A stretch of 64,000 nucleotides of DNA from Eledone cirrhosa (lineage: Eukaryota): positions 286,502,001 to 286,566,000 of the forward strand of contig OZ024742.1 in assembly GCA_964016885.1 (NCBI GenBank), read 5' to 3'. How positions within the stretch are numbered: position 1 is the first letter of the stretch; each line of letters starts with the position of its first letter. The notes under the pieces were generated by a model, which saw nothing but the letters and a program-made list of their open reading frames with translations, ran no database searches and was not told where the DNA came from. Made by a program: the position numbers and the translations under genes. Of this stretch, positions 1 to 64,000 are shown one piece after another.

Positions 1-2140
1 TACGTAGAGATGCCGCAGCCTGAGCGCGTGTTTGCGCATCGTCAGCCACGGCATCCCCATCTCTCCGTTGGAAGGGTGTTGGCAGCAGATGGATCTTCTC
101 ACCAAAGGAGCCCGCTTCTTCCAAAGGAATTGGAAGAGCGCGCGCTCCATTTTGGTGAGCGTTTTGGCTGGACAAGGCACGACGGTCAAGCGGTAGTAGA
201 TGACGGACGCTATAAAAGTGTTCGCCACCTCCGCTCGACCTTTCAAGGATAGTTTGCACTCGGCCCACTTCTGGGTGAGTGCAAACACCTTGGCCGTCAC
301 ATCATTCCAATTCTTCTCCACCTGGAGGTCCGGACCAAACCAGACCCCGAGCAGTTTTACCAGTCCTTCCGTCCAGCGTCCGACGACGCCATCGGAAGGC
401 ATCGGTTTGCCTCTCCATGATCCGAATTGCAAACCGATGGACTTGTCCCGGTTCAGCTTCGCTCCTGTGAACCTTTCGTATTCCTTCAGTAGGGTGCCGA
501 CTTCCTCGATTTGCGAGGTGCTCGACACCATTACTGCCCCGTCGTCGGCGTAGGCCGGCGCCGCTTTCTGCAGTCCCGGTTCCAGAGGGATACCCTGCAA
601 TAGCTCCAACTTCCGCAGTAATGGCTCGAGATTCAGTACGTACAGAAGGGAGGAGAGATGGCATCCCTGTCGAATGGATCGCGTGATATGGAACGGCTCC
701 GAGAGGTAGCCGTTCACTTTGACCCTTGAGCAGATGTTACTGCTGTGAATTGCAGCAATCCAGCCCCTGAACACGGGTCAGAAGCCTGCCGCCTCGAGGT
801 CCGCATCCAAGTAACGATGGTCAACCCTATCGAAAGCCTTACACTGATCCAAGTTGATCAGGGCCCCACCGAAGCCGGGTTTACACCCTACCCTCTCTAC
901 GATGTATCGCATGAGGTGGAGGTTGTCGTGTATGAACCTGGTCGAGATTGCGCATGTCTCTGCTTCTCCCACCAGGTTCTCGACGACAAGCGCCAGCCTC
1001 TTTGCCAACACCTTGGCCAAAATCTGTAACTCTGTGTTTAGCAGAGTTATGGGCCGGAAGTTGCTTATGTCATCCCCCTTATACCCGTCCTTCCTGATTA
1101 GCGTGACTACGCCCTTGGTCACAGAACTGGGAATTCTCCCGTTCTGCTGCCAGTTGCAGTAGACCGCTTCCAGGAGAACAGAGAACAAGTCCGGCATTGC
1201 TACGTAAAATTCGTAGAGTAGACCGTCGAGACCTGGAGATTTGCGTTTGCCGCATTGGCTCAGCGCATCCCCTATCTCAGTGGCTGAAATCGGCCTTTCG
1301 CAGAACTTCGCCTCGCTGTCCGAGAGCCGCGGCAGGCCGTCGAGGTATGAACCGAAATCCATAGCCCCTCCCGACGCGCCGCCCTGCCCGAACAGTTGAG
1401 CAAAGTGCTGCTGAAAGGCCGTGCACATCTGCTTCGGCTTACGTATCACGCGTCCGTCTTGGTCCTTCAAAGACCGAATCGTGGACTTGTTGCCACTTTT
1501 CGCCTCCGTCACTCGGGCCCAGCTAACAGCTTTGGCTCCCTCGTTTCCCAGAGCACGTATTTTGCTTCTGACAACGCAGCCCTCATGCTTTGAGTCGAAG
1601 AACGGGTCCAAGGCCGTTCTCGTTGCTAGCACGCTGGCTACGTTGCCACTGCTAAGTGCCTCTTCTACTTTATCTACCAGTTCCTTTTCGGTCTTATTTC
1701 TATCTAACGCTAATTCTTTACTAAAACCTATCGAGTCTAATCTAATTGCCCTCTTGAGAGAGTACACCACCATCTGTTGTTGACAATGGCCCCTGTCAAG
1801 TGCTGCTTAACTAAAGTGCTAATCCGTCTTCTGTAGGCTTTGCATGTCGGTAACGACAAGTTCAGCTTCCAGTAGCCGGGTCCCTGTCTATGGATTTTGT
1901 CAAGGTTGACTAAGCAGGTCACTAATTTGTGATCTGAATAGGCAACCATGAACATTTGTGGACAGCTTTACATGTCCCTTTCCTTCTATCTAGGTACGAT
2001 CTAGATACTCCGCTGCGATTATTTCACGTCCACAGTGGCACAGTCGGAAAATCTAGTCGATATCTATCGGCCAGGTCAAATCGACCGATTAACTGTTTGA
2101 GGCTGTTACACCCACCTCCCCTTTATCGGGACATGCTCCC
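1..2140 (-). mobile_element. Decayed Tx1/L1-like LINE ORF2 (endonuclease C-terminus plus reverse transcriptase), frameshifted, runs off the window edge
   Basis: Minus-strand peptides SDHKLV...GPGYWKLN (APE endonuclease end), KSPGLDG, NFRPITLLNT, LDQCKAFDRVDH, IRQGCHLS, and AYADD at ~541-555. Split over several frames; GC-rich relative to flanks. Confidence 0.9.
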
Positions 2141-2320
2141 ACATAGATAGAGATATAAATATAGATATACGTAAATAGATATATGAAGTAAAAATCATTT
2201 AAATATATTTGAAGTTGGGTGTACATATTTTTTCAGCCATGAAGTTATTTAAATTTGTTTGAGAAACTCTTTGTAGGATTCCTTTGTGTTGTTACAATGG
2301 CTTCCCTATGTGTGTGTATA

Positions 2321-2360
<40 letters not shown>

Positions 2361-2526
2361 TATGGGCGTACGGGTGTGTGGGTGTGTATTAATGCAGTGA
2401 CTGTACGTGAGGTTATCGAACTATCGTTCTCCAACCCCAATCTGTCTATCTGGGCTAAATAATATGATACTAGCTATTGTTTATGTGCATGTATGTACAT
2501 GTGTTTCTATATAAAGACTTGCATTT

Positions 2527-2654
2527 TATACACACACACACATATATATATATATGTGTATGTGTGTGTGTGTGTGTGTGTATTTGCTAACACATGTACA
2601 TACATGTATTGTGCCTCCTGATATGTGTATGTGTGTATGCCTCTCTATCTATGC

Positions 2655-2687
<33 letters not shown>

Positions 2688-2707
2688 ATATATATACATA
2701 CATATGC

Positions 2708-2755
<48 letters not shown>

Positions 2756-2757
2756 GC

Positions 2758-2806
<49 letters not shown>

Positions 2807-2807
2807 C

Positions 2808-2855
<48 letters not shown>

Positions 2856-3050
2856 ATATGTATATATATATATATATATATACGCATATGTATGTCAAAA
2901 ACACTCCATTCATCTCAGTCGGGACAAGTTAGTTCATTATCCTCTTAAACACACACTTACACGCACAGACACACTCACACACATACACACTCACACACAC
3001 ATACAGATACACGCACACACACGTACAGACATGCATATAAACATACACCG
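2527..3050. repeat. Compound (CA)n/(TA)n/(TG)n/(CT)n microsatellite
   Basis: Directly visible dinucleotide runs. Confidence 0.95.
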
Positions 3051-3292
3051 CCAGCACACTGAACTTGGCCTCAATATGGAAAATATTTCGTGTTTTTTGC
3101 CGCCGAAAGTATGTCTTGCCTAGTTTTCACTAGGGAACCCACAAACTGATTTAGTTTGAAGTCTGACATACCGTCTGGGTTGTCTGGGGTAGGTAGGAGG
3201 GATGGGGTGAGAGTGGGGGGGGTTGAGGGGGAGGAGGGGTAGAGACATGAAGGTGGCAGGGAGCAGCAAGTCTAATGATGGGGTGGAGTGCT

Positions 3293-3340
<48 letters not shown>

Positions 3341-3355
3341 ATGGTGGTGGTGGTG

Positions 3356-3396
<41 letters not shown>

Positions 3397-4172
3397 TGTT
3401 GTTGTTGTATTGGTGGCGGTGGTGGTGGTGTAACGGAATGCGAGAGGATCCATTGGAAAGAGATTGAGTGATTGAGCAATGGTGGTGAGGATGGTGTTGT
3501 TGTTGTTGTTGTTGTTGGTGGTGGTGGTGTTGGTGGTGCTGCTGTTGCTGGTGATGGTAGCGGTGTTAGTGTTGTTGGTGGTGGTGGTGGTAGTGGTAGT
3601 GCTGGTGTTGGCGGTGCTAGTGGTGCTGGTGTTGGTGGTGTTGGTGCTGGTGTTGGTGGTGCTGGTGGTGTTGGAGGTAGTGTTGGTGCTGGTGGTGCTG
3701 GTGGTGCTGGTGGTGCTAGATGTGGTGTTGTTGTTGATGGTGGTGGTAGTGTCAGTGGTAGTGGTAGTGCTGGTGCTTGTGGTGCTGGTGGTGCTAGTGG
3801 TGGTGCTTGTGTTGTTGGTGGAGGTGGTAGTGTTGGAGGTAGTGTTGGTGGTGTTAGTGGTAATGTTGACGGTGGTGGTGGACGGAATGCGGGTGGATCC
3901 ATTGAAAAGGGGTTGTGTGATTGAGCAATTGTGGTGGAGATGGTGTTGTTGGTGGTGGTGGTGGTGGTAGTGGTGGTGGTGGTGGTAGTGGTGGTGATAG
4001 TGATAGTAGCGGTGTTAGTGTTGATGGTAGTGTTGATGGTGGTAATGTTGATGATGGTCATAGTGGTGATGTAGTAGTGCTGATGGTTGTGGTGGTAGTT
4101 TTGGTGGTGTTCATGGGGAGTAGTGTTGGTGGTAGTGTTGGAGGTAGTGTTGGCAGTAGTAGTAGTAGTAGC

Positions 4173-4233
<61 letters not shown>

Positions 4234-4304
4234 AGAGGAGGAGGAGGGGGAGGAGGTGAGGGAAAGGGGGAGTAGCAGCAGCAACAGTAGTAGTAGTAGT
4301 AGTA

Positions 4305-4364
<60 letters not shown>

Positions 4365-4380
4365 TTGGTGGTGGTACTGA
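3293..4380. repeat. (AGT)n/(GGT)n/(TGT)n trinucleotide array with a duplicated ~47-bp spacer (3433-3480 and 3883-3929)
   Basis: Trinucleotide runs; spacer cggaatgcg..ggatccattg..gtgattgagcaat occurs twice, 450 bp apart. Confidence 0.9.
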
Positions 4381-4751
4381 GGCGGAAGGCAACAAGATTC
4401 ACTAAAAGGTGTACAGGATTGAGCAATGGGTGAGGTGGAGGTGTGGTGTTGTTGTAGTATAGGTGGTAGTAGTATGAATGATAGTAGGGTTGGGTGATAG
4501 TAGTTTTAAGAGAGGGAGAGGGGGATGTGCCGCGGTTGAAGAAAATATAAGGGGCGGTAGGGCGGAAGGGAAAGGAAATGAAAATTGATAAGGGATAAGA
4601 AAAAGGAGGGGGGGTAAGTAAAGTACCAAATGAAAAAAGGAAACAATTTAGGAGAGGAGGGAGAGAGGGTGGAGAGAAGCGAGAGAGGGGGATGATGGAA
4701 TATTTTAGTAAACCAATGTTCCTGTCCCACCTATCCCAGCAGGGACATTCC

Positions 4752-7700
4752 AACACCATCTACACTACCGACAACACTACCACCACCACTAACACCATCT
4801 ACACTACCAACAACACTACCACCACCACTAACACCATCTACACTACCAACAACACTACCACCACCACTAACACCATCTACACTACCGACAACACTACCAC
4901 CACCACTAACACCATCTACACTACCAACAACACTACCACCACCACTAACACCATCTACACTACCAACAACACTACCAGCACCACTAACACCATCTACACT
5001 ACCAACAACACTACCACCACCACTAACACCATCTACACCACCAACAACACTACCACCACCACTAACACCATCTACACTACCAACAACACTACCACCACCA
5101 CTAACACCATCTACACCACCAACAACACTACCACCACCACTAACACCATCTACACTACCAACAACACTACCACCACCACTAACACCATCTACACCACCAA
5201 CAACACTACCACCACCACTAACACCATCTACACTACCAACAACACTACCACCACCACTAACACCATCTACACTACCAACAACACTACCACCACCACTAAC
5301 ACCATCTACACCACCAACAACACTACCACCACCACTAACACCATCTACACTACCGACAACACTACCACCACCACTAACACCATCTACACCACCAACAACA
5401 CTACCACCACCACTAACACCATCTACACTACCAACAACACTACCACCACCATTAACACCATCTACACCACCAACAACACTACCACCACCACTAACACCAT
5501 CTACACTACCAACAACACTACCACCACCACTAACACCATCTACACTACCAACAACACTACCACCACCACTAACACCATCTACACTACCAACAACACTACC
5601 ACCACCACTAACACCATCTACACTACCACCACCACTAACACCATCTACACTACCGACAACACTACCACCACCACTAACACCATCTACACTACCATCAACA
5701 CTACCACCACCACTAACACCATCTACACTACCGACAACACTACCACCACCACTAACACCATCTACACCACCAACAACACTAACACCACCACTAACACCAT
5801 CTACACTACCAACAACACTACCACCACCACTAACACCATCTACACTACCAACAACACTACCACCACCACTAACACCATCTACACTACCAACAACACTACC
5901 ACCACCACTAACACCATCTACACTACCAACAACACTACCACCACCACTAACACCATCTACACTACCGACAACACTACCACCACCACTAACACCATCTACA
6001 CTACCAACAACACTACCACCACCACTAACACCATCTACACTACCGACAACACTACCACCACCACTAACACCATCTACACCACCAACAACACTAACACCAC
6101 CACTAACACCATCTACACTACCGACAACACTACCACCACCACTAACACCATCTACACCACCAACAACACTAACACCACCACTAACACCATCTACACTACC
6201 AACAAGACTACCACCACCACTAACACCATCTACACTACCAACAACACTACCACCACCACTAACACCATCTACACCACCAACAACACTACCACCACCACTA
6301 ACACCATCTACACCACCAACAACACTACCGCCACCACTAACACCATCTACACTACCAACAACACTACCACCACCACTAACACCATCTACACTACCAACAA
6401 CACTACCACCACCACTAACACCATCTACACTACCAACAATACTACCACCACCACTAACACCATCTACACCACCAACAACACTACCACCACCACTAACACC
6501 ATCTACACTACCAACAACACTACCACCACCACTAACACCATCTACACCACCAACAACACTACCACCACCACTAACACCATCTACACTACCAACAACACTA
6601 CCACCACCACTAACACCATCTACACCACCAACAACACTACCACCACCACTAACACCATCTACACTACCAACAACACTACCACCACCACTAACACCATCTA
6701 CACTACCAACAACACTACCACCACCACTAACACCATCTACACTACCAACAACACTACCACCACCACTAACACCATCTACACTACCAACAACACTACCACC
6801 ACCACTAACACCATCTACACTACCACCACCACTAACACCATCTACACTACCAACAACACTACCACCACCACTAACACCATCTACACTACCAACAACACTA
6901 CCACCACCACTAACACCATCTACACTACCACCACCACTAACACCATCTACACTACCGACAACACTACCACCACCACTAACACCATCTACACTACCAACAA
7001 CACTACCACCACCACTAACACCATCTACACTACCGACAACACTACCACCACCACTAACACCATCTATACCACCAACAACACTACCACCACCACTAACACC
7101 ATCTACACTACCAACAACACTACCACCACCACTAACACCATCTACACTACCAACAACACTACCACCACCACTAACACCATCTACACTACCAACAACACTA
7201 CCACCACCACTAACACCATCTACACTACCAACAACACTACCACCACCACTAACACCATCTACACTACCAACAACACTACCACCCCCACTAACACCATCTA
7301 CACTACCAACAACACTACCACCACCACTAACACCATCTACACTACCAACAACACTACCACCACCACTAACACCATCTACACTACCACCACCACTGACACC
7401 ATCTACACTACCGACAACACTACCACCACCACTAACACCATCTACACTACCAACAACACTACCACCACCACTAACACCATCTACACCACCAACAACACTA
7501 CCACCACCACTAACACCATCTACACCACCAACAACACTACCACCACCACTAACACCATCTACACTACCAACAACACTACCACCACCACTAACACCATCTA
7601 CACTACCAACAACACTACCAGCACCACTAACACCATCTACACTACCAACAACACTACCACCACCACTAACACCATCTACACTACCAACAACACTACCACC

Positions 7701-8740
7701 ACCACTAACACCATCTACACTACCGACAACACTACCACCACCAGTAACACCATCTACACTACCAACAACACTACCACCACCACTAACACCATCTACACTA
7801 CCAACAACACTACCACCACCACTAACACCATCTACACCACCAACAACACTACCACCACCACTAACACCATCTACACCACCAACAACACTACCACCACCAC
7901 TAACACCATCTACACCACCAACAACACTACCACCACCACTAACACCATCTACACTACCGACACACCACTAACACCATCTACACCACCAACAACACTACCA
8001 CCACCACTAACACCATCTACACTACCAACAACACTACCACCACCACTAACACCATCTACACTACCAACAACACTACCACCACCACTAACACCATCTACAC
8101 TACCAACAATACTACCACCACCACTAACACCATCTACACCACCAACAACACTACCACCACCACTAACACCATCTACACCACCAACAACACTACCACCACC
8201 ACTAACACCATCTACACTACCAACAACACTACCACCACCACTAACACCATCTACACTACCGACAACACTACCACCACCACTAACACCATCTACACCACCA
8301 ACAACACTACCACCACCACTAACACCATCTACACCACCAACAACACTACCACCACCACTAACACCATCTACACTACCAACAACACTACCACCACCACTAA
8401 CACCATCTACACTACCAACAACACTACCACCACCACTAACACCATCTACACTACCAACAACACTACCACCACCACTAACACCATCTACACTACCAACAAC
8501 ACTACCACCACCACTAACACCATCTACACTACCAACAACACTACCACCACCACTAACACCATCTACACTACCAACAACACTACCACCACCACTAACACCA
8601 TCTACACTACCAACAACACTACCACCACCACTAACACCATCTACACTACCAACAACACTACCACCACCACTAACACCATCTACACTACCAACAACACTAC
8701 CACCACCACTAACACCATCTACACTACCAACAACACTACC
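4752..8740 (+). repeat. 39-bp minisatellite (AACACCATCTACACTACCAACAACACTACCACCACCACT), roughly 100 copies
   Basis: Highly homogeneous tandem unit; it produces the 1374-aa NTIYTTNNTTTTT ORF. Confidence 0.97.
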
Positions 8741-9169
8741 ACATCAACACTGCCACCACCATCACCAACAACAACACTACCACCAACACCAACTCTACCA
8801 ACAAAACAAACACTAGCACCACCATCGCTACCATCGCCACACCACCAGTACCACCAACATCACAATCAACAGCAGTAGCTACTACACACGCACACATACG
8901 CGCGCACATACACACAAACGCATACATAGGCGTGCGCGCGCGCGCACACACACACGCATACGTGTTTCCACTATCGCCATTACCTATACAATCTCCCCCA
9001 CCCCGGTACCAGCCGTACCACCGCTTCAACAACACTGTAATCATCAGTCCCACCAATAGCAACATCAGTACCCGCCACACACATAAAGTTTCTTCCTCCT
9101 CCCCACATCCCCACCATTACCACGGATAAAGTTCCTTTCCCCAGTCAATAAAAGTTCTTCCACCCGAGT

Positions 9170-9790
9170 TTTAAAGATCTTTTCACCCGTTTTATAAAAA
9201 TCCTTTCACCCGTTTTATAAAGATACTTCCACCCGTGTTATAAAAATACTTCTACCCGTGTTATAAAGATACTTCTATCCGTTTGATAAAGATACTTCCA
9301 CCTGTGTTATAAAGATATTTCCACCCTGTCAATAAAGATATTTTCACCCATGTTATAAGAATCCCTTCCTCTGGTTAATAAAGATATTTTGCAATAAAGA
9401 TCCTTTCACCCGTGTTATAAAAATATTTTCACGCATGTTATAAAGATATTTTCACGTATGTTGTAAAGATATTTTCCTCCGCGCAATAAAAATCCTTTCA
9501 CCTGGACAATAAAGATACTTTCACTCAAACAATAAAAATCCTTTCACCCGTGTTATAAAAAACCCTTCCCTGGTCAATAAAGATATTTTTGCCCGCACAA
9601 TAAAAATCCTTTCATCCATGTTATAAAAATATTTTCACGCATATTATGAAGATATTTTCCCTTGTGTTATAAAGATATTTTAACGTGCGTTATAAATATA
9701 TTTTCACCCAAGCAATAACGATCCTTTCAGCCGTGTTATAAAAACTTTTCCGTGCAACGAATATTCGTCCACTCGTGCGATAAAAGATAA
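9170..9790. repeat. Degenerate ~22-23-bp tandem repeat (ATAAAGATACTTCCACCCGTGTT-like)
   Basis: Recurrent ataaagata/ataaaaatc...cacccgtgtt units. Confidence 0.85.
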
Positions 9791-10379
9791 ATAAATTTAT
9801 AGAATAATGTCTTTATTGTTAACTTTTTATGGCGGATATTTATTTTTATGTGCGTCGTCAGGTTTGGGGCATAGTTTGAAGTGGATGGCATTAGGTTTCG
9901 GTACATACTTTGGGGTATGTGCCAATAGAAATGTTATGATTTTAAAAAAGAAAGATGAGCAGAGGGCAGAGGGAAGGTAATGCTCATTACATTTTTCAGG
10001 GACTAAAAGAATACTGACAAGAAAAGAGGAAGTTATCCCCAGAAAAAAAAGGCCTAACTTGAATGCTCTGAAAAAAAGTGAACCGCGCTAAATTCAAATA
10101 TTGAGTCCTTTAGTATTTAAACCGGCTGTATCCGACCAGAGTTCTCTCACCTCTTTTTGTTCAATCAGGCTGTAACTGACCGCTCAAACCCACATTAAGG
10201 TATTGTTTTCAAAATAAATAATATCAAAATCTCGTAGATTCGATATTATGTGAGATAAAGTATTTACCGTGAAAATACAATAGTAAATATAGAGTAATGT
10301 AAATGCTAAAGGGTTCATGATATCACTAGAAGGGAGGAGAGGTCTAGAGGTATGCTATTAAGTTTGGTAGCATGATATT

Positions 10380-10560
10380 AGGTTTGATATCTGTGTGTGG
10401 GTAGGGGGTGGGTTTGGTGGAATATCAGTAGGCTTAAATGTGTGCGGGTAGGGCTGGGTTTGGTTTGATATCAGTAAGTTCAAATGTGTGTGGGGGTAGG
10501 GCTGGGTTTGGTTTGATATCAGTAGGTTTAAATGTGTATCAGTAGGTTTAGTGGAAAGAC
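10380..10560. repeat. Degenerate ~45-bp tandem repeat
   Basis: gatatcagtaggtttaaatgtgtg..ggtagggctgggtttggttt recurs 3-4 times. Confidence 0.75.
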
Positions 10561-10692
10561 ATTAGGTTTATGTACATGTGTGTTATCAATAGGTTTGATG
10601 GGAAGTCAGCAGGTTTGATGTGTGTAACTGTAGGTGTATGTGTGTGTGGTTGTGTGTGTATGTCTCTCGGTTTGAATTGATATGTGTGTGTG

Positions 10693-11336
10693 CAGTGGTG
10701 GACTGGCCAGGTCGCCAGATTGCCAGATTGCCGAAGTGGGCCCACGGTAGCATCGCACGGGCCCACAGTAGCATTGCAGGGCCCACTGTAGTATTTTAGG
10801 GGGCCAATGCTTTGCTTTAAAAAAAATACCTGAAATCTAAGAGAAAGAATAATTTAAAATAATAAATAAATAAAACAATTAAGCAAAGCATTTGGTCAAC
10901 CAATTCCCCAGGAAATTACTAGAAACCAAAATATACGACGATAGTGCCAGTAGCTGGAATCAGTGGTTGTACATTCTACTAAATCTAAAGCTTGGTGTAT
11001 TCATTCATGCATGCAAACATACATATATAGACACAGACACACAAGCATATATATATACTTACACACGAACTACTGACCAAATAATTGTTTCTACTTTAGG
11101 CACAAGGCCAGCAATTACCTAGTGCATTACTGGTACTTTATTTTATCGACCCCGTAAGGATGAAAGGCAAAGTCAACCTCGGCGAGATTTGAACTCAGAT
11201 CGGGAAGGGACGTAACTATGCTGGAAAGCATGGCGTCCGACCCTCTACCGATACTGCCAATCCAACTACTGACCAAATAATATTTGGTATCAATGAGTAA
11301 AAGACATCTGTCAAATCAATTAGTGGTGAAGGTGGT

Positions 11337-11390
<54 letters not shown>

Positions 11391-11657
11391 TCACACACAC
11401 ACACATATATATATTGAGTGACTGTGAAAGACCAAAGATCATTATTGAAAGTCTCTGGATTTCGCAAAATACATAATATATTTTATTGGAGAAGTTAAGA
11501 TATTTTTCCGCAAAACTTTGATTGCACTGTTTTGTTTCCTCTTACGTATTTTTTTAAAATGTTATTTATTCATTATAAAAATTAAATGATAGCATTCTAT
11601 ATGTAGGTGGGCCCCCTTCACCTGGCAACCAATATTTTTAGACCCAGTCCGCCACTC
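10693..11657. mobile_element. hAT-like MITE with a nested SINE
   Basis: TIRs CAGTGGTGGACTGG and CCAGTCCGCCACTC (12/14 complementary), subterminal GGGCCC motifs, TGTGTGTG on both sides (compatible with an 8-bp TSD but inside a microsatellite). Confidence 0.65.
11086..11263 (-). mobile_element. tRNA-derived SINE (GCCTTTCATCCTT..GGGGTCGATAAA central domain) with 18-bp TSD
   Basis: B-box-like GAGTTCAAATC on the minus strand; AACTACTGACCAAATAAT duplicated at 11068-11085 and 11264-11281. Confidence 0.9.
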
Positions 11658-11729
11658 TGTGTGTGTGTGCGTGTGCGCGCGTGCGTGTGTGCGTGTGTCA
11701 GTTGGTGTATGTATACGTGTCAATTGGTT

Positions 11730-11760
<31 letters not shown>

Positions 11761-12260
11761 CAGAAGGTTTGATTATGCGTATGTGTATCAGTAGGTTTGT
11801 GTACGTGTGTGTATGAATAGGTTTGGTGGGAAGTCAGCAGGTTTGATATGTGTGACTGTAGATGTATGTGTCAGTTGATGTATGTGTGTCAATAGGTTTG
11901 ATCGTGCGTATGTGTGTGTGTGTCAGTTGACGTGTGTGTGTGTATTTGTGTGTATGTGTTTCAGTTGATGTGTGTGTGTGTGTATGTGTGTCAGTAGGTT
12001 TGTGTGTGTGTATGTGTGTCAGTAGGTTTGTGTGTGTGTGTATGTGTGTCAGTTGATGTGTGTGTGTGTGAGTATGTTTGCGTGTGTGTGTATGTGTGTT
12101 TGTGTGTATGTGTGTCAGTTGATGTGTGTGCCAGTTGATGTGTGTGTATGTATGTCAGTTGATGTGTGTGCCAGTTGATGTGTGTGTATGTGTGTCAGTA
12201 GGTTTGTGTGTGTGTGTGTGTGTGTGTGTCAGTAGGTTTGTGTATATATGTCAGTATCTG
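11658..12260. repeat. (TG)n array interrupted by tcagttga/tcagtaggtt motifs
   Basis: Visible compound repeat. Confidence 0.85.
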
Positions 12261-12633
12261 TATAGATGTGACAGTATATATGTTTGTTGTGATATGTCAG
12301 TAACATGTAGTGTAGAATTGTCTGTATGTATCATTAAAGTTGGGTGTATCTTAAACAGAAATGAATTATTTCCTAGACATGCGTATAACTGAAGTCTACA
12401 ATTTCAAACAAACTATGCAAGAATAAAAAAAATTATTCCTCGACATCTCTGTCCGTCTTTCCTTCTTTCATTCTTTCTTTCTTTATTTCTTTATTTATTT
12501 ATTTCTTTATTTATTTATTTATTTCCCTCTTGAATATACGTGTACACACACACACATACACATTACGGGGTCGATAAAATATAGTACCAGTAATGCACTG
12601 AGTAATTGCTGGCCTTGTGCCAAAAGTAGAAAC

Positions 12634-12671
<38 letters not shown>

Positions 12672-12674
<3 letters not shown>

Positions 12675-13050
12675 AAAGTTCTATTTAAAATTGTTGGGAT
12701 ACAACAAGCAAATATTATTATAACTGATATAAAGCACTCGACAAATATTTGGAGTAGATATACGATATTAATAAATGGAAACTATATTTATAAAACCATA
12801 TTTATTTCATTATATATATTTCAAGGATACCAAGTTAAATCATGGTATGCCTTCATCAGACAAAATACAATATATAACAGTTTTACAAATAGATATTGAC
12901 GTACCCTTTCAAAAAGGTGAACGTTATTTTTGGAGGCCATCCGGATGTCTGATGAAGGCATACCATGATTTAACTTGGTATCCTTGAAATATATATAATG
13001 AAATAAATATGGTTTTATAAATATAGTTTCCATTTATTAATATTGTATAT
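12672..13050. mobile_element. (TA)n-embedded PLE-like/HHR element with 105-bp inverted arms (12758-12862 and 12946-13050)
   Basis: Near-perfect inverted repeat around an 83-bp spacer; related sequence at 24150-24230 and 61225-61360. Confidence 0.8.
12803..12867 (-). ncRNA. Type I hammerhead ribozyme motif
   Basis: Minus strand: TATTTTGT-CTGATGA-AGGCATACCA(loop)TGGTATCCTT-GAAA-TATATA-TA-ATGAAATA. Helix I is 8 bp (2 GU); helix III is the palindrome ATATATAT. Confidence 0.8.
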
Positions 13051-13352
13051 ATATATATATGCCTGTTTTCTGACTCGCTCATATATTCACACAGCTTATG
13101 CTGAAAGAATAACTATGTTGCTTGTGTTTATTTCCATCTTCGGTTAGCTTCCCCCTGCGTTGTTTACTTGTCTCACTCGCTTTACGCGTTTCTATTGTCC
13201 TAATAACTTATTTTAGTTATTATCGCTCCAACGTGAGGTATATGATTTTTAATGCGATGAAATATCCATGATCGTTTGGTAAATCACTGATGAGGGACTC
13301 ATTTTATAACATGTTATCCATGTGCAACCAGCAGTATTCTTCTCACCCATAT

Positions 13353-13397
<45 letters not shown>

Positions 13398-13400
<3 letters not shown>

Positions 13401-13543
13401 AAGGAAATGTGGTAAGGAACCAGATGAACCAAAACGCACCAGAGTACTCAATACTTAGGGTAGTAGAGTGGGAAATAGGAAAAAGTATGACCCCGACGGC
13501 AGAGCTCAAGCCGTTTCGACCGGTCGGGGTCATACTTTTTCCT
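13398..13543. mobile_element. (TA)n-embedded fold-back element, family B (3' half of an HHR)
   Basis: GGAAAAAGTATGACCCCGAC and GTCGGGGTCATACTTTTTCC are inverted arms; minus strand reads GAAA-CGGC-TTGAGCTCT-GCCG-TC-GGGG. Confidence 0.7.
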
Positions 13544-13665
13544 ATATATATATATATATACATATATTTATATACATATATTTATATACATATATATACA
13601 GACGCATATACGTACATATATATATATATATACAAATATGCATATATGCATATATATATATACAT

Positions 13666-14675
13666 AACCTCGTGCCGCGTCTTCGTTAGCAGGGTTCTTC
13701 AAAACACAACAGAACCCTCTGTGTTCAGAGAACGTGAGGCCGCCTGTGAGACGTGGGGCCGGCTGGGACTTAGCCCAGTAGACGTCCCTCCCCCTTCTCC
13801 CTCTGTTGACGTCAAGTCACCCCAACGTACTTGGGATGCCATCCAGTGCAGCCTGGCCTCAGACAGGCTCACGCGCCAGCTCGACCAGCACCGCCTTGCT
13901 TGTTTTCGTGCGGTCTCCAAACCCCACAGTGGTGCCTGGCTCCATGCCCTGCCCTCCTTCTCCACTGGCAGCTAGACAACCATAGCCTGCGAATCGGCGT
14001 TTCCCTGAGGCTCGGCCTCCGGATCTGCCAGCCACACCAATGTCGCTACGGTTCCACCGTGGACTCTTTCGGCCTCCACCCGCTTTCCTGTCTCCACAGT
14101 GCCGGCCGCATTCCACGCCATGCTGCCCTCAACGAGGTCATTAAGCATGGCTTGGACGCTGCAGGCTTCCCTTCCCAGCTCGAGCCAGTGGGGCTAGATC
14201 GAGGGGACGGCAAAGGGCCAGATGGCATGACCATCTTCCCGTTCCGCGGTGGCAAACCCCTCGTCTGGGATGCCACTTGCACCGACACTTTCTTTTGCCG
14301 CAACCTGGTGCAGTCTGCGACTGACCCAGGTTCTGCTGCACGTCGGGCTGAGGGGGCCAAACTCCTCAAATTCCGGTCGCTCTCCAACAGGTTTGCGGTC
14401 GTTCCCCTGGCAGTGGAAACTTCTGGTGTCCTCGGCCCCAGTGCTACCTCCTAACTCACCACCATAGGCACTGAGCTGGCTAGCCGCAGGTGTGAGCCCC
14501 GCGAGTTGGAGTGGCTTTCCCAGCGCGTCTCCCTTGCCGTCCACCGGGGAAACGCCTTCTCCATTCTGTCTGCCGGGGCTCTGGGTGGTCCCCATCGCGT
14601 ACCAATACATTAGTTAAATACCATTCTTTCATCTGATACAACACAATAAAGACTAAAGTGATTAAAAAAAAAAAA
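13666..14675 (+). mobile_element. 5'-truncated CRE-clade non-LTR retrotransposon (Zn knuckle plus restriction-like endonuclease), decayed
   Basis: [59 protein letters not shown]. Frameshift near 13970, stop at 14452, AATAAA at 14645, poly(A) at 14664-14675. Confidence 0.88.
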
Positions 14676-14832
14676 TAATTATATCTCCTACATATGATAG
14701 TGCTCAGCCTTTTGATATTTAATAGGAACTCTGCGTACAAAATAAAATCAAAACATATATATACATATATATCATTTTTATCATATATATATATATATAT
14801 ATATACATACATATGTATATATAATCGCTATA

Positions 14833-14889
<57 letters not shown>

Positions 14890-15517
14890 CATATGTATGT
14901 ATATGTATATATGTTTGAATGCATATGTGTGTGTATGGCGGATGCTTAATGAGACACATGTTATATAGACATAGCCAGTTTTATATTGCGTATATACACG
15001 TTGAAGGGTTATCAAAACGATGACGTCATAGACATAATTACGCCAAGATAACTGTACACTCTCTCAAGCCTGGAATCTCAATCTCCTATATTCTCATAAT
15101 TGTAGCGAGACAAAGATTCTGTTAAGTTTAAACATATCCAACAGACATTTTAGGAAATGTTCCTCGGTTAATATTTCGCATTCCTCTTATCGAAATTCAC
15201 ACGATATAATTTTGAAATCTCTTCTTTTTTTTTCTTTTTTTTCTGATTCATTTTTTTTCTTTTTTCTTCCTTTTTTAAACATTCTTTAAACATTTTTTTA
15301 GGATATATTTTTAAAGCTTTTTCTTATATTTTTCTTGTTTTTAATTTCACTTAGTCACAGGATGAAGGGCAATAGTGTGACCTTTGCAGGTTTTCTTTTC
15401 CAAATATGTGAGGTTGAGGTTGAGGTGAGAGGGTTAATGGGGTTCATAGCAATTGCATCATACCAGACATAGATTGGTATGTGCGATGTACTTGCGTGGC
15501 CGAATAACCACAATTCG

Positions 15518-15558
<41 letters not shown>

Positions 15559-15561
<3 letters not shown>

Positions 15562-15685
15562 CGTTTGTATATGTATAATAAAGCCAAAACAAAGCCAAAA
15601 CAATGCATTGTTTTGGCTTTATTATACATATACAAACGTTTATACCTCATTACACAAGGCTTCAAGTGAACTATAACTTCCTCCT
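15559..15685. mobile_element. Short fold-back copy of the 36429-36865 element (family A)
   Basis: Palindrome centred on CAATGCATTG; sequence matches 36429-36510; (TA)n on both sides. Confidence 0.8.
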
Positions 15686-15905
15686 ATATGTATATATATA
15701 TATATATGTCTTATTAACAACCCACTTTCCACCGATTAACCTCGATGTCACGTGTTCGATTCTTTTTGAATTTGCCACAGACACAGAGGCAGTGATTTTC
15801 TCAATGGCTAGGAAGTAAGTCCACGCTTTGCTACTTCCTATTCACTGATTTATTTTTAATAAGCTTCCAGTGTCCTCGCTTTGCCTGGAACTTATATGAG
15901 AATTG

Positions 15906-15987
15906 ACTTTCCTGATGACGGGATGTTTCTCTACACCTTCTTCGGAAGATGTATCTACTCCATTCCAGAAACTAATTAGTTGGAAGT
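15906..15987 (+). ncRNA. Type I hammerhead ribozyme motif with an extended stem II capped by C(UUCG)G
   Basis: ACTTTC-CTGATGA-C-GGGATG..TACA-C-CTTC-TTCG-GAAG-A-TGTA..CATTCC-A-GAAA-CTAATTAG-TT-GGAAGT. Helix I is 6 bp; helix III is the palindrome ACTAATTAGT. Confidence 0.85.
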
Positions 15988-16035
15988 GATATTTTAGTAA
16001 GTAAGTTAATTTTATAATTTTCTTATCTTACGTCT

Positions 16036-16098
<63 letters not shown>

Positions 16099-16279
16099 AC
16101 ATGAATGGAAGTATGCACACGTACACACACATATATACATATACATATGTATATAACATTCATAATAATATTCAATATATATATATGAGTAAAATCGAAG
16201 TTGCAGCTGCGATAAGGAGTTTTCCAAATCATCTCTTCTGAGACTGGCATATATATATATCTAAGTCTAAAGTTTATCT

Positions 16280-16537
16280 TAAGCTCATTTGGCCGGTGCT
16301 TATCCCGGTTTCATGGCGTGAAGCAACTGAGAGTACAAAACTCCCCCTTGAACAGGACGCCAGTCTATCATAGGTTATCATATTGCTATCATATTGCTGG
16401 TACTCATTTTCAGCTGAGTATACTGGAGCAACGTGAAATGAAGTTTTGCTCAAGAACAAAATACGCAACCCAGGAATCGAGCCCACGACATTATGATCTT
16501 AATTCCAACACCCCTACCACTAGGCCTCGTAGCTCCA
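16280..16537 (-). mobile_element. tRNA-derived SINE (TGTTCTTGAGCAA..TTTCACGTTGCTCCAG type)
   Basis: A-box TGGCCTAGTGG-like and B-box CTCGATTCC on the minus strand; homologous to 49860-50035. Confidence 0.85.
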
Positions 16538-16538
16538 C

Positions 16539-16604
<66 letters not shown>

Positions 16605-16655
16605 GGGGGGGGAATATATATATATACTTATACATATATATATATATATATATAT

Positions 16656-17222
16656 GGTGGCTGTAAACTCGTTTTCGAGTACGGCCACTACTTTATATCC
16701 ATGTAGGAGAACTCCTACCGGTGGGCTGAACGAGTGTGACTTTTTAGTCCAGCCAGCGACTTGAAAACTCTGGTACAAACACTACACTTGTGACAATTAT
16801 TGACACAGTGCTGGGCCCATGGTACCATGTGACGACAAGTGCAAAGAGATCTTCAGATATAAAGCAATGCCTGTGCCGTGAAGCTTTTATAGTGAGCAAA
16901 GGCACTGCACAAAGCCAGTCCCACTCTCTTAACCAAGATGATATTTACCAAAAAGAAGAACAAGTCAACATCATTGGATACCATCAGAGTTGCAGGTGTT
17001 ATATCAGAGTTTTCCTTTTCCTAGAATTCTGCCTTGACAAAGGCTAAGGGGTCATCTCTCCCGGTGATTTTGGATGGCCATTGACTCTTAAGAGCTCCTT
17101 TGACAGGTTTTGTTTTTAGTCCTTCAGGATGTCCAAAGTCACCCTCCTTACCAAGAAACCTTGGTGGGGTTGCCAGTTTAGTCGCCAACGACCCGACCAT
17201 GGGACAGGTTGTACTGGGATAC
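16656..17222 (-). mobile_element. Bipartite non-autonomous RTE derivative (5'UTR joined to 3' end)
   Basis: RTE-like 5' motif AAGGAAAACTCTGA, C2H2 remnant [17 protein letters not shown], 3' hairpin followed by a microsatellite tail. Confidence 0.7.
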
Positions 17223-17334
17223 ATGTTACATATATATATACACACATAGATATATATATAGAGAGAGATGTGTATGTATATATATATATATATACTATAG
17301 AGTAAAGCATGTCCAGAGAATTATTTGATATATT

Positions 17335-17392
<58 letters not shown>

Positions 17393-17396
17393 GTAT

Positions 17397-17483
<87 letters not shown>

Positions 17484-17485
<2 letters not shown>

Positions 17486-17740
17486 CAAGAAATTTGAGTG
17501 ATCTGCATGGTGTGGAGGTGGATGTTTTCAAGAAACATCTTGACACCCTGCTATCCAGGATCCCGGATGAGCCCACAGCACGGTACGAAGCTAACCTAAG
17601 GGCAGCAGCAACAAACTCCCTGTTACACCAATGGCCAGCCAACATAGGCTGGAGCTAAAATGTGTGGCACCAAGGGCGGTGCCCCAGCATGACCTCAGCC
17701 GGATGGCTGGAACAGGTAAAAGAGTAAAAGAATAAAAGAA
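17484..17740 (+). mobile_element. 3' end of a CR1-like LINE
   Basis: [25 protein letters not shown]-terminus, short 3'UTR, TAAAAGA tandem tail. Confidence 0.75.
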
Positions 17741-17862
17741 TATATATATAATTTCTACACTCTACTAATGTATTGAGTACCTAACTTACTGTGATTAGCC
17801 CCGATTGAACCCGAGACTCATATGTGTGTATATATATATATATATATTTATTTCTCATTCTT

Positions 17863-17898
17863 TCTTCTGATGAAGGACTAGCGTCCGAAACGTTAAGA
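17863..17898 (+). ncRNA. Minimal PLE-type hammerhead motif
   Basis: TCTT-CTGATGA-A-GGAC-TAGC-GTCC-GAAA-CG-TT-AAGA, in a ~140-bp island between (TA)n runs. Confidence 0.8.
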
Positions 17899-17988
17899 CT
17901 CTCTTCCTGCTATATCAAGCTTTAACCTAATATATACCTTCCATATACTGTACCGATTGTGTTGTTATTTCTGTTTACCTTTTACATA

Positions 17989-18027
<39 letters not shown>

Positions 18028-18033
18028 CTGTGT

Positions 18034-18104
<71 letters not shown>

Positions 18105-18170
18105 CTCAAATACACTCACACACATGTATATGACTGTCTGTTCGAAGAGTTAAGTAGAATATATCCACCA

Positions 18171-18224
<54 letters not shown>

Positions 18225-18339
18225 TCTAGCCGACACCCTTCAAGTTTTTGGCCCACCAGCGAGCAATGATCTGACCTTTCTAACTATTTACCATTACCGA
18301 AACGGCCCCAACTTCTTTTGAACTTGCCCATACCGACAT

Positions 18340-19070
18340 CGCCACTACCATCACCATCACCACCACCACCACCACCACCACTATCATCACAACCATCACC
18401 ACCATCATCACAACCACCACTAGCATCATCACCACCATCATCACCAACACCATCACCACCATCACTACCACTAGTATCACCATCACCACCACCACTAGCA
18501 CCACTACCACCACCACCATCACCACCACCACCACAATCGTCACCACTACCCCCACCACCACCACCACCATCACCACTACCACCACCACCACCATCATCAA
18601 CGCCGCTACAACCGACACCACTTCCACCACCACCATCACCACCACCGCCACCACTACCAACACCACCACCATCACCACCATTACCTCCATCATCATCCCC
18701 ACCGTAACTTACGCCACTTCCACCACTAACATCACCACCACTACCATCACCACCACCACTACCAACACCACCGCCATCAGCAACCCCACCAAAAGCAACA
18801 CCACTTGCCCCACCACCACCATCGCCACTTGCCCCACGATCACCACTAGCCTCAACACTACTATCACCACCACCACCACTACCACCACTACCACCACCAC
18901 CACTATCATCACTACCATCACCACCACTTCCACCATCATTACCCCCTCCGCAACCGACACCACTTCCACCACAACCATCACCACCACCATCACCGCCACT
19001 ACTACCACCACCACCATCACCATTCCTAATACACCAACCCCACACCTACCATCACCCCCGACCACCCTTA
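18340..19070. repeat. Degenerate (CAC)n/(CAT)n array
   Basis: Visible trinucleotide low complexity. Confidence 0.9.
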
Positions 19071-19394
19071 CGCTCCCGTCACACTCAACTACACATTATG
19101 CCACACACACATTTAACACATTTATTTACATTCCGACTTCAACAGTTTCTTGCCCCCTTTCCCTATTTGCAGTCTCCTCTCCACTACTCCCACAAACCCC
19201 GAATACCCCCACAGTCCCCAATATTCCCCCATCCACCTCTTCCTCACTCCCCACCCCAACATTTTCTTGTCGTCCAGACTTCGCACTGCCGTCACCTCTT
19301 TAGACTTGAACTAGAAACACACATACGCACGCAGATATGCATGTATGTTATCTCTTTCTCTTAATTTCGAGTATATTTTTTTGACCGGCCACCT

Positions 19395-20217
19395 TCCTGG
19401 TGGCAAGGTTGTAAAAGAAAAGAAATTGTCATCCCTTGAATCGCAAGAATGTTTTGCAAATTTTGAAGGTGCCAGCTATCGCAGCCATTTGTAGACTATG
19501 AATTAGGGAGCTGCGCTCTTTGTCCGCAAATCCAAGTTCAGTCATACTTTGGTCCAAGCGGGTTGGTATATAACCCGTAGCTCCAATAATGATGGGTATG
19601 AAGCTAAAGGTGTATCTTGGATACTGGATTTGTAAACTCCTCATCAATGATCCGTAGATGTCCTCCTTCTCCTGTATTTTTCTGACAACGTCTACATCAA
19701 GTGGGCAGCTGATTTCCACAACAGAACACGTTTTCAATGTGTGGTCCCAAACAACAATATCAGGCCGGTTGTGCTTTAATTTAGTGGCAGTTTTTATTTT
19801 CAGGTTCCACCAGTATTCTTTAGTGCCATCTGTCTCAATATATTCTTCCTCGTTTGTTGTTAATTTTGTTTTCCGGAGTGCGTTCCAGATGGTTTTAGCT
19901 ATCCCATCGTGTCTCATGGGGAGGTATAGCGAGATGACATTCTTTCGCAGCTGGCAACAATGTGACTTACATCCTCGATCTTTGTTTTACATAGCCTACA
20001 TTTATTGTCAGCTGATGGCCCTCCCCTTTTGTGCAGCAGATATTTGGTAGGGAGTTCTTGTACCTGTATTGCATAGAGATATCCCTCAAGGTGTGATGTC
20101 ATAAACTTGTCGGAACTCCATGCCAGGCTTTTTGAGTGGTTTATCTCCTCTATGGTCTGTGTTTTACGTCTCATGTATCCATGCACAACTTTTTCTGTAA
20201 ATTGGTCAATCGTTTTG
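19395..20217 (-). mobile_element. 3' fragment of an R4/Dong-like LINE (CCHC plus restriction-like endonuclease)
   Basis: CRLCKTKIEDVSHIVASC, RHD, HNRPDIVVWD, VEISCPLD, IPIIIGATG; frameshift near 19915. Confidence 0.85.
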
Positions 20218-20238
20218 TATGTATGTATGTATATATGT

Positions 20239-20648
20239 CCGGGAGAGATGACCCCTTAGCCTTTGTCAAGGCAGAATTCTAGCAGAAGGAAAACTCTGAT
20301 ATAACACCTGCAACTCTGATGGTATCCAATGATGTTGACTTGTTCTTCTTTTTGGTAAATATCATCTTGGTTAAGAGAGTGGGACTGGCTTTGTGCAGTG
20401 CCTTTGCTCATATAAAAGCTTCACGGCACAGGCATTGCTTTATATCTGGAGATCTCTCCGCACTTGTCGTCACATGGTACCATGGGCCCAGCACTATGTG
20501 TCAATAATAGCCACAAGTGTAGTGTTTGTACCAGAGTTTTCAAGTCGCTGGCTGGACTAAAAAGTCACACTCGTTCAGCGCATCGGTGGGGGTTCTCCTA
20601 CATGGATATAAAATAGTGGCCGTACTCGAAAACGAGTTGGCAGCCACC
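20239..20648 (+). mobile_element. Second copy of the bipartite RTE derivative, inverted relative to 16656-17063
   Basis: Reverse-complement match over ~410 bp; AGAAGGAAAACTCTGA at 20284-20299; [24 protein letters not shown] at 20512-20583. Confidence 0.75.
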
Positions 20649-20782
20649 ATGTATATATGTATGTGTATGTATGTACGTGTATGTATGTGTATGTATGTAT
20701 GTATGTATGTATGTATGTATGTATGTATGTATGTATGTATGTATGTATGTATGTTTCTGTGTGTGTGCATATATGTATTGGT

Positions 20783-21090
<308 letters not shown>

Positions 21091-21402
21091 TGGAACTAGG
21101 GAGTGCCCCCCCCCCTAATTATATATTATTCCTCCCCAACTACCAAAACACACATCTATTTGGATATGCGCTACAACTTATGTATACGTTATGTTTATCG
21201 CATATCGAAGGTTTCTGACTACATTAAAGTTCAGAGAGCTAAACTAATCACTACAACTACATTGACCAAATTTGCCCTCCCCCTCCACATTCAGAAATGC
21301 TTCCACCACCTCTAATATAGATGAATCGTCCTCCACTTCTTCGAAGGTGAACCTAATTCACTTTGTATTTTTGCATCCTTGTGTTTTTGTTTCATTTATC
21401 AA

Positions 21403-21509
<107 letters not shown>

Positions 21510-21553
21510 TGTCTGTGTGTCTGAGTGCACTTCTGTGTGTGCGTGTGTGTGTG

Positions 21554-21633
<80 letters not shown>

Positions 21634-22079
21634 AGAATCGACCACAGTAGTAGACTGTAACTTTTTTTATCGACCTCGAAAGGATGAAAGGCAAAGTTGA
21701 CCGTGGTGGGATTAGAACTATCCGACGTTCTGAACTATCCGCCTGTATCCACCCAATATATTTCTTATATCAGCCATATTGCTATAATAAAAATTTCCTT
21801 TTCCAATCACATTTTCCTGGTTCTAACTAACTCATACATTTAACCCTGCATGTCATTTGTTTATATATGCTGTATATTTATGAAATTATATCCTAAAACT
21901 AAATTATCAAAATATCATGTTTATCTTTAATCCCTTCCACATGTCAGTTATCAACATAAACTATAAGGTCTCTCTTTCGCAAGCCATTCCTTTTTCAAAA
22001 CTCACATTTCCCAGTTCGCATGATTGTTCATATATCTGCTAATCCCTGTATATATGACACTGCAATCCTGGACTCGAAA

Positions 22080-22408
22080 TTGACAAAGTCGTTAGAAAGT
22101 TGGATAGAATGCTTTATGGTATTTGTTCCGGCTCTCTGCTCTCTGAGTTCAAATCCGGCCGAGGTCAACTTTGCCTTTGATCCTTTCGAGGTCGATAAAA
22201 AAAGTACTAGTCTAGTGCTGGGTTCGATTCTTCCCCTAAATCTATTTCTTATTTCCTCCCTCTCACTTTCTATCTTTCTCTAGAAGAAATCTGCTGTACT
22301 CAGGCCTGGAGAGGGATGGGCTCCGCCAGGTTTAAACTGCCCAAGAAACACCGTATGTCAATATGGCGCCCCTACGACTCTATCAGAAGTTACGGGACCA
22401 TACATACA
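22080..22408 (+). mobile_element. Composite SINE (tRNA/central domain plus ~170-bp alternative tail ending GTTACGGGACCATAC)
   Basis: The same head-plus-tail combination recurs at 29515-29850, 31535-31740 and 43040-43320, and more degraded at 42330-42570. Confidence 0.8.
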
Positions 22409-22759
22409 TTGACGGCATTGGTCCACAACTTCTTTATACTTTTGTCAGATTTCAAATATTACATTGACGGCTGCCAAATTATTTATAAAAGTTAATGAGA
22501 TTTTACTTAATTTCGTAACATGCCTAGAGATTATCCCTCGCTTATTAATTTGTCAGGCGCCCACCCTCGGTTTTCATTCCACCCCACACCCCACCCACTT
22601 ATTAAATTTTGCTACTCTATCTCCTGCGAAATGTTATTGTAAGCACCTGGAAAATCTAATAATAATTTTATTTTACATTAAAAAAACGTTATATATGACA
22701 AAAGAAGAACATTACAAGAGACCCATACTTACCAACGTACACTATACAATTACCGATTT

Positions 22760-23210
22760 CCCAAGCCCTCCAAGAGTGCCACCAAACTCTGTTCCTCTCT
22801 ATGTCTATCACACAAAACTCCCTCTCTGTATCTACTAAAACCAAACTCTACCCCTCTCTATATCTACCATGACACCGCCTCTCTTCTTCCACTCGCTCTA
22901 TCTAAGACTAATCCATTCTCTCACGCTTATAAATATCTACAGTTACCTCTCCCAATCCCCCTTTGTATATCAATCACCCCTAAACTCTCCCCCTCTCTAT
23001 ATCTACTACACGGAACTCTCTTCCAATACTCCACTCTATATCAAGTAACACCAATCTCTCTCTCTATATATATATCTACTACACGGAAATCTCTTTCAAT
23101 CCCCCTCTCTATATCAATTAACACCAAACTCTCCTCCTCTCTATATCTATTACACGGAATTCTCTTCCAATACCCCTCTCTATATCAATAAACATCAATC
23201 TCTCCCTCTT
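22760..23210 (-). repeat. Modular tandem repeat, inverted partner of 20783-20990
   Basis: ccctctctatatctactacacggaactctcttccaatac units. Confidence 0.75.
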
Positions 23211-23406
23211 TGTGTGTGTGTGATTGTTTGTGTGTCTGTGTATATACGTACCTTTAATTAATTAATATCTCTATGTATACGCACGTTTAAGACGTTGATG
23301 CAGGCATGGCTGAGAGGTTAAGAAGTTCTCTTCACAATTATGAGGTCGCACCTTCTATATTACTCTCCTTTTCTTGATGTGACTTAACCTTTTCAAATAC
23401 ATCAAT

Positions 23407-23589
23407 TCAAGTTCTTCCATTTTCGTTTTCGTCTTTCGTGAAAGTCATATTGAGAGATTTTCCTTCACATTCATCAAATTTCGTTTTAGAATCAGAAACG
23501 AGGAATTCAGCGACACCAAATTTTGATGTTTCAGTGTGAATATTATTAGCATAAAAGTACATGGTTTTTTTCCCCGCTTCTTGATTACA
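23407..23589 (-). CDS. Candidate terminal coding exon (CNQEAGKKTMYFYANN...NGRT*), product unknown
   Basis: Complex 60-codon open frame preceded by TATTCAG and ending in TGA; no recognisable domain. Confidence 0.25.
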   Translation of the reverse strand, partial: CNQEAGKKTMYFYANNIHTETSKFGVAEFLVSDSKTKFDECEGKSLNMTFTKDENENGRT

Positions 23590-23941
23590 CTGAATATATA
23601 TATTTAAGTGGGTGGTTGTGTGCTTATGTAAATATATATACACACGTGTGCAAGTATATATATATATATATGTATATATATATGCGTGTGTGTTTGTGTG
23701 TGTACATGTATGTGTATTGTGTATGTAAACAAATCATGTGTGGTTTAGAAGACGGTGGCGATTGGAATTTGAAAATTGAATTGAAATAGCAGATTTCAGC
23801 CTATTTTTTTACTACAAAAAATGAAGAGTCGTATAAGACCTCAAAAACGGTAAAAAAAACTGGGTCTCAGTCCCTGTTATTGGACTATTTTCTGGAGTTA
23901 AAATATACGGTGTAAGCTGTGATATCAATTTATTTTCAAAT

Positions 23942-24232
<291 letters not shown>

Positions 24233-24589
24233 GGAAGAAGAAGAAGAAGAAGAAGGAGGCGGAGAAGGCTACTAGATAATATCTAGTCTTTGTTGTTTAA
24301 GTAAGGCAATCAAGGGAAAAAAACTGTCGTTGGCTTCACATACAATAATTCACGAGTTGATCAACGAATCCGACCTACAGGAGGTGTAAAGTGAAATGGA
24401 GAAGACTTATCTTACGATAAACTTTACCAATTTGATGAATGAGTCAAATATGATGTAGATAAATAGATCACATTTCCTGTGTCGTGTTCAGGTTGGTCGG
24501 GCATTTTATCCAGAAAGATGGGCTTCCACGTGGACATTTATTTGTTGTTGCTCCCAATGTTTCTTCACATTTGTTTTTTACATGAGTAA

Positions 24590-25245
24590 TCTATATATAC
24601 AGTCCTCCCTTGCACACATACACACGTATATATAATGTATATATAAACATGTTTTTCAACATATAAAATCGCATATCTGATGAGATGTTGAGGCAGAGTC
24701 GAGCCCCGGTCGTTTTGATTGTACTTTGAGCTGATCGATATTGAGACGATTGTAGTACGCAAATGAAGTTTATATATATGCTGCAAAATTGACTACGATA
24801 GAACCTATCATTAGCTCCCACATTTTTCAACCGATTTCGTTCAAATTTGAAACTTCGGCTCCACCTCACACATAAATCAATTTATTTGGTTCAACTTTCA
24901 TACTACGATAGAACCTATCATTGCACATCTTATAGATGGTCAAAGGCAAACGATAGCCACTGGCGTCGTCTGAGCTCTTAGTTGTGTATTTGAGAATTCA
25001 TCGGTTTCCAATCAAGTAGCGTGAGGAAATTTGGCTTAGTGTTAGAGGTCATTACCTCCCTCCTCCAGCATGCCCCTTCGTCAGTTACCCGCGTTTCTCA
25101 GTGATAGAGGTCATCACCACCCTCCCCCGCATGGACTGTGTGTGGCCATAGATGAGATATCGAGAAGCAGTCGCTAAGATCAACACCTTTTCATCAAAGC
25201 AGATATTATTTTACCTACCAAGGCAGCGCTGGGTACTGCTGCTAG
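24590..25245 (+). mobile_element. Probable non-autonomous Helitron
   Basis: 5' A|TCTATATATA and 3' ACCAAGGCAGCGCTGGGT hairpin followed by CTAG|T; internal caaccgatttcgttcaaattt motif; internal duplication of actacgatagaacctatcatt. Confidence 0.6.
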
Positions 25246-25617
25246 TATATATATATATATATATGTTTTTGTGGATGTATATATGTATTTGTGTATACAT
25301 GTGTCTGAGTATATAGGGTTTGGGATTAATGAGACAGTAATAGTAGTAGTAGTAGTAGGGGGAGTGGGTCTGTTCTTAATTTGGGGCAAGCTATAATTAT
25401 AGAAAGAGTAATTAACCTAAATAGTTTTCATGTTATTTTTGTTGTCATTTTACTTTTATTTATTTATTCCCTTTTTATTATTGCTGTGTTTTATATTTAA
25501 TATTTGTTCATGATTGGCGGCCATCATTAATGGGAGCTGTTGCTGTTGTAATCCTTTCTATATCCTGGGATGTACAGCAGACATCGCTGGCTGTTCTATT
25601 GTGGCAGCTGTTACATA

Positions 25618-25659
25618 TACTACTACTACAACTACTACTACTACTACTGCTGGTACATA

Positions 25660-25699
<40 letters not shown>

Positions 25700-25770
25700 G
25701 GTACATCTACTACTACTACTACCACCACTACTGGTACATATACTACCACCATCACCACTACTGGTAAATA

Positions 25771-25819
<49 letters not shown>

Positions 25820-26138
25820 GCTACTACTATAACTAGCACCACAACAACCACCAATACTACTGCGTCAGACATGCTTTGTAGTATATAGTTACACTTTATA
25901 TTTTGGGTTCAAATCCCGCTGAGGTTAGCTTTGCTTTTTATCTTTACGAGGTCGATAAATAAAGTACCAGTAACGCACTGGGGTCGATTTATACGACTTT
26001 CCCTTCCCCAGTGCGTTACTGGTACTTTATTTATCGACCTCGTAAAGATAAAAGGCAAAGCTAACCTCAGCGGGATTTGAATGCAGAATCCCGCCGAATC
26101 CAGAATCCCGCCAATAGTAATAACAACACTACTACCGT

Positions 26139-26198
<60 letters not shown>

Positions 26199-26335
26199 CA
26201 CCACCACCACCACCACTACTACTACCACCACCACAACTATGTCTACCTACAGCACTACTACCATTATCACAACTACTACTTTTACTACAATCATCACCAC
26301 CACTAACACTGTTACTCCTAACAGTACTACAATAA

Positions 26336-26382
<47 letters not shown>

Positions 26383-26464
26383 GTACTACTTGTACTACTA
26401 CTACTTATACTGTAATACTATTAACACCACAGCCACTATTATTATTACTAGCACCACAACCACC

Positions 26465-26520
<56 letters not shown>

Positions 26521-26930
26521 CACAACAACAACTACTACCATCACCACCACTACTACCACCAATACAACTACTGGTACTACTGCTACTGCTACTACTACTA
26601 TTTACTACTGCTACTATTGGTACATATATTACTACTTCTACTACCACAACTACTACCACATCTACTATCGCCACCATCACCACTACCATAACCACCACCA
26701 CTACTACTACTACCACCACCACCACAGCTACTACCACCACTACTACTACCGCAACTACTACACATCTACTATCACCACCACCACCACCACTACTACTATC
26801 ACCACCAACACTATCACTACCACCACCACTACTACTACTACCACCACCACCACAGCTACTACCACCACTACTACTACCGCAACTACTACACATCTACTAT
26901 CACCACCACCACCACTACTACTACAACCTT
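25618..26930. repeat. (ACT)n/(ACC)n arrays, interrupted by a palindromic SINE
   Basis: Visible trinucleotide runs. Confidence 0.9.
25860..26081. mobile_element. SINE with fold-back inversion (~75-bp arms at 25908-25983 and 26007-26081)
   Basis: Arms are near-perfect reverse complements of the SINE body. Confidence 0.85.
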
Positions 26931-27019
26931 AACTACGTCTCTACGTCCCAGAGACACACACATACCATATATTTAGGTTAATGGGACAGTACAACTGAAA
27001 TTTATGTGTAACAGAAGGA

Positions 27020-28130
27020 GATGGTGATGGTGTGAGAGGGGGGAGAATAGGGATTGAGAGAGAAGGGAAGGGGAGATAGAGGATTGTGATGGTGTGAGGA
27101 GGAGAGAATAGGGATTGAGAGAGAGGGGGAAGGGGAGTAGAGGATTGTGATGGTGTGAGGAGGAGAGAATAGGGATTGAGAGAGAGGGGAAAGGGGAGAT
27201 AGAGGATTGTGATGGTGTGAGGAGGAGAGAATAGGGATTGAGAGAGAGGGGAAAGGGGAGATAGAGGATTGTGATGGTGTGAGGAGGAGAGAATAGGGAT
27301 TGAGAGAGAGGGGAAAGGGGAGATAGAGGATTGTGATGGTGTGAGGAGGAGAGAATAGGGATTGAGAGAGAGGGGAAAGGGGAGATAGAGGATTGTGATG
27401 GTGTGAGGAGGAGAGAATAGGGATTGAGAGAGAGGGGGAAGGGGAGTAGAGGATTGTGATGGTGTGAGGAGGAGAGAATAGGGATTGAGAGAGAGGGGAA
27501 AGGGGAGATAGAGGATTGTGATGGTGTGAGGAGGAGAGAATAGGGATTGAGAGAGAGGGGGAAGGGGAGTAGAGAATTGTGATGGTGTGAGGAGGAGAGA
27601 ATAGGGATGAGAGAGAGGAGGAAGAGGAGATAGAGGATTGTGATGGTGTGAGGAGGAGAGAATAGGGATTGAGAGAGAGAGGGAAGGGGAGTAGAGAATT
27701 GTGATGGTGTGAGGAGGAGAGAATAGGGATGAGAGAGAGGAGGAAGAGGAGATAGAGGATTGTGATGGTGTGAGGAGGGAATACGGCTTGAGAGAGAGGG
27801 GAAGGGGAGATAGGTTATAGTGAAGGTGTGAGGAGCAGAATAGGGATTGAGAGAAAGAGGGAAGGGGAGATAGGGGCATGGTGATGGTGTGAGGAGGGAA
27901 TAAGGTTTGAGAGAGAAGAGGAAGGCGGATAGACGATGGAGCAGAGAATAGGGCGTGAGAGAAGAGGAAGGGGAGATAGACGAGTGCGATGGTGTGAGGA
28001 GGGAATAGGGATTGAGAGAGGAGGAAGGGGAGATAAAGGCATGGTGGTGGTGTGAGAAGGAGAATATGGATTTAGAGAGGGGGAGGGAAGATAGAGGATG
28101 AAGAAGGGAATAATGATTGATAAAGGGGGA
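27020..28130 (+). repeat. 62-bp purine-rich minisatellite, roughly 16-17 copies, decaying rightwards
   Basis: Unit GATGGTGTGAGGAGGAGAGAATAGGGATTGAGAGAGAGGGGAAAGGGGAGATAGAGGATTGT; period 62 (27211 to 27273). Confidence 0.92.
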
Positions 28131-28463
28131 AGTGGAGATATGGAAAGATGAGGATGTGAGGGGGAGGGATTGAGTGAGGGAGGGAGGATAGAGTGAAAGG
28201 AAGAGAAAGGAAATAGAGGGAGGTAGGAGTGAGATTGCTGAGTAGGGGAGAGACAAGGTGTTGGATGGGGAGGAAAGAGGGGAAAGAAAAGGAGACAGGT
28301 CGTATGTGGGAATGAAAGGAAGAGTAGAGAATAGAGAGAGGGTGCGAGGAAACGTGGGAGGAGTTCATATGAAAGAGAGAAAGAGGGTGAAATGGAGATA
28401 ATGAAGGGTTTAAGGATAAATAATGAAGGAGAATAATGAAGAGACAGAAGAATAGGAGAGAAT

Positions 28464-28504
<41 letters not shown>

Positions 28505-29514
28505 ATGTGGATGGGAAAAGACAGAGAGATAGAAAGAGAGAGAGAGAATGATGTGAGAAGAACGAGGGGGGGGGAGTGAAATAAATAGTGAAGGAGAGTG
28601 AGGAAAAGAAAGAAGGAGAGAAAGAATGAAATAGAGAGAGTAATATGAAGAGGAAAAGAGGGAGAAAAAGAGGGAGTAATATGGAGAGGAAAAGAGGGAG
28701 AAAGAGAGAGAGAGTAATGTGGAGAGGAAAAGAGGGATAAAGAGGGAGAAAGTGGGAGAAAGAGGGAGAAAGAGAGAGATAGAGAGTAATGTGGAGAGGA
28801 AAAGAGGGATAAAGAGGGAGAAAGTGGGAGAAAGAGGGAGAAAGAGAGAGATAGAGAGTAATGTGGAGGGGAAAAGAGGGAGAAAGAGGGAGAAAGAGAT
28901 ATTAATGTGAGAAGAAAGAGTGGTAGTGAGGGAAAGAGAGATCAATAAGGAAGAGAAAGAAGGGGAGCAGGGAATGAGAAAGAGAGAGAGGGAGAGAGAG
29001 AGAGAGCAACGTGGAGAGAGAAAGAGAGAGAAAATAATTTGTGAGAAGAAAAAGGCAGGAGAAAGAGATAAATTGATGAAGTAGGTACGGGGAAGGGAAA
29101 GAGGATAGATTAATGTAATTAATACAGAGCAAAAATAATATAATAAATAAGGTGGTGGGGTGGGGATAGAGGATTTTGTTCCCCACCCTCAACCTAAACC
29201 CGCCTTTCCTCCCTCATATATTTTTTTTATCAACTGCCGGAAGGCGTCGCTGTGTATTAGAAAATGTTATGTTGAAATGTAGGCTTTTGAAAAATATTTA
29301 TTTTTTAGTGAAATATTGCAAGTGTTTGATCTTATTGCGATTTGAACCCGGTTTCGTTAGCTAACCGTAATAATATATCTATACATCCACTTGATCGATT
29401 GATTGATTATAGATCTTTCGCTGGTTTAGACATTAACGTTCAGTTGTTCGATCAACTGAGTATCTCCAGCTCGTGAATTATTTTGTATTAAGTTGAGTAT
29501 GTATGCATGTATGT

Positions 29515-29850
29515 ATGTATGGTCCCGTAACTCCCGAAGGAGTCGTACAGTTGCCATATTGACATACGGTATTTCGAAGGCATTTTTAAACATGGTGGAA
29601 CCCATCACCTCTCCAGGTCTGAATACAGCAGATCTCTTCCAGAGAAGGAGAGGGAGTGTGTGAGGGAATGGAAGTGAGAAAGAGATATAGAGGAAGAATC
29701 GACCCCAGTACTTGACCGGTATTTTTTTTATCCACCTCGAATGGACGAGAGGCAAAGTTGACCTCGGCAGGATTAGAACTCAGAGAGCAGAGAGCCGAAA
29801 CGAATACTACAAAGCATTCTATCCAACGTTCTAACGACTCTGCCAATTCG
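29515..29850 (-). mobile_element. Composite SINE copy
   Basis: Reverse-complement homology to 22080-22408. Confidence 0.8.
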
Positions 29851-30019
29851 CTGAGTATATCACCTTGAAATCAATCACCGACATGTACATAGGCCTCAAA
29901 GGAACGGATTTACATGTTGCAAAGGTAGACTGAAGAATCTGGAACTCGAACTTTGTCAGTACCTCACGACCACCTCAAGGCATCGGATGACCCAAGAAGA
30001 AAGGTTAAATATTTCACAG

Positions 30020-30230
30020 TGAAGGCACGTGGTTTAGTGGTTAGAGAATTGGATTCGCAATCTTGAGGTTGTGAGTTTGATTCCCAGATCGGGCGATGCA
30101 ACATGGCCTTGAGCAAGACACCTTATTTATAGACACGTTTCTCCTTCTGCCAAGAGTTGCGAGCGGTAGATAATATCAACAATTGGAAAGACCAATAGAA
30201 ACATTGTTTCCCTAATCCGATTTGACGAGT
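30020..30230 (+). mobile_element. tRNA-derived SINE with an alternative tail (second composite type)
   Basis: A-box TGGTTTAGTGG, B-box GTTTGATTCC, CTTGAGCAAGACAC; tail shared with 61490-61703. Confidence 0.8.
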
Positions 30231-30399
30231 TCCACCCAACTCGGTAAGAGAATGAGGTCTGGGATCTTGTCGATCCATTCCATTTATTGCACAGACACGT
30301 GCACCATTAATGTAAATTCCCGAGCTGTGTCAGCATAATACAGTATGTAACACGGTTGGGTCATTGGCATTACAAATACAGACCATCTTGTATTATAAG

Positions 30400-30706
30400 C
30401 AGCGATGGATTTAGACATTTGGGGGCACGGGGAACTTCAGGTTTAGGGAGCCTCTCATACACAACTAATTAGAATACAGAGCAACCCCCCCCCCCCATTT
30501 TACATATCAAGTCACCTTGTCACAAGTAATTGGAATTGAAAGGTTATACATACAGGTATTAAATTCAAAAATTCTAACCATCCTAAAACTAAAAATTTGA
30601 GTGCACAAATAAATTGCTACGGCCGTCTCTGGTGCCCCCTCCCCCACACACATTGCAGAGGCCTCAGGGCAATTGACCCCTTTGCCCCATAATAAATCCG
30701 GTCCTA
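30400..30706. mobile_element. Old hAT-like MITE
   Basis: Imperfect TIRs CAGCGATGGATTTA and TAAATCCGGTCCTA, internal GGGGC/GCCCC motifs; no clear TSD. Confidence 0.5.
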
Positions 30707-30931
30707 TTTATACTAGAATCAGCCTCAACGTTCTACTTTAATTAACGAACAGACTACTTTGTTATTTTCAGGGATAAAATATCGATAGGAACTGAAAGTT
30801 CTTGATTATTTAATTTGTGTATAGTTTATGAATGGAAATATTCTTAATTAAGCACCAGTGAAAATATTGTTAATTGGTCCCGGGAGGAGATGTGGCGGAA
30901 TTATTAGAGAGGCGGACGTGATGCTTAATGC

Positions 30932-31082
30932 GAGATGTTTAGTCTATGGTTTAATGGTAGATGTTTAGTGTACAGTTTAATGGTAGATGTTTAGAGTACA
31001 GTTTAAAGGTAGATGTTTAATGAACAGTTTAATGGTAGATCTTTAATAAAGAGTTTAATGGTAGATGTTTAATGTGCAGTTA
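30932..31082. repeat. 26-bp tandem repeat (TTTAATGGTAGATGTTTAGTGTACAG), 5-6 copies
   Basis: Visible tandem units. Confidence 0.85.
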
Positions 31083-31843
31083 GTTGGCTCTTTCTGTCAT
31101 TAGAGAATACATTTTTTGTGTTTGAGAAAAAAAATATTAAATTTCATTCAGCATTTGAAGCAGTCGGCAGCTCAAAGAAACAGTACAATTCATTCTAAAA
31201 GTGAGTTGTTCCAATATTTGATAGATTTACCTGGCAGCAGGTAAATATATCTTCCCACTAGCAGCAGCAGCATCAGTAGCAGTAACAGCAGTAGCAGCAG
31301 GAGGAGAGGGGGGATCTTGGGGGTCATTGAACCTTTCCCTGCTTCACTCACACGCTGCAGACTCTCAATAGGTTTGTAAGCGTAAAACAACCTGATCCAT
31401 GCAAAGCTGGCAATAGGCCCAGCTCAGATGAAAAATGTAGATCCATATGTGATACTTAGGTCCCAGTTTAACTGTTCATTAAGTATTTTAGAAATCAATG
31501 TGAAATGCATATGATTTATGTATGCTATGGTATAGTATGGTCCCGTAACTCCTGAGAGAGATGTAAGGGCACTGTATTGACATACGGCGTTTCCAGAGCA
31601 TTTTAAAACCTTGTGAAGCACATCTCTTCTCCAGGTTGAATACAGGAGATTTCTTCTAGAGAAGGATAGAGAGTGAGAGAATGGAAGTGAGAAAGAGATA
31701 TAGAGGAAGAATCGACCCCAGTACTTGACTGGTACTTTATTGATATAATGTTTGCTGGGTACTTGGCATTTACTGTTGTGAAAGAAAGTTTCTTCTTCTG
31801 TTTAAGAAATATGATTTATAAAAATTTAAAAAAATATTAATAC

Positions 31844-32141
31844 AAATTTAAATTTTGAAGACCAACACAATGTGTATGAAGAATGGTAAATTGCCAAGAT
31901 AACAAAAAAATCTTACCTTAGCAAATTTAACGATCCCAAATATTTTCGGGTTTAAAAACCCATTATCAAGGGAGTAACCCGATGAAAGACTTAAAAATCG
32001 ATCGGATAGACTTAAATCTGCTCCCATACAAGCATGTCTATATATTAGGGATCGTTAAATTTGCTAAGGTAAGATTCTTTTGTTATCTTGGCAATTTAAC
32101 ATTCTTCATACGCATTGTGTTGGTCATCAAATTTTAAATTT
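31844..32141. mobile_element. Inverted repeat (~100-bp arms, ~100-bp spacer) with a degenerate HHR at the arm/spacer junction
   Basis: Arms at 31844-31943 and 32042-32141. Minus strand 31934-31973 reads TCCC-TTGATAA-T-GGGTTT-TT-AAACCC-GAAA-ATAT-TT-GGGA. Confidence 0.7.
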
Positions 32142-32179
32142 GTGTTTCCTATTAAACAATGCTTCAAGCAAATATTAAT

Positions 32180-32567
32180 GGCTTCTGATTTAGGTACAAG
32201 ATCAACATATTAAATCGACCCAGTGCATTACTGGTACTTTATTTTACCGACCCCGTAAGGATGAAAGGCAAAACTAACCTCGGTGAGATTTAAACACAGA
32301 ATGTAAAGGGCCATAAACTCTATGCTGCAAGGCATGTTGTCCGGTGCTCTACCGATTCTACTGTCAAACTACCGTTCTTATAAAAATAATTGTTTCTTCT
32401 TTTGGCACAAGGCCAGCAATTATCGCAGTGTATTACTGGTACTTTATTTTATCGACCCCGTAAGGATGAAAAGCAAAGTTTACCCCGGCAGGATTTGAAC
32501 TCAGACCATAAAGGGCCGTAACTCTTTGTTGCAAAGCATGGCGTCAGACCCTCTACCGATACTGCCA
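32180..32567 (-). mobile_element. Two tandem tRNA-derived SINEs
   Basis: Two copies of ggtactttatttta.cgaccccgtaaggatgaaa.gcaaa. Confidence 0.85.
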
Positions 32568-32934
32568 GTGTATGAAACAGTCGGCAGCTGGCAGACAAAA
32601 TACATTTCATTCCAAAAGTAAGTTGCACCATTATCTATTACATTTACCTTGCTGCAGGTAAAACTACCTCCACATGAACAGCAGCATCAGCAACATCAAC
32701 AACAGCAGCAGCAGCAATAACAGAAGCAACATTAGTAGCTGAAGCAGCAGTAGACGGAGGGCACTGAACTTCCCTATGCTTCACTTACATTCCCCAGGGA
32801 TGCACAATAAATATGAAGATATAAAAATATTATATATATATATATACAATACGAGTTCATTTACCTTACAAAACGAGGTAACTGAGCACATATATGTATA
32901 TGGTGTGTGCGTGTGCTTGTGTGTGTGTGTGTGC

Positions 32935-33085
<151 letters not shown>

Positions 33086-33142
33086 TTCAACACGGAAAAA
33101 CTATAAAATGATGATATATATTAGTTTAACGTTTGATATAGT

Positions 33143-33176
33143 CTTAACGTTTCGGACGTTAGTCCTTCGTCAGAAG
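33143..33176 (-). ncRNA. Minimal PLE-type hammerhead motif (same family as 17863)
   Basis: Minus strand: CTT-CTGACGA-A-GGAC-TAAC-GTCC-GAAA-CG-TT-AAG. Confidence 0.78.
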
Positions 33177-33884
33177 TTACAATGGGGGAAAGAGAAGAAA
33201 AAATAGAAAGGTAGACAAGAGTAAGAAAGGAAATAAAATAATAAGAAGTTAGTCAGCCATTTTGGAAGATTGTATTTCAGAACAAGACTTGTGTTTGTGT
33301 GAGTGTATGTGTGCGTGTATGTGCGTGTGTGCGTGTTTTCGTATGCGCGCGTGTGTGTGCGTGTGTGTGTTTGCGCGTGTGCGTATGTATGTGTGTGTGT
33401 GTGCGTGTGTATGTGTGTGTGTGTGTGCGTGCATATGTGTGTTCATATAATGTGTTTGTGTGTGTGTGTGTATGTGTTTGTATGCATGTGTGTGTGTATG
33501 TGTTTGTATGCATGTGTGTGTACACGCGCGTGTGTGTGTGTGTGTGTGCGCGTACGTATGTGTGTTCAGATAAGATAGATAGACAGACAGAGAGAGAGAA
33601 GAAAATAAGAAAAATTAATGACATGGTTGTAGAGTAAGTAAAACCTTTGGGATTGTAGGAAGAATACAAAAGACTATCTATTGTAACAGGCACAATCGAC
33701 TAAGACCAGACAAAAGGTATCATACAAAAGACCATTTATTAGTCATATCAATGTCTCCTGCAAACTGATTCTGTTACGATCCTTTGAAGGAACTATTCTT
33801 GTACAATTTATGCTTATCATCATTTCTACAGAGGAATATCGTCATTTCTATTGCAGTGTCTCTGTTATTAACGTGCAAACGTCC

Positions 33885-34200
33885 TAGGTTTTTAATGTAG
33901 TAATGGTGTAGTTTTTAATGTGGGAATAGTGTAGTTTTTAATGTGGGCAGGATGTAGTTTTTAATGTGAGAATGGTGAAGTTTTAACGTGGGAATGTTGT
34001 AGTTTTTAATGTGGGAATGTTGTAGTTTTTAATGTGGGAATGATGCAGTTGTTAATGTAGGAATGTTCCAGTTATTAATGTAGAACGTTCCCGTTATTAA
34101 TGTGGGGAGGTCAGCTCCTTTGTGCTTGTGTCTCAATTATGAATGTGGGAATGCCACCGTCATTAATGTGGGAAATATTCAAATAACTAATGTGGGGAAC
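33885..34200. repeat. Degenerate 23-bp tandem repeat (TAGTTTTTAATGTGGGAATGTTG)
   Basis: Visible tandem units. Confidence 0.85.
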
Positions 34201-34429
34201 TCAGTTATTTATTTATTTATTTATTCATTTATTTATTTATTTTGATCCAGTCGTTATATTCTATGATATTAAGCTCCCGTACCTCCTTCAATAGCATTTA
34301 TGATGTAAAATGATATTGAATGCATGTAAACTGGAAATTGAAACTGTATCGTCGACTCAATGGAACGCTACCTCAACGCTACAGGGCAAACATTCTTTCC
34401 ACATGTTTCTTTACAATAACTGTTTGTGA

Positions 34430-34635
34430 CTCAGGCACAAGGCCAAAAATTTGGAGGAGAGGGAAATCGATTAGATCACCCTCAGTGCATTACTGGTACT
34501 TTATGTTTTCGACTCTGTAAGGATGAAAGACAAAGCAAAGCTCGGCGGGATTTGAACTCGGGGCGTAAAGGGCCATAACTCCATGTCGCAAAGCATATTA
34601 TTTGGTGATCTACCGATTCTACTGCCAATTCACCT
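34430..34635 (-). mobile_element. tRNA-derived SINE, full length
   Basis: Same family as 11086-11263. Confidence 0.85.
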
Positions 34636-35099
34636 CGCTTATGTTTCTTTAAAATAATGTGATAATATCAAACGTGGTAGGGAAAGATAAAATATAAAAG
34701 AAAGTTGACACGAAATTTGAGAATTTTCCCAGAGGATTTGGTTTATATTTCTGACAGCTCCAATGCCTTATGTCTATTGAGGGCTTTCCCATGCCTAATA
34801 ATTCATTCCTGGCGGTACACAGAAGTGATATCTTTTCTCATCAACCCAGAGGGCATCCACATTTTTAAGTTTTTTCTTCTATTTCCATTCCATGCTTGCA
34901 AGGAATGGACGACGACTAGAGCTTAAGTTGTTTTCATCGTGCGTTGGCCAATGGAGAGTACTAGATTTTCTAACAGCTACCTGGATAGGACGCCAGTCCA
35001 TTGAAGGAATAACTCCCGGCTTTGTGTTGGCCATTCTGGGAATTAAAACCACAGAAATATTCTTCCTTTTTATAATTATACTTGCTGGAGCAACGTCTT

Positions 35100-35400
35100 T
35101 ATTTATTCGATTGTATTGACCCCAGTATATATTTTTTCCAACTCTGGTACTTTATCGATCTCTTTTTATCGAAGCGCTAAGTTACGTGACATAAACACTG
35201 ACAGGCACAAACATAATCACGAGCACACACACATATATATATATATACAAGATTCTGTAGTTCCTGTCTATCAAATTCCATTCACAAGGTATTGTTCAAC
35301 CCAGAGCTATAATAGACGACCCTTGTGATATGCAGCGTGACTGAATGCAGAACCAACTGGTTCCGAAGGGAACTGCTTAACCACTCAACTATGATTGTGC
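35100..35400 (-). mobile_element. Diverged SINE of a third family (octopus-type, internal CA/TA run)
   Basis: Minus strand head GAGTGGTTAAGCAGTT..GGTTCTGCATTCAG, then CTTGTGAATGGAATTTGATAGACAGGAACT and GATAAAGTACCAG..CTGGGGTCAAT. Confidence 0.65.
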
Positions 35401-35407
35401 CTATATA

Positions 35408-35502
35408 TGAGTGGAGAATAACATGAATCGGCTGTACAATATAATTTGTTAATACTTTGAATAAAACCTATTGTACAGCCGGTTCATGTTATTCTTCACT
35501 CA
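35408..35502. repeat. Hairpin element with ~34-bp arms and 27-bp spacer, TA-flanked
   Basis: tgagtggagaataacatgaatcggctgtacaata pairs with tattgtacagccggttcatgttattcttcactca. Confidence 0.75.
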
Positions 35503-35507
35503 TTTAC

Positions 35508-35551
<44 letters not shown>

Positions 35552-36226
35552 TGTATGTACATATATATCTTGAGGGATAATTCACGATATCGTTCTTGGG
35601 GGTATTTTTTACATGTTATTTAGTTGCTGCGATGTGTGTGATCCCCACATAGATGAAGTAAACGGTAGCACCGAGAAAATGTTATCTTTGCCTGGTCATT
35701 GCATTTCGTCACGTTACGCCAGGCATGAACGATAACTTGTTGAGAATGACGTCATTATCCCGGCTGAGAAATGTTTTTTTTTTTTTAAAGGAAACATGTT
35801 ATGTTTATGTTTTAACGGTTAATATATGACAAGTTAATGTTATAGACTTGTGATACGGAGATATGGAGATTGGTTGATGTAGACAGATGATAACAAACCA
35901 GAGTCATAACATTATAAATACCAGGAATACTACTTTGGAGACATGACATTTCGCACGTATTATTTTCTTTGAAACGTCGTGTGTGAGATGGAAAGCAAAA
36001 GGATCCGAAGTTATATTTTCTGCCTCCTTATTCACACGACAGGAGATATTAAGCTCTTCCTCCCATCAACTCTGCGCCGTTCCTCCCACGAACTCTACCA
36101 AAAATAAAGAACGAAACATAGTTCGCATATATCATAACTTACATAACCTCAGGAGTCAACAATGACAAGCCATAAGTGTACGAATCGGCAATATAAACAC
36201 CAATTGCGAATTAATATATATATAAT

Positions 36227-36259
<33 letters not shown>

Positions 36260-36264
<5 letters not shown>

Positions 36265-36357
36265 ACAAGTAAGACCCCGACGGCTGAGCTCAAGCCGTTT
36301 CGACGGCTAATTCTTTGTGCGTTATGGTCCACCTGGTTCCTTACCACAGTTCCTTCG

Positions 36358-36358
<1 letters not shown>
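36260..36358. mobile_element. Family B element (HHR 3' half, internally inverted)
   Basis: gaccccgacggctgagctcaagccgtttcgac followed by the family tail in opposite orientation; (TA)n on both sides. Confidence 0.7.
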
Positions 36359-36428
<70 letters not shown>

Positions 36429-36430
<2 letters not shown>

Positions 36431-36863
36431 AGGAAGTTATAGTTCACTTGAAGCATTGTGTAATGAGGTATAAACGTTTGTATATGTATAATAAAGCCAA
36501 AACAATGCAGGTATGGACATAGAATAAAGAATGCAAATGCAAAAGATATTGTTGACAATTAGTCTTTAATCTTAGATTTATTTAAATGTCCTTAATTTTC
36601 GAGATAATATCTCTTCTTCGGAGGGAAGTAAAGCAGTTAAACCAGTGTCCTAAATAGCGTGCCAAGTCATGACTTGGCAAGCTATATAGAACACTGGTTT
36701 AACTGCTTTACTTCCCTCCGAAGAAGAGATATTATCTCGAAAATTAAGGACATTTAAATAAATCTAAGATTAAAGACTAATTGTCAACAATATCTTTTGC
36801 ATTTGCATTCTTTATTCTATGTCCATACCTGCATTGTTTTGGCTTTATTATACATATACAAAC

Positions 36864-36865
<2 letters not shown>
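36429..36865. mobile_element. Family A element: 392-bp spacerless palindrome (36474-36865) with an HHR-like motif on each arm
   Basis: Centre GCCAAGTCA|TGACTTGGC at 36669/36670. CCT-CCGAAGA-A-GAGAT-ATT-ATCTC-GAAA-AT-TA-AGG at 36715-36749 (+), mirrored at 36590-36624 (-). Confidence 0.8.
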
Positions 36866-36921
<56 letters not shown>

Positions 36922-36938
36922 AATGTATATATATATAT

Positions 36939-36986
<48 letters not shown>

Positions 36987-36988
<2 letters not shown>

Positions 36989-37135
36989 CGAAGGAAGTGT
37001 GGTAAGGAGCCACGTGGACCATAACGCACCAGATTACGCGATACTTAGGGTAGTAAAGTAGGTAATATGAATTTTAGTTCGGATCTAGCTGTCGAAACGA
37101 CAGGAGCTCAGCCGTCGGGGCCTGACTCTTTTCTT
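36987..37135. mobile_element. Family B element
   Basis: Tail in reverse orientation, then GTC-GAAA-CGAC-AGGAGCTCA-GCCG-TC-GGGG. Confidence 0.7.
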
Positions 37136-37270
<135 letters not shown>

Positions 37271-37340
37271 GATATATATATATATGCATATATATATATA
37301 TATAAATATATATGCATATATATATATATATAAATATATA

Positions 37341-37404
<64 letters not shown>

Positions 37405-37410
37405 TATATG

Positions 37411-37441
<31 letters not shown>

Positions 37442-37527
37442 AAAAAATTGAACAGGGACAGAACAGAGAGGCAGTACGACAAATGTTTATTAGATTCACG
37501 CTCAGGAGAGTGGGGGGTAGGTGGAGG

Positions 37528-37559
37528 ACGACGTTTCGGGCATAAGCCCTTCTTCAGGT
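37528..37559 (-). ncRNA. Minimal hammerhead motif (downstream copy)
   Basis: AC-CTGAAGA-A-GGGC-TTAT-GCCC-GAAA-CG-TC-GT; helix I only 2 bp. Confidence 0.72.
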
Positions 37560-38172
37560 AAGAGTTCAAAAGGTGTGTAGGGGAGTGGTGGAGAGACATA
37601 TAGCGAAAGGAAACGGTGCGAATGAAAAATTAACAAATAAAGACAAAAATATAATAAATAATAAATAAAAATAAGGCATGATCAAAATACAAGGAATGAG
37701 AACATTTAAAAATAAAGGCATGATCAAAATCAGAAAAACGTAGGGAGGGAGTAAACACCGGAAAATTAAAGACAAAAAATCATAAAGGTAATAACACAGG
37801 CGATCGTGAACAAAAATTCATAGAAATATCATAAAGGTAATGACACAGGCGATCGTGAACAAAAAATCATGGAATACAATTGTAGGAACACAGGCAAAGA
37901 ATCATATACGGAAAAAAAGGGGGGTACGGTAACAAAATCAAACAGAGGTAATGCGTGGAAGGAAAGATAAAGTGTGGGAAGGTGTGTAAAGTTCGGAGAC
38001 AGGTCACGGCGGATTAGATCGGGGTTGAGCCGGTTGTTAAGTGAGTTCCAAGGATGGAGGCCGTGTGAGCGTGTGTTTTGTATAATAAAAAATTGAACAG
38101 GGACAGAACAGAGAGGCAGTACGACAAATGTTTATTAGATTCACGCTCAGGAGAGTGGGGGGTAGGTGGAGG

Positions 38173-38204
38173 ACGACGTTTCGGGCATAAGCCCTTCTTC
38201 AGGT
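38173..38204 (-). ncRNA. Minimal hammerhead motif (upstream copy)
   Basis: Identical to 37528-37559. Confidence 0.72.
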
Positions 38205-38298
38205 AAGAGTTCAAAAGGTGTGTAGGGGAGTGGTGGAGAGACATATAGCGAAAGGAAACGGTGCGAATATATATATATATATATATCATATATATATA

Positions 38299-38329
<31 letters not shown>

Positions 38330-38341
38330 CATATATATATA

Positions 38342-38393
<52 letters not shown>

Positions 38394-39413
38394 AAAAAGT
38401 GTGAACGTTAGAAAACGTTCTATACAGATCACGTCACGTTGTATAAGGAAAATGATTTTTAAAATGGTTTGAGAAGCACACTTGGTTTATAACATGTGTA
38501 CAAAATTGATGTTAGCAAAGCCTGCTTTCTCTTGTTTTTGATTATCAAAACATTTGTTATTAGGATTAAATTGTTTTTTCATTAAAACTTCTGCATGCTG
38601 ATTTTCGACCACATTGGTTTGGGTCGCTTCTGTCCTTGCTAAAGGTAAAGGATACAAAGCCTTACATATACTCACAATTTACAATTACCTTATACGATTT
38701 TCCAAGAAAATAGCGGTACCCATATTTATATTTTATGGACAATCTCCACTATCCCTAATTTTAATAAGGAATTAAATGGAACAAATATTTCTTTAGAGAG
38801 TAAATGTATTTTTATCAAAAATCAAAGCCTGAAGACGGACGAAAAAAAAAACAAGACAAAAAGAACAGACGGAGATGCTTGCAATGAATCGAATCTCACT
38901 TTTCTCGTATGTCAGGAAGTCAATCAATCTTCTTTATATTGCTAGATACACGCATTAATCTTCTAAATAGACGGTGAGTCGCAAACAAGGTGTCCCTTTG
39001 GTTTAATGGTTAAAGGTGCTCGCCGGCACATGAGAGATGTGTTGTTCGATGTCTCATAGTCGCCTCTGTCCCCTTTTTCCGTCCCCAGGAGTACTTTGCG
39101 TGATTTATTCAACTATTACTTAAAATTATCTGCATTGTAGAGAATATATTTTCAGATTTCTCACTTCTTCATAAATCAACTGGTATTTGTCTTGAATATA
39201 ATATTTTTAAAAGACACCTTTCAAGTACTGTGGTGTCTTAAACAATCACTTCAATATATATGCGTATGTGTATGTGTGCATGTATGTATATATATATACA
39301 TATATGTACATAAATATATATATATGTGTGTGTGTTGGTTAGAAATATCCAAGGTGAAGAGCACGCAGTCCATAGGACGAGTTTAGTATATATAATGACA
39401 ACAGTGACATAAG

Positions 39414-39461
39414 CAGGTACTTTAATTTCGTTGGGTTCCGGACCCCAACTCATTCAGCCTG
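39414..39461 (-). ncRNA. Hammerhead variant with a one-nucleotide core insertion
   Basis: Minus strand: CAGG-CTGAATGA-GTTGGG-GTCCGGAA-CCCAAC-GAAA-TTAAAG-TA-CCTG, in a microsatellite-flanked island. Confidence 0.7.
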
Positions 39462-39489
39462 TCATAAAAATGAGTTTATGTTACTGTTG

Positions 39490-40039
<550 letters not shown>

Positions 40040-40297
40040 CTTCATGTCTTTATATTCTGTATAATGTCCTTTAAAGTAGATTAATTAAGACTATGTTAAT
40101 AACATCTTTTACAATCTTTCTTTTGTGTTCTATTCTTTTCTTCTTTATATTTTCCTCTCGGTTGCTATGGATGTCATCATTAGATTGTTTTAATCTGACA
40201 TTCTCTGAAATATTGGTAAACGGTCAAATGAAAACTGTACTTCATAGTTCTCAACAGCTCATTGCATTTACAAGAGTCGACTAAGAACTGTAATGTA

Positions 40298-40633
40298 AAC
40301 AGCAACAGCAACAGCAACAACAAGAGTAACGACAACAACAACAACAATAACAAGAGCTACAACAACAACAACAAGAGCTACAACGACAACAGCAACAACA
40401 AGAACAACGACAACGACAACAACAACAAGAGCTACAACAAGATCAACGACAACAACAACAACAAGATCAACGACGACAACAACAACAACTACAACAGCAA
40501 CAACAACAACACAAAAGTATATTAAACAGCTAACATAAGAGAATGAGGCTGCAGAGGAATATGAAAGGCTTCAAATAAATCAAAACGATGATGATGATGA
40601 TGATGATGATGATGTTGATGATAATGATGTTGA
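40298..40633. repeat. (CAA)n and (GAT)n trinucleotide repeats
   Basis: Visible. Confidence 0.9.
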
Positions 40634-40754
40634 TGATGATGTTGATGATGATGCATGGAATCTATTTCTCCATCTTCTAAACATTTTGTCGTCTACAATG
40701 AAGCCATTTTTTGTTTTTGCTTTTTGTTGTTCATTGCTCACATTATTATGTGGA

Positions 40755-40984
40755 TTGACAGAATTGGTAGAGCGTCGGATAACATGCTTTGTGACATAGA
40801 GTTGTGGCCCTTTGTGTTATGACTTCAAATCCCGCCAAGGTTAACTTTACCTTTCATCCTTACGAGACCGATAAAATAAAACACCAGTAACGTACTGGGG
40901 TCTATTTAATCGACTTTCCCCGGCCCCCAAAATTGCTGGCCTTATGCCTATACTAGAAATCATTATTATTATTATTATTATTAC
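40755..40984 (+). mobile_element. tRNA-derived SINE with (TTA)n tail
   Basis: GACTTCAAATCCC, CCTTTCATCCTT, GGCCTTATGCCTA, ATTATT tail. Confidence 0.85.
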
Positions 40985-41392
40985 TCCTGTCACACAGTGT
41001 AGATGGAAAATGAACCGGAGTATTTAGTCATCTATCAAGTCATAACAAGGATCTCAGACAGATAATACTTTCCTTAAACTGTTCACAGGACCTAGCAAGG
41101 CTGATTTTTGTATGACACCAATCTTGCATGGTATTCCCAACTGTTTTAAGAAGTCAACCCTAAGGCCCCGATCACAACTGGTATCACTTTCACATTACCC
41201 CCCTCGTATTCCAAACAGTCTTGCAATTTCCACTTTCAGATCAGAATGCTCGCAATATTCGTGTCATTTGGTATAGCCAGATCGATGATCAGACAGTATT
41301 TATCTTTCTTGTTCAACACCACAATGTCCAGTCAGTGATGCTCAATTACTCTCAGTTTGGATATCATAATCCCAGAATATTGTTACTTTCCT
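40985..41392 (-). mobile_element. Degraded 3' end of a Dong/R4-like LINE ending in (TAA)n
   Basis: Minus-strand peptides IFWDYDIQT, DIVVLNKKDKYCLIIDLAIPNDTNI, DLKVEIARL, VKVIPVVIGALG, IQKSALLG. Confidence 0.8.
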
Positions 41393-41547
41393 AGCTTTTT
41401 GCTTTACTTAACAAGGCAGAAGTTCATACCAATTCTCTATTACTACGGATCGGTATTTACGACAGCCAACGAAGGTACAGACTTTATCATGGCGGCGCTT
41501 GTATTCTTTTTTGTGCAAGGCTCTCCCATCCACTATTATTATTGGAT

Positions 41548-41772
41548 TGGCAGTATCGGTAGAGCGTCGGACACCGTGCTTTGCGCCCTTTTACGTTCCG
41601 AGTTCAAATCGGACGCCATGCTTTGTGGCATAGATTTACACCTTTTACGTTCTGAGTTCAAATCCCGCCTAGGTTAGCTTTGCCTTTCATCCTTACGGGG
41701 TCGATTTAATACACTTCCCCTCTTGCAAAAAGTGCTGTCCTTGTGCCTAAATCAGAAGCCATTATTATTATT
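41548..41772 (+). mobile_element. SINE with duplicated head
   Basis: cggac.cc.tgctttg..ccttttacgttc.gagttcaaatc occurs twice. Confidence 0.8.
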
Positions 41773-42500
41773 AGCCCTATTTTTATCGAGGTTCACCACT
41801 GCATTACCGAGCACAGCTCTGATCGCATTGGTATATAACAATTTTGACTCTTTTGCATTAAAAGCACTCTATCTAACACATTTGTTAATCCGCAGATTTC
41901 AATTTTTTTTTTTTTTTTTTATACCATTCCAAGAATACTGGCTTCATCATCCACATTCAGGTTATTTCTATCTCTAGATCCTTATACTTGGATTATTATT
42001 ATCATTGACACGCCTCGGCTCTCTGCGGTCAATTTCACTGAGGTTAGCTTTGTCTGACACCCGTTTTAGGTGGTGTGGTGTACGATTTGAGCTAGAAATG
42101 ACATTTCTTGTAAGTCGAACGACTAGTGAGTCTCATGATAATATTTTGAAATGCTGACCAGTTCATTTGGTTTCTGACAGAACACTTCCTCAGTCCACCT
42201 GGCCGTTAATAAGTTGTCCATTTCATTTGATTTCTGAACAGAACATTTCATCAGTCCACCTGGCCGTTAATAAGTACCAACCAGATTAATCTAGTATCAG
42301 TTTCAGACTACAACCCGCCACTGTTTCTATTCCTTTGTAAGTGTGTATGGACATGTAACTACTGATGGAGACGTATGGGTGCCATCTTCGGTATTTTTTT
42401 AAAAAAGCCCATCGGAGCCCTCTCACTTTCCACGACTGAAAATAGCCGAACTCTTCCAGATAAAGATAGAGAAGGAAAAAAGAAAGAGATATAGAGAGAG

Positions 42501-42535
<35 letters not shown>

Positions 42536-43039
42536 GATCCCATTACTTGACTGGTATTTTTCTTAATCGATCTAAAAATAATAAAATTTCATGCCTTTAC
42601 TTTATTAATTTTGTTGTATGTTATCATACATGTGTGTGTGTGTGTGTTTCGATTCCCAGTTGAAAACCCTTCAATAGTTGTAGGAAGAGTCGGTTACTAA
42701 AGTGGTGTTATCTCTGCTGTAATAAGGAATATTGTTGGGAAATGTACAAACATCGAATGAATGAACTTGGTACATGATAATTGGCGATTATTTTGTCGAC
42801 TACAACGAGAGGAGGAAAGGTGTAAGATAAGTCCGTTAGGACGCCAGACAAAATCGATAATCGATCTCGAGTTGAATTGAATTAAGATAGAGGGATGAAA
42901 CAAATTGTTATTTCTTTAGCTCACCAGTTCATAACAAGCCAATCGTATCTCACTTCCAGTATCAAATAAATTCTACATATTTTAATTACCTTTTCCTTTT
43001 AAAAAAATGTACCCCTGTGCAAGATTTCAGTTATACGTA

Positions 43040-43845
43040 TCATCCCATAATTCTTAGGGGCGCTGTATTAACATATGGCGTTTCTAGGGCATTTAAAAAC
43101 CTAGTGGAGTCCATCTCTCCAGAGAATGATAGAGAGTAAGACAATGGAAATGATAAAGAGATATAGAGGAAGAATCGACCCTAGTACTTTTTTTTATCCA
43201 CATCGAATGGGTGAAAGACAAAGTTAACCTCAGTGAGATTTGAACTCAGAGCAGAAAGCCGGAACGAATACCACAAAGCATTCTCTCCGACGTTCTATCG
43301 ACTCTGACAATTCGCCACCTTAAGGTTTTAGTTACCTAGGTGAAAAACCCTGGTCAATAAATTCATTTTATACATCAAAATAATTTTTCCTGTGATACTT
43401 GCATATATCTATGAACCGATAACTCCGGATGAAATCGAAGGGGCACCATAGTGCAACATGGCATGTGTTGAGCACTTTAAACCTAAAGAAGAGTGACAAA
43501 AAAAGATCCATTGGGCTGGATTGATACTTATTTTATTGACCTGAAAAGGATTAAAAGCAAAGGACGGAATGAATACCGCAAGGTATTCTATCCGACGTTC
43601 TAACGGCTCTACAGATTGGCAGTCTTTATATTTGTGTAGAAATAGAGAATCTGTTGTACCATTAATCGATAGGATTTGCAGCAGTTTCTTTTCCTTTTCT
43701 TCTTAAAAAATTCCAGCAGTACTGGACTAGTACTTTTATTGACCTCGAAAGGGTGAAAAGCATAGTTAACTTGTGCGGGATTTAACCTGAGTGTAGAGAG
43801 CCAGAACGAATACTGCAAAGCATTCTGTCTGACATTCTGGCAATA
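43040..43845 (-). mobile_element. Cluster of three SINE copies (the first is the composite type)
   Basis: Repeated gaatac..caaagcattct..ccgacgttct motifs. Confidence 0.75.
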
Positions 43846-44087
43846 ATTTTCCGCTTTCTCCTGGAATTTACCTTTTCAAACTTCCCATACGAAACACGTT
43901 TAGTTAGTTTGCCGGTAACAATGTGGCTCATCTTCATCTGCAGTAACAAGATGTTGCTGTATGTTTTTCTTCGGTATTTGTTTCTATTGATAGATGTCTC
44001 CAGTCTCTGAGATAACAGGTGAACTATTGGAGCGACAGAGCAGCCAACTGCAAGATGGCACGACATATCTTGTAAATTCATGTGTGA

Positions 44088-44125
<38 letters not shown>

Positions 44126-44283
44126 GAGCGCTCTATCTCAAAATTATTTTTGAAAATCATTAGAAATGCGCAACCGGTAAAAACTTAAAACTAAATACTA
44201 ACCAATACTTATTCCTAATTAAACTATTTTTCACTGGGAAAAATCTGTCAGCATTTTCTTTTCCTTTTTACTAATATATATAT

Positions 44284-44453
44284 AGCAAAAGATATGACCC
44301 CGACGGCAGAGCTCAAGCCGTTTCGACGGCTATTTCTAGACTAGAAATAGCCGTCGGGGTCATATCTTTTCCTATTACCCACTCTACTACCGTAAGTATT
44401 GAGTACTCTGGTCCGTTATGGTCCATCTGGTTCCTTACCACAATTCCTTCGTT
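44284..44453. mobile_element. Family B element with fold-back centred on a perfect 15-bp hairpin
   Basis: GACGGCTATTTCTAG-A-CTAGAAATAGCCGTC, flanked by inverted aaaagatatgacccc/ggggtcatatctttt. Confidence 0.75.
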
Positions 44454-44604
44454 ATATATATATATATGCATATGTATATATACATACAGTGTATTTATAT
44501 GCATTTCCACGTTCGACCTCCAAATTAGAGTTCTCAACTAACTAACTAACTATATATAACCTTCATATTAACAGTGTGTGTGTGCGTGTGCGTGTGCGCG
44601 CGCG

Positions 44605-44635
<31 letters not shown>

Positions 44636-46226
44636 CCATTTACTACAAATTTAACTAATTTGAAGTGTGTAAAATTCCTTTGTGTTTCACAATCCAGTTT
44701 AATATAGTAGTAGGTGTAACAGTGAACTACATATAAGTATTATTCTTAGAGAATCTGACTTCTGGGAGTTGGTCTCTGCGGTGATGTAGATCTGAGCTCG
44801 TAAAACGCCAATAAAAAAGCGAAGCAAAACGAAACAAAACATAACAGAAAAATAAGGAAGTCAACTCAAATATTTCAAGTTTCAACAATTTTATTTAATC
44901 TTTTTCGTACTCTTTTTTTTTTTGTCTTTTCAATCTTTTACAGAAATTTCGTGGAGTTACCACGATTTTGCATTGAAAGTGCATAGTTTTCATATGGGGG
45001 CAGGGATTCCTTGCATTCTAGCAGACACACACAATACATACGACACATATTGATATGTATATATGCATGTTTATGTGCTACATTTTTTATGTTACACATA
45101 TGCAAACGCATATATATATATGATACAATTTTTATATATGTCACTTATATAATATATACATGTATGTGTATGTGGCACATTTTTATATATGCCACATACA
45201 CATACACACACGCATATATATATATAACCACACACACACATTTATATACAGGTGTATTAAATCATCATTTGTTGAAAATACAATCACATTCCATGAACAA
45301 ATCACACCAATAATTTAAGAAGGCGAAGGAAAAACACCGACGTGTTCCCTTTTTTATTAACATATTCTTTGTTTTTTCCTTTCTCCTCATTCCCTTTGCT
45401 CATTCACTTTATTTACAATAAAAGCTTGCTCAAGCATATACAGAGAAGCTCTGTATTACACACATCTCAAATTCCTCAATATCATCACAGCTCGGCAGAG
45501 GGCACTGATGTAGCTTGAAAACTATATCAGACCAAATGATTGGGTAAATGAAAAATGAAATATGGAGGGAAATAAAAATTAATATACGGAGAATATGTTT
45601 GGTTTAATTAGATTATCAGGGATTCTTTTTTAGGGGGACGATGGGGATAAAATTGAAGCGTTCTGTTTGTAATCTAAGTATTATTAAATCATTATGCTAT
45701 CATCATCATCATCAATTTTATTATAAACAGTGCAAACAAAAACGGAGGAGCTAAAGAAAGGTTTTATTCTAAAGCTTCACACTTTTAGAGTGTTAGTTCA
45801 AAATCAAAGCCCTTTTTTTTCATTTTACTCCACATATACATACACTTATTTGTATGTTTCTCTACAATTTATCTATCTATTACACATACATACACACAAA
45901 CACACTCACATAAGACTTTCATAACAAGGAAAAAAATTAGAACACAGCTGACTCATAAATTGTGAGACAAGCCTTGTCTGTGAGGATGAGGGGAAATGTG
46001 TGTGTGTATGTGAGTGTGTTATTAAATAATTCCTTAATGGCTGTGGAAGCCCTCATCCACCACTTACACATTTTGTCTTCGCAATCTTACAGAACTCTCA
46101 GTAACATACATTCTTTAAACTATCTAATCATTGTTGCGATATATAATATATGATGAAAAACAATTTTTTAATGTGTTTATAAACTAAGTCAGCCCCTATA
46201 ATAGACCGATATATATATAGAGAGAG

Positions 46227-46278
<52 letters not shown>

Positions 46279-46543
46279 GTCATCTCTAATATTCGTAAGT
46301 AGTAAAAAACGTGAAGACACCAATTTCCTCATCCCTGAGAAATTTTAAGTTATTTTTCAGCTTCAGACATAATATAGTGTTACATCGTTTTTTCTTTTAA
46401 AACATAAAAAAACGAATTTACCATGTGGAGCTTGTACTATATGGTAGTGAGGGAATAATGTCGACTGCTTCCTCTCGCAGACTCACAGCATCATCGCCCA
46501 CCATGACTAACTAGCACTACCATTAATATATGTTTGTGTATAG

Positions 46544-46591
<48 letters not shown>

Positions 46592-47018
46592 GTGTGTACG
46601 TATATACAGCGACCACCACCAAACATGCTATAACTAGATCGACATGTAAGTAATAAATAATAGGCCTATCTGTGTGTGTATGTCTGTGCCAGTGACTATG
46701 TGAAAGGGTGTATGTGTGCGTATGTGCGTGCGCCATGTCTGCAGAAGCCCCTTTCCAACCCTAAACCGGAGTCACGAGGAAACCGAAAAATCGATATATC
46801 AGCAGTTGCTAGGCAACCACAGCACACTGACAATCATCATTATCAAAACGACAGCAGCAGCAACAGCAGCAGTAACAACGGCAGCCATTGCTCACAACCA
46901 GCGAGTATATTCGCGCCAGAATAATAACTTTTACTATATATGGCAATTGGTGCGTTAACTACCTTCTCATGTTGAAGTGCTTATTTACTTAAGCACTACT
47001 CACACACAGATGTATGTA

Positions 47019-47065
<47 letters not shown>

Positions 47066-47377
47066 CTGTGCCATAATTCTGATTCCAACTGCTGCTGTTA
47101 CTACTAGAAAAAATTATGTTTGAAATATAGTAGATGTAAAGAAAAGACAACTGATAGCTGATGTCTAGAAGCATGTCTGTCTAGCCACACACACAGACAC
47201 ATATACACACCAGACTCTTGTTCAGATAATAGATTATTTAATTATATATATATATTAGCCAATAAAGTATATTCATTAAACCAAACATTTTTTTTTTTTT
47301 TAATAAATTGAACGATATGCTTTTAATATATTTATATATATACCCGCCGCACATACGTAATATGTGTAATGTATTTG

Positions 47378-47419
<42 letters not shown>

Positions 47420-47566
47420 TATAAGAGTATAACACAAATAATATATAGATGTAAAACAATAACAAACCGAGAACAATATTAATAAAACAAATATTTTACA
47501 ACCATGAGCTGTGATGACAAGTTAAGTCTTTGTGATTGTATCACTTTACACTGTCTCAACTTACTT

Positions 47567-48548
47567 GTGTATATACATACATATACATACACATACATAT
47601 ATATACATACATGTATACATATATATACATACATACATACACATATACACATACATATATATACATACATACATACATATACATATATACATACATATAT
47701 ATACATACATACATATACATATACATATATATACATACATACACATATATATACATACATACATATACATATATATACATACATACATATACATATATAT
47801 ACATACATACATACACATATATATACATACATACATATACATACATATATACATACATATATATATACATACATATATACATATATACATACATATATAT
47901 ATACATACATATATACATATATACATACATATATACATACATATATACATACATATATACATACATATATACATACATATATACATACATATATACATAC
48001 ATATATACATACATATATACATACATATATACATACATATATACATACATACATATATACATACATATATACATACATACATACATATATACATACATAC
48101 ATATATACATACATATACATACATATATATATACATATATATATATACATATACATACATACATATACATACATATATATATACATATATATATATACAT
48201 ATACATACATACATACATATACATACATATATATATACATATACATACATACATATATATATACATACACATACATATATATATATATATACATACATAT
48301 ACATATATACATATACATACATATACATATATACATATACATACATATATATATATACATACATATATATATATACATACATATATATATATATACATAC
48401 ATATACATATATACATATACATATACATATATATATACATATACATATACATACACATATATACACATATATATACATATACATACATGTGTATATACAC
48501 ACACATATATATACATATACATATATGTGTATATATACATATACACAC
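47567..48548. repeat. ~1-kb (TACA)n/(TA)n compound microsatellite
   Basis: Visible; source of six spurious ORFs. Confidence 0.97.
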
Positions 48549-49859
48549 AAGCACATATTCTCAAATAATAATTTAAATGACATTTTTGTCCATTCACTCA
48601 TATATACACCACAGTTAAAGGATGTTTTGGTCCCAATTTTTACAATGAATTCAATATAATTATGTTGTTATTTTTTCTTTATGTAATTTTCCTCTCCTTT
48701 TATATTATCATAACATTTTTTTTTCTTTCTTAAAATTCTTTTACAAGAATTTCATGAACTGGAAGAGCAAGAGAGAGATTGGAGTGATGTGGTGGGACAG
48801 GGCGAAATGTGTAATGAAAAATATACAAAGCATCGTATTTTATCTTAAGATGAAACAAGATTAAAAAGAAAATGAAAGAGCAAAAATTAATGATCTATAT
48901 ATATGTATAATATAATATAATATATATATATGTAAAAAGAAACATAATATATATATTTTCTTTATAATATGGCGGACAACAATGTTAACACTGACATATG
49001 TAATATATAAAACTGTCAGATTAGGATGATGAAAAAAAAAAAGTAATATTAATGCTGCGACATAAGAAAATTTGGAGCGTGGAAGCAGCTTTGGAAATGT
49101 TTATTAGACTTAGAAAATAATGAATTTAAAAAGAAAATGAAGAAAATGATGGAATGATATCTGAATGTAAGGCGGAACTTTTTATTATTAATTACGGACA
49201 GAAAAATTGTTTAGCTGTCAAGCTTTTTTGTTTTAATTTCATTTTGTCAAAAAGGACAAAATTTTAGGCCGAAAATGTGCGTAAAGTTCTATATGATACG
49301 TCACCAAGATTTAAAAAGAAAATGTCTGACATGTAAATGGGTGACAGTTCCAAAGGCATGTCCGAGTATTCAGAACTAGCACCAAACTACCGTTGGAACA
49401 TTCATCATCAATCTCATCAGTTTTAATTAAAAGCCCAGGTTTAATTTGGGATGGGGTGGTGAGTATGAGTGTGTATGCGTGTGTGAATTTAATTTAATTC
49501 TCGATAAGATTGTTCGAGAAACCGCCAAAAAATTTGGAATTATATGAAGATTGTCAAAGCTTTTTTAAAAGAGGGGGACACAGGACTGGAAGAATTCAGC
49601 AGTTGGCTGGTTCTATGAAAAAAATCTCTCTCTGCCAAAAAAAAAAGAAAAAAAAAAAAATGTTGATCCATGGGTGAAATATAATGAAGCTAAACTAGAC
49701 GAGCAAAGCTTAAAATGTTGAGCGAGTCTTTGATCAGAGAAATTATATTAGCTGCGTGCGTCTGACCACCAATGAAATTTAGCTAAGCTGAGTGAGTCTC
49801 TGACGAGTGAAATCACTACTAGAACTAAAAGACACCCCTTGGACAAGAAACCGGTCGAA

Positions 49860-50035
49860 CCCAGGGTTAAATCCCCAGCTATTGCTGCTGGTACTCATTT
49901 TCAGCTGAGTATACTGGAGCAACGTGAAATGAAATGTTTTGCTCAAGAACACAACACACAACCCAGTCCCGGAATCAAACTCACGACATTATGATCGTAA
50001 ATCCAACACCCTTACTACTAGGCTACGCACCTTCA
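49860..50035 (-). mobile_element. tRNA-derived SINE
   Basis: Homologous to 16280-16537. Confidence 0.85.
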
Positions 50036-52199
50036 CTGGGACTGATCAGCAGTAAAAACAGCCTGTGTAATCGAACTTATTCTTAGGAATCATTTTTAAT
50101 CCCTCATTCCCACTGAAAATATTATATATCAATAGCAGTGTAAGCCAGTTGTCCTAGCTCATTAATTCAATATGATTATTCAGTCGAAAAATTAATGAAT
50201 TTGATGGTAACAAGTCAGATCAACACACAACTAAACCTGTCAGCTAATGCATGTTTTTAATCTTAAAAAAAAAAAATTGAATTAGCTTAACTAAAACCTG
50301 AAACCTAACAGTAAGTAATGCTGGCCATTTGAGAACAGCATAGGATACCAAATAATATAGAATAGAGCTCAGTAGTTCAGTAGTTAAATTGCTTCCTTGA
50401 AATTGAAAGCATTTTAGCAACAGAAATAGAAGTGTATATATAGTTTATATAATATATATATTATGTAATATATATATGTAAGAAATACGTGTAACACTTT
50501 CTCTTTGAAGAGAACCAAATGTGATACTCTCATACAAACCCACACATACTACATAAGACTTCCCAAAGCAGCCAGATGCGTACACTCACTGTTGTTAAAG
50601 AACACAGTGTAAGAGATAGGAAGGGAGGGAGTTAGATGCATTTATAGCAATAACTGCACTTGTGATTTAGAGAGGAGGTATAAGGGGGGGAGGTTATACG
50701 TACACCCACTCCTCCTACACACAAAACTCCAGAAATTATCTCCCTTTGTTACTGGATTACTCAATATATTGTTGTTTTGTTTGTTTTATGTATTTTCCAA
50801 CCTTCTGAAGCCAAACATTAATATTGAAATAATTCTTTCCCTATAGATAGAAGGGGAGATAATTACTATTTGATATTGGCTAAAAGGGTTGGAAAACCGT
50901 TTAAAGCTAAAATTGTTGAACCGATATTGAGCCTGTAATTGGATAACTCCCAACGTAAACGAATTTGTATTATATAAAACTTCATTCTCACGCTAAAAGT
51001 AGTAGTGGTGTTCTTTTCTTATGCTTTGAATGGCTGAGCTCTTTAGGGGTTCACCCCCTTCTCTTTTTTCTCTCCTCTTCCTTCTTTTGCTCTTCAAAAG
51101 AGTAAAAAAATGTCGGTATGAAACCGTTGTACGAGTCTGAAAAGCCAACAGAGGACGAGGACCTAAACAACAGAAGGCAGTGAGGTATAATTTGTACAAA
51201 TAAGAAGATTCTATAAAAATATATATTGATAAATATACAATCTAGAACAGTTTATAGTTCCATTTCCTCGTATCAAAATGAAAAAAAAAATAGGGGGACT
51301 GGGAAAATCGCAAACCCTTCAACAAAGAGGCGGTGGAAGTATTTCATGATCCAGAAAAGAATCCCATATCTCCAAACCCATCCTTATCCCATGAATGAAA
51401 AATAACTTTTAAAAAAAAAAATAGGAAAAAATCTTGTCTGACCCCAAAAGATTTTTTGTTTTATTATTCTTTTTACTTCAGTATGACCAAAAATCTTTTG
51501 AAGAGACATTTTTTTAGTTCCATTCCCAAACTACAAACTAAGATTACTAGAAGCACCGGCAAAATATCCAACTCCCGCTTGGAGGGGAAAAGAGATTTAA
51601 CAAGCATATTATTATTATTAGTAGTAGTAATATAGTAATAATATATAAATTGAAATGTCAATAGAAAGCCTTAAATTCAGGATTGATTGTCACAATAATT
51701 GACCTACAAGGCAAAAAGAGCCGTCAAATTTTGGTTGACTTCAGGTCAAAATGTGACCGTCAGAAGATTATCAGTCAACAGTATAAGTTGGTTGGTTGCA
51801 GCAAGCAGAATCAAGGACTCACAAAGTTTTACTGCCAAAATTCTGCTGCATTAATTATTTAATTCAGGAATATATATATATATAAAAAAAAAGAAGGATT
51901 AATAACCTTGAACATAACTTCTATATCTCTGCTCATCTTACTTTTTATATATAAAACCACCAATTTCTTTTACGATAACTAACTTCTCCGTCAGGAAATA
52001 GCTATGGCATATATAGCTCTTCGTTAAACATAGGAAGGAATTTTACTAATGCAGATAAAAAAAAAAAACGATAAGACATTTTTAAAAAAATGTAGCGAAA
52101 AGCGGAATTCAAATTTGCTTCTTCATAAGAGAGAAAAATATAATTTTTTGTTATCACATTCCAAGATAATTGATGATGTGAATGGACATAAGTAATAAT

Positions 52200-52248
52200 T
52201 GTTTCTACTTTAGGCACAAGGCCAGCAATTACCTAGTACATTACTGGT
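52200..52248 (-). mobile_element. 5'-truncated 49-bp SINE insertion with 14-bp TSD
   Basis: ACATAAGTAATAAT duplicated at 52186-52199 and 52249-52262; insert nearly identical to 11086-11134. Confidence 0.8.
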
Positions 52249-52375
52249 ACATAAGTAATAATAATTGTAATTACGAACGATAATGATAAAGTAAATTTTG
52301 AAGAAAAAGAAATTAATTTAAATTATATCAAATCTAATATTTTCTTAGATCGATTTGGCGCCTAAAGTCTTCAGG

Positions 52376-52420
<45 letters not shown>

Positions 52421-53176
52421 GCCAATAGGATTTGTTACATTCATGCTTTTACTCTTAAAGAGAGCATATAGCAAGCAGCATAATTCCATCTCAATTGGAA
52501 CTGATGAACGAAACCGGGTCAGTAGTGACTCAGCCTACAAGGGATTGTAGTAGTTAATTAATACACTATTATTATAATTATAATTATGCAATTTTTAATT
52601 TGCTGCATTTTTGAAGAGAGTGCGGGTGTGCTTATTTTAGGAGGGGTTTGGTGTTGTGGGGTGGGGGAGAGATAAGCAAGTTAACTTTTTTTTAATATAT
52701 AAATGGGATTTAAATAAGTGAAATATATTTTAAGGAAAGGAAGATATTTATAACAACAATAACAATTATATTGATGTTAAATTTTGTGGATGGCGAACGA
52801 TTGTGATGAGCAAGTGATGACGTTTTGACAACGAATGAGAGCTGTGATAATGATGAGTGGTGATGAAAATGATGATGATAACGATGGTGGATGAAAGTGA
52901 GATGTATTTTGAAAACTTGACACAAAATTAAAATTCAAAATATCAACATCATTTATATATGTTAGGGAAAAAAAAAAAAAAAAAAAAAAAAAATCATTAT
53001 CAATATTATTATCATTATTTTCTTATGATACATCAAATTTCTTCTGACTAGACATAGTAGTCGATGCAGTGTATTACTGGTACTTGTGTGTGTAAACCAC
53101 AAACACTTCGGTCCTCGCCCCAAAAGATTTTTTTTTTCTTTAGACGTGTATAGAATGCCGAAACTCGATCTACTAA

Positions 53177-53234
<58 letters not shown>

Positions 53235-53434
53235 TTTCTTAATTACTTTTATATTATGTTGACTGATGTTATGAGTTAAAAACTAAATAAATTAAATGTA
53301 GTTTACAGCTCAAAAAAAAATGAGAATTGTTTCATAAATATATTTCAATGATTGATAATAATAATAATGATAATTGTAATTAATGATTATCAGCCTTATA
53401 TAACAATGATCAACAAAATGTGTGTGTGTGTATA

Positions 53435-53467
<33 letters not shown>

Positions 53468-55507
53468 CGCACATACACATTATATATTCAAATTCAATAA
53501 TTATGAAAAAATAAAATAGCAAGCAAAACAATGTTCAAACAGAATATTAATTAATATTAATAATACATTTTTGGTAGAAATACCCTTCTTTTAATTAAAA
53601 TAAACCCTCCAGCACGTGAACGTTAGGAAGGAGAAAATTGTTGAAAAATGTGAAGTGATCATATTCAATGTATATATATTATGTATATTATATATATATA
53701 TATATAGATAGATATATGTGTGTGTGTGTGTATATAACATATATTATTATATACACATGAAACTCAAGAAAAGTTAGATTGCATTGATATTTCATCTTGT
53801 TTAGAATAATAGAAATACTAAACAATTGAAAAAAAATGAAAGAAAATTAATAAAAATAATTCTGATCGGATATGATTTAAGGAATGCTTAAACGAAAGAT
53901 TTGAAGAAAAAAAAATCTCTTATAAAATATAAATATTAGGAAAAAAATATTTCCTGTTACACAAGAAAAATTCTTATTTAAATGAACTTAATTTGAATGG
54001 TCACCTTTTTTTTCTGTTCACATTTTTAACAATCTTCTGTGAGAAATACTCCACCGAAATGTTTATCTTTTCATAGAGAAAAAAAAAAAGATTAATATAA
54101 TATATGCAAGTATATACATATATATGTATATATATCACATATCTTTTACTTTTTTTATGTCAAATGTATGCAGTTTTGGTAGGGGCTTTGTTTTCGTTTT
54201 GAATATATATATATATATATATATATAGTGTATTTGTATGTGTGTATCTTATTGTATGTAGTGTGGTGTGGTGTGTGTGTGTGTGTATTGTGTAAGCTCA
54301 CCTATAACAACACAGCAGCAGAGATTTAAAAAAAAAGAAAAAAATGCCTTTTATGTTGAAAGCAGGAATCAGAATGAAGTTGTGGCAATCATCGATATTC
54401 CAAAGATAGCAGTAGTAGTAACAGTAATAATAATAATAATAATAATAATAGTAAGTAACTATTATATAGTAAACTTAGAAGAACCCACCTTTCCCCCATT
54501 CATGAAACCTTTCCGAGAGCGACATTAAATAGAATTAAGGAGGGAAAGTTTGTGAACATGACATTACTAACATTCTCTGTGCCAGCCATGTAAACCTAAC
54601 GTTTGGAAGAAAGAACAAGCAGAGATAGAATGAAACTAGAGAGGATGAGGGGGGAGAAAGGGAGCGAGAACTATAGTGAGAGAACCTGCAGACGTTACAG
54701 AAACACACACAGCAGCGGAGAAGTGAAGATATGAAGGGGCGAACAAGGGGTAGAACATTTTTTTAAAGATATCTTTCTTTGAATTAACACAAAATTCAAG
54801 AACCGAGCATGAAAGTCGAACAAAATAGCTTACTCATGTAGTTTAGTTGATGTATAAAGTTTTACACTAAATTACTCATTTACAGTGTTTAACTGTGAGC
54901 TGTGTATGTGTATTCTACTCGACCCCTGACATCCTTGAATGACCTTTTATGTAAAGATAGAATCAGGGGTAACGAGAGGGAGAGAGAAAGAAAGGAAAAT
55001 GAAGCCTGGATATTTTAGAGGGAAAAATGCTACAATAAAGCTGTTGTTGCTACTACGACTACTAGATAGGCATGAATAAGAGGATCAACTTAGGGTTGAC
55101 ATCAGAACTGGTGCAGTAAAATACACTACAACACCACGCTCTTCTAACAGTGCAATGAATAAGTGATGTGTGATGTTGTGGCTGTTCTGTAATGTTGTGT
55201 GCGAGTGTATTGTACTTGGAGTGAACGTGTGTGTTTAAATAGTTGCGAAGTGCTTTTGAGTTAGTTCTCCAAGGAATTCATTCGATCTTTTGTCCCCTCT
55301 TTTTCTCCAACGAAGAAAAAAATTGGTAAATATCTTTATCCATATGGAGCACTCAAAAATAAAAATAAAAATAATTCGCATTAAAAATAAAATATTAAAT
55401 CTTTTGTTTCATAAACTTTAGGCAAAACGTTAACCCATGTAGAAAGACCATTTGATTTGGAGGCATAAGATCCATTCCACTGGAGTCATTGCGATACGCT
55501 AATAACT

Positions 55508-55545
<38 letters not shown>

Positions 55546-57726
55546 TTCTAGTAATAATTCTAAGAACAACAATAAACCAGCCAGATCCGTTCATGAAAAT
55601 TATAAATGAACTGGAAATTGGTTTGGTTTACTAACTACTACAGTTCAGAATAGATTGTGCTGTTCGCCTTTGTGAGTGTGTATTTGTTGTAGGTATTGCA
55701 TCAGCATTTTACAACCTACACCAGCAGTTTATCTTGTTTTGTGTTTGTTTATAAACACACACACTCACTCACTCATATATATAGAGAGAGATATAGATAG
55801 ATAGATATATATGTGTATATATATTCATATTGTTATATATAAAACTAAGGAGGAAAAAAAAACATGAAATTAGAATAAAATAAATAAATGATTTAGTTCA
55901 TATTTCTAAGTTATTTGTGAAGATAAACGACAAAGGTTAAGACTTTGGACCTGGATTGCCATGGAAAAAAAAATATCATTAAAGGTAAATAAAAGAGTAA
56001 TATAAAAATAACAACAAAGTGCCCGTTCGTCTTAAGTTGGTTCCTTCCTCTTACTACTACTCCGCCAACACCAAGGTAACTACTACCATAGCTGTAGTAG
56101 TAGTAGTAGTAGTAGTACCCAGTATTACCACCACCACCTCCTTCACTGTTGCTGAAGGTCCGCAGGAGGAGAAATAAAAGGAAAAAAAAAAATAGAAAAA
56201 GATGCGGCAATTCGACCGAACTTGTCTGCCGTCTTTAATTACGACTTCTAAAACACGGCCAGACAGCTTCTTCTCGCGGAACACATACACACACTCAGAC
56301 ATACTGAGACAGACACACATATACACGCAGACAGAGGGCGGGAGAAAGACAGTGAGAGAGTGCAGCGAGTGAAGTGAAGGTGGGAGGGAGATGATTGTGA
56401 TTACCACCACTACCATCACCGACACCACTACACTCACTGTTCTCCTTCCTCCTCCTCGCCACACGCATTATCCATTGAAAATAGAGCTAAAAATTCACAT
56501 TAAAATACCTGATACATTTTTGGTCACTGTTACAGACTATATTTAACAATAGTACTGATATATACACACACATATACATACATACATGTGTATCTGTATA
56601 TAAGGTGGTCCCCTTAATTCTATGTCCGAGCAAATATTAGACATAGAAGTGACCCAGTGTGTATCTGTCTGGTTAGGAACAAGGTAAGGTGGTGGCGGTC
56701 GAGGTTAGCGCAAGGAGGCGAGCGGTCGCATGGAGATAATAATAATAACAGGAAGTAATAACTGCGATTGGAACATGTAATAATATATGTATATATATAT
56801 ACATACATATATATATATATATATATTGGGCATTAACATTGCAACATTATTTTTTGATAACCAATGAATTAATAATAATAATGGGGCTGCCGTCCCCCCA
56901 CCGTATGAGAATAAATTGAAAAAAAAAAGTTAAATAAAACGGACGGGAATGAACTGCTGACGGGCAGTCGAGGCAGCGTGGCAATATATATATAATATAT
57001 ATATATATATATTATATACATATATATATTATATACATATATATTTATACACATACATAAATATACATATATGTATAAATAAAAGTAAAATGGAAGAAAA
57101 AAAAACCCAAAAATGTGTCTGACCCTGAAGAGGGACAATTCAGCATCCAATGAAGGAACTCACCAAGCTATCAGTCAATTGATTTTAGACACGACCCCAC
57201 ACGGAGCGAACATTCTCTCGTTTGATGTCAGTCCGATCATAGACAGACCAGCCTGCTGATGATGATCATACTTGATTCAAGTGCCAGCCCGCGGTTAAAG
57301 AAATACATATATACATATATATACCTACACATGCATAAATATATGTAATACTTACATATATAATAAACAATAGTAAAATATAACGATATACATACACTTG
57401 ACCAACGGGCGGGGAAGCACTTACTATTTTTTGTATAAATATCATTTTTAAGGAAAAGAGTCAGTCTGTAGATAGAATTTCGCATTACAAAGTCCCTTTT
57501 TTTCCACGTTGAAAAATATATACATATACACGCATATAAATCATATAAATATATGCTTGATGTGTGTATGTATTGTATTTTTTCTTGTTTTACAAAAAAG
57601 TCTCCTCTTAACCTCGTCCTTCCACATGCCCATTTTCCCATTTCAGTAATTAGATGTGGGAGTATGAATTTATTCTCTCTTCCTCGATGTTTAATTAAAA
57701 AAAAAAATTATCAAACCTATATTTCT

Positions 57727-58338
57727 TTAAGCATCTCCGCTTCCTATACTGTCGCTCTCGGGGGTGGAAGAGCAACTGTCGTGTAAATACGAGTCATTAT
57801 CATCTTCTTCCTCTTCTCCTAAATGGCGCTCGTCGTTCTCATCAGGACTTTCCTGAATAGGATCCAAGTTAGACATAGCCGATATCGTCCTTTGACGCTT
57901 GCAACGTTGGGGCAAAGATTTCGGTTTCCGCTTCGATTTCGCCTTAGTTTTCGTTTTCGAGCTCAGAAAACGCATGATGGATGTAAGAATTCCTTTGGCA
58001 CCATTGATGGACGAATCTGTCCTATCGTTGCCAGATTTGTCCGGTTTTCGGTTGCATCCAGGCATCTTAGCATCCATGTTAGGCATTGATGTTGACATTG
58101 GCCCGCAACGACGTCCATACATCTTGGAATCGCAGAGAACAGGCAGTGACTTGGAACCATCAGCCTTAACGATGTAACTGTAAGTAAATCCATGACGGTC
58201 CTTCAGGGTCACTTGATACGCTTTGCCTGGTTGCAGTTTGAATTCCTCGTTCAACTTGCCGTTGTTCTTGTTGTTGTTTCTGCCTTTGTTCTGGTTAGAA
58301 ACAAACGGCATGTAGCCACGTGTAGCATTAGGAAACAT
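57727..58338 (-). CDS. Intronless 203-aa protein of unknown function (basic patch, RxRxxS, LxxIxE, acidic Ser-rich tail)
   Basis: ATG-to-stop ORF of complex sequence, clearly higher GC than flanks, AAAUUCAACU-AUG context, no TE motifs. Confidence 0.75.
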   Translation of the reverse strand: MFPNATRGYMPFVSNQNKGRNNNKNNGKLNEEFKLQPGKAYQVTLKDRHGFTYSYIVKADGSKSLPVLCDSKMYGRRCGPMSTSMPNMDAKMPGCNRKPDKSGNDRTDSSINGAKGILTSIMRFLSSKTKTKAKSKRKPKSLPQRCKRQRTISAMSNLDPIQESPDENDERHLGEEEEDDNDSYLHDSCSSTPESDSIGSGDA

Positions 58339-58784
58339 AGTTGAATTTCCTTGTTGAATTAAATAAAATGTTTATATATATGTATATATATGTATCTATT
58401 TATATAGAGTATTATTATATTATATATATAACTGTGTACATATATATATATATAATATATATGGAGAGATGTAGTAAATTATCTCGTTGACAGACAAGAT
58501 GTGTGGTTGTAGTTGTAAGTCACTCACAGACACAAGTATTTGATTTCAAGTAATCAAATATACATATATATCAATATATATCTTTCTTTATGACTGTAGT
58601 TGATTGTTTGTTGATAATGAAGAAATTTTGGAAAATATAAAAGATTATCCGAGGTAATGGAATATAATATAATATAATAATAATAGAATGTTAACAGCCA
58701 AGTCTAGAGCAGAACTGAAATAAGTTGTTTCTCGTTTGCCTGGCAGTAAGAGTAATGTTCAACGTTCGCACATACAGAACATAA

Positions 58785-58835
58785 ATTGAATTGGACCAAT
58801 AAGGCTGCGTTGGCAAAGATTCAATTGACGTCTGT
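58785..58835 (-). promoter_or_regulatory. Possible promoter elements of the 203-aa gene (CCAAT and CRE-like TGACGTC)
   Basis: GACCAAT at ~58794-58800 and TTGACGTC at ~58825, ~450-500 bp upstream of the ATG; short motifs that could be chance. Confidence 0.3.
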
Positions 58836-59599
58836 CTGACAACAATTTAGAACATTCCAGATTAGGGGGGTGAAGGTTGCAACTGTTAATAACCTCTTCT
58901 AGATTATTTTCTTGTCTAATAAAGTAATAAATTCGCAGAAAAATTATAGAAGACCTCCCAAGAATGCTAAAAAATATTTTTTAAAGATTTAAAACTAACT
59001 TTTCTATTAATATATTAAAAGTATGGCTGGTATTTTTCCATAAAAGACTAAGTTGTTTCCTCCATATCAAAAGTGAACTCGTCTCGCTAATAAATATTCA
59101 TGAGTTTCATGGCTTCGCGCGAATATTTCCCTCCCATTACAATCACAGGTCACATGACTATGTATATTAATGGAAATCAGCACAATGGACGAGTCTATTT
59201 TTCTATAGGGGTGCGTGGTTATGTTAGAACTAATGTTCACGGATGTTACTAAAAAACCTTTAAAATTTTCGAAAAATAAACGATTAGTTCCTTTTTATAC
59301 AGCTTTAAGAAATAATAAACCTTTATTTGTCATGTAAAATTGAAAAGATAAAAATGTCATATAACAAGCTATGTCCCCTAGAGATGTACAGTTCTGTTGA
59401 CCGCCATCACTTACTTCAATGGAAAAATATACTAGTAGAATTGACCAATGAAAATGCCTGTTTAGAGTTGCGTACTACGATTAACGTGAACACTATTGTT
59501 GGCAAAAATTTAGGGTGAACTATTAATGCCCCCCCACCCAAAACCTTAGAATATCAATAAAATATAATCTACTACATATATATATACATACATACATAC

Positions 59600-59632
<33 letters not shown>

Positions 59633-59975
59633 CATGTGTGTATATATGTATAAAATAGTAATTACGAATATGTAGTATATATTTATATACATGTGTGTAT
59701 GTAAACACAACTGTGTGTATATACACCATGTTGTATATGACAGTGTTTGTTTGTTTACATGCGTGCGTAGTTACTAAAAGCCCACTCAACTTTTATTTTT
59801 ATTCCCTATATGCGTGGTATATATATATGTGTATGTATATGTATATATGTGTGTGTATGTATATGTTTATATATGTATATAAATGTATATATACATACAT
59901 ATACATATACATACACATATATACATATGAATGCACACACATAGATATACACTTGTATACACATATACACATATG

Positions 59976-60041
<66 letters not shown>

Positions 60042-60117
60042 TATGTATATATATATGTATATATTTGTATAACATTTGCATGTATATGTATGTTTAATAT
60101 AAGTATATATATATGTG

Positions 60118-60172
<55 letters not shown>

Positions 60173-60183
60173 ATCTATATATA

Positions 60184-60260
<77 letters not shown>

Positions 60261-60281
60261 CTATATATATATATATATATA

Positions 60282-60421
<140 letters not shown>

Positions 60422-60444
60422 TATATATATATATATATATGTCT

Positions 60445-60499
<55 letters not shown>

Positions 60500-60746
60500 T
60501 ATATATATATATATATATATATACGGATTGGACACTACCGTAAACTCTTGGTAGATTTATCTACATATATATATATATTTATATATATGATTGTTGAATT
60601 GTATTCCGTATTAAAACTGAAAAAAAATAAAACGATTAAAGTTGTGATTTAATATATCAATAATAAAGGTAAATCAATTTATGGAAAAATTACTCTTACA
60701 GGACTAGTCCTGTATCTTAGGATTAACTAATATCGATTTCAATATA

Positions 60747-60859
<113 letters not shown>

Positions 60860-60983
60860 CCACAGATGTAATGTGGTTCATTGATTACTCAATGAATATA
60901 GTTTTACAATAGATTAAAAGCACTCTACCAATACTGGAATTGAACCATCAAGACCGTAGAGGTATGTCATACATCAGTTCATG

Positions 60984-61049
60984 TATTTTATCTGACGAGG
61001 ACGTACTGAAAAAACAGCACAGTACCTTCAAAATATATATAATAAAATA
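60984..61049 (+). ncRNA. Hammerhead motif with a G12-to-A core substitution (probably inactive)
   Basis: TATTTTAT-CTGACGA-GGACGTACTG(loop)CAGTACCTTC-AAAA-TATATA-TA-ATAAAATA; perfect 8-bp helix I. Confidence 0.72.
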
Positions 61050-61091
61050 TATATTTTGATTATGTGAATGTCTTCATTTATTAATATTCTG

Positions 61092-61212
<121 letters not shown>

Positions 61213-61262
61213 CATATATACAATATATTAATAAATGGAAACTATATTTATAAAACCATAAT

Positions 61263-61328
61263 TATTTTATTATATATATTTCAAGGGCGACCAAGGTAAA
61301 TTATGGTGCGCTTTCATCAGATAAAATA
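61263..61328 (-). ncRNA. Type I hammerhead motif (family of 12803-12867)
   Basis: TATTTTAT-CTGATGA-AAGCGCACCA(loop)TGGTCGCCCTT-GAAA-TATATA-TA-ATAAAATA. Confidence 0.8.
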
Positions 61329-61395
61329 CAGATTTGTTTTATAAATAAATATTGACATCCATATATATATATGTGTATGTGTGTATATATATATA

Positions 61396-61427
<32 letters not shown>

Positions 61428-61444
61428 GTTTATATACATATATA

Positions 61445-61479
<35 letters not shown>

Positions 61480-61489
61480 TTTTTCAATC

Positions 61490-61986
<497 letters not shown>

Positions 61987-62309
61987 CATACATACATACA
62001 TATGTACACGTACATAGACAGACATAGAGAGCTAACACGTAGAAAAAGAAATACTTAACTGTCGACTACACACACACGCGCTCACAGCACACACGCAACA
62101 CAGCACACACGCAACACAGCACACACGCAATACAGCACACACGCAGCAGACATAGGCGTGAGTGTTTAACCCTACACACAGACACAGAAATAGTAGAGGC
62201 AGGCAGAGAAACACTTATGTTCACAATACACTATCACATGTGTTGCGTGGGCGAAGTTTAAAAAAATAAACCACAATATTTACAAACAAACCAAGATAGT
62301 AATAAAATA

Positions 62310-62745
62310 ACGGTTTCTGATTTAAGCACAAGGCCAGCAATTATGATGGGAGAGGGGAAATTACTGGTGCTTTATTTTATCGACCTCCGTAAGGATGAAA
62401 GGCAAAGCTAACCTCGGCGGGATTTGAACTCAAAACGTAAATAAAATACAGGTTTCTTATTTAGGCACAAGGCCAGCAATAATGGAGTGAACAAAATCGG
62501 TTAAATCGAACAGTGAATTACTGGTACTTTATTTTATCGATTCCAGTAAGGATGAAAGGCAAAGCTAACCTCGACGGGATTTGAAATCAGAACGTTAATA
62601 AAATAAAGGTTTCTTATTTAGACTTAATACTAGCAGCAATAATGGGGGAAAGGGGAAGTCGATTATATCGATCTCAGTACGTTACTGGTACATAAGGATG
62701 AAAGGCAAAGCTAAACTTGGCGAGATTTGAACTCAGAACGTAAAT
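62310..62745 (-). mobile_element. Head-to-tail trimer of 5'-truncated SINEs
   Basis: Three units of aaggatgaaaggcaaagctaa...gatttgaa.tca.aacgt. Confidence 0.85.
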
Positions 62746-62819
62746 ATGATAACGCCTAAAACTGCGTGGTACTTATGGCTGCTGTAGTAGTAGTAGTAGT
62801 AGTAGCAGTTGTTATGCTG

Positions 62820-62851
<32 letters not shown>

Positions 62852-63199
62852 GGTGTTGTATTTTGTAGTTGGTGTAGTTGATGTAGTAGTAATAGTAGTA
62901 GTAGTAGTATTGCTTTAGTTGGGGTTGTTGTAGTCGTAGTTGTTGCAGTTGCTGTAGTAAATGTAGTTGTTGGTATTATTATATTGTTGTAGTTGGTGTT
63001 GTAGTTGTAGTTGGTGTAGTTATTGTTGTAGTTGTAGTTGTTGTAATAATTGTAATTGTAGTTGTAGTTGTAGTTGGTGCGAAGATTTTATATAACACCT
63101 TTAAACGTATGGAAACTTAGTGGAATCAAAAAACATTTTGTTTTATGTAACATCACTCTGGAGTTTCACCTGACTTTACATAAAACAAAAATTGTTTTA

Positions 63200-63345
63200 G
63201 AAAGAGTCGGGGCCCAAAATTCTGAGTCTGGAATTAGGGGTCGAAATGGCAAGAGCTCAGCCGTAGGGTCCCGACTTTTTCTAATGTAGTCACCCTCTGC
63301 TATCCCAAGTATCGAGTACTCTGTTGAATAATGGTTTTACTAGTT
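63200..63345 (+). mobile_element. Diverged family B element
   Basis: GTC-GAAA-TGGC-AAGAGCTCA-GCCG-TA-GGG, then the aagtatcgagtactctg tail. Confidence 0.6.
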
Positions 63346-63411
63346 CAATCCTGATATATATATATATAATAGATATCAATCGAAGTTGTAGCTGCGGTAT
63401 AGCAGATACCA

Positions 63412-63786
<375 letters not shown>

Positions 63787-63836
63787 TTTATTTGTACTGC
63801 CTTTCTGTTTTTGTTCCCGTCCAAGTTTTCACTATT

Positions 63837-63939
<103 letters not shown>

Positions 63940-63952
63940 ATATATATGTATA

Positions 63953-64000
<48 letters not shown>

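Follow-up and report, generated by a model that had tools for sequence, protein, structure and literature searches.

A type I hammerhead motif is present at positions 15906-15987 of the window, the stretch of 64,000 nts of Eledone cirrhosa DNA analysed here. Judging from sequence comparison, the motif very probably lies in a lone 5′-truncated copy of a non-LTR retrozyme family with a unit of ~520 nts, whose predicted ribozyme would work, though slowly. The family is likely to be a new and large one among metazoan non-LTR retrozymes, carrying a predicted ribozyme of the Penelope type that is probably dimer-dependent. Its description adds a large retrozyme family with several subfamilies, in which natural variation shows which positions of the ribozyme are free and which are fixed. 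No new class is involved, since elements of this kind and most of the unusual core traits have been published before.

The hammerhead motif of the window

All motif parts named in an earlier note on this DNA were found at the coordinates given there. Two extra nucleotides between core and stem II, and a distal part of helix I with its five added pairs, were absent from that note and are included in the following list.

15906-15911 (5′ strand) / 15982-15987, + strand: helix I, five Watson-Crick pairs and one U.G
15899-15903 / 15991-15995, + strand: distal helix I, five pairs past a small internal loop
15912-15918, + strand: CUGAUGA catalytic core, with N7 = U
15919, + strand: extra nucleotide C15919, between A9 and G10.1; C in 168 of 176 variants
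15920-15966, + strand: stem II overall, a long stem of 47 nts
15920-15925 / 15961-15966, + strand: basal 6 bp of stem II, including one G.U
Between the basal 6 bp and the 4+4-bp distal stem, + strand: pyrimidine-rich internal loop of stem II, 6x7 nts
15932-15935 / 15950-15953, + strand: UACA/UGUA of stem II
15937-15948, + strand: CUUC-UUCG-GAAG, with the UUCG loop at 15941-15944
15967, + strand: extra A15967, between C11.1 and G12; A in 175 of 176 variants
15968-15971, + strand: core GAAA
15971-15980, + strand: 10-nt palindromic helix III, its first A being A15.1; predicted to pair between two ribozymes
15979-15981, + strand: GUU triplet; cleavage predicted at 15981/15982, unit position 466/467

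The core positions C3 U4 G5 A6 N7 G8 A9, G12 A13 A14, A15.1-U16.1 and H17 are all present. C15919 and A15967 lie opposite each other between the core and stem II, flanking G15920-C15966, and can alternatively be read as a C.A mismatch at 10.1/11.1. Within the small loop of helix I, position 15904/15990 is U.U in the window copy and A-U in many other copies.

Taken alone, this copy is unremarkable. Its description as a best-formed hammerhead was an overstatement, the window copy being a lone truncated fragment without a tandem partner ribozyme. The 102-nt stretch around the motif folds no better than shuffled sequences (z -0.47), its minimum free energy fold differs from the hammerhead, and the helix probabilities reach only 0.2-0.66. 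Helix III is unfavourable in the monomer, where a 3-bp hairpin costs +1.5 kcal/mol, compared with -9.0 kcal/mol for the 10-bp intermolecular duplex. The Rfam hammerhead models gave no match at the gathering score over the whole window and none at E<=10 over 15600-16200, for which the long stem II is a likely reason. Because the window copy is unremarkable in folding and is not matched by Rfam, the case for the motif rests on comparison among copies.

Conservation of the ribozyme among copies

The variant set comprised 176 distinct motifs from 249 overlapping loci. Some positions in these motifs are fixed by the retrieval patterns, which is true neither of the extra A nor of the 3′ strand of stem II in the pattern for three older stem-II types. 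This pattern, with 5,666 matches and none in the reversed control, fixes only the 5′ strand of stem II, and the 3′ strand follows accordingly. Among the 176 variants, pair 2 of stem II takes all four Watson-Crick forms (G-C 94, A-U 51, U-A 14 and C-G 13) and pair 5 is mostly U-A (112) or G-C (59).

Covariation was measured on 30 variants hand-picked for divergence out of 111 distinct ones. In this hand-picked set, 93.9% of the pair cells hold standard pairs and 28 cells carry changes on both sides; none of 500 shuffles reaches either the paired fraction or the double-change count, and slid controls are 40-52% paired. Two of the five covariation measures were unexceptional, being equalled in 42 and 297 of 500 shuffles. 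In the distal part of helix I, a compensatory change from UA to AU occurs at one pair in 3 of the 30 aligned variants. Covariation hence supports an arrangement of three helices open at helix I, in which helix III itself shows no covariation. The stems are thus conserved among copies, with compensatory changes in stem II, and these covarying stems support a conserved RNA structure.

N7 is the sole core position that differs between subfamilies, being C in 20 and A in 1 of the 176 variants. H17 is U in 165 of them and the palindrome is exact in 171, partly because it was fixed by the search patterns. The G10.1-C11.1 pair is found in 170 variants, but the extra A intervenes before G12 in 175. 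The natural variants therefore provide a ready set of constructs for asking whether this extra A is tolerated.

The C(UUCG)G apex had been taken as a sign of function, a view that is supported only in part. A UNCG tetramer persists in the apical segment of 163 of the 176 variants, the first match being UUCG in 135, UACG in 18, UGCG in 9 and UCCG in 1, with five of the UGCG matches sitting in the stem ahead of a UUCG loop. The C-G closing pair, in contrast, is confined to the subfamilies nearest the window copy; the apices of other subfamilies read A(UUCG)G, U(UACG)U, UGCG or UCCG, and a few have no UNCG. Similarly, the extended stem II, which was said to be unusual, is so when compared with 56 published motifs of Penelope-like elements (PLEs), but not within this genome, since other hammerhead families, counted in the flanks of loci carrying the unit, have stem-II segments of up to 52 nts.

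Conservation is spread over the unit. In 13 compared copies, one of which carries a deletion in the core, the ribozyme span is no more conserved than the rest, with 40 of 82 invariant columns compared with 260 of 439. Across subfamilies that are only 70% identical, the core nucleotides, a free N7, the palindrome and H17 are kept, as would be expected if catalysis were selected.

The repeat unit and its insertions

The motif was described as lying in an island flanked by TA, at about 15710-16036, and this island was found between two (TA)n tracts. Its features and those of its surroundings are listed below.

15685-15706: left (TA)n target tract
15707-16041, + strand: island, unit positions 191-521 plus TTATA; 5′-truncated, ending at the "short" fixed 3′ end
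15746-15754, + strand: TGTCACGTG motif, nearly invariant in 11 subfamily representatives
15997-16006, + strand: GTAAGTAAGT motif, just 3′ of the ribozyme, with GTAAGTA invariant in 11 representatives
16042-16095: right (TA)n target tract

The island is 99% identical to a full unit at another locus (L005). It is indeed unrelated to the other families of the window, which holds no second copy and whose other hammerheads belong to other families. The window holds only one arm of the family, a short-ended one that meets TA on both sides and contains one ribozyme; it is probably a dead-end product.

The full unit is 521 nts long, non-coding and repeated head to tail, with up to 4 units in a row in the sampled loci. 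Measured from cut to cut, 76 units span 507-571 nts, and were reduced to 11 subfamily representatives that are 70-90% identical. No internal region separates the units, from which the lack of an LTR/PBS/PPT structure is judged. The representatives share no conserved small ORF, their longest ATG ORFs being of 27-67 aa and unshared. Folded as a circle and compared with 25 shuffles each, three of four units proved far more stable, with z of -5.4, -4.2 and -4.8, and that of L134 gave -1.7. Outside the ribozyme, the TGTCACGTG and GTAAGTAAGT sites are among the best-conserved parts of the unit in the 11 representatives. TGTCACGTG is an E-box-like motif and a candidate internal promoter element, and GTAAGTAAGT is a splice-donor-like motif. 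A retained intron was considered: all 11 representatives keep the donor-like motif unchanged, and no conserved acceptor was found in them.

The copy number, which the earlier note left to be established, is high. A search of the own genome returned 2,112 candidates, of which 40 were scored and nearly all proved 97-100% identical. The pattern CTGANGA-N42..56-GAAACTAATTAGTH has 10,744 matches genome-wide and none in the reversed control, so that the motif is not due to chance, and patterns specific to the young subfamily gave 232 and 243 matches; all these pattern counts are of motifs, not loci. A search for relatives with the palindrome, a shorter stem and a link to an ORF gave 56 matches, and 29 of the 30 fetched were of the same family, mostly with internal deletions. 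L213 (G000:C3:353100171-353100222), which has the same 10-nt palindrome with a GUA site in an unrelated context, was placed outside the family.

Elsewhere in the genome, the family occurs as head-to-tail arrays and as insertions in (TA)n whose two arms mirror each other and whose 3′ ends lie at two fixed positions. Of 200 arms, each with a 5′ junction of its own, 91 have their 3′ end at unit position 116-129 and 92 have it at 509-521; both classes of 3′ end usually run into (TA)n, and the 5′ ends are scattered. The 97 head-to-head pairs include 73 with one end of each kind, 1 with two long ends, 5 with two short ends and 18 that end elsewhere. In one region (G000:C1:349.32-349.39 Mb), copies of a single two-armed insertion follow each other at intervals of about 12 kb, as parts of a larger tandem duplication.

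Arms of the same insertion differ from each other by 1.41% and from arms elsewhere by 2.57% (n=44, p 2e-11), and in a second subfamily by 2.99% and 4.51% (n=14, p 0.003). The two arms of an insertion thus resemble each other more than they resemble arms at other sites and derive from the same source, unless they were homogenized later, as could have happened by conversion between inverted repeats. Consequently, the idea that the palindrome pairs RNAs of different loci to supply the two arms is not supported, and no clear case of an arm pair of mixed subfamilies was seen among the head-to-head pairs.

The predicted cut site leaves no mark on these ends. Arms starting exactly there number 2 of 183, with no step in the truncation rate, and in a 3′-anchored sample none of 72 arms stops within 5 nts of it. 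Moreover, the 16 matches with a non-T before the downstream sequence resolve into 2 junctions at the cut site, 1 deletion and 13 point variants of H17. The cut site as a template end was thus rejected as evidence, arm ends not being enriched there. As copies read through the predicted cut site, the template would have been intact at this bond, being either a re-joined circle or an uncut multimer. Arm lengths rarely go beyond two units, and those of the short-ended arms are not exponential (KS p 0.009); they fit a finite linear multimer as well as a circle, hence a circle is not proven. A scar of RNA editing was sought as an A>G strand bias in 229 and 77 segments of two subfamilies, and none was seen (p 0.51 and 0.70).

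In the mechanism proposed here, tandem copies would be transcribed, perhaps from an internal promoter, and two ribozymes would pair through their palindromes to form a 10-bp helix III, with slow cleavage after GUU. The dimer step and the cleavage are predicted from the folding energies and from published PLE ribozymes. The unit-length RNA would then be closed into a circle, or an uncut multimer may serve. A GIY-YIG/RT Penelope-like protein would break (TA)n, and DNA synthesis might start on both sides of the break, primed at two fixed sites that are AT-rich and ~121 nts apart. Such priming from both ends would give two mirror-image arms of one source, which is the footprint observed. A further proposal, rather unlikely in our judgement, is that the family forms its own attenuated obligate-dimer hammerhead subtype tuned for slow cutting, whose circle or multimer would template two Penelope RTs at one break. 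The features ascribed to such a subtype, and just as doubtful in this role, would be the fixed C/A core insertion, a conserved pyrimidine loop of stem II that docks onto the helix I internal loop, and the UNCG apex.

It is also conceivable, if improbable, that the unit is a retrozyme-like non-autonomous PLE whose hammerhead is weak or inactive, its fold acting as a structure for packaging or RT binding and linear uncut multimers acting as template. The extra A before G12, the GUU site, the poor folding of the monomer, the lack of a trace of the cut site in copy ends, the finite arm lengths and the about equal conservation over the whole unit would all agree with this, as would the low in vitro activity of PLE ribozymes (PMC4209133). 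Perreault et al. considered motifs with a mispair adjoining the core to be probably inactive and discarded them. However, the core, the free N7, the palindrome and H17 are retained between subfamilies with only 70% identity. In addition, some active natural ribozymes are mismatched at the base of stem II, according to the available passages of PMC7229834 and of Perreault et al.; among metazoan non-LTR retrozymes, the axolotl HHR_Amex2 carries a basal mismatch in helix II and functions in dimeric form. A working, slow ribozyme is the preferred reading.

Known retrozymes and Penelope-like elements

The family resembles the metazoan non-LTR retrozymes portrayed in the available passages of PMC7229834 and 10.64898/2026.07.22.740005, which are likewise non-coding head-to-tail units with a type I hammerhead, a GC content of <50%, thousands of copies, a self-paired predicted circle and PLEs alongside. 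According to these passages, most such families have seven units at most. The unit of 507-571 nts exceeds the 150-450 nts given in PMC7229834 and lies inside the 51-972 nts given in 10.64898/2026.07.22.740005. The family differs from those of the same two sources, as far as their available passages go, in that its ribozyme is of the PLE type and theirs is canonical; no description of dispersed two-armed (TA)n insertions was found in these passages. Of the retrozyme dimers assayed in vitro by Li, Clavereau and Pollet in 2026 (10.64898/2026.07.22.740005), only 1 of 9 was cleaved.

The ribozyme itself is closer to the hammerheads of PLEs, whose consensus is CUGANGA-H-G...C-GAAA-N-palindrome-NUH with a helix II of at least 6 bp (PMC4209133). 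Shared with them are the extra nucleotide after A9, G10.1-C11.1, a long helix II and the palindromic helix III. In the same paper, GUU occurs in 15 of the 56 aligned motifs, counted by eye, a 10-nt palindromic helix III is found in an Aedes PLE motif, and AGAAA appears in 1 of the 56 rows, probably that of Cotesia, the row assignment being uncertain. Unlike the simple 4-8-bp hairpins of PLE motifs (PMC4209133), stem II spans 47 nts here, with a conserved internal loop and a UNCG apex; also unlike PLE hammerheads, the A before G12 is fixed family-wide and no ORF is attached. The available passages of PMC3138052 merely list GUU among cleavable sites, and those of PMC13282606 make no mention of hammerhead, ribozyme or retrozyme. 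In the literature searched, no study was found in which a nucleotide inserted between C11.1 and G12 had been tested. Hence the extra core nucleotides, GUU and the 10-nt palindrome have published precedents and a long stem II is common in this genome; what appears distinctive, from the sequences compared, is the combination of an A before G12 that is fixed throughout the family with the conserved internal loop and the UNCG apex.

The insertions also recall the EN+ PLEs of the Neptune type, as described in the available passages of Craig et al. 2021 (PMC8557442), with partial tandems, an inverted 5′-truncated copy, a tail at one end only and microsatellite targeting. These passages mention non-autonomous tandem PLE derivatives in Chlamys, and give the tail as 30-40 nts, compared with ~121 nts here. 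The insertion footprint supports the little-tested proposal that Penelope-like enzymes mobilize animal retrozymes.

The linkage to PLEs, for which the earlier note suggested a check, is indirect. The PLE-type motif, the presence of PLEs in the same loci and the shared footprint support it, but the unit is non-coding and is never a PLE terminal repeat in the 249 loci. With one PLE protein as probe, none of these overlapping loci, out of >10,000 sites, shows the unit flanking an RT and GIY-YIG ORF in sense. PLE coding pieces are found in 18 of the 249 loci and are related to a PLE with a C-terminal GIY-YIG domain, the Pfam match to GIY-YIG being weak (E 0.0008, below the curated cut-off). From their motifs, we assume that these local PLEs with C-terminal GIY-YIG are Neptune-like. 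They carry a small hammerhead of their own, which differs from that of the unit, and run into (TA)n at a 3′ end that is either short or tailed, following the same two-ended rule as the unit. A nearly full-length but stop-interrupted example, with a C-terminal GIY-YIG and its own small hammerhead, lies on the minus strand of L154 at 5960-9716 (G000:C3:152410000-152419900); its protein pieces have no match anywhere in the window. In all but one case, PLE pieces are separated from the unit by TA or other sequence. The exception, at L154/L020, is a tailed 5′-truncated PLE arm joined head-to-head without TA to a short-ended unit arm; this candidate chimeric insertion is a single case and could be a deletion. 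The ends of the unit show no likeness to those of local PLEs when compared by eye, and the loci sampled revealed no autonomous partner with sequence in common with the unit.

The same observations bear on the highly improbable reading of the island as an orphan pseudo-LTR (pLTR) of an autonomous PLE whose ORF-bearing copies fell outside the sample. A PLE-type core (extra nucleotide after A9, G10.1-C11.1, palindromic helix III and GUU), copies arranged as inverted repeats and partial tandems and tailed at one end, as described for PLEs, and promoter-like and splice-donor-like motifs in the unit would suit a pLTR, and Xenopus retrozymes are derived from pLTRs according to the available part of 10.64898/2026.07.22.740005. 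Against this, units follow units with no PLE coding sequence in sense between or before them in the 249 loci, which represent ~250 of >10,000 sites, and the 18 loci with PLE coding matches hold PLEs with a different ribozyme and different ends. Finally, a repeat of satellite type that spreads by recombination of DNA and contains a hammerhead-like motif by chance would fit the tandem units, the missing Rfam match and the absence of an RNA-editing scar, but is hardly credible and largely refuted by covariation and insertion polarity, given the dispersed, short, 5′-truncated polar insertions with fixed 3′ ends in (TA)n, the compensatory changes and the 10,744 matches compared with 0 in the control. 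The retrozyme family with a Penelope-type ribozyme is thus the reading preferred here.

Other hammerheads and repeats occur nearby. A strict scan of the window found two more long-stemmed hammerheads, at 12859 and 61320 (both on the minus strand), each with an 8-bp helix I, a long stem II and an 8-nt TA palindrome, and a relaxed scan added a third motif at 17867 (plus strand), compact and with a 4-nt palindrome. The flanks of L001-L159 together with the window (660 kb of overlapping loci) contain 41 distinct hammerhead-like motifs, which belong to many other families. Several of them have U.U or A.A at the base of stem II, their palindromes reach 16 nts, and one group carries 5-7 extra nucleotides between stem II and GAAA. 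Upstream of the island, window positions 15560-15685 hold a 33-bp perfect inverted repeat (15560-15592 / 15608-15640) followed by ~45 bp, within the same (TA)n run. This repeat has a very high summed depth in contigs of three runs, and is therefore probably a short two-armed insertion of another repeat family.

Follow-up and report, generated by a model that had tools for sequence, protein, structure and literature searches.

The window analysed here, 64,000 nt from the 3.0-Gb, microsatellite-rich genome of Eledone cirrhosa, contains two direct repeats with a hammerhead ribozyme motif in each. The question is whether these repeats bound a retrozyme unit, an ordinary partial tandem of a Penelope-like element (PLE), or a unit of another kind. 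The repeats (37442-37623 and 38087-38268) are 182 nt long, 100% identical and 645 nt apart, which confirms the sequence-only reading of this DNA, where near-identical repeats of about 185 bp had been described. When the poly-T/TTATA end is counted, each repeat is 188 nt long, with a single T difference. The (TA)n tracts reported for the two outer flanks were also found, at 37136-37438 and 38267-38389.

Each repeat carries on the minus strand the motif CUGAAGA-A-GGGC-UUAU-GCCC-GAAACGUC, starting at 38202 and 37557; in other words, the two identical hammerheads proposed before are present, one per repeat. The full motif is that of a minimal type I hammerhead, AC-CUGAAGA-A-GGGC-UUAU-GCCC-GAAACGUC^GU, with the core CUGANGA...GAAA...UH. 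Helix I (AC/GU) is only 2 bp, as had been noted; helix II (GGGC/GCCC) is 4 bp, and a palindromic ACGU replaces helix III. The upstream hammerhead occupies 38173-38204 and the downstream one 37528-37559, and minus-strand cuts are predicted after 38175 (between 38175 and 38174) and after 37530 (between 37530 and 37529). These minimal ribozymes would need pairing of their ACGU palindromes, and both cuts together are spaced to free exactly 645 nt, a predicted minus-strand RNA spanning 37530-38174. With N7 free, the 28-nt motif finds 4,074 exact matches genome-wide, against none for its reversed control; it is therefore not a chance occurrence. No hammerhead family was seen among the 150 listed of 230 Rfam rows. 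Two further minimal hammerhead-like motifs in the window, at 17867 (plus strand) and 33173 (minus strand), have a 4-bp helix I and GUU at the cut position; they belong to another family, without similarity to the PLE described below.

The parent of the unit was found by a DNA search of the genome, in which 38 of 1,404 candidates were scored. The recovered copies match over the first 541 nt and then diverge; when extended, they proved to be elements whose pseudo-LTRs (pLTRs) lie 4,705-4,784 nt apart, that is, a PLE of about 4.7 kb. The natural open frames of this parent contain DKG, LDIKSLY, MGTRMG, YIDD, CTRCSATYVG and an LQTHTPPGLN end, with GIY-YIG-type motifs among them. This corresponds to the single ORF of EN+ PLEs, with a reverse transcriptase (RT) and, at the C terminus, a GIY-YIG endonuclease (EN), in which the motifs are clear and the Pfam scores weak, both under the cut-off (RVT_1, E 1e-4 to 3e-4; GIY-YIG, E 0.05-0.07). 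The RT-EN linker of copy L037, CSRPRCNTC (C-X4-CxxC), has the form CX2-5CxxC of the Neptune clade, which is common to Nematis. Judged by the linker criterion of PMC8557442 alone, the parent is an EN+ PLE of the Neptune/Nematis type. As far as the account in that paper goes, Neptune and Nematis elements share with the parent the single RT-EN ORF, this linker, the hammerhead-bearing pLTRs, heavy 5' truncation and microsatellite targeting, whereas the copy in the window differs from them in the absence of the ORF. The 5' pLTRs of 39 full-length copies range from 0 to more than 1,470 nt, as expected of a partial tandem with variable 5' truncation, and that of the window copy is 188 nt. The 3' ends of the family fall at one fixed point, which runs into (TA)n at 69 of 72 loci.

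The insert in the window is 834 nt long, or 1.29 units, and reads on the minus strand as pLTR, 5'UTR piece, 3'UTR piece and pLTR; we call such copies minis. On its 5' side, the (TA)n target microsatellite (38267-38389) shares an AT microhomology with the truncated 5' end. The 5' pLTR (38081-38268) corresponds to the last 188 nt of the PLE unit (e4552-4739), is 5'-truncated and is 100% identical to the natural copy L034. It contains the upstream hammerhead and an AATAAA at 38131-38136. The first 350 nt of the parent 5'UTR follow at 37731-38080, with 346 of 349 aligned positions identical to the full-length copy L032; this piece contains two 49-nt repeats (37775-37872) and ends 114 nt before the parent start codon. 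At 37730/37731 it is joined to the last 296 nt of the parent, comprising the 3'UTR and the 3' pLTR (37435-37730; 291 of 292 aligned positions identical to L032), in which the downstream hammerhead and a second AATAAA (37486-37491) are located. The 3' part stops at the fixed 3' end of the family, ...TTATTATA, and merges with the (TA)n target at 37136-37438. The junction is a blunt G|A joint that has no microhomology and occurs once in the genome. Compared with L032, 4,061 nt are missing at this point, including the whole RT-EN ORF; tblastn in the window gave no match, and the RT and GIY-YIG ORF is absent from the mini. Overall the mini is 99% identical to full-length copies. It is thus a real, young, non-autonomous PLE derivative, without an ORF and with two intact hammerheads.

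This structure settles several points of the sequence-only reading. Its derivation of the unit from a PLE was right. Its view of the inner segment as the GIY-YIG end of an ordinary partial tandem has to be given up, because a 5'UTR is fused to a 3'UTR and the ORF is gone. The peptide ILGTHLTTG, followed after a frameshift by LN, can indeed be read in the letters; however, the stretch concerned (38029-38055, minus strand) is non-coding and lies at the start of the 5'UTR. As a match to the true endonuclease end of this element, LQTHTPPGLN, it scored no better than chance, 533 of 1,000 shuffles being equally high. Of 39 full-length copies, only 2 have the spelling seen in the window, and the stretch is often broken by single-base indels. 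Splicing was considered for the loss of the ORF and rejected: the 5' break is followed by GT, but the closest AG stands 3 nt short of the 3' break, and the junctions of sibling copies are not of the GT-AG type. No RNA run was listed among the sequencing runs, and no contig bridging the junction of the mini was found in four public runs from at most two samples, a gap that is uninformative.

Copies of this kind are frequent in the family. The motif at the start of the 5'UTR has 355 matches in the genome, mostly in one array on C8. All 87 rows on C1-C3 formed a discovery set of 80 loci, which comprised 39 full-length copies, 33 minis and 8 others. Among the matches listed from C4 onward, 51 loci formed a validation set, from which the array and the reference copy were excluded; it gave 29 minis, 21 long copies and 1 other, "long" meaning that the ORF start follows, with full length unchecked. 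Minis thus make up 62 of 131 sampled loci, and about half of the family copies that keep the 5'UTR start are minis. The census excludes the C8 array and five minis from the first DNA search, as well as L067, a segmental duplicate of L066. These last two loci (C1, 211.9 and 212.4 Mb), which are 480 kb apart, share one mini and have flanks that are nearly identical; they represent a segmental or assembly duplicate. Unit sizes of the minis range from 211 to 1,248 nt, and 20 of the 62 have two intact hammerhead cores. Nearly all junctions are distinct; the exceptions are two 14-mers that recur at unlinked loci, so that a few minis may share a master. Unrelated minis (L092-L096) are clustered within 570 kb at C2, 288.53-289.10 Mb, with one head-to-head inverted pair among them, and this region is a possible insertion hot spot.

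The way in which minis arise was deduced from this class, because the window copy taken alone is non-discriminating: at 188 nt, its upstream repeat falls short of the 296 nt of its 3' part, a relation also found in 17 of 39 full-length copies. A deletion in the DNA would not alter the upstream pLTR. In long copies, the upstream pLTR is often longer than the piece that minis keep after the junction. If minis were deleted long copies, the upstream repeat should therefore enter parent sequence past the junction in many of them. It does so in 0 of 33 discovery minis (21.6 expected) and 0 of 29 validation minis (17.3 expected), that is, in 0 of 62 against about 39 expected. In addition, uniform deletions of more than 1 kb would leave a unit of at most 1,100 nt in only 8% of cases. 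Ten of the 62 minis instead contain their own junction twice or more, and some of them begin inside the 5'UTR. Since the long upstream copies re-cross their own junction, a short template seems to have been read more than once round. We infer from these counts that minis arise by the RT running round a short pLTR-spanning RNA, probably via end-to-end jumps.

The junctions themselves are consistent with such jumps. They were called from hand-set cuts in the discovery set and by a split-alignment caller in the validation set, and three unresolved discovery junctions and two wide validation ones are excluded from the dinucleotide counts. Microhomology at the junctions is at the chance level (mean 1.03 vs 0.94). 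The dinucleotide T|A is enriched, in 19 of 33 discovery junctions and in 10 of 27 validation junctions (p=0.003), whereas the G|A junction of the window copy lies outside this group. According to PMC8857657, the R2 RT first adds a non-templated base, which pairs with the 3' end of the acceptor, and then jumps to the new template; a similar clamp by a non-templated A would yield a T|A bias. A rule of self-complementary junction dinucleotides, which held for 27 of 33 discovery junctions but only 11 of 27 validation junctions (p=0.18), was dropped. Four of the 62 minis, against 0.9 expected (p=0.013), start at most 2 nt from their own junction point; the start coincides with the hammerhead cut in two of the four, and two of the four start at TATG beside a TA run. 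This is modest evidence for a linear template. The lengths kept on either side of the RT start are correlated in both sets (Spearman 0.67 and 0.61), a pattern that two-sided trimming of protein-protected RNA might produce. A hot spot of junction starts at AACTC was considered as a physical 5' end of the RNA and rejected, as no sharp 5'-end peak was seen there among solo copies (32 loci, hand tally).

Insertion of the window copy probably proceeded as follows. The parent endonuclease would nick the (TA)n target, and the parent RT would begin at the fixed ...UUAUUAUA site, which is internal to the RNA, and copy 296 nt to the RNA 5' end. It would then jump without homology to the 3' end of the same RNA, 350 nt into the 5'UTR, and continue past the start site to add a further 188 nt. 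With a single minimal hammerhead, a short RNA would lack a pairing partner in cis and would not be cut. The 834-nt insert is accordingly best described, with good though not full confidence, as an ORF-less copy of a (TA)n-targeting PLE that took this form on insertion, when a short one-pLTR RNA was copied.

A related but unlikely explanation, which still deserves some weight, is that the host (e.g. through RtcB) ligated a parent RNA fragment into a covalently closed circle, which served as the short template and around which the RT rolled 1.3 times. A ligated circle accounts equally well for the identical junctions copied at least twice and needs no microhomology; PMC4209133 proposes a circular template for PLEs, and PMC7229834 describes circularisation of retrozyme RNA by RtcB in vitro, as far as these accounts go. 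However, a circle gives no reason for synthesis to stop at the junction point, yet four minis do so. The cut-site copies described below carry T runs or A tails, as if from a free end, and ligation by the ribozyme cannot have closed the four minis whose hammerhead was lost at the junction (L081, L087, L142 and L160). Later loss of the ORF from an inserted full-length copy, by DNA deletion or repair, is compatible with the window copy taken alone. Microhomology-mediated deletions are described as disabling PLEs in a rotifer (PMC3846280, in the part that concerns them), and older full-length copies of the present family carry internal gaps of 0.3-0.6 kb. The absence of long upstream repeats from all 62 minis, the clustering of unit sizes at 211-1,248 nt and the lack of microhomology at the window junction make this explanation very improbable, and L041, L083 and L151 both start inside the 5'UTR and repeat the junction.

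Membership of an established family of non-LTR retrozymes, spreading through its own 645-nt circle, is slightly less probable still. The two intact hammerheads one unit apart, the missing ORF and the 20 minis with two intact cores would all fit such a family, and a bioRxiv preprint (10.64898/2026.07.22.740005) proposes, in the portion relevant here, that retrozymes are non-autonomous PLE derivatives. Nevertheless, the window junction was found once in the genome, which means that the unit does not belong to a spreading retrozyme family; that of the sibling L050 has no match outside its own locus, and for the C8 sibling, with 199 junction matches, the first 100 all fall within one array. The 99% identity to full-length copies likewise leaves no separate lineage. 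The claim of an established retrozyme unit is therefore unsupported. Collapse of a full-length element during assembly hardly comes into consideration: a collapse would fall within the identical repeats and leave a solo pLTR, whereas the junction seen here joins 5'UTR to 3'UTR without homology. Moreover, 62 such structures exist, and the junction of the C8 sibling is present in contigs of a public run at a depth of about 1,000-1,300 (joint 37646-37876; one sample, possibly the source of the assembly). Synthesis of the mini as such from a short RNA remains the preferred explanation.

The fixed RT start also allows the activity of the hammerhead to be judged from genomic copies. It lies 94 nt downstream of the cut, so cleaved RNA should give 94-nt copies. 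In the first 100 of 352 matches, tallied by hand, 36 loci had a 5' end near the cut; 17 of these began exactly at the cut, 5 at most 7 nt upstream and 14 at most 5 nt downstream. The excess at the cut is significant against both a uniform distribution (p=4e-12) and the downstream positions (p=1e-6), and no single position of a more upstream control stretch received more than 6 of 32 ends (hand tally). Genome-wide, 53 copies (two of which are a local duplicate) have their 5' end exactly at the cut, as against 3 at a GTC of the same letters 3 nt upstream. A T precedes the G in 45 of the 53, often with an extra T. All 20 cut-site copies fetched were solos of 94-96 nt; such solos, which lie in (TA)n and have the hammerhead cut and the fixed 3' end as their exact limits, are found at L176-L195. 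Two cut-site copies, at L177 (549-890) and L178 (690-802), follow other sequence, in one case an ORF fragment ending in a short T/A run (a run of A) and in the other roughly 17 A; these joints are likely to be jumps of the RT onto tailed RNA ends. Two mini junctions coincide with the cut, and none is located downstream of it. No long copy starts exactly at the cut among the discovery copies listed, and the peak consists of solos and two minis.

These 5' ends are a strong but indirect sign that the hammerhead is likely to cut in living cells despite its 2-bp helix I. In tandem parent transcripts it would probably cut and leave 94-nt copies that start at the cut. The peak may alternatively be due to pausing of the RT at the folded ribozyme; a pause at the folded dimer, however, would be expected at least one base off the cut. 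In a folding model, the dimer in cis was unfavourable, with a helix III pairing of 0.0004, a helix I pairing of 0 and an energy of +18 kcal/mol. Among 39 copies, shared variants fall in 0 of 14 core columns and N7 varies in 19; conservation of the core relative to its flanks is not significant (Fisher p=0.19). As 4,074 copies are intact through the cut site, most templates seem to have been uncut or rejoined. If it is transcribed, the 834-nt mini could release the predicted 645-nt RNA; its junction being matched once, it has no daughters in the assembly.

The ribozyme has close counterparts in other PLEs. The hammerhead variant of Drosophila virilis, as described in PMC4209133, has the same core, an extra base before helix II, a palindromic helix III, a 2-bp helix I and a need for dimers. 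The same account gives low in vitro activity for PLE minimal hammerheads and, as far as it goes, no in vivo evidence; that of the anole PLE (PMC11167929) mentions, in the part concerned, no reads ending at the cut, and cutting that needed protein. In contrast to both, genomic 5' ends in the Eledone family pile up exactly at the cut. The anole Poseidon PLE resembles this family in having an RT start inside the RNA, downstream of the hammerhead, and an AT-rich target. According to the same source, the start of Poseidon is in the ORF and lacks homology to the cut DNA, whereas the single fixed start found here precedes the 5'UTR and, with its terminal TTATA, matches the (TA)n target.

Like metazoan non-LTR retrozymes, as these are described in PMC7229834, the window unit is non-coding, a few hundred nucleotides long and derived from a PLE, with a type I hammerhead in each repeat one unit apart, both with intact cores; tandem arrays are shared with them through the C8 sibling. 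It differs from them in its single-copy junction, which shows no multi-copy spread of its own, and in its 2-bp minimal ribozyme, the canonical type having a helix I of about 6 bp and loop-loop contacts. The unit is thus built like a newborn retrozyme, outside any spreading retrozyme family. The preprint mentioned above links retrozymes to pLTRs by similarity, proposes local expansion of terminal repeats and reports, in the part at issue, that 1 of 9 dimers was cleaved. Here, by comparison, both UTR arms and the exact parent were traced, and birth appears to take place during reverse transcription. R2 SIDEs (PMC3414825) and Chlamys MRC1 (PMC8557442) likewise keep a ribozyme or terminal repeat, have lost the ORF and form head-to-tail copies, and template jumps of the RT are known in vivo for R2 (PMC3414825). 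As presented there, however, these are old or amplified families, whereas minis arise repeatedly as one-offs, with some 60 distinct junctions in the sample. The literature search found no report of cut-site solos or of recurrent one-off minis, although supplements of the preprint may list similar derivatives.

The C8 sibling (L043, L044 and L121; G000:C8:31392570-31480141), grown from a single mini of the family, is a tandem array of about 210 units of 416 nt, about 87.6 kb in all, with an intact hammerhead in each unit and 199 junction matches. The array begins within the 5'UTR and has (TA)n at its end; sequence variants reappear in blocks along it, as would follow from unequal crossing-over. 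This array is a candidate hammerhead satellite or retrozyme. Tentatively, and with rather less than even confidence, a wider role may be proposed: PLEs would constantly spin off hammerhead mini-units through the internal RT start and end-to-end jumps, and the non-LTR retrozymes and hammerhead satellites of animals would originate in this way. In that case, the 645-nt unit would be a newborn retrozyme that excises itself in vivo, and the C8 array a sibling turned satellite. The window locus is an ordinary by-product, and the interest lies in the class of minis. The family leaves three footprints in DNA, namely the fixed internal RT start, the pile of 5' ends at the cut site, and short units copied more than once round; no earlier description of these turned up in the literature searched. 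Jointly, they provide a testable model for the formation of pLTR tandems and the birth of ORF-less hammerhead repeats, and the same counts can be applied to any long-read genome with a young PLE.

Some other features of the window should be mentioned. In the region 36290-37045, a near-perfect 201-nt inverted repeat without a spacer (36469-36870) is nested within (TA)n runs and within another inverted pair, whose arms are about 60 nt. Two minus-strand open frames, at 19429-19986 and 778-1806, look like endonuclease and RT pieces of non-LTR retrotransposons. A 39-nt minisatellite of 105 copies with a strong strand skew occupies 4752-8793.
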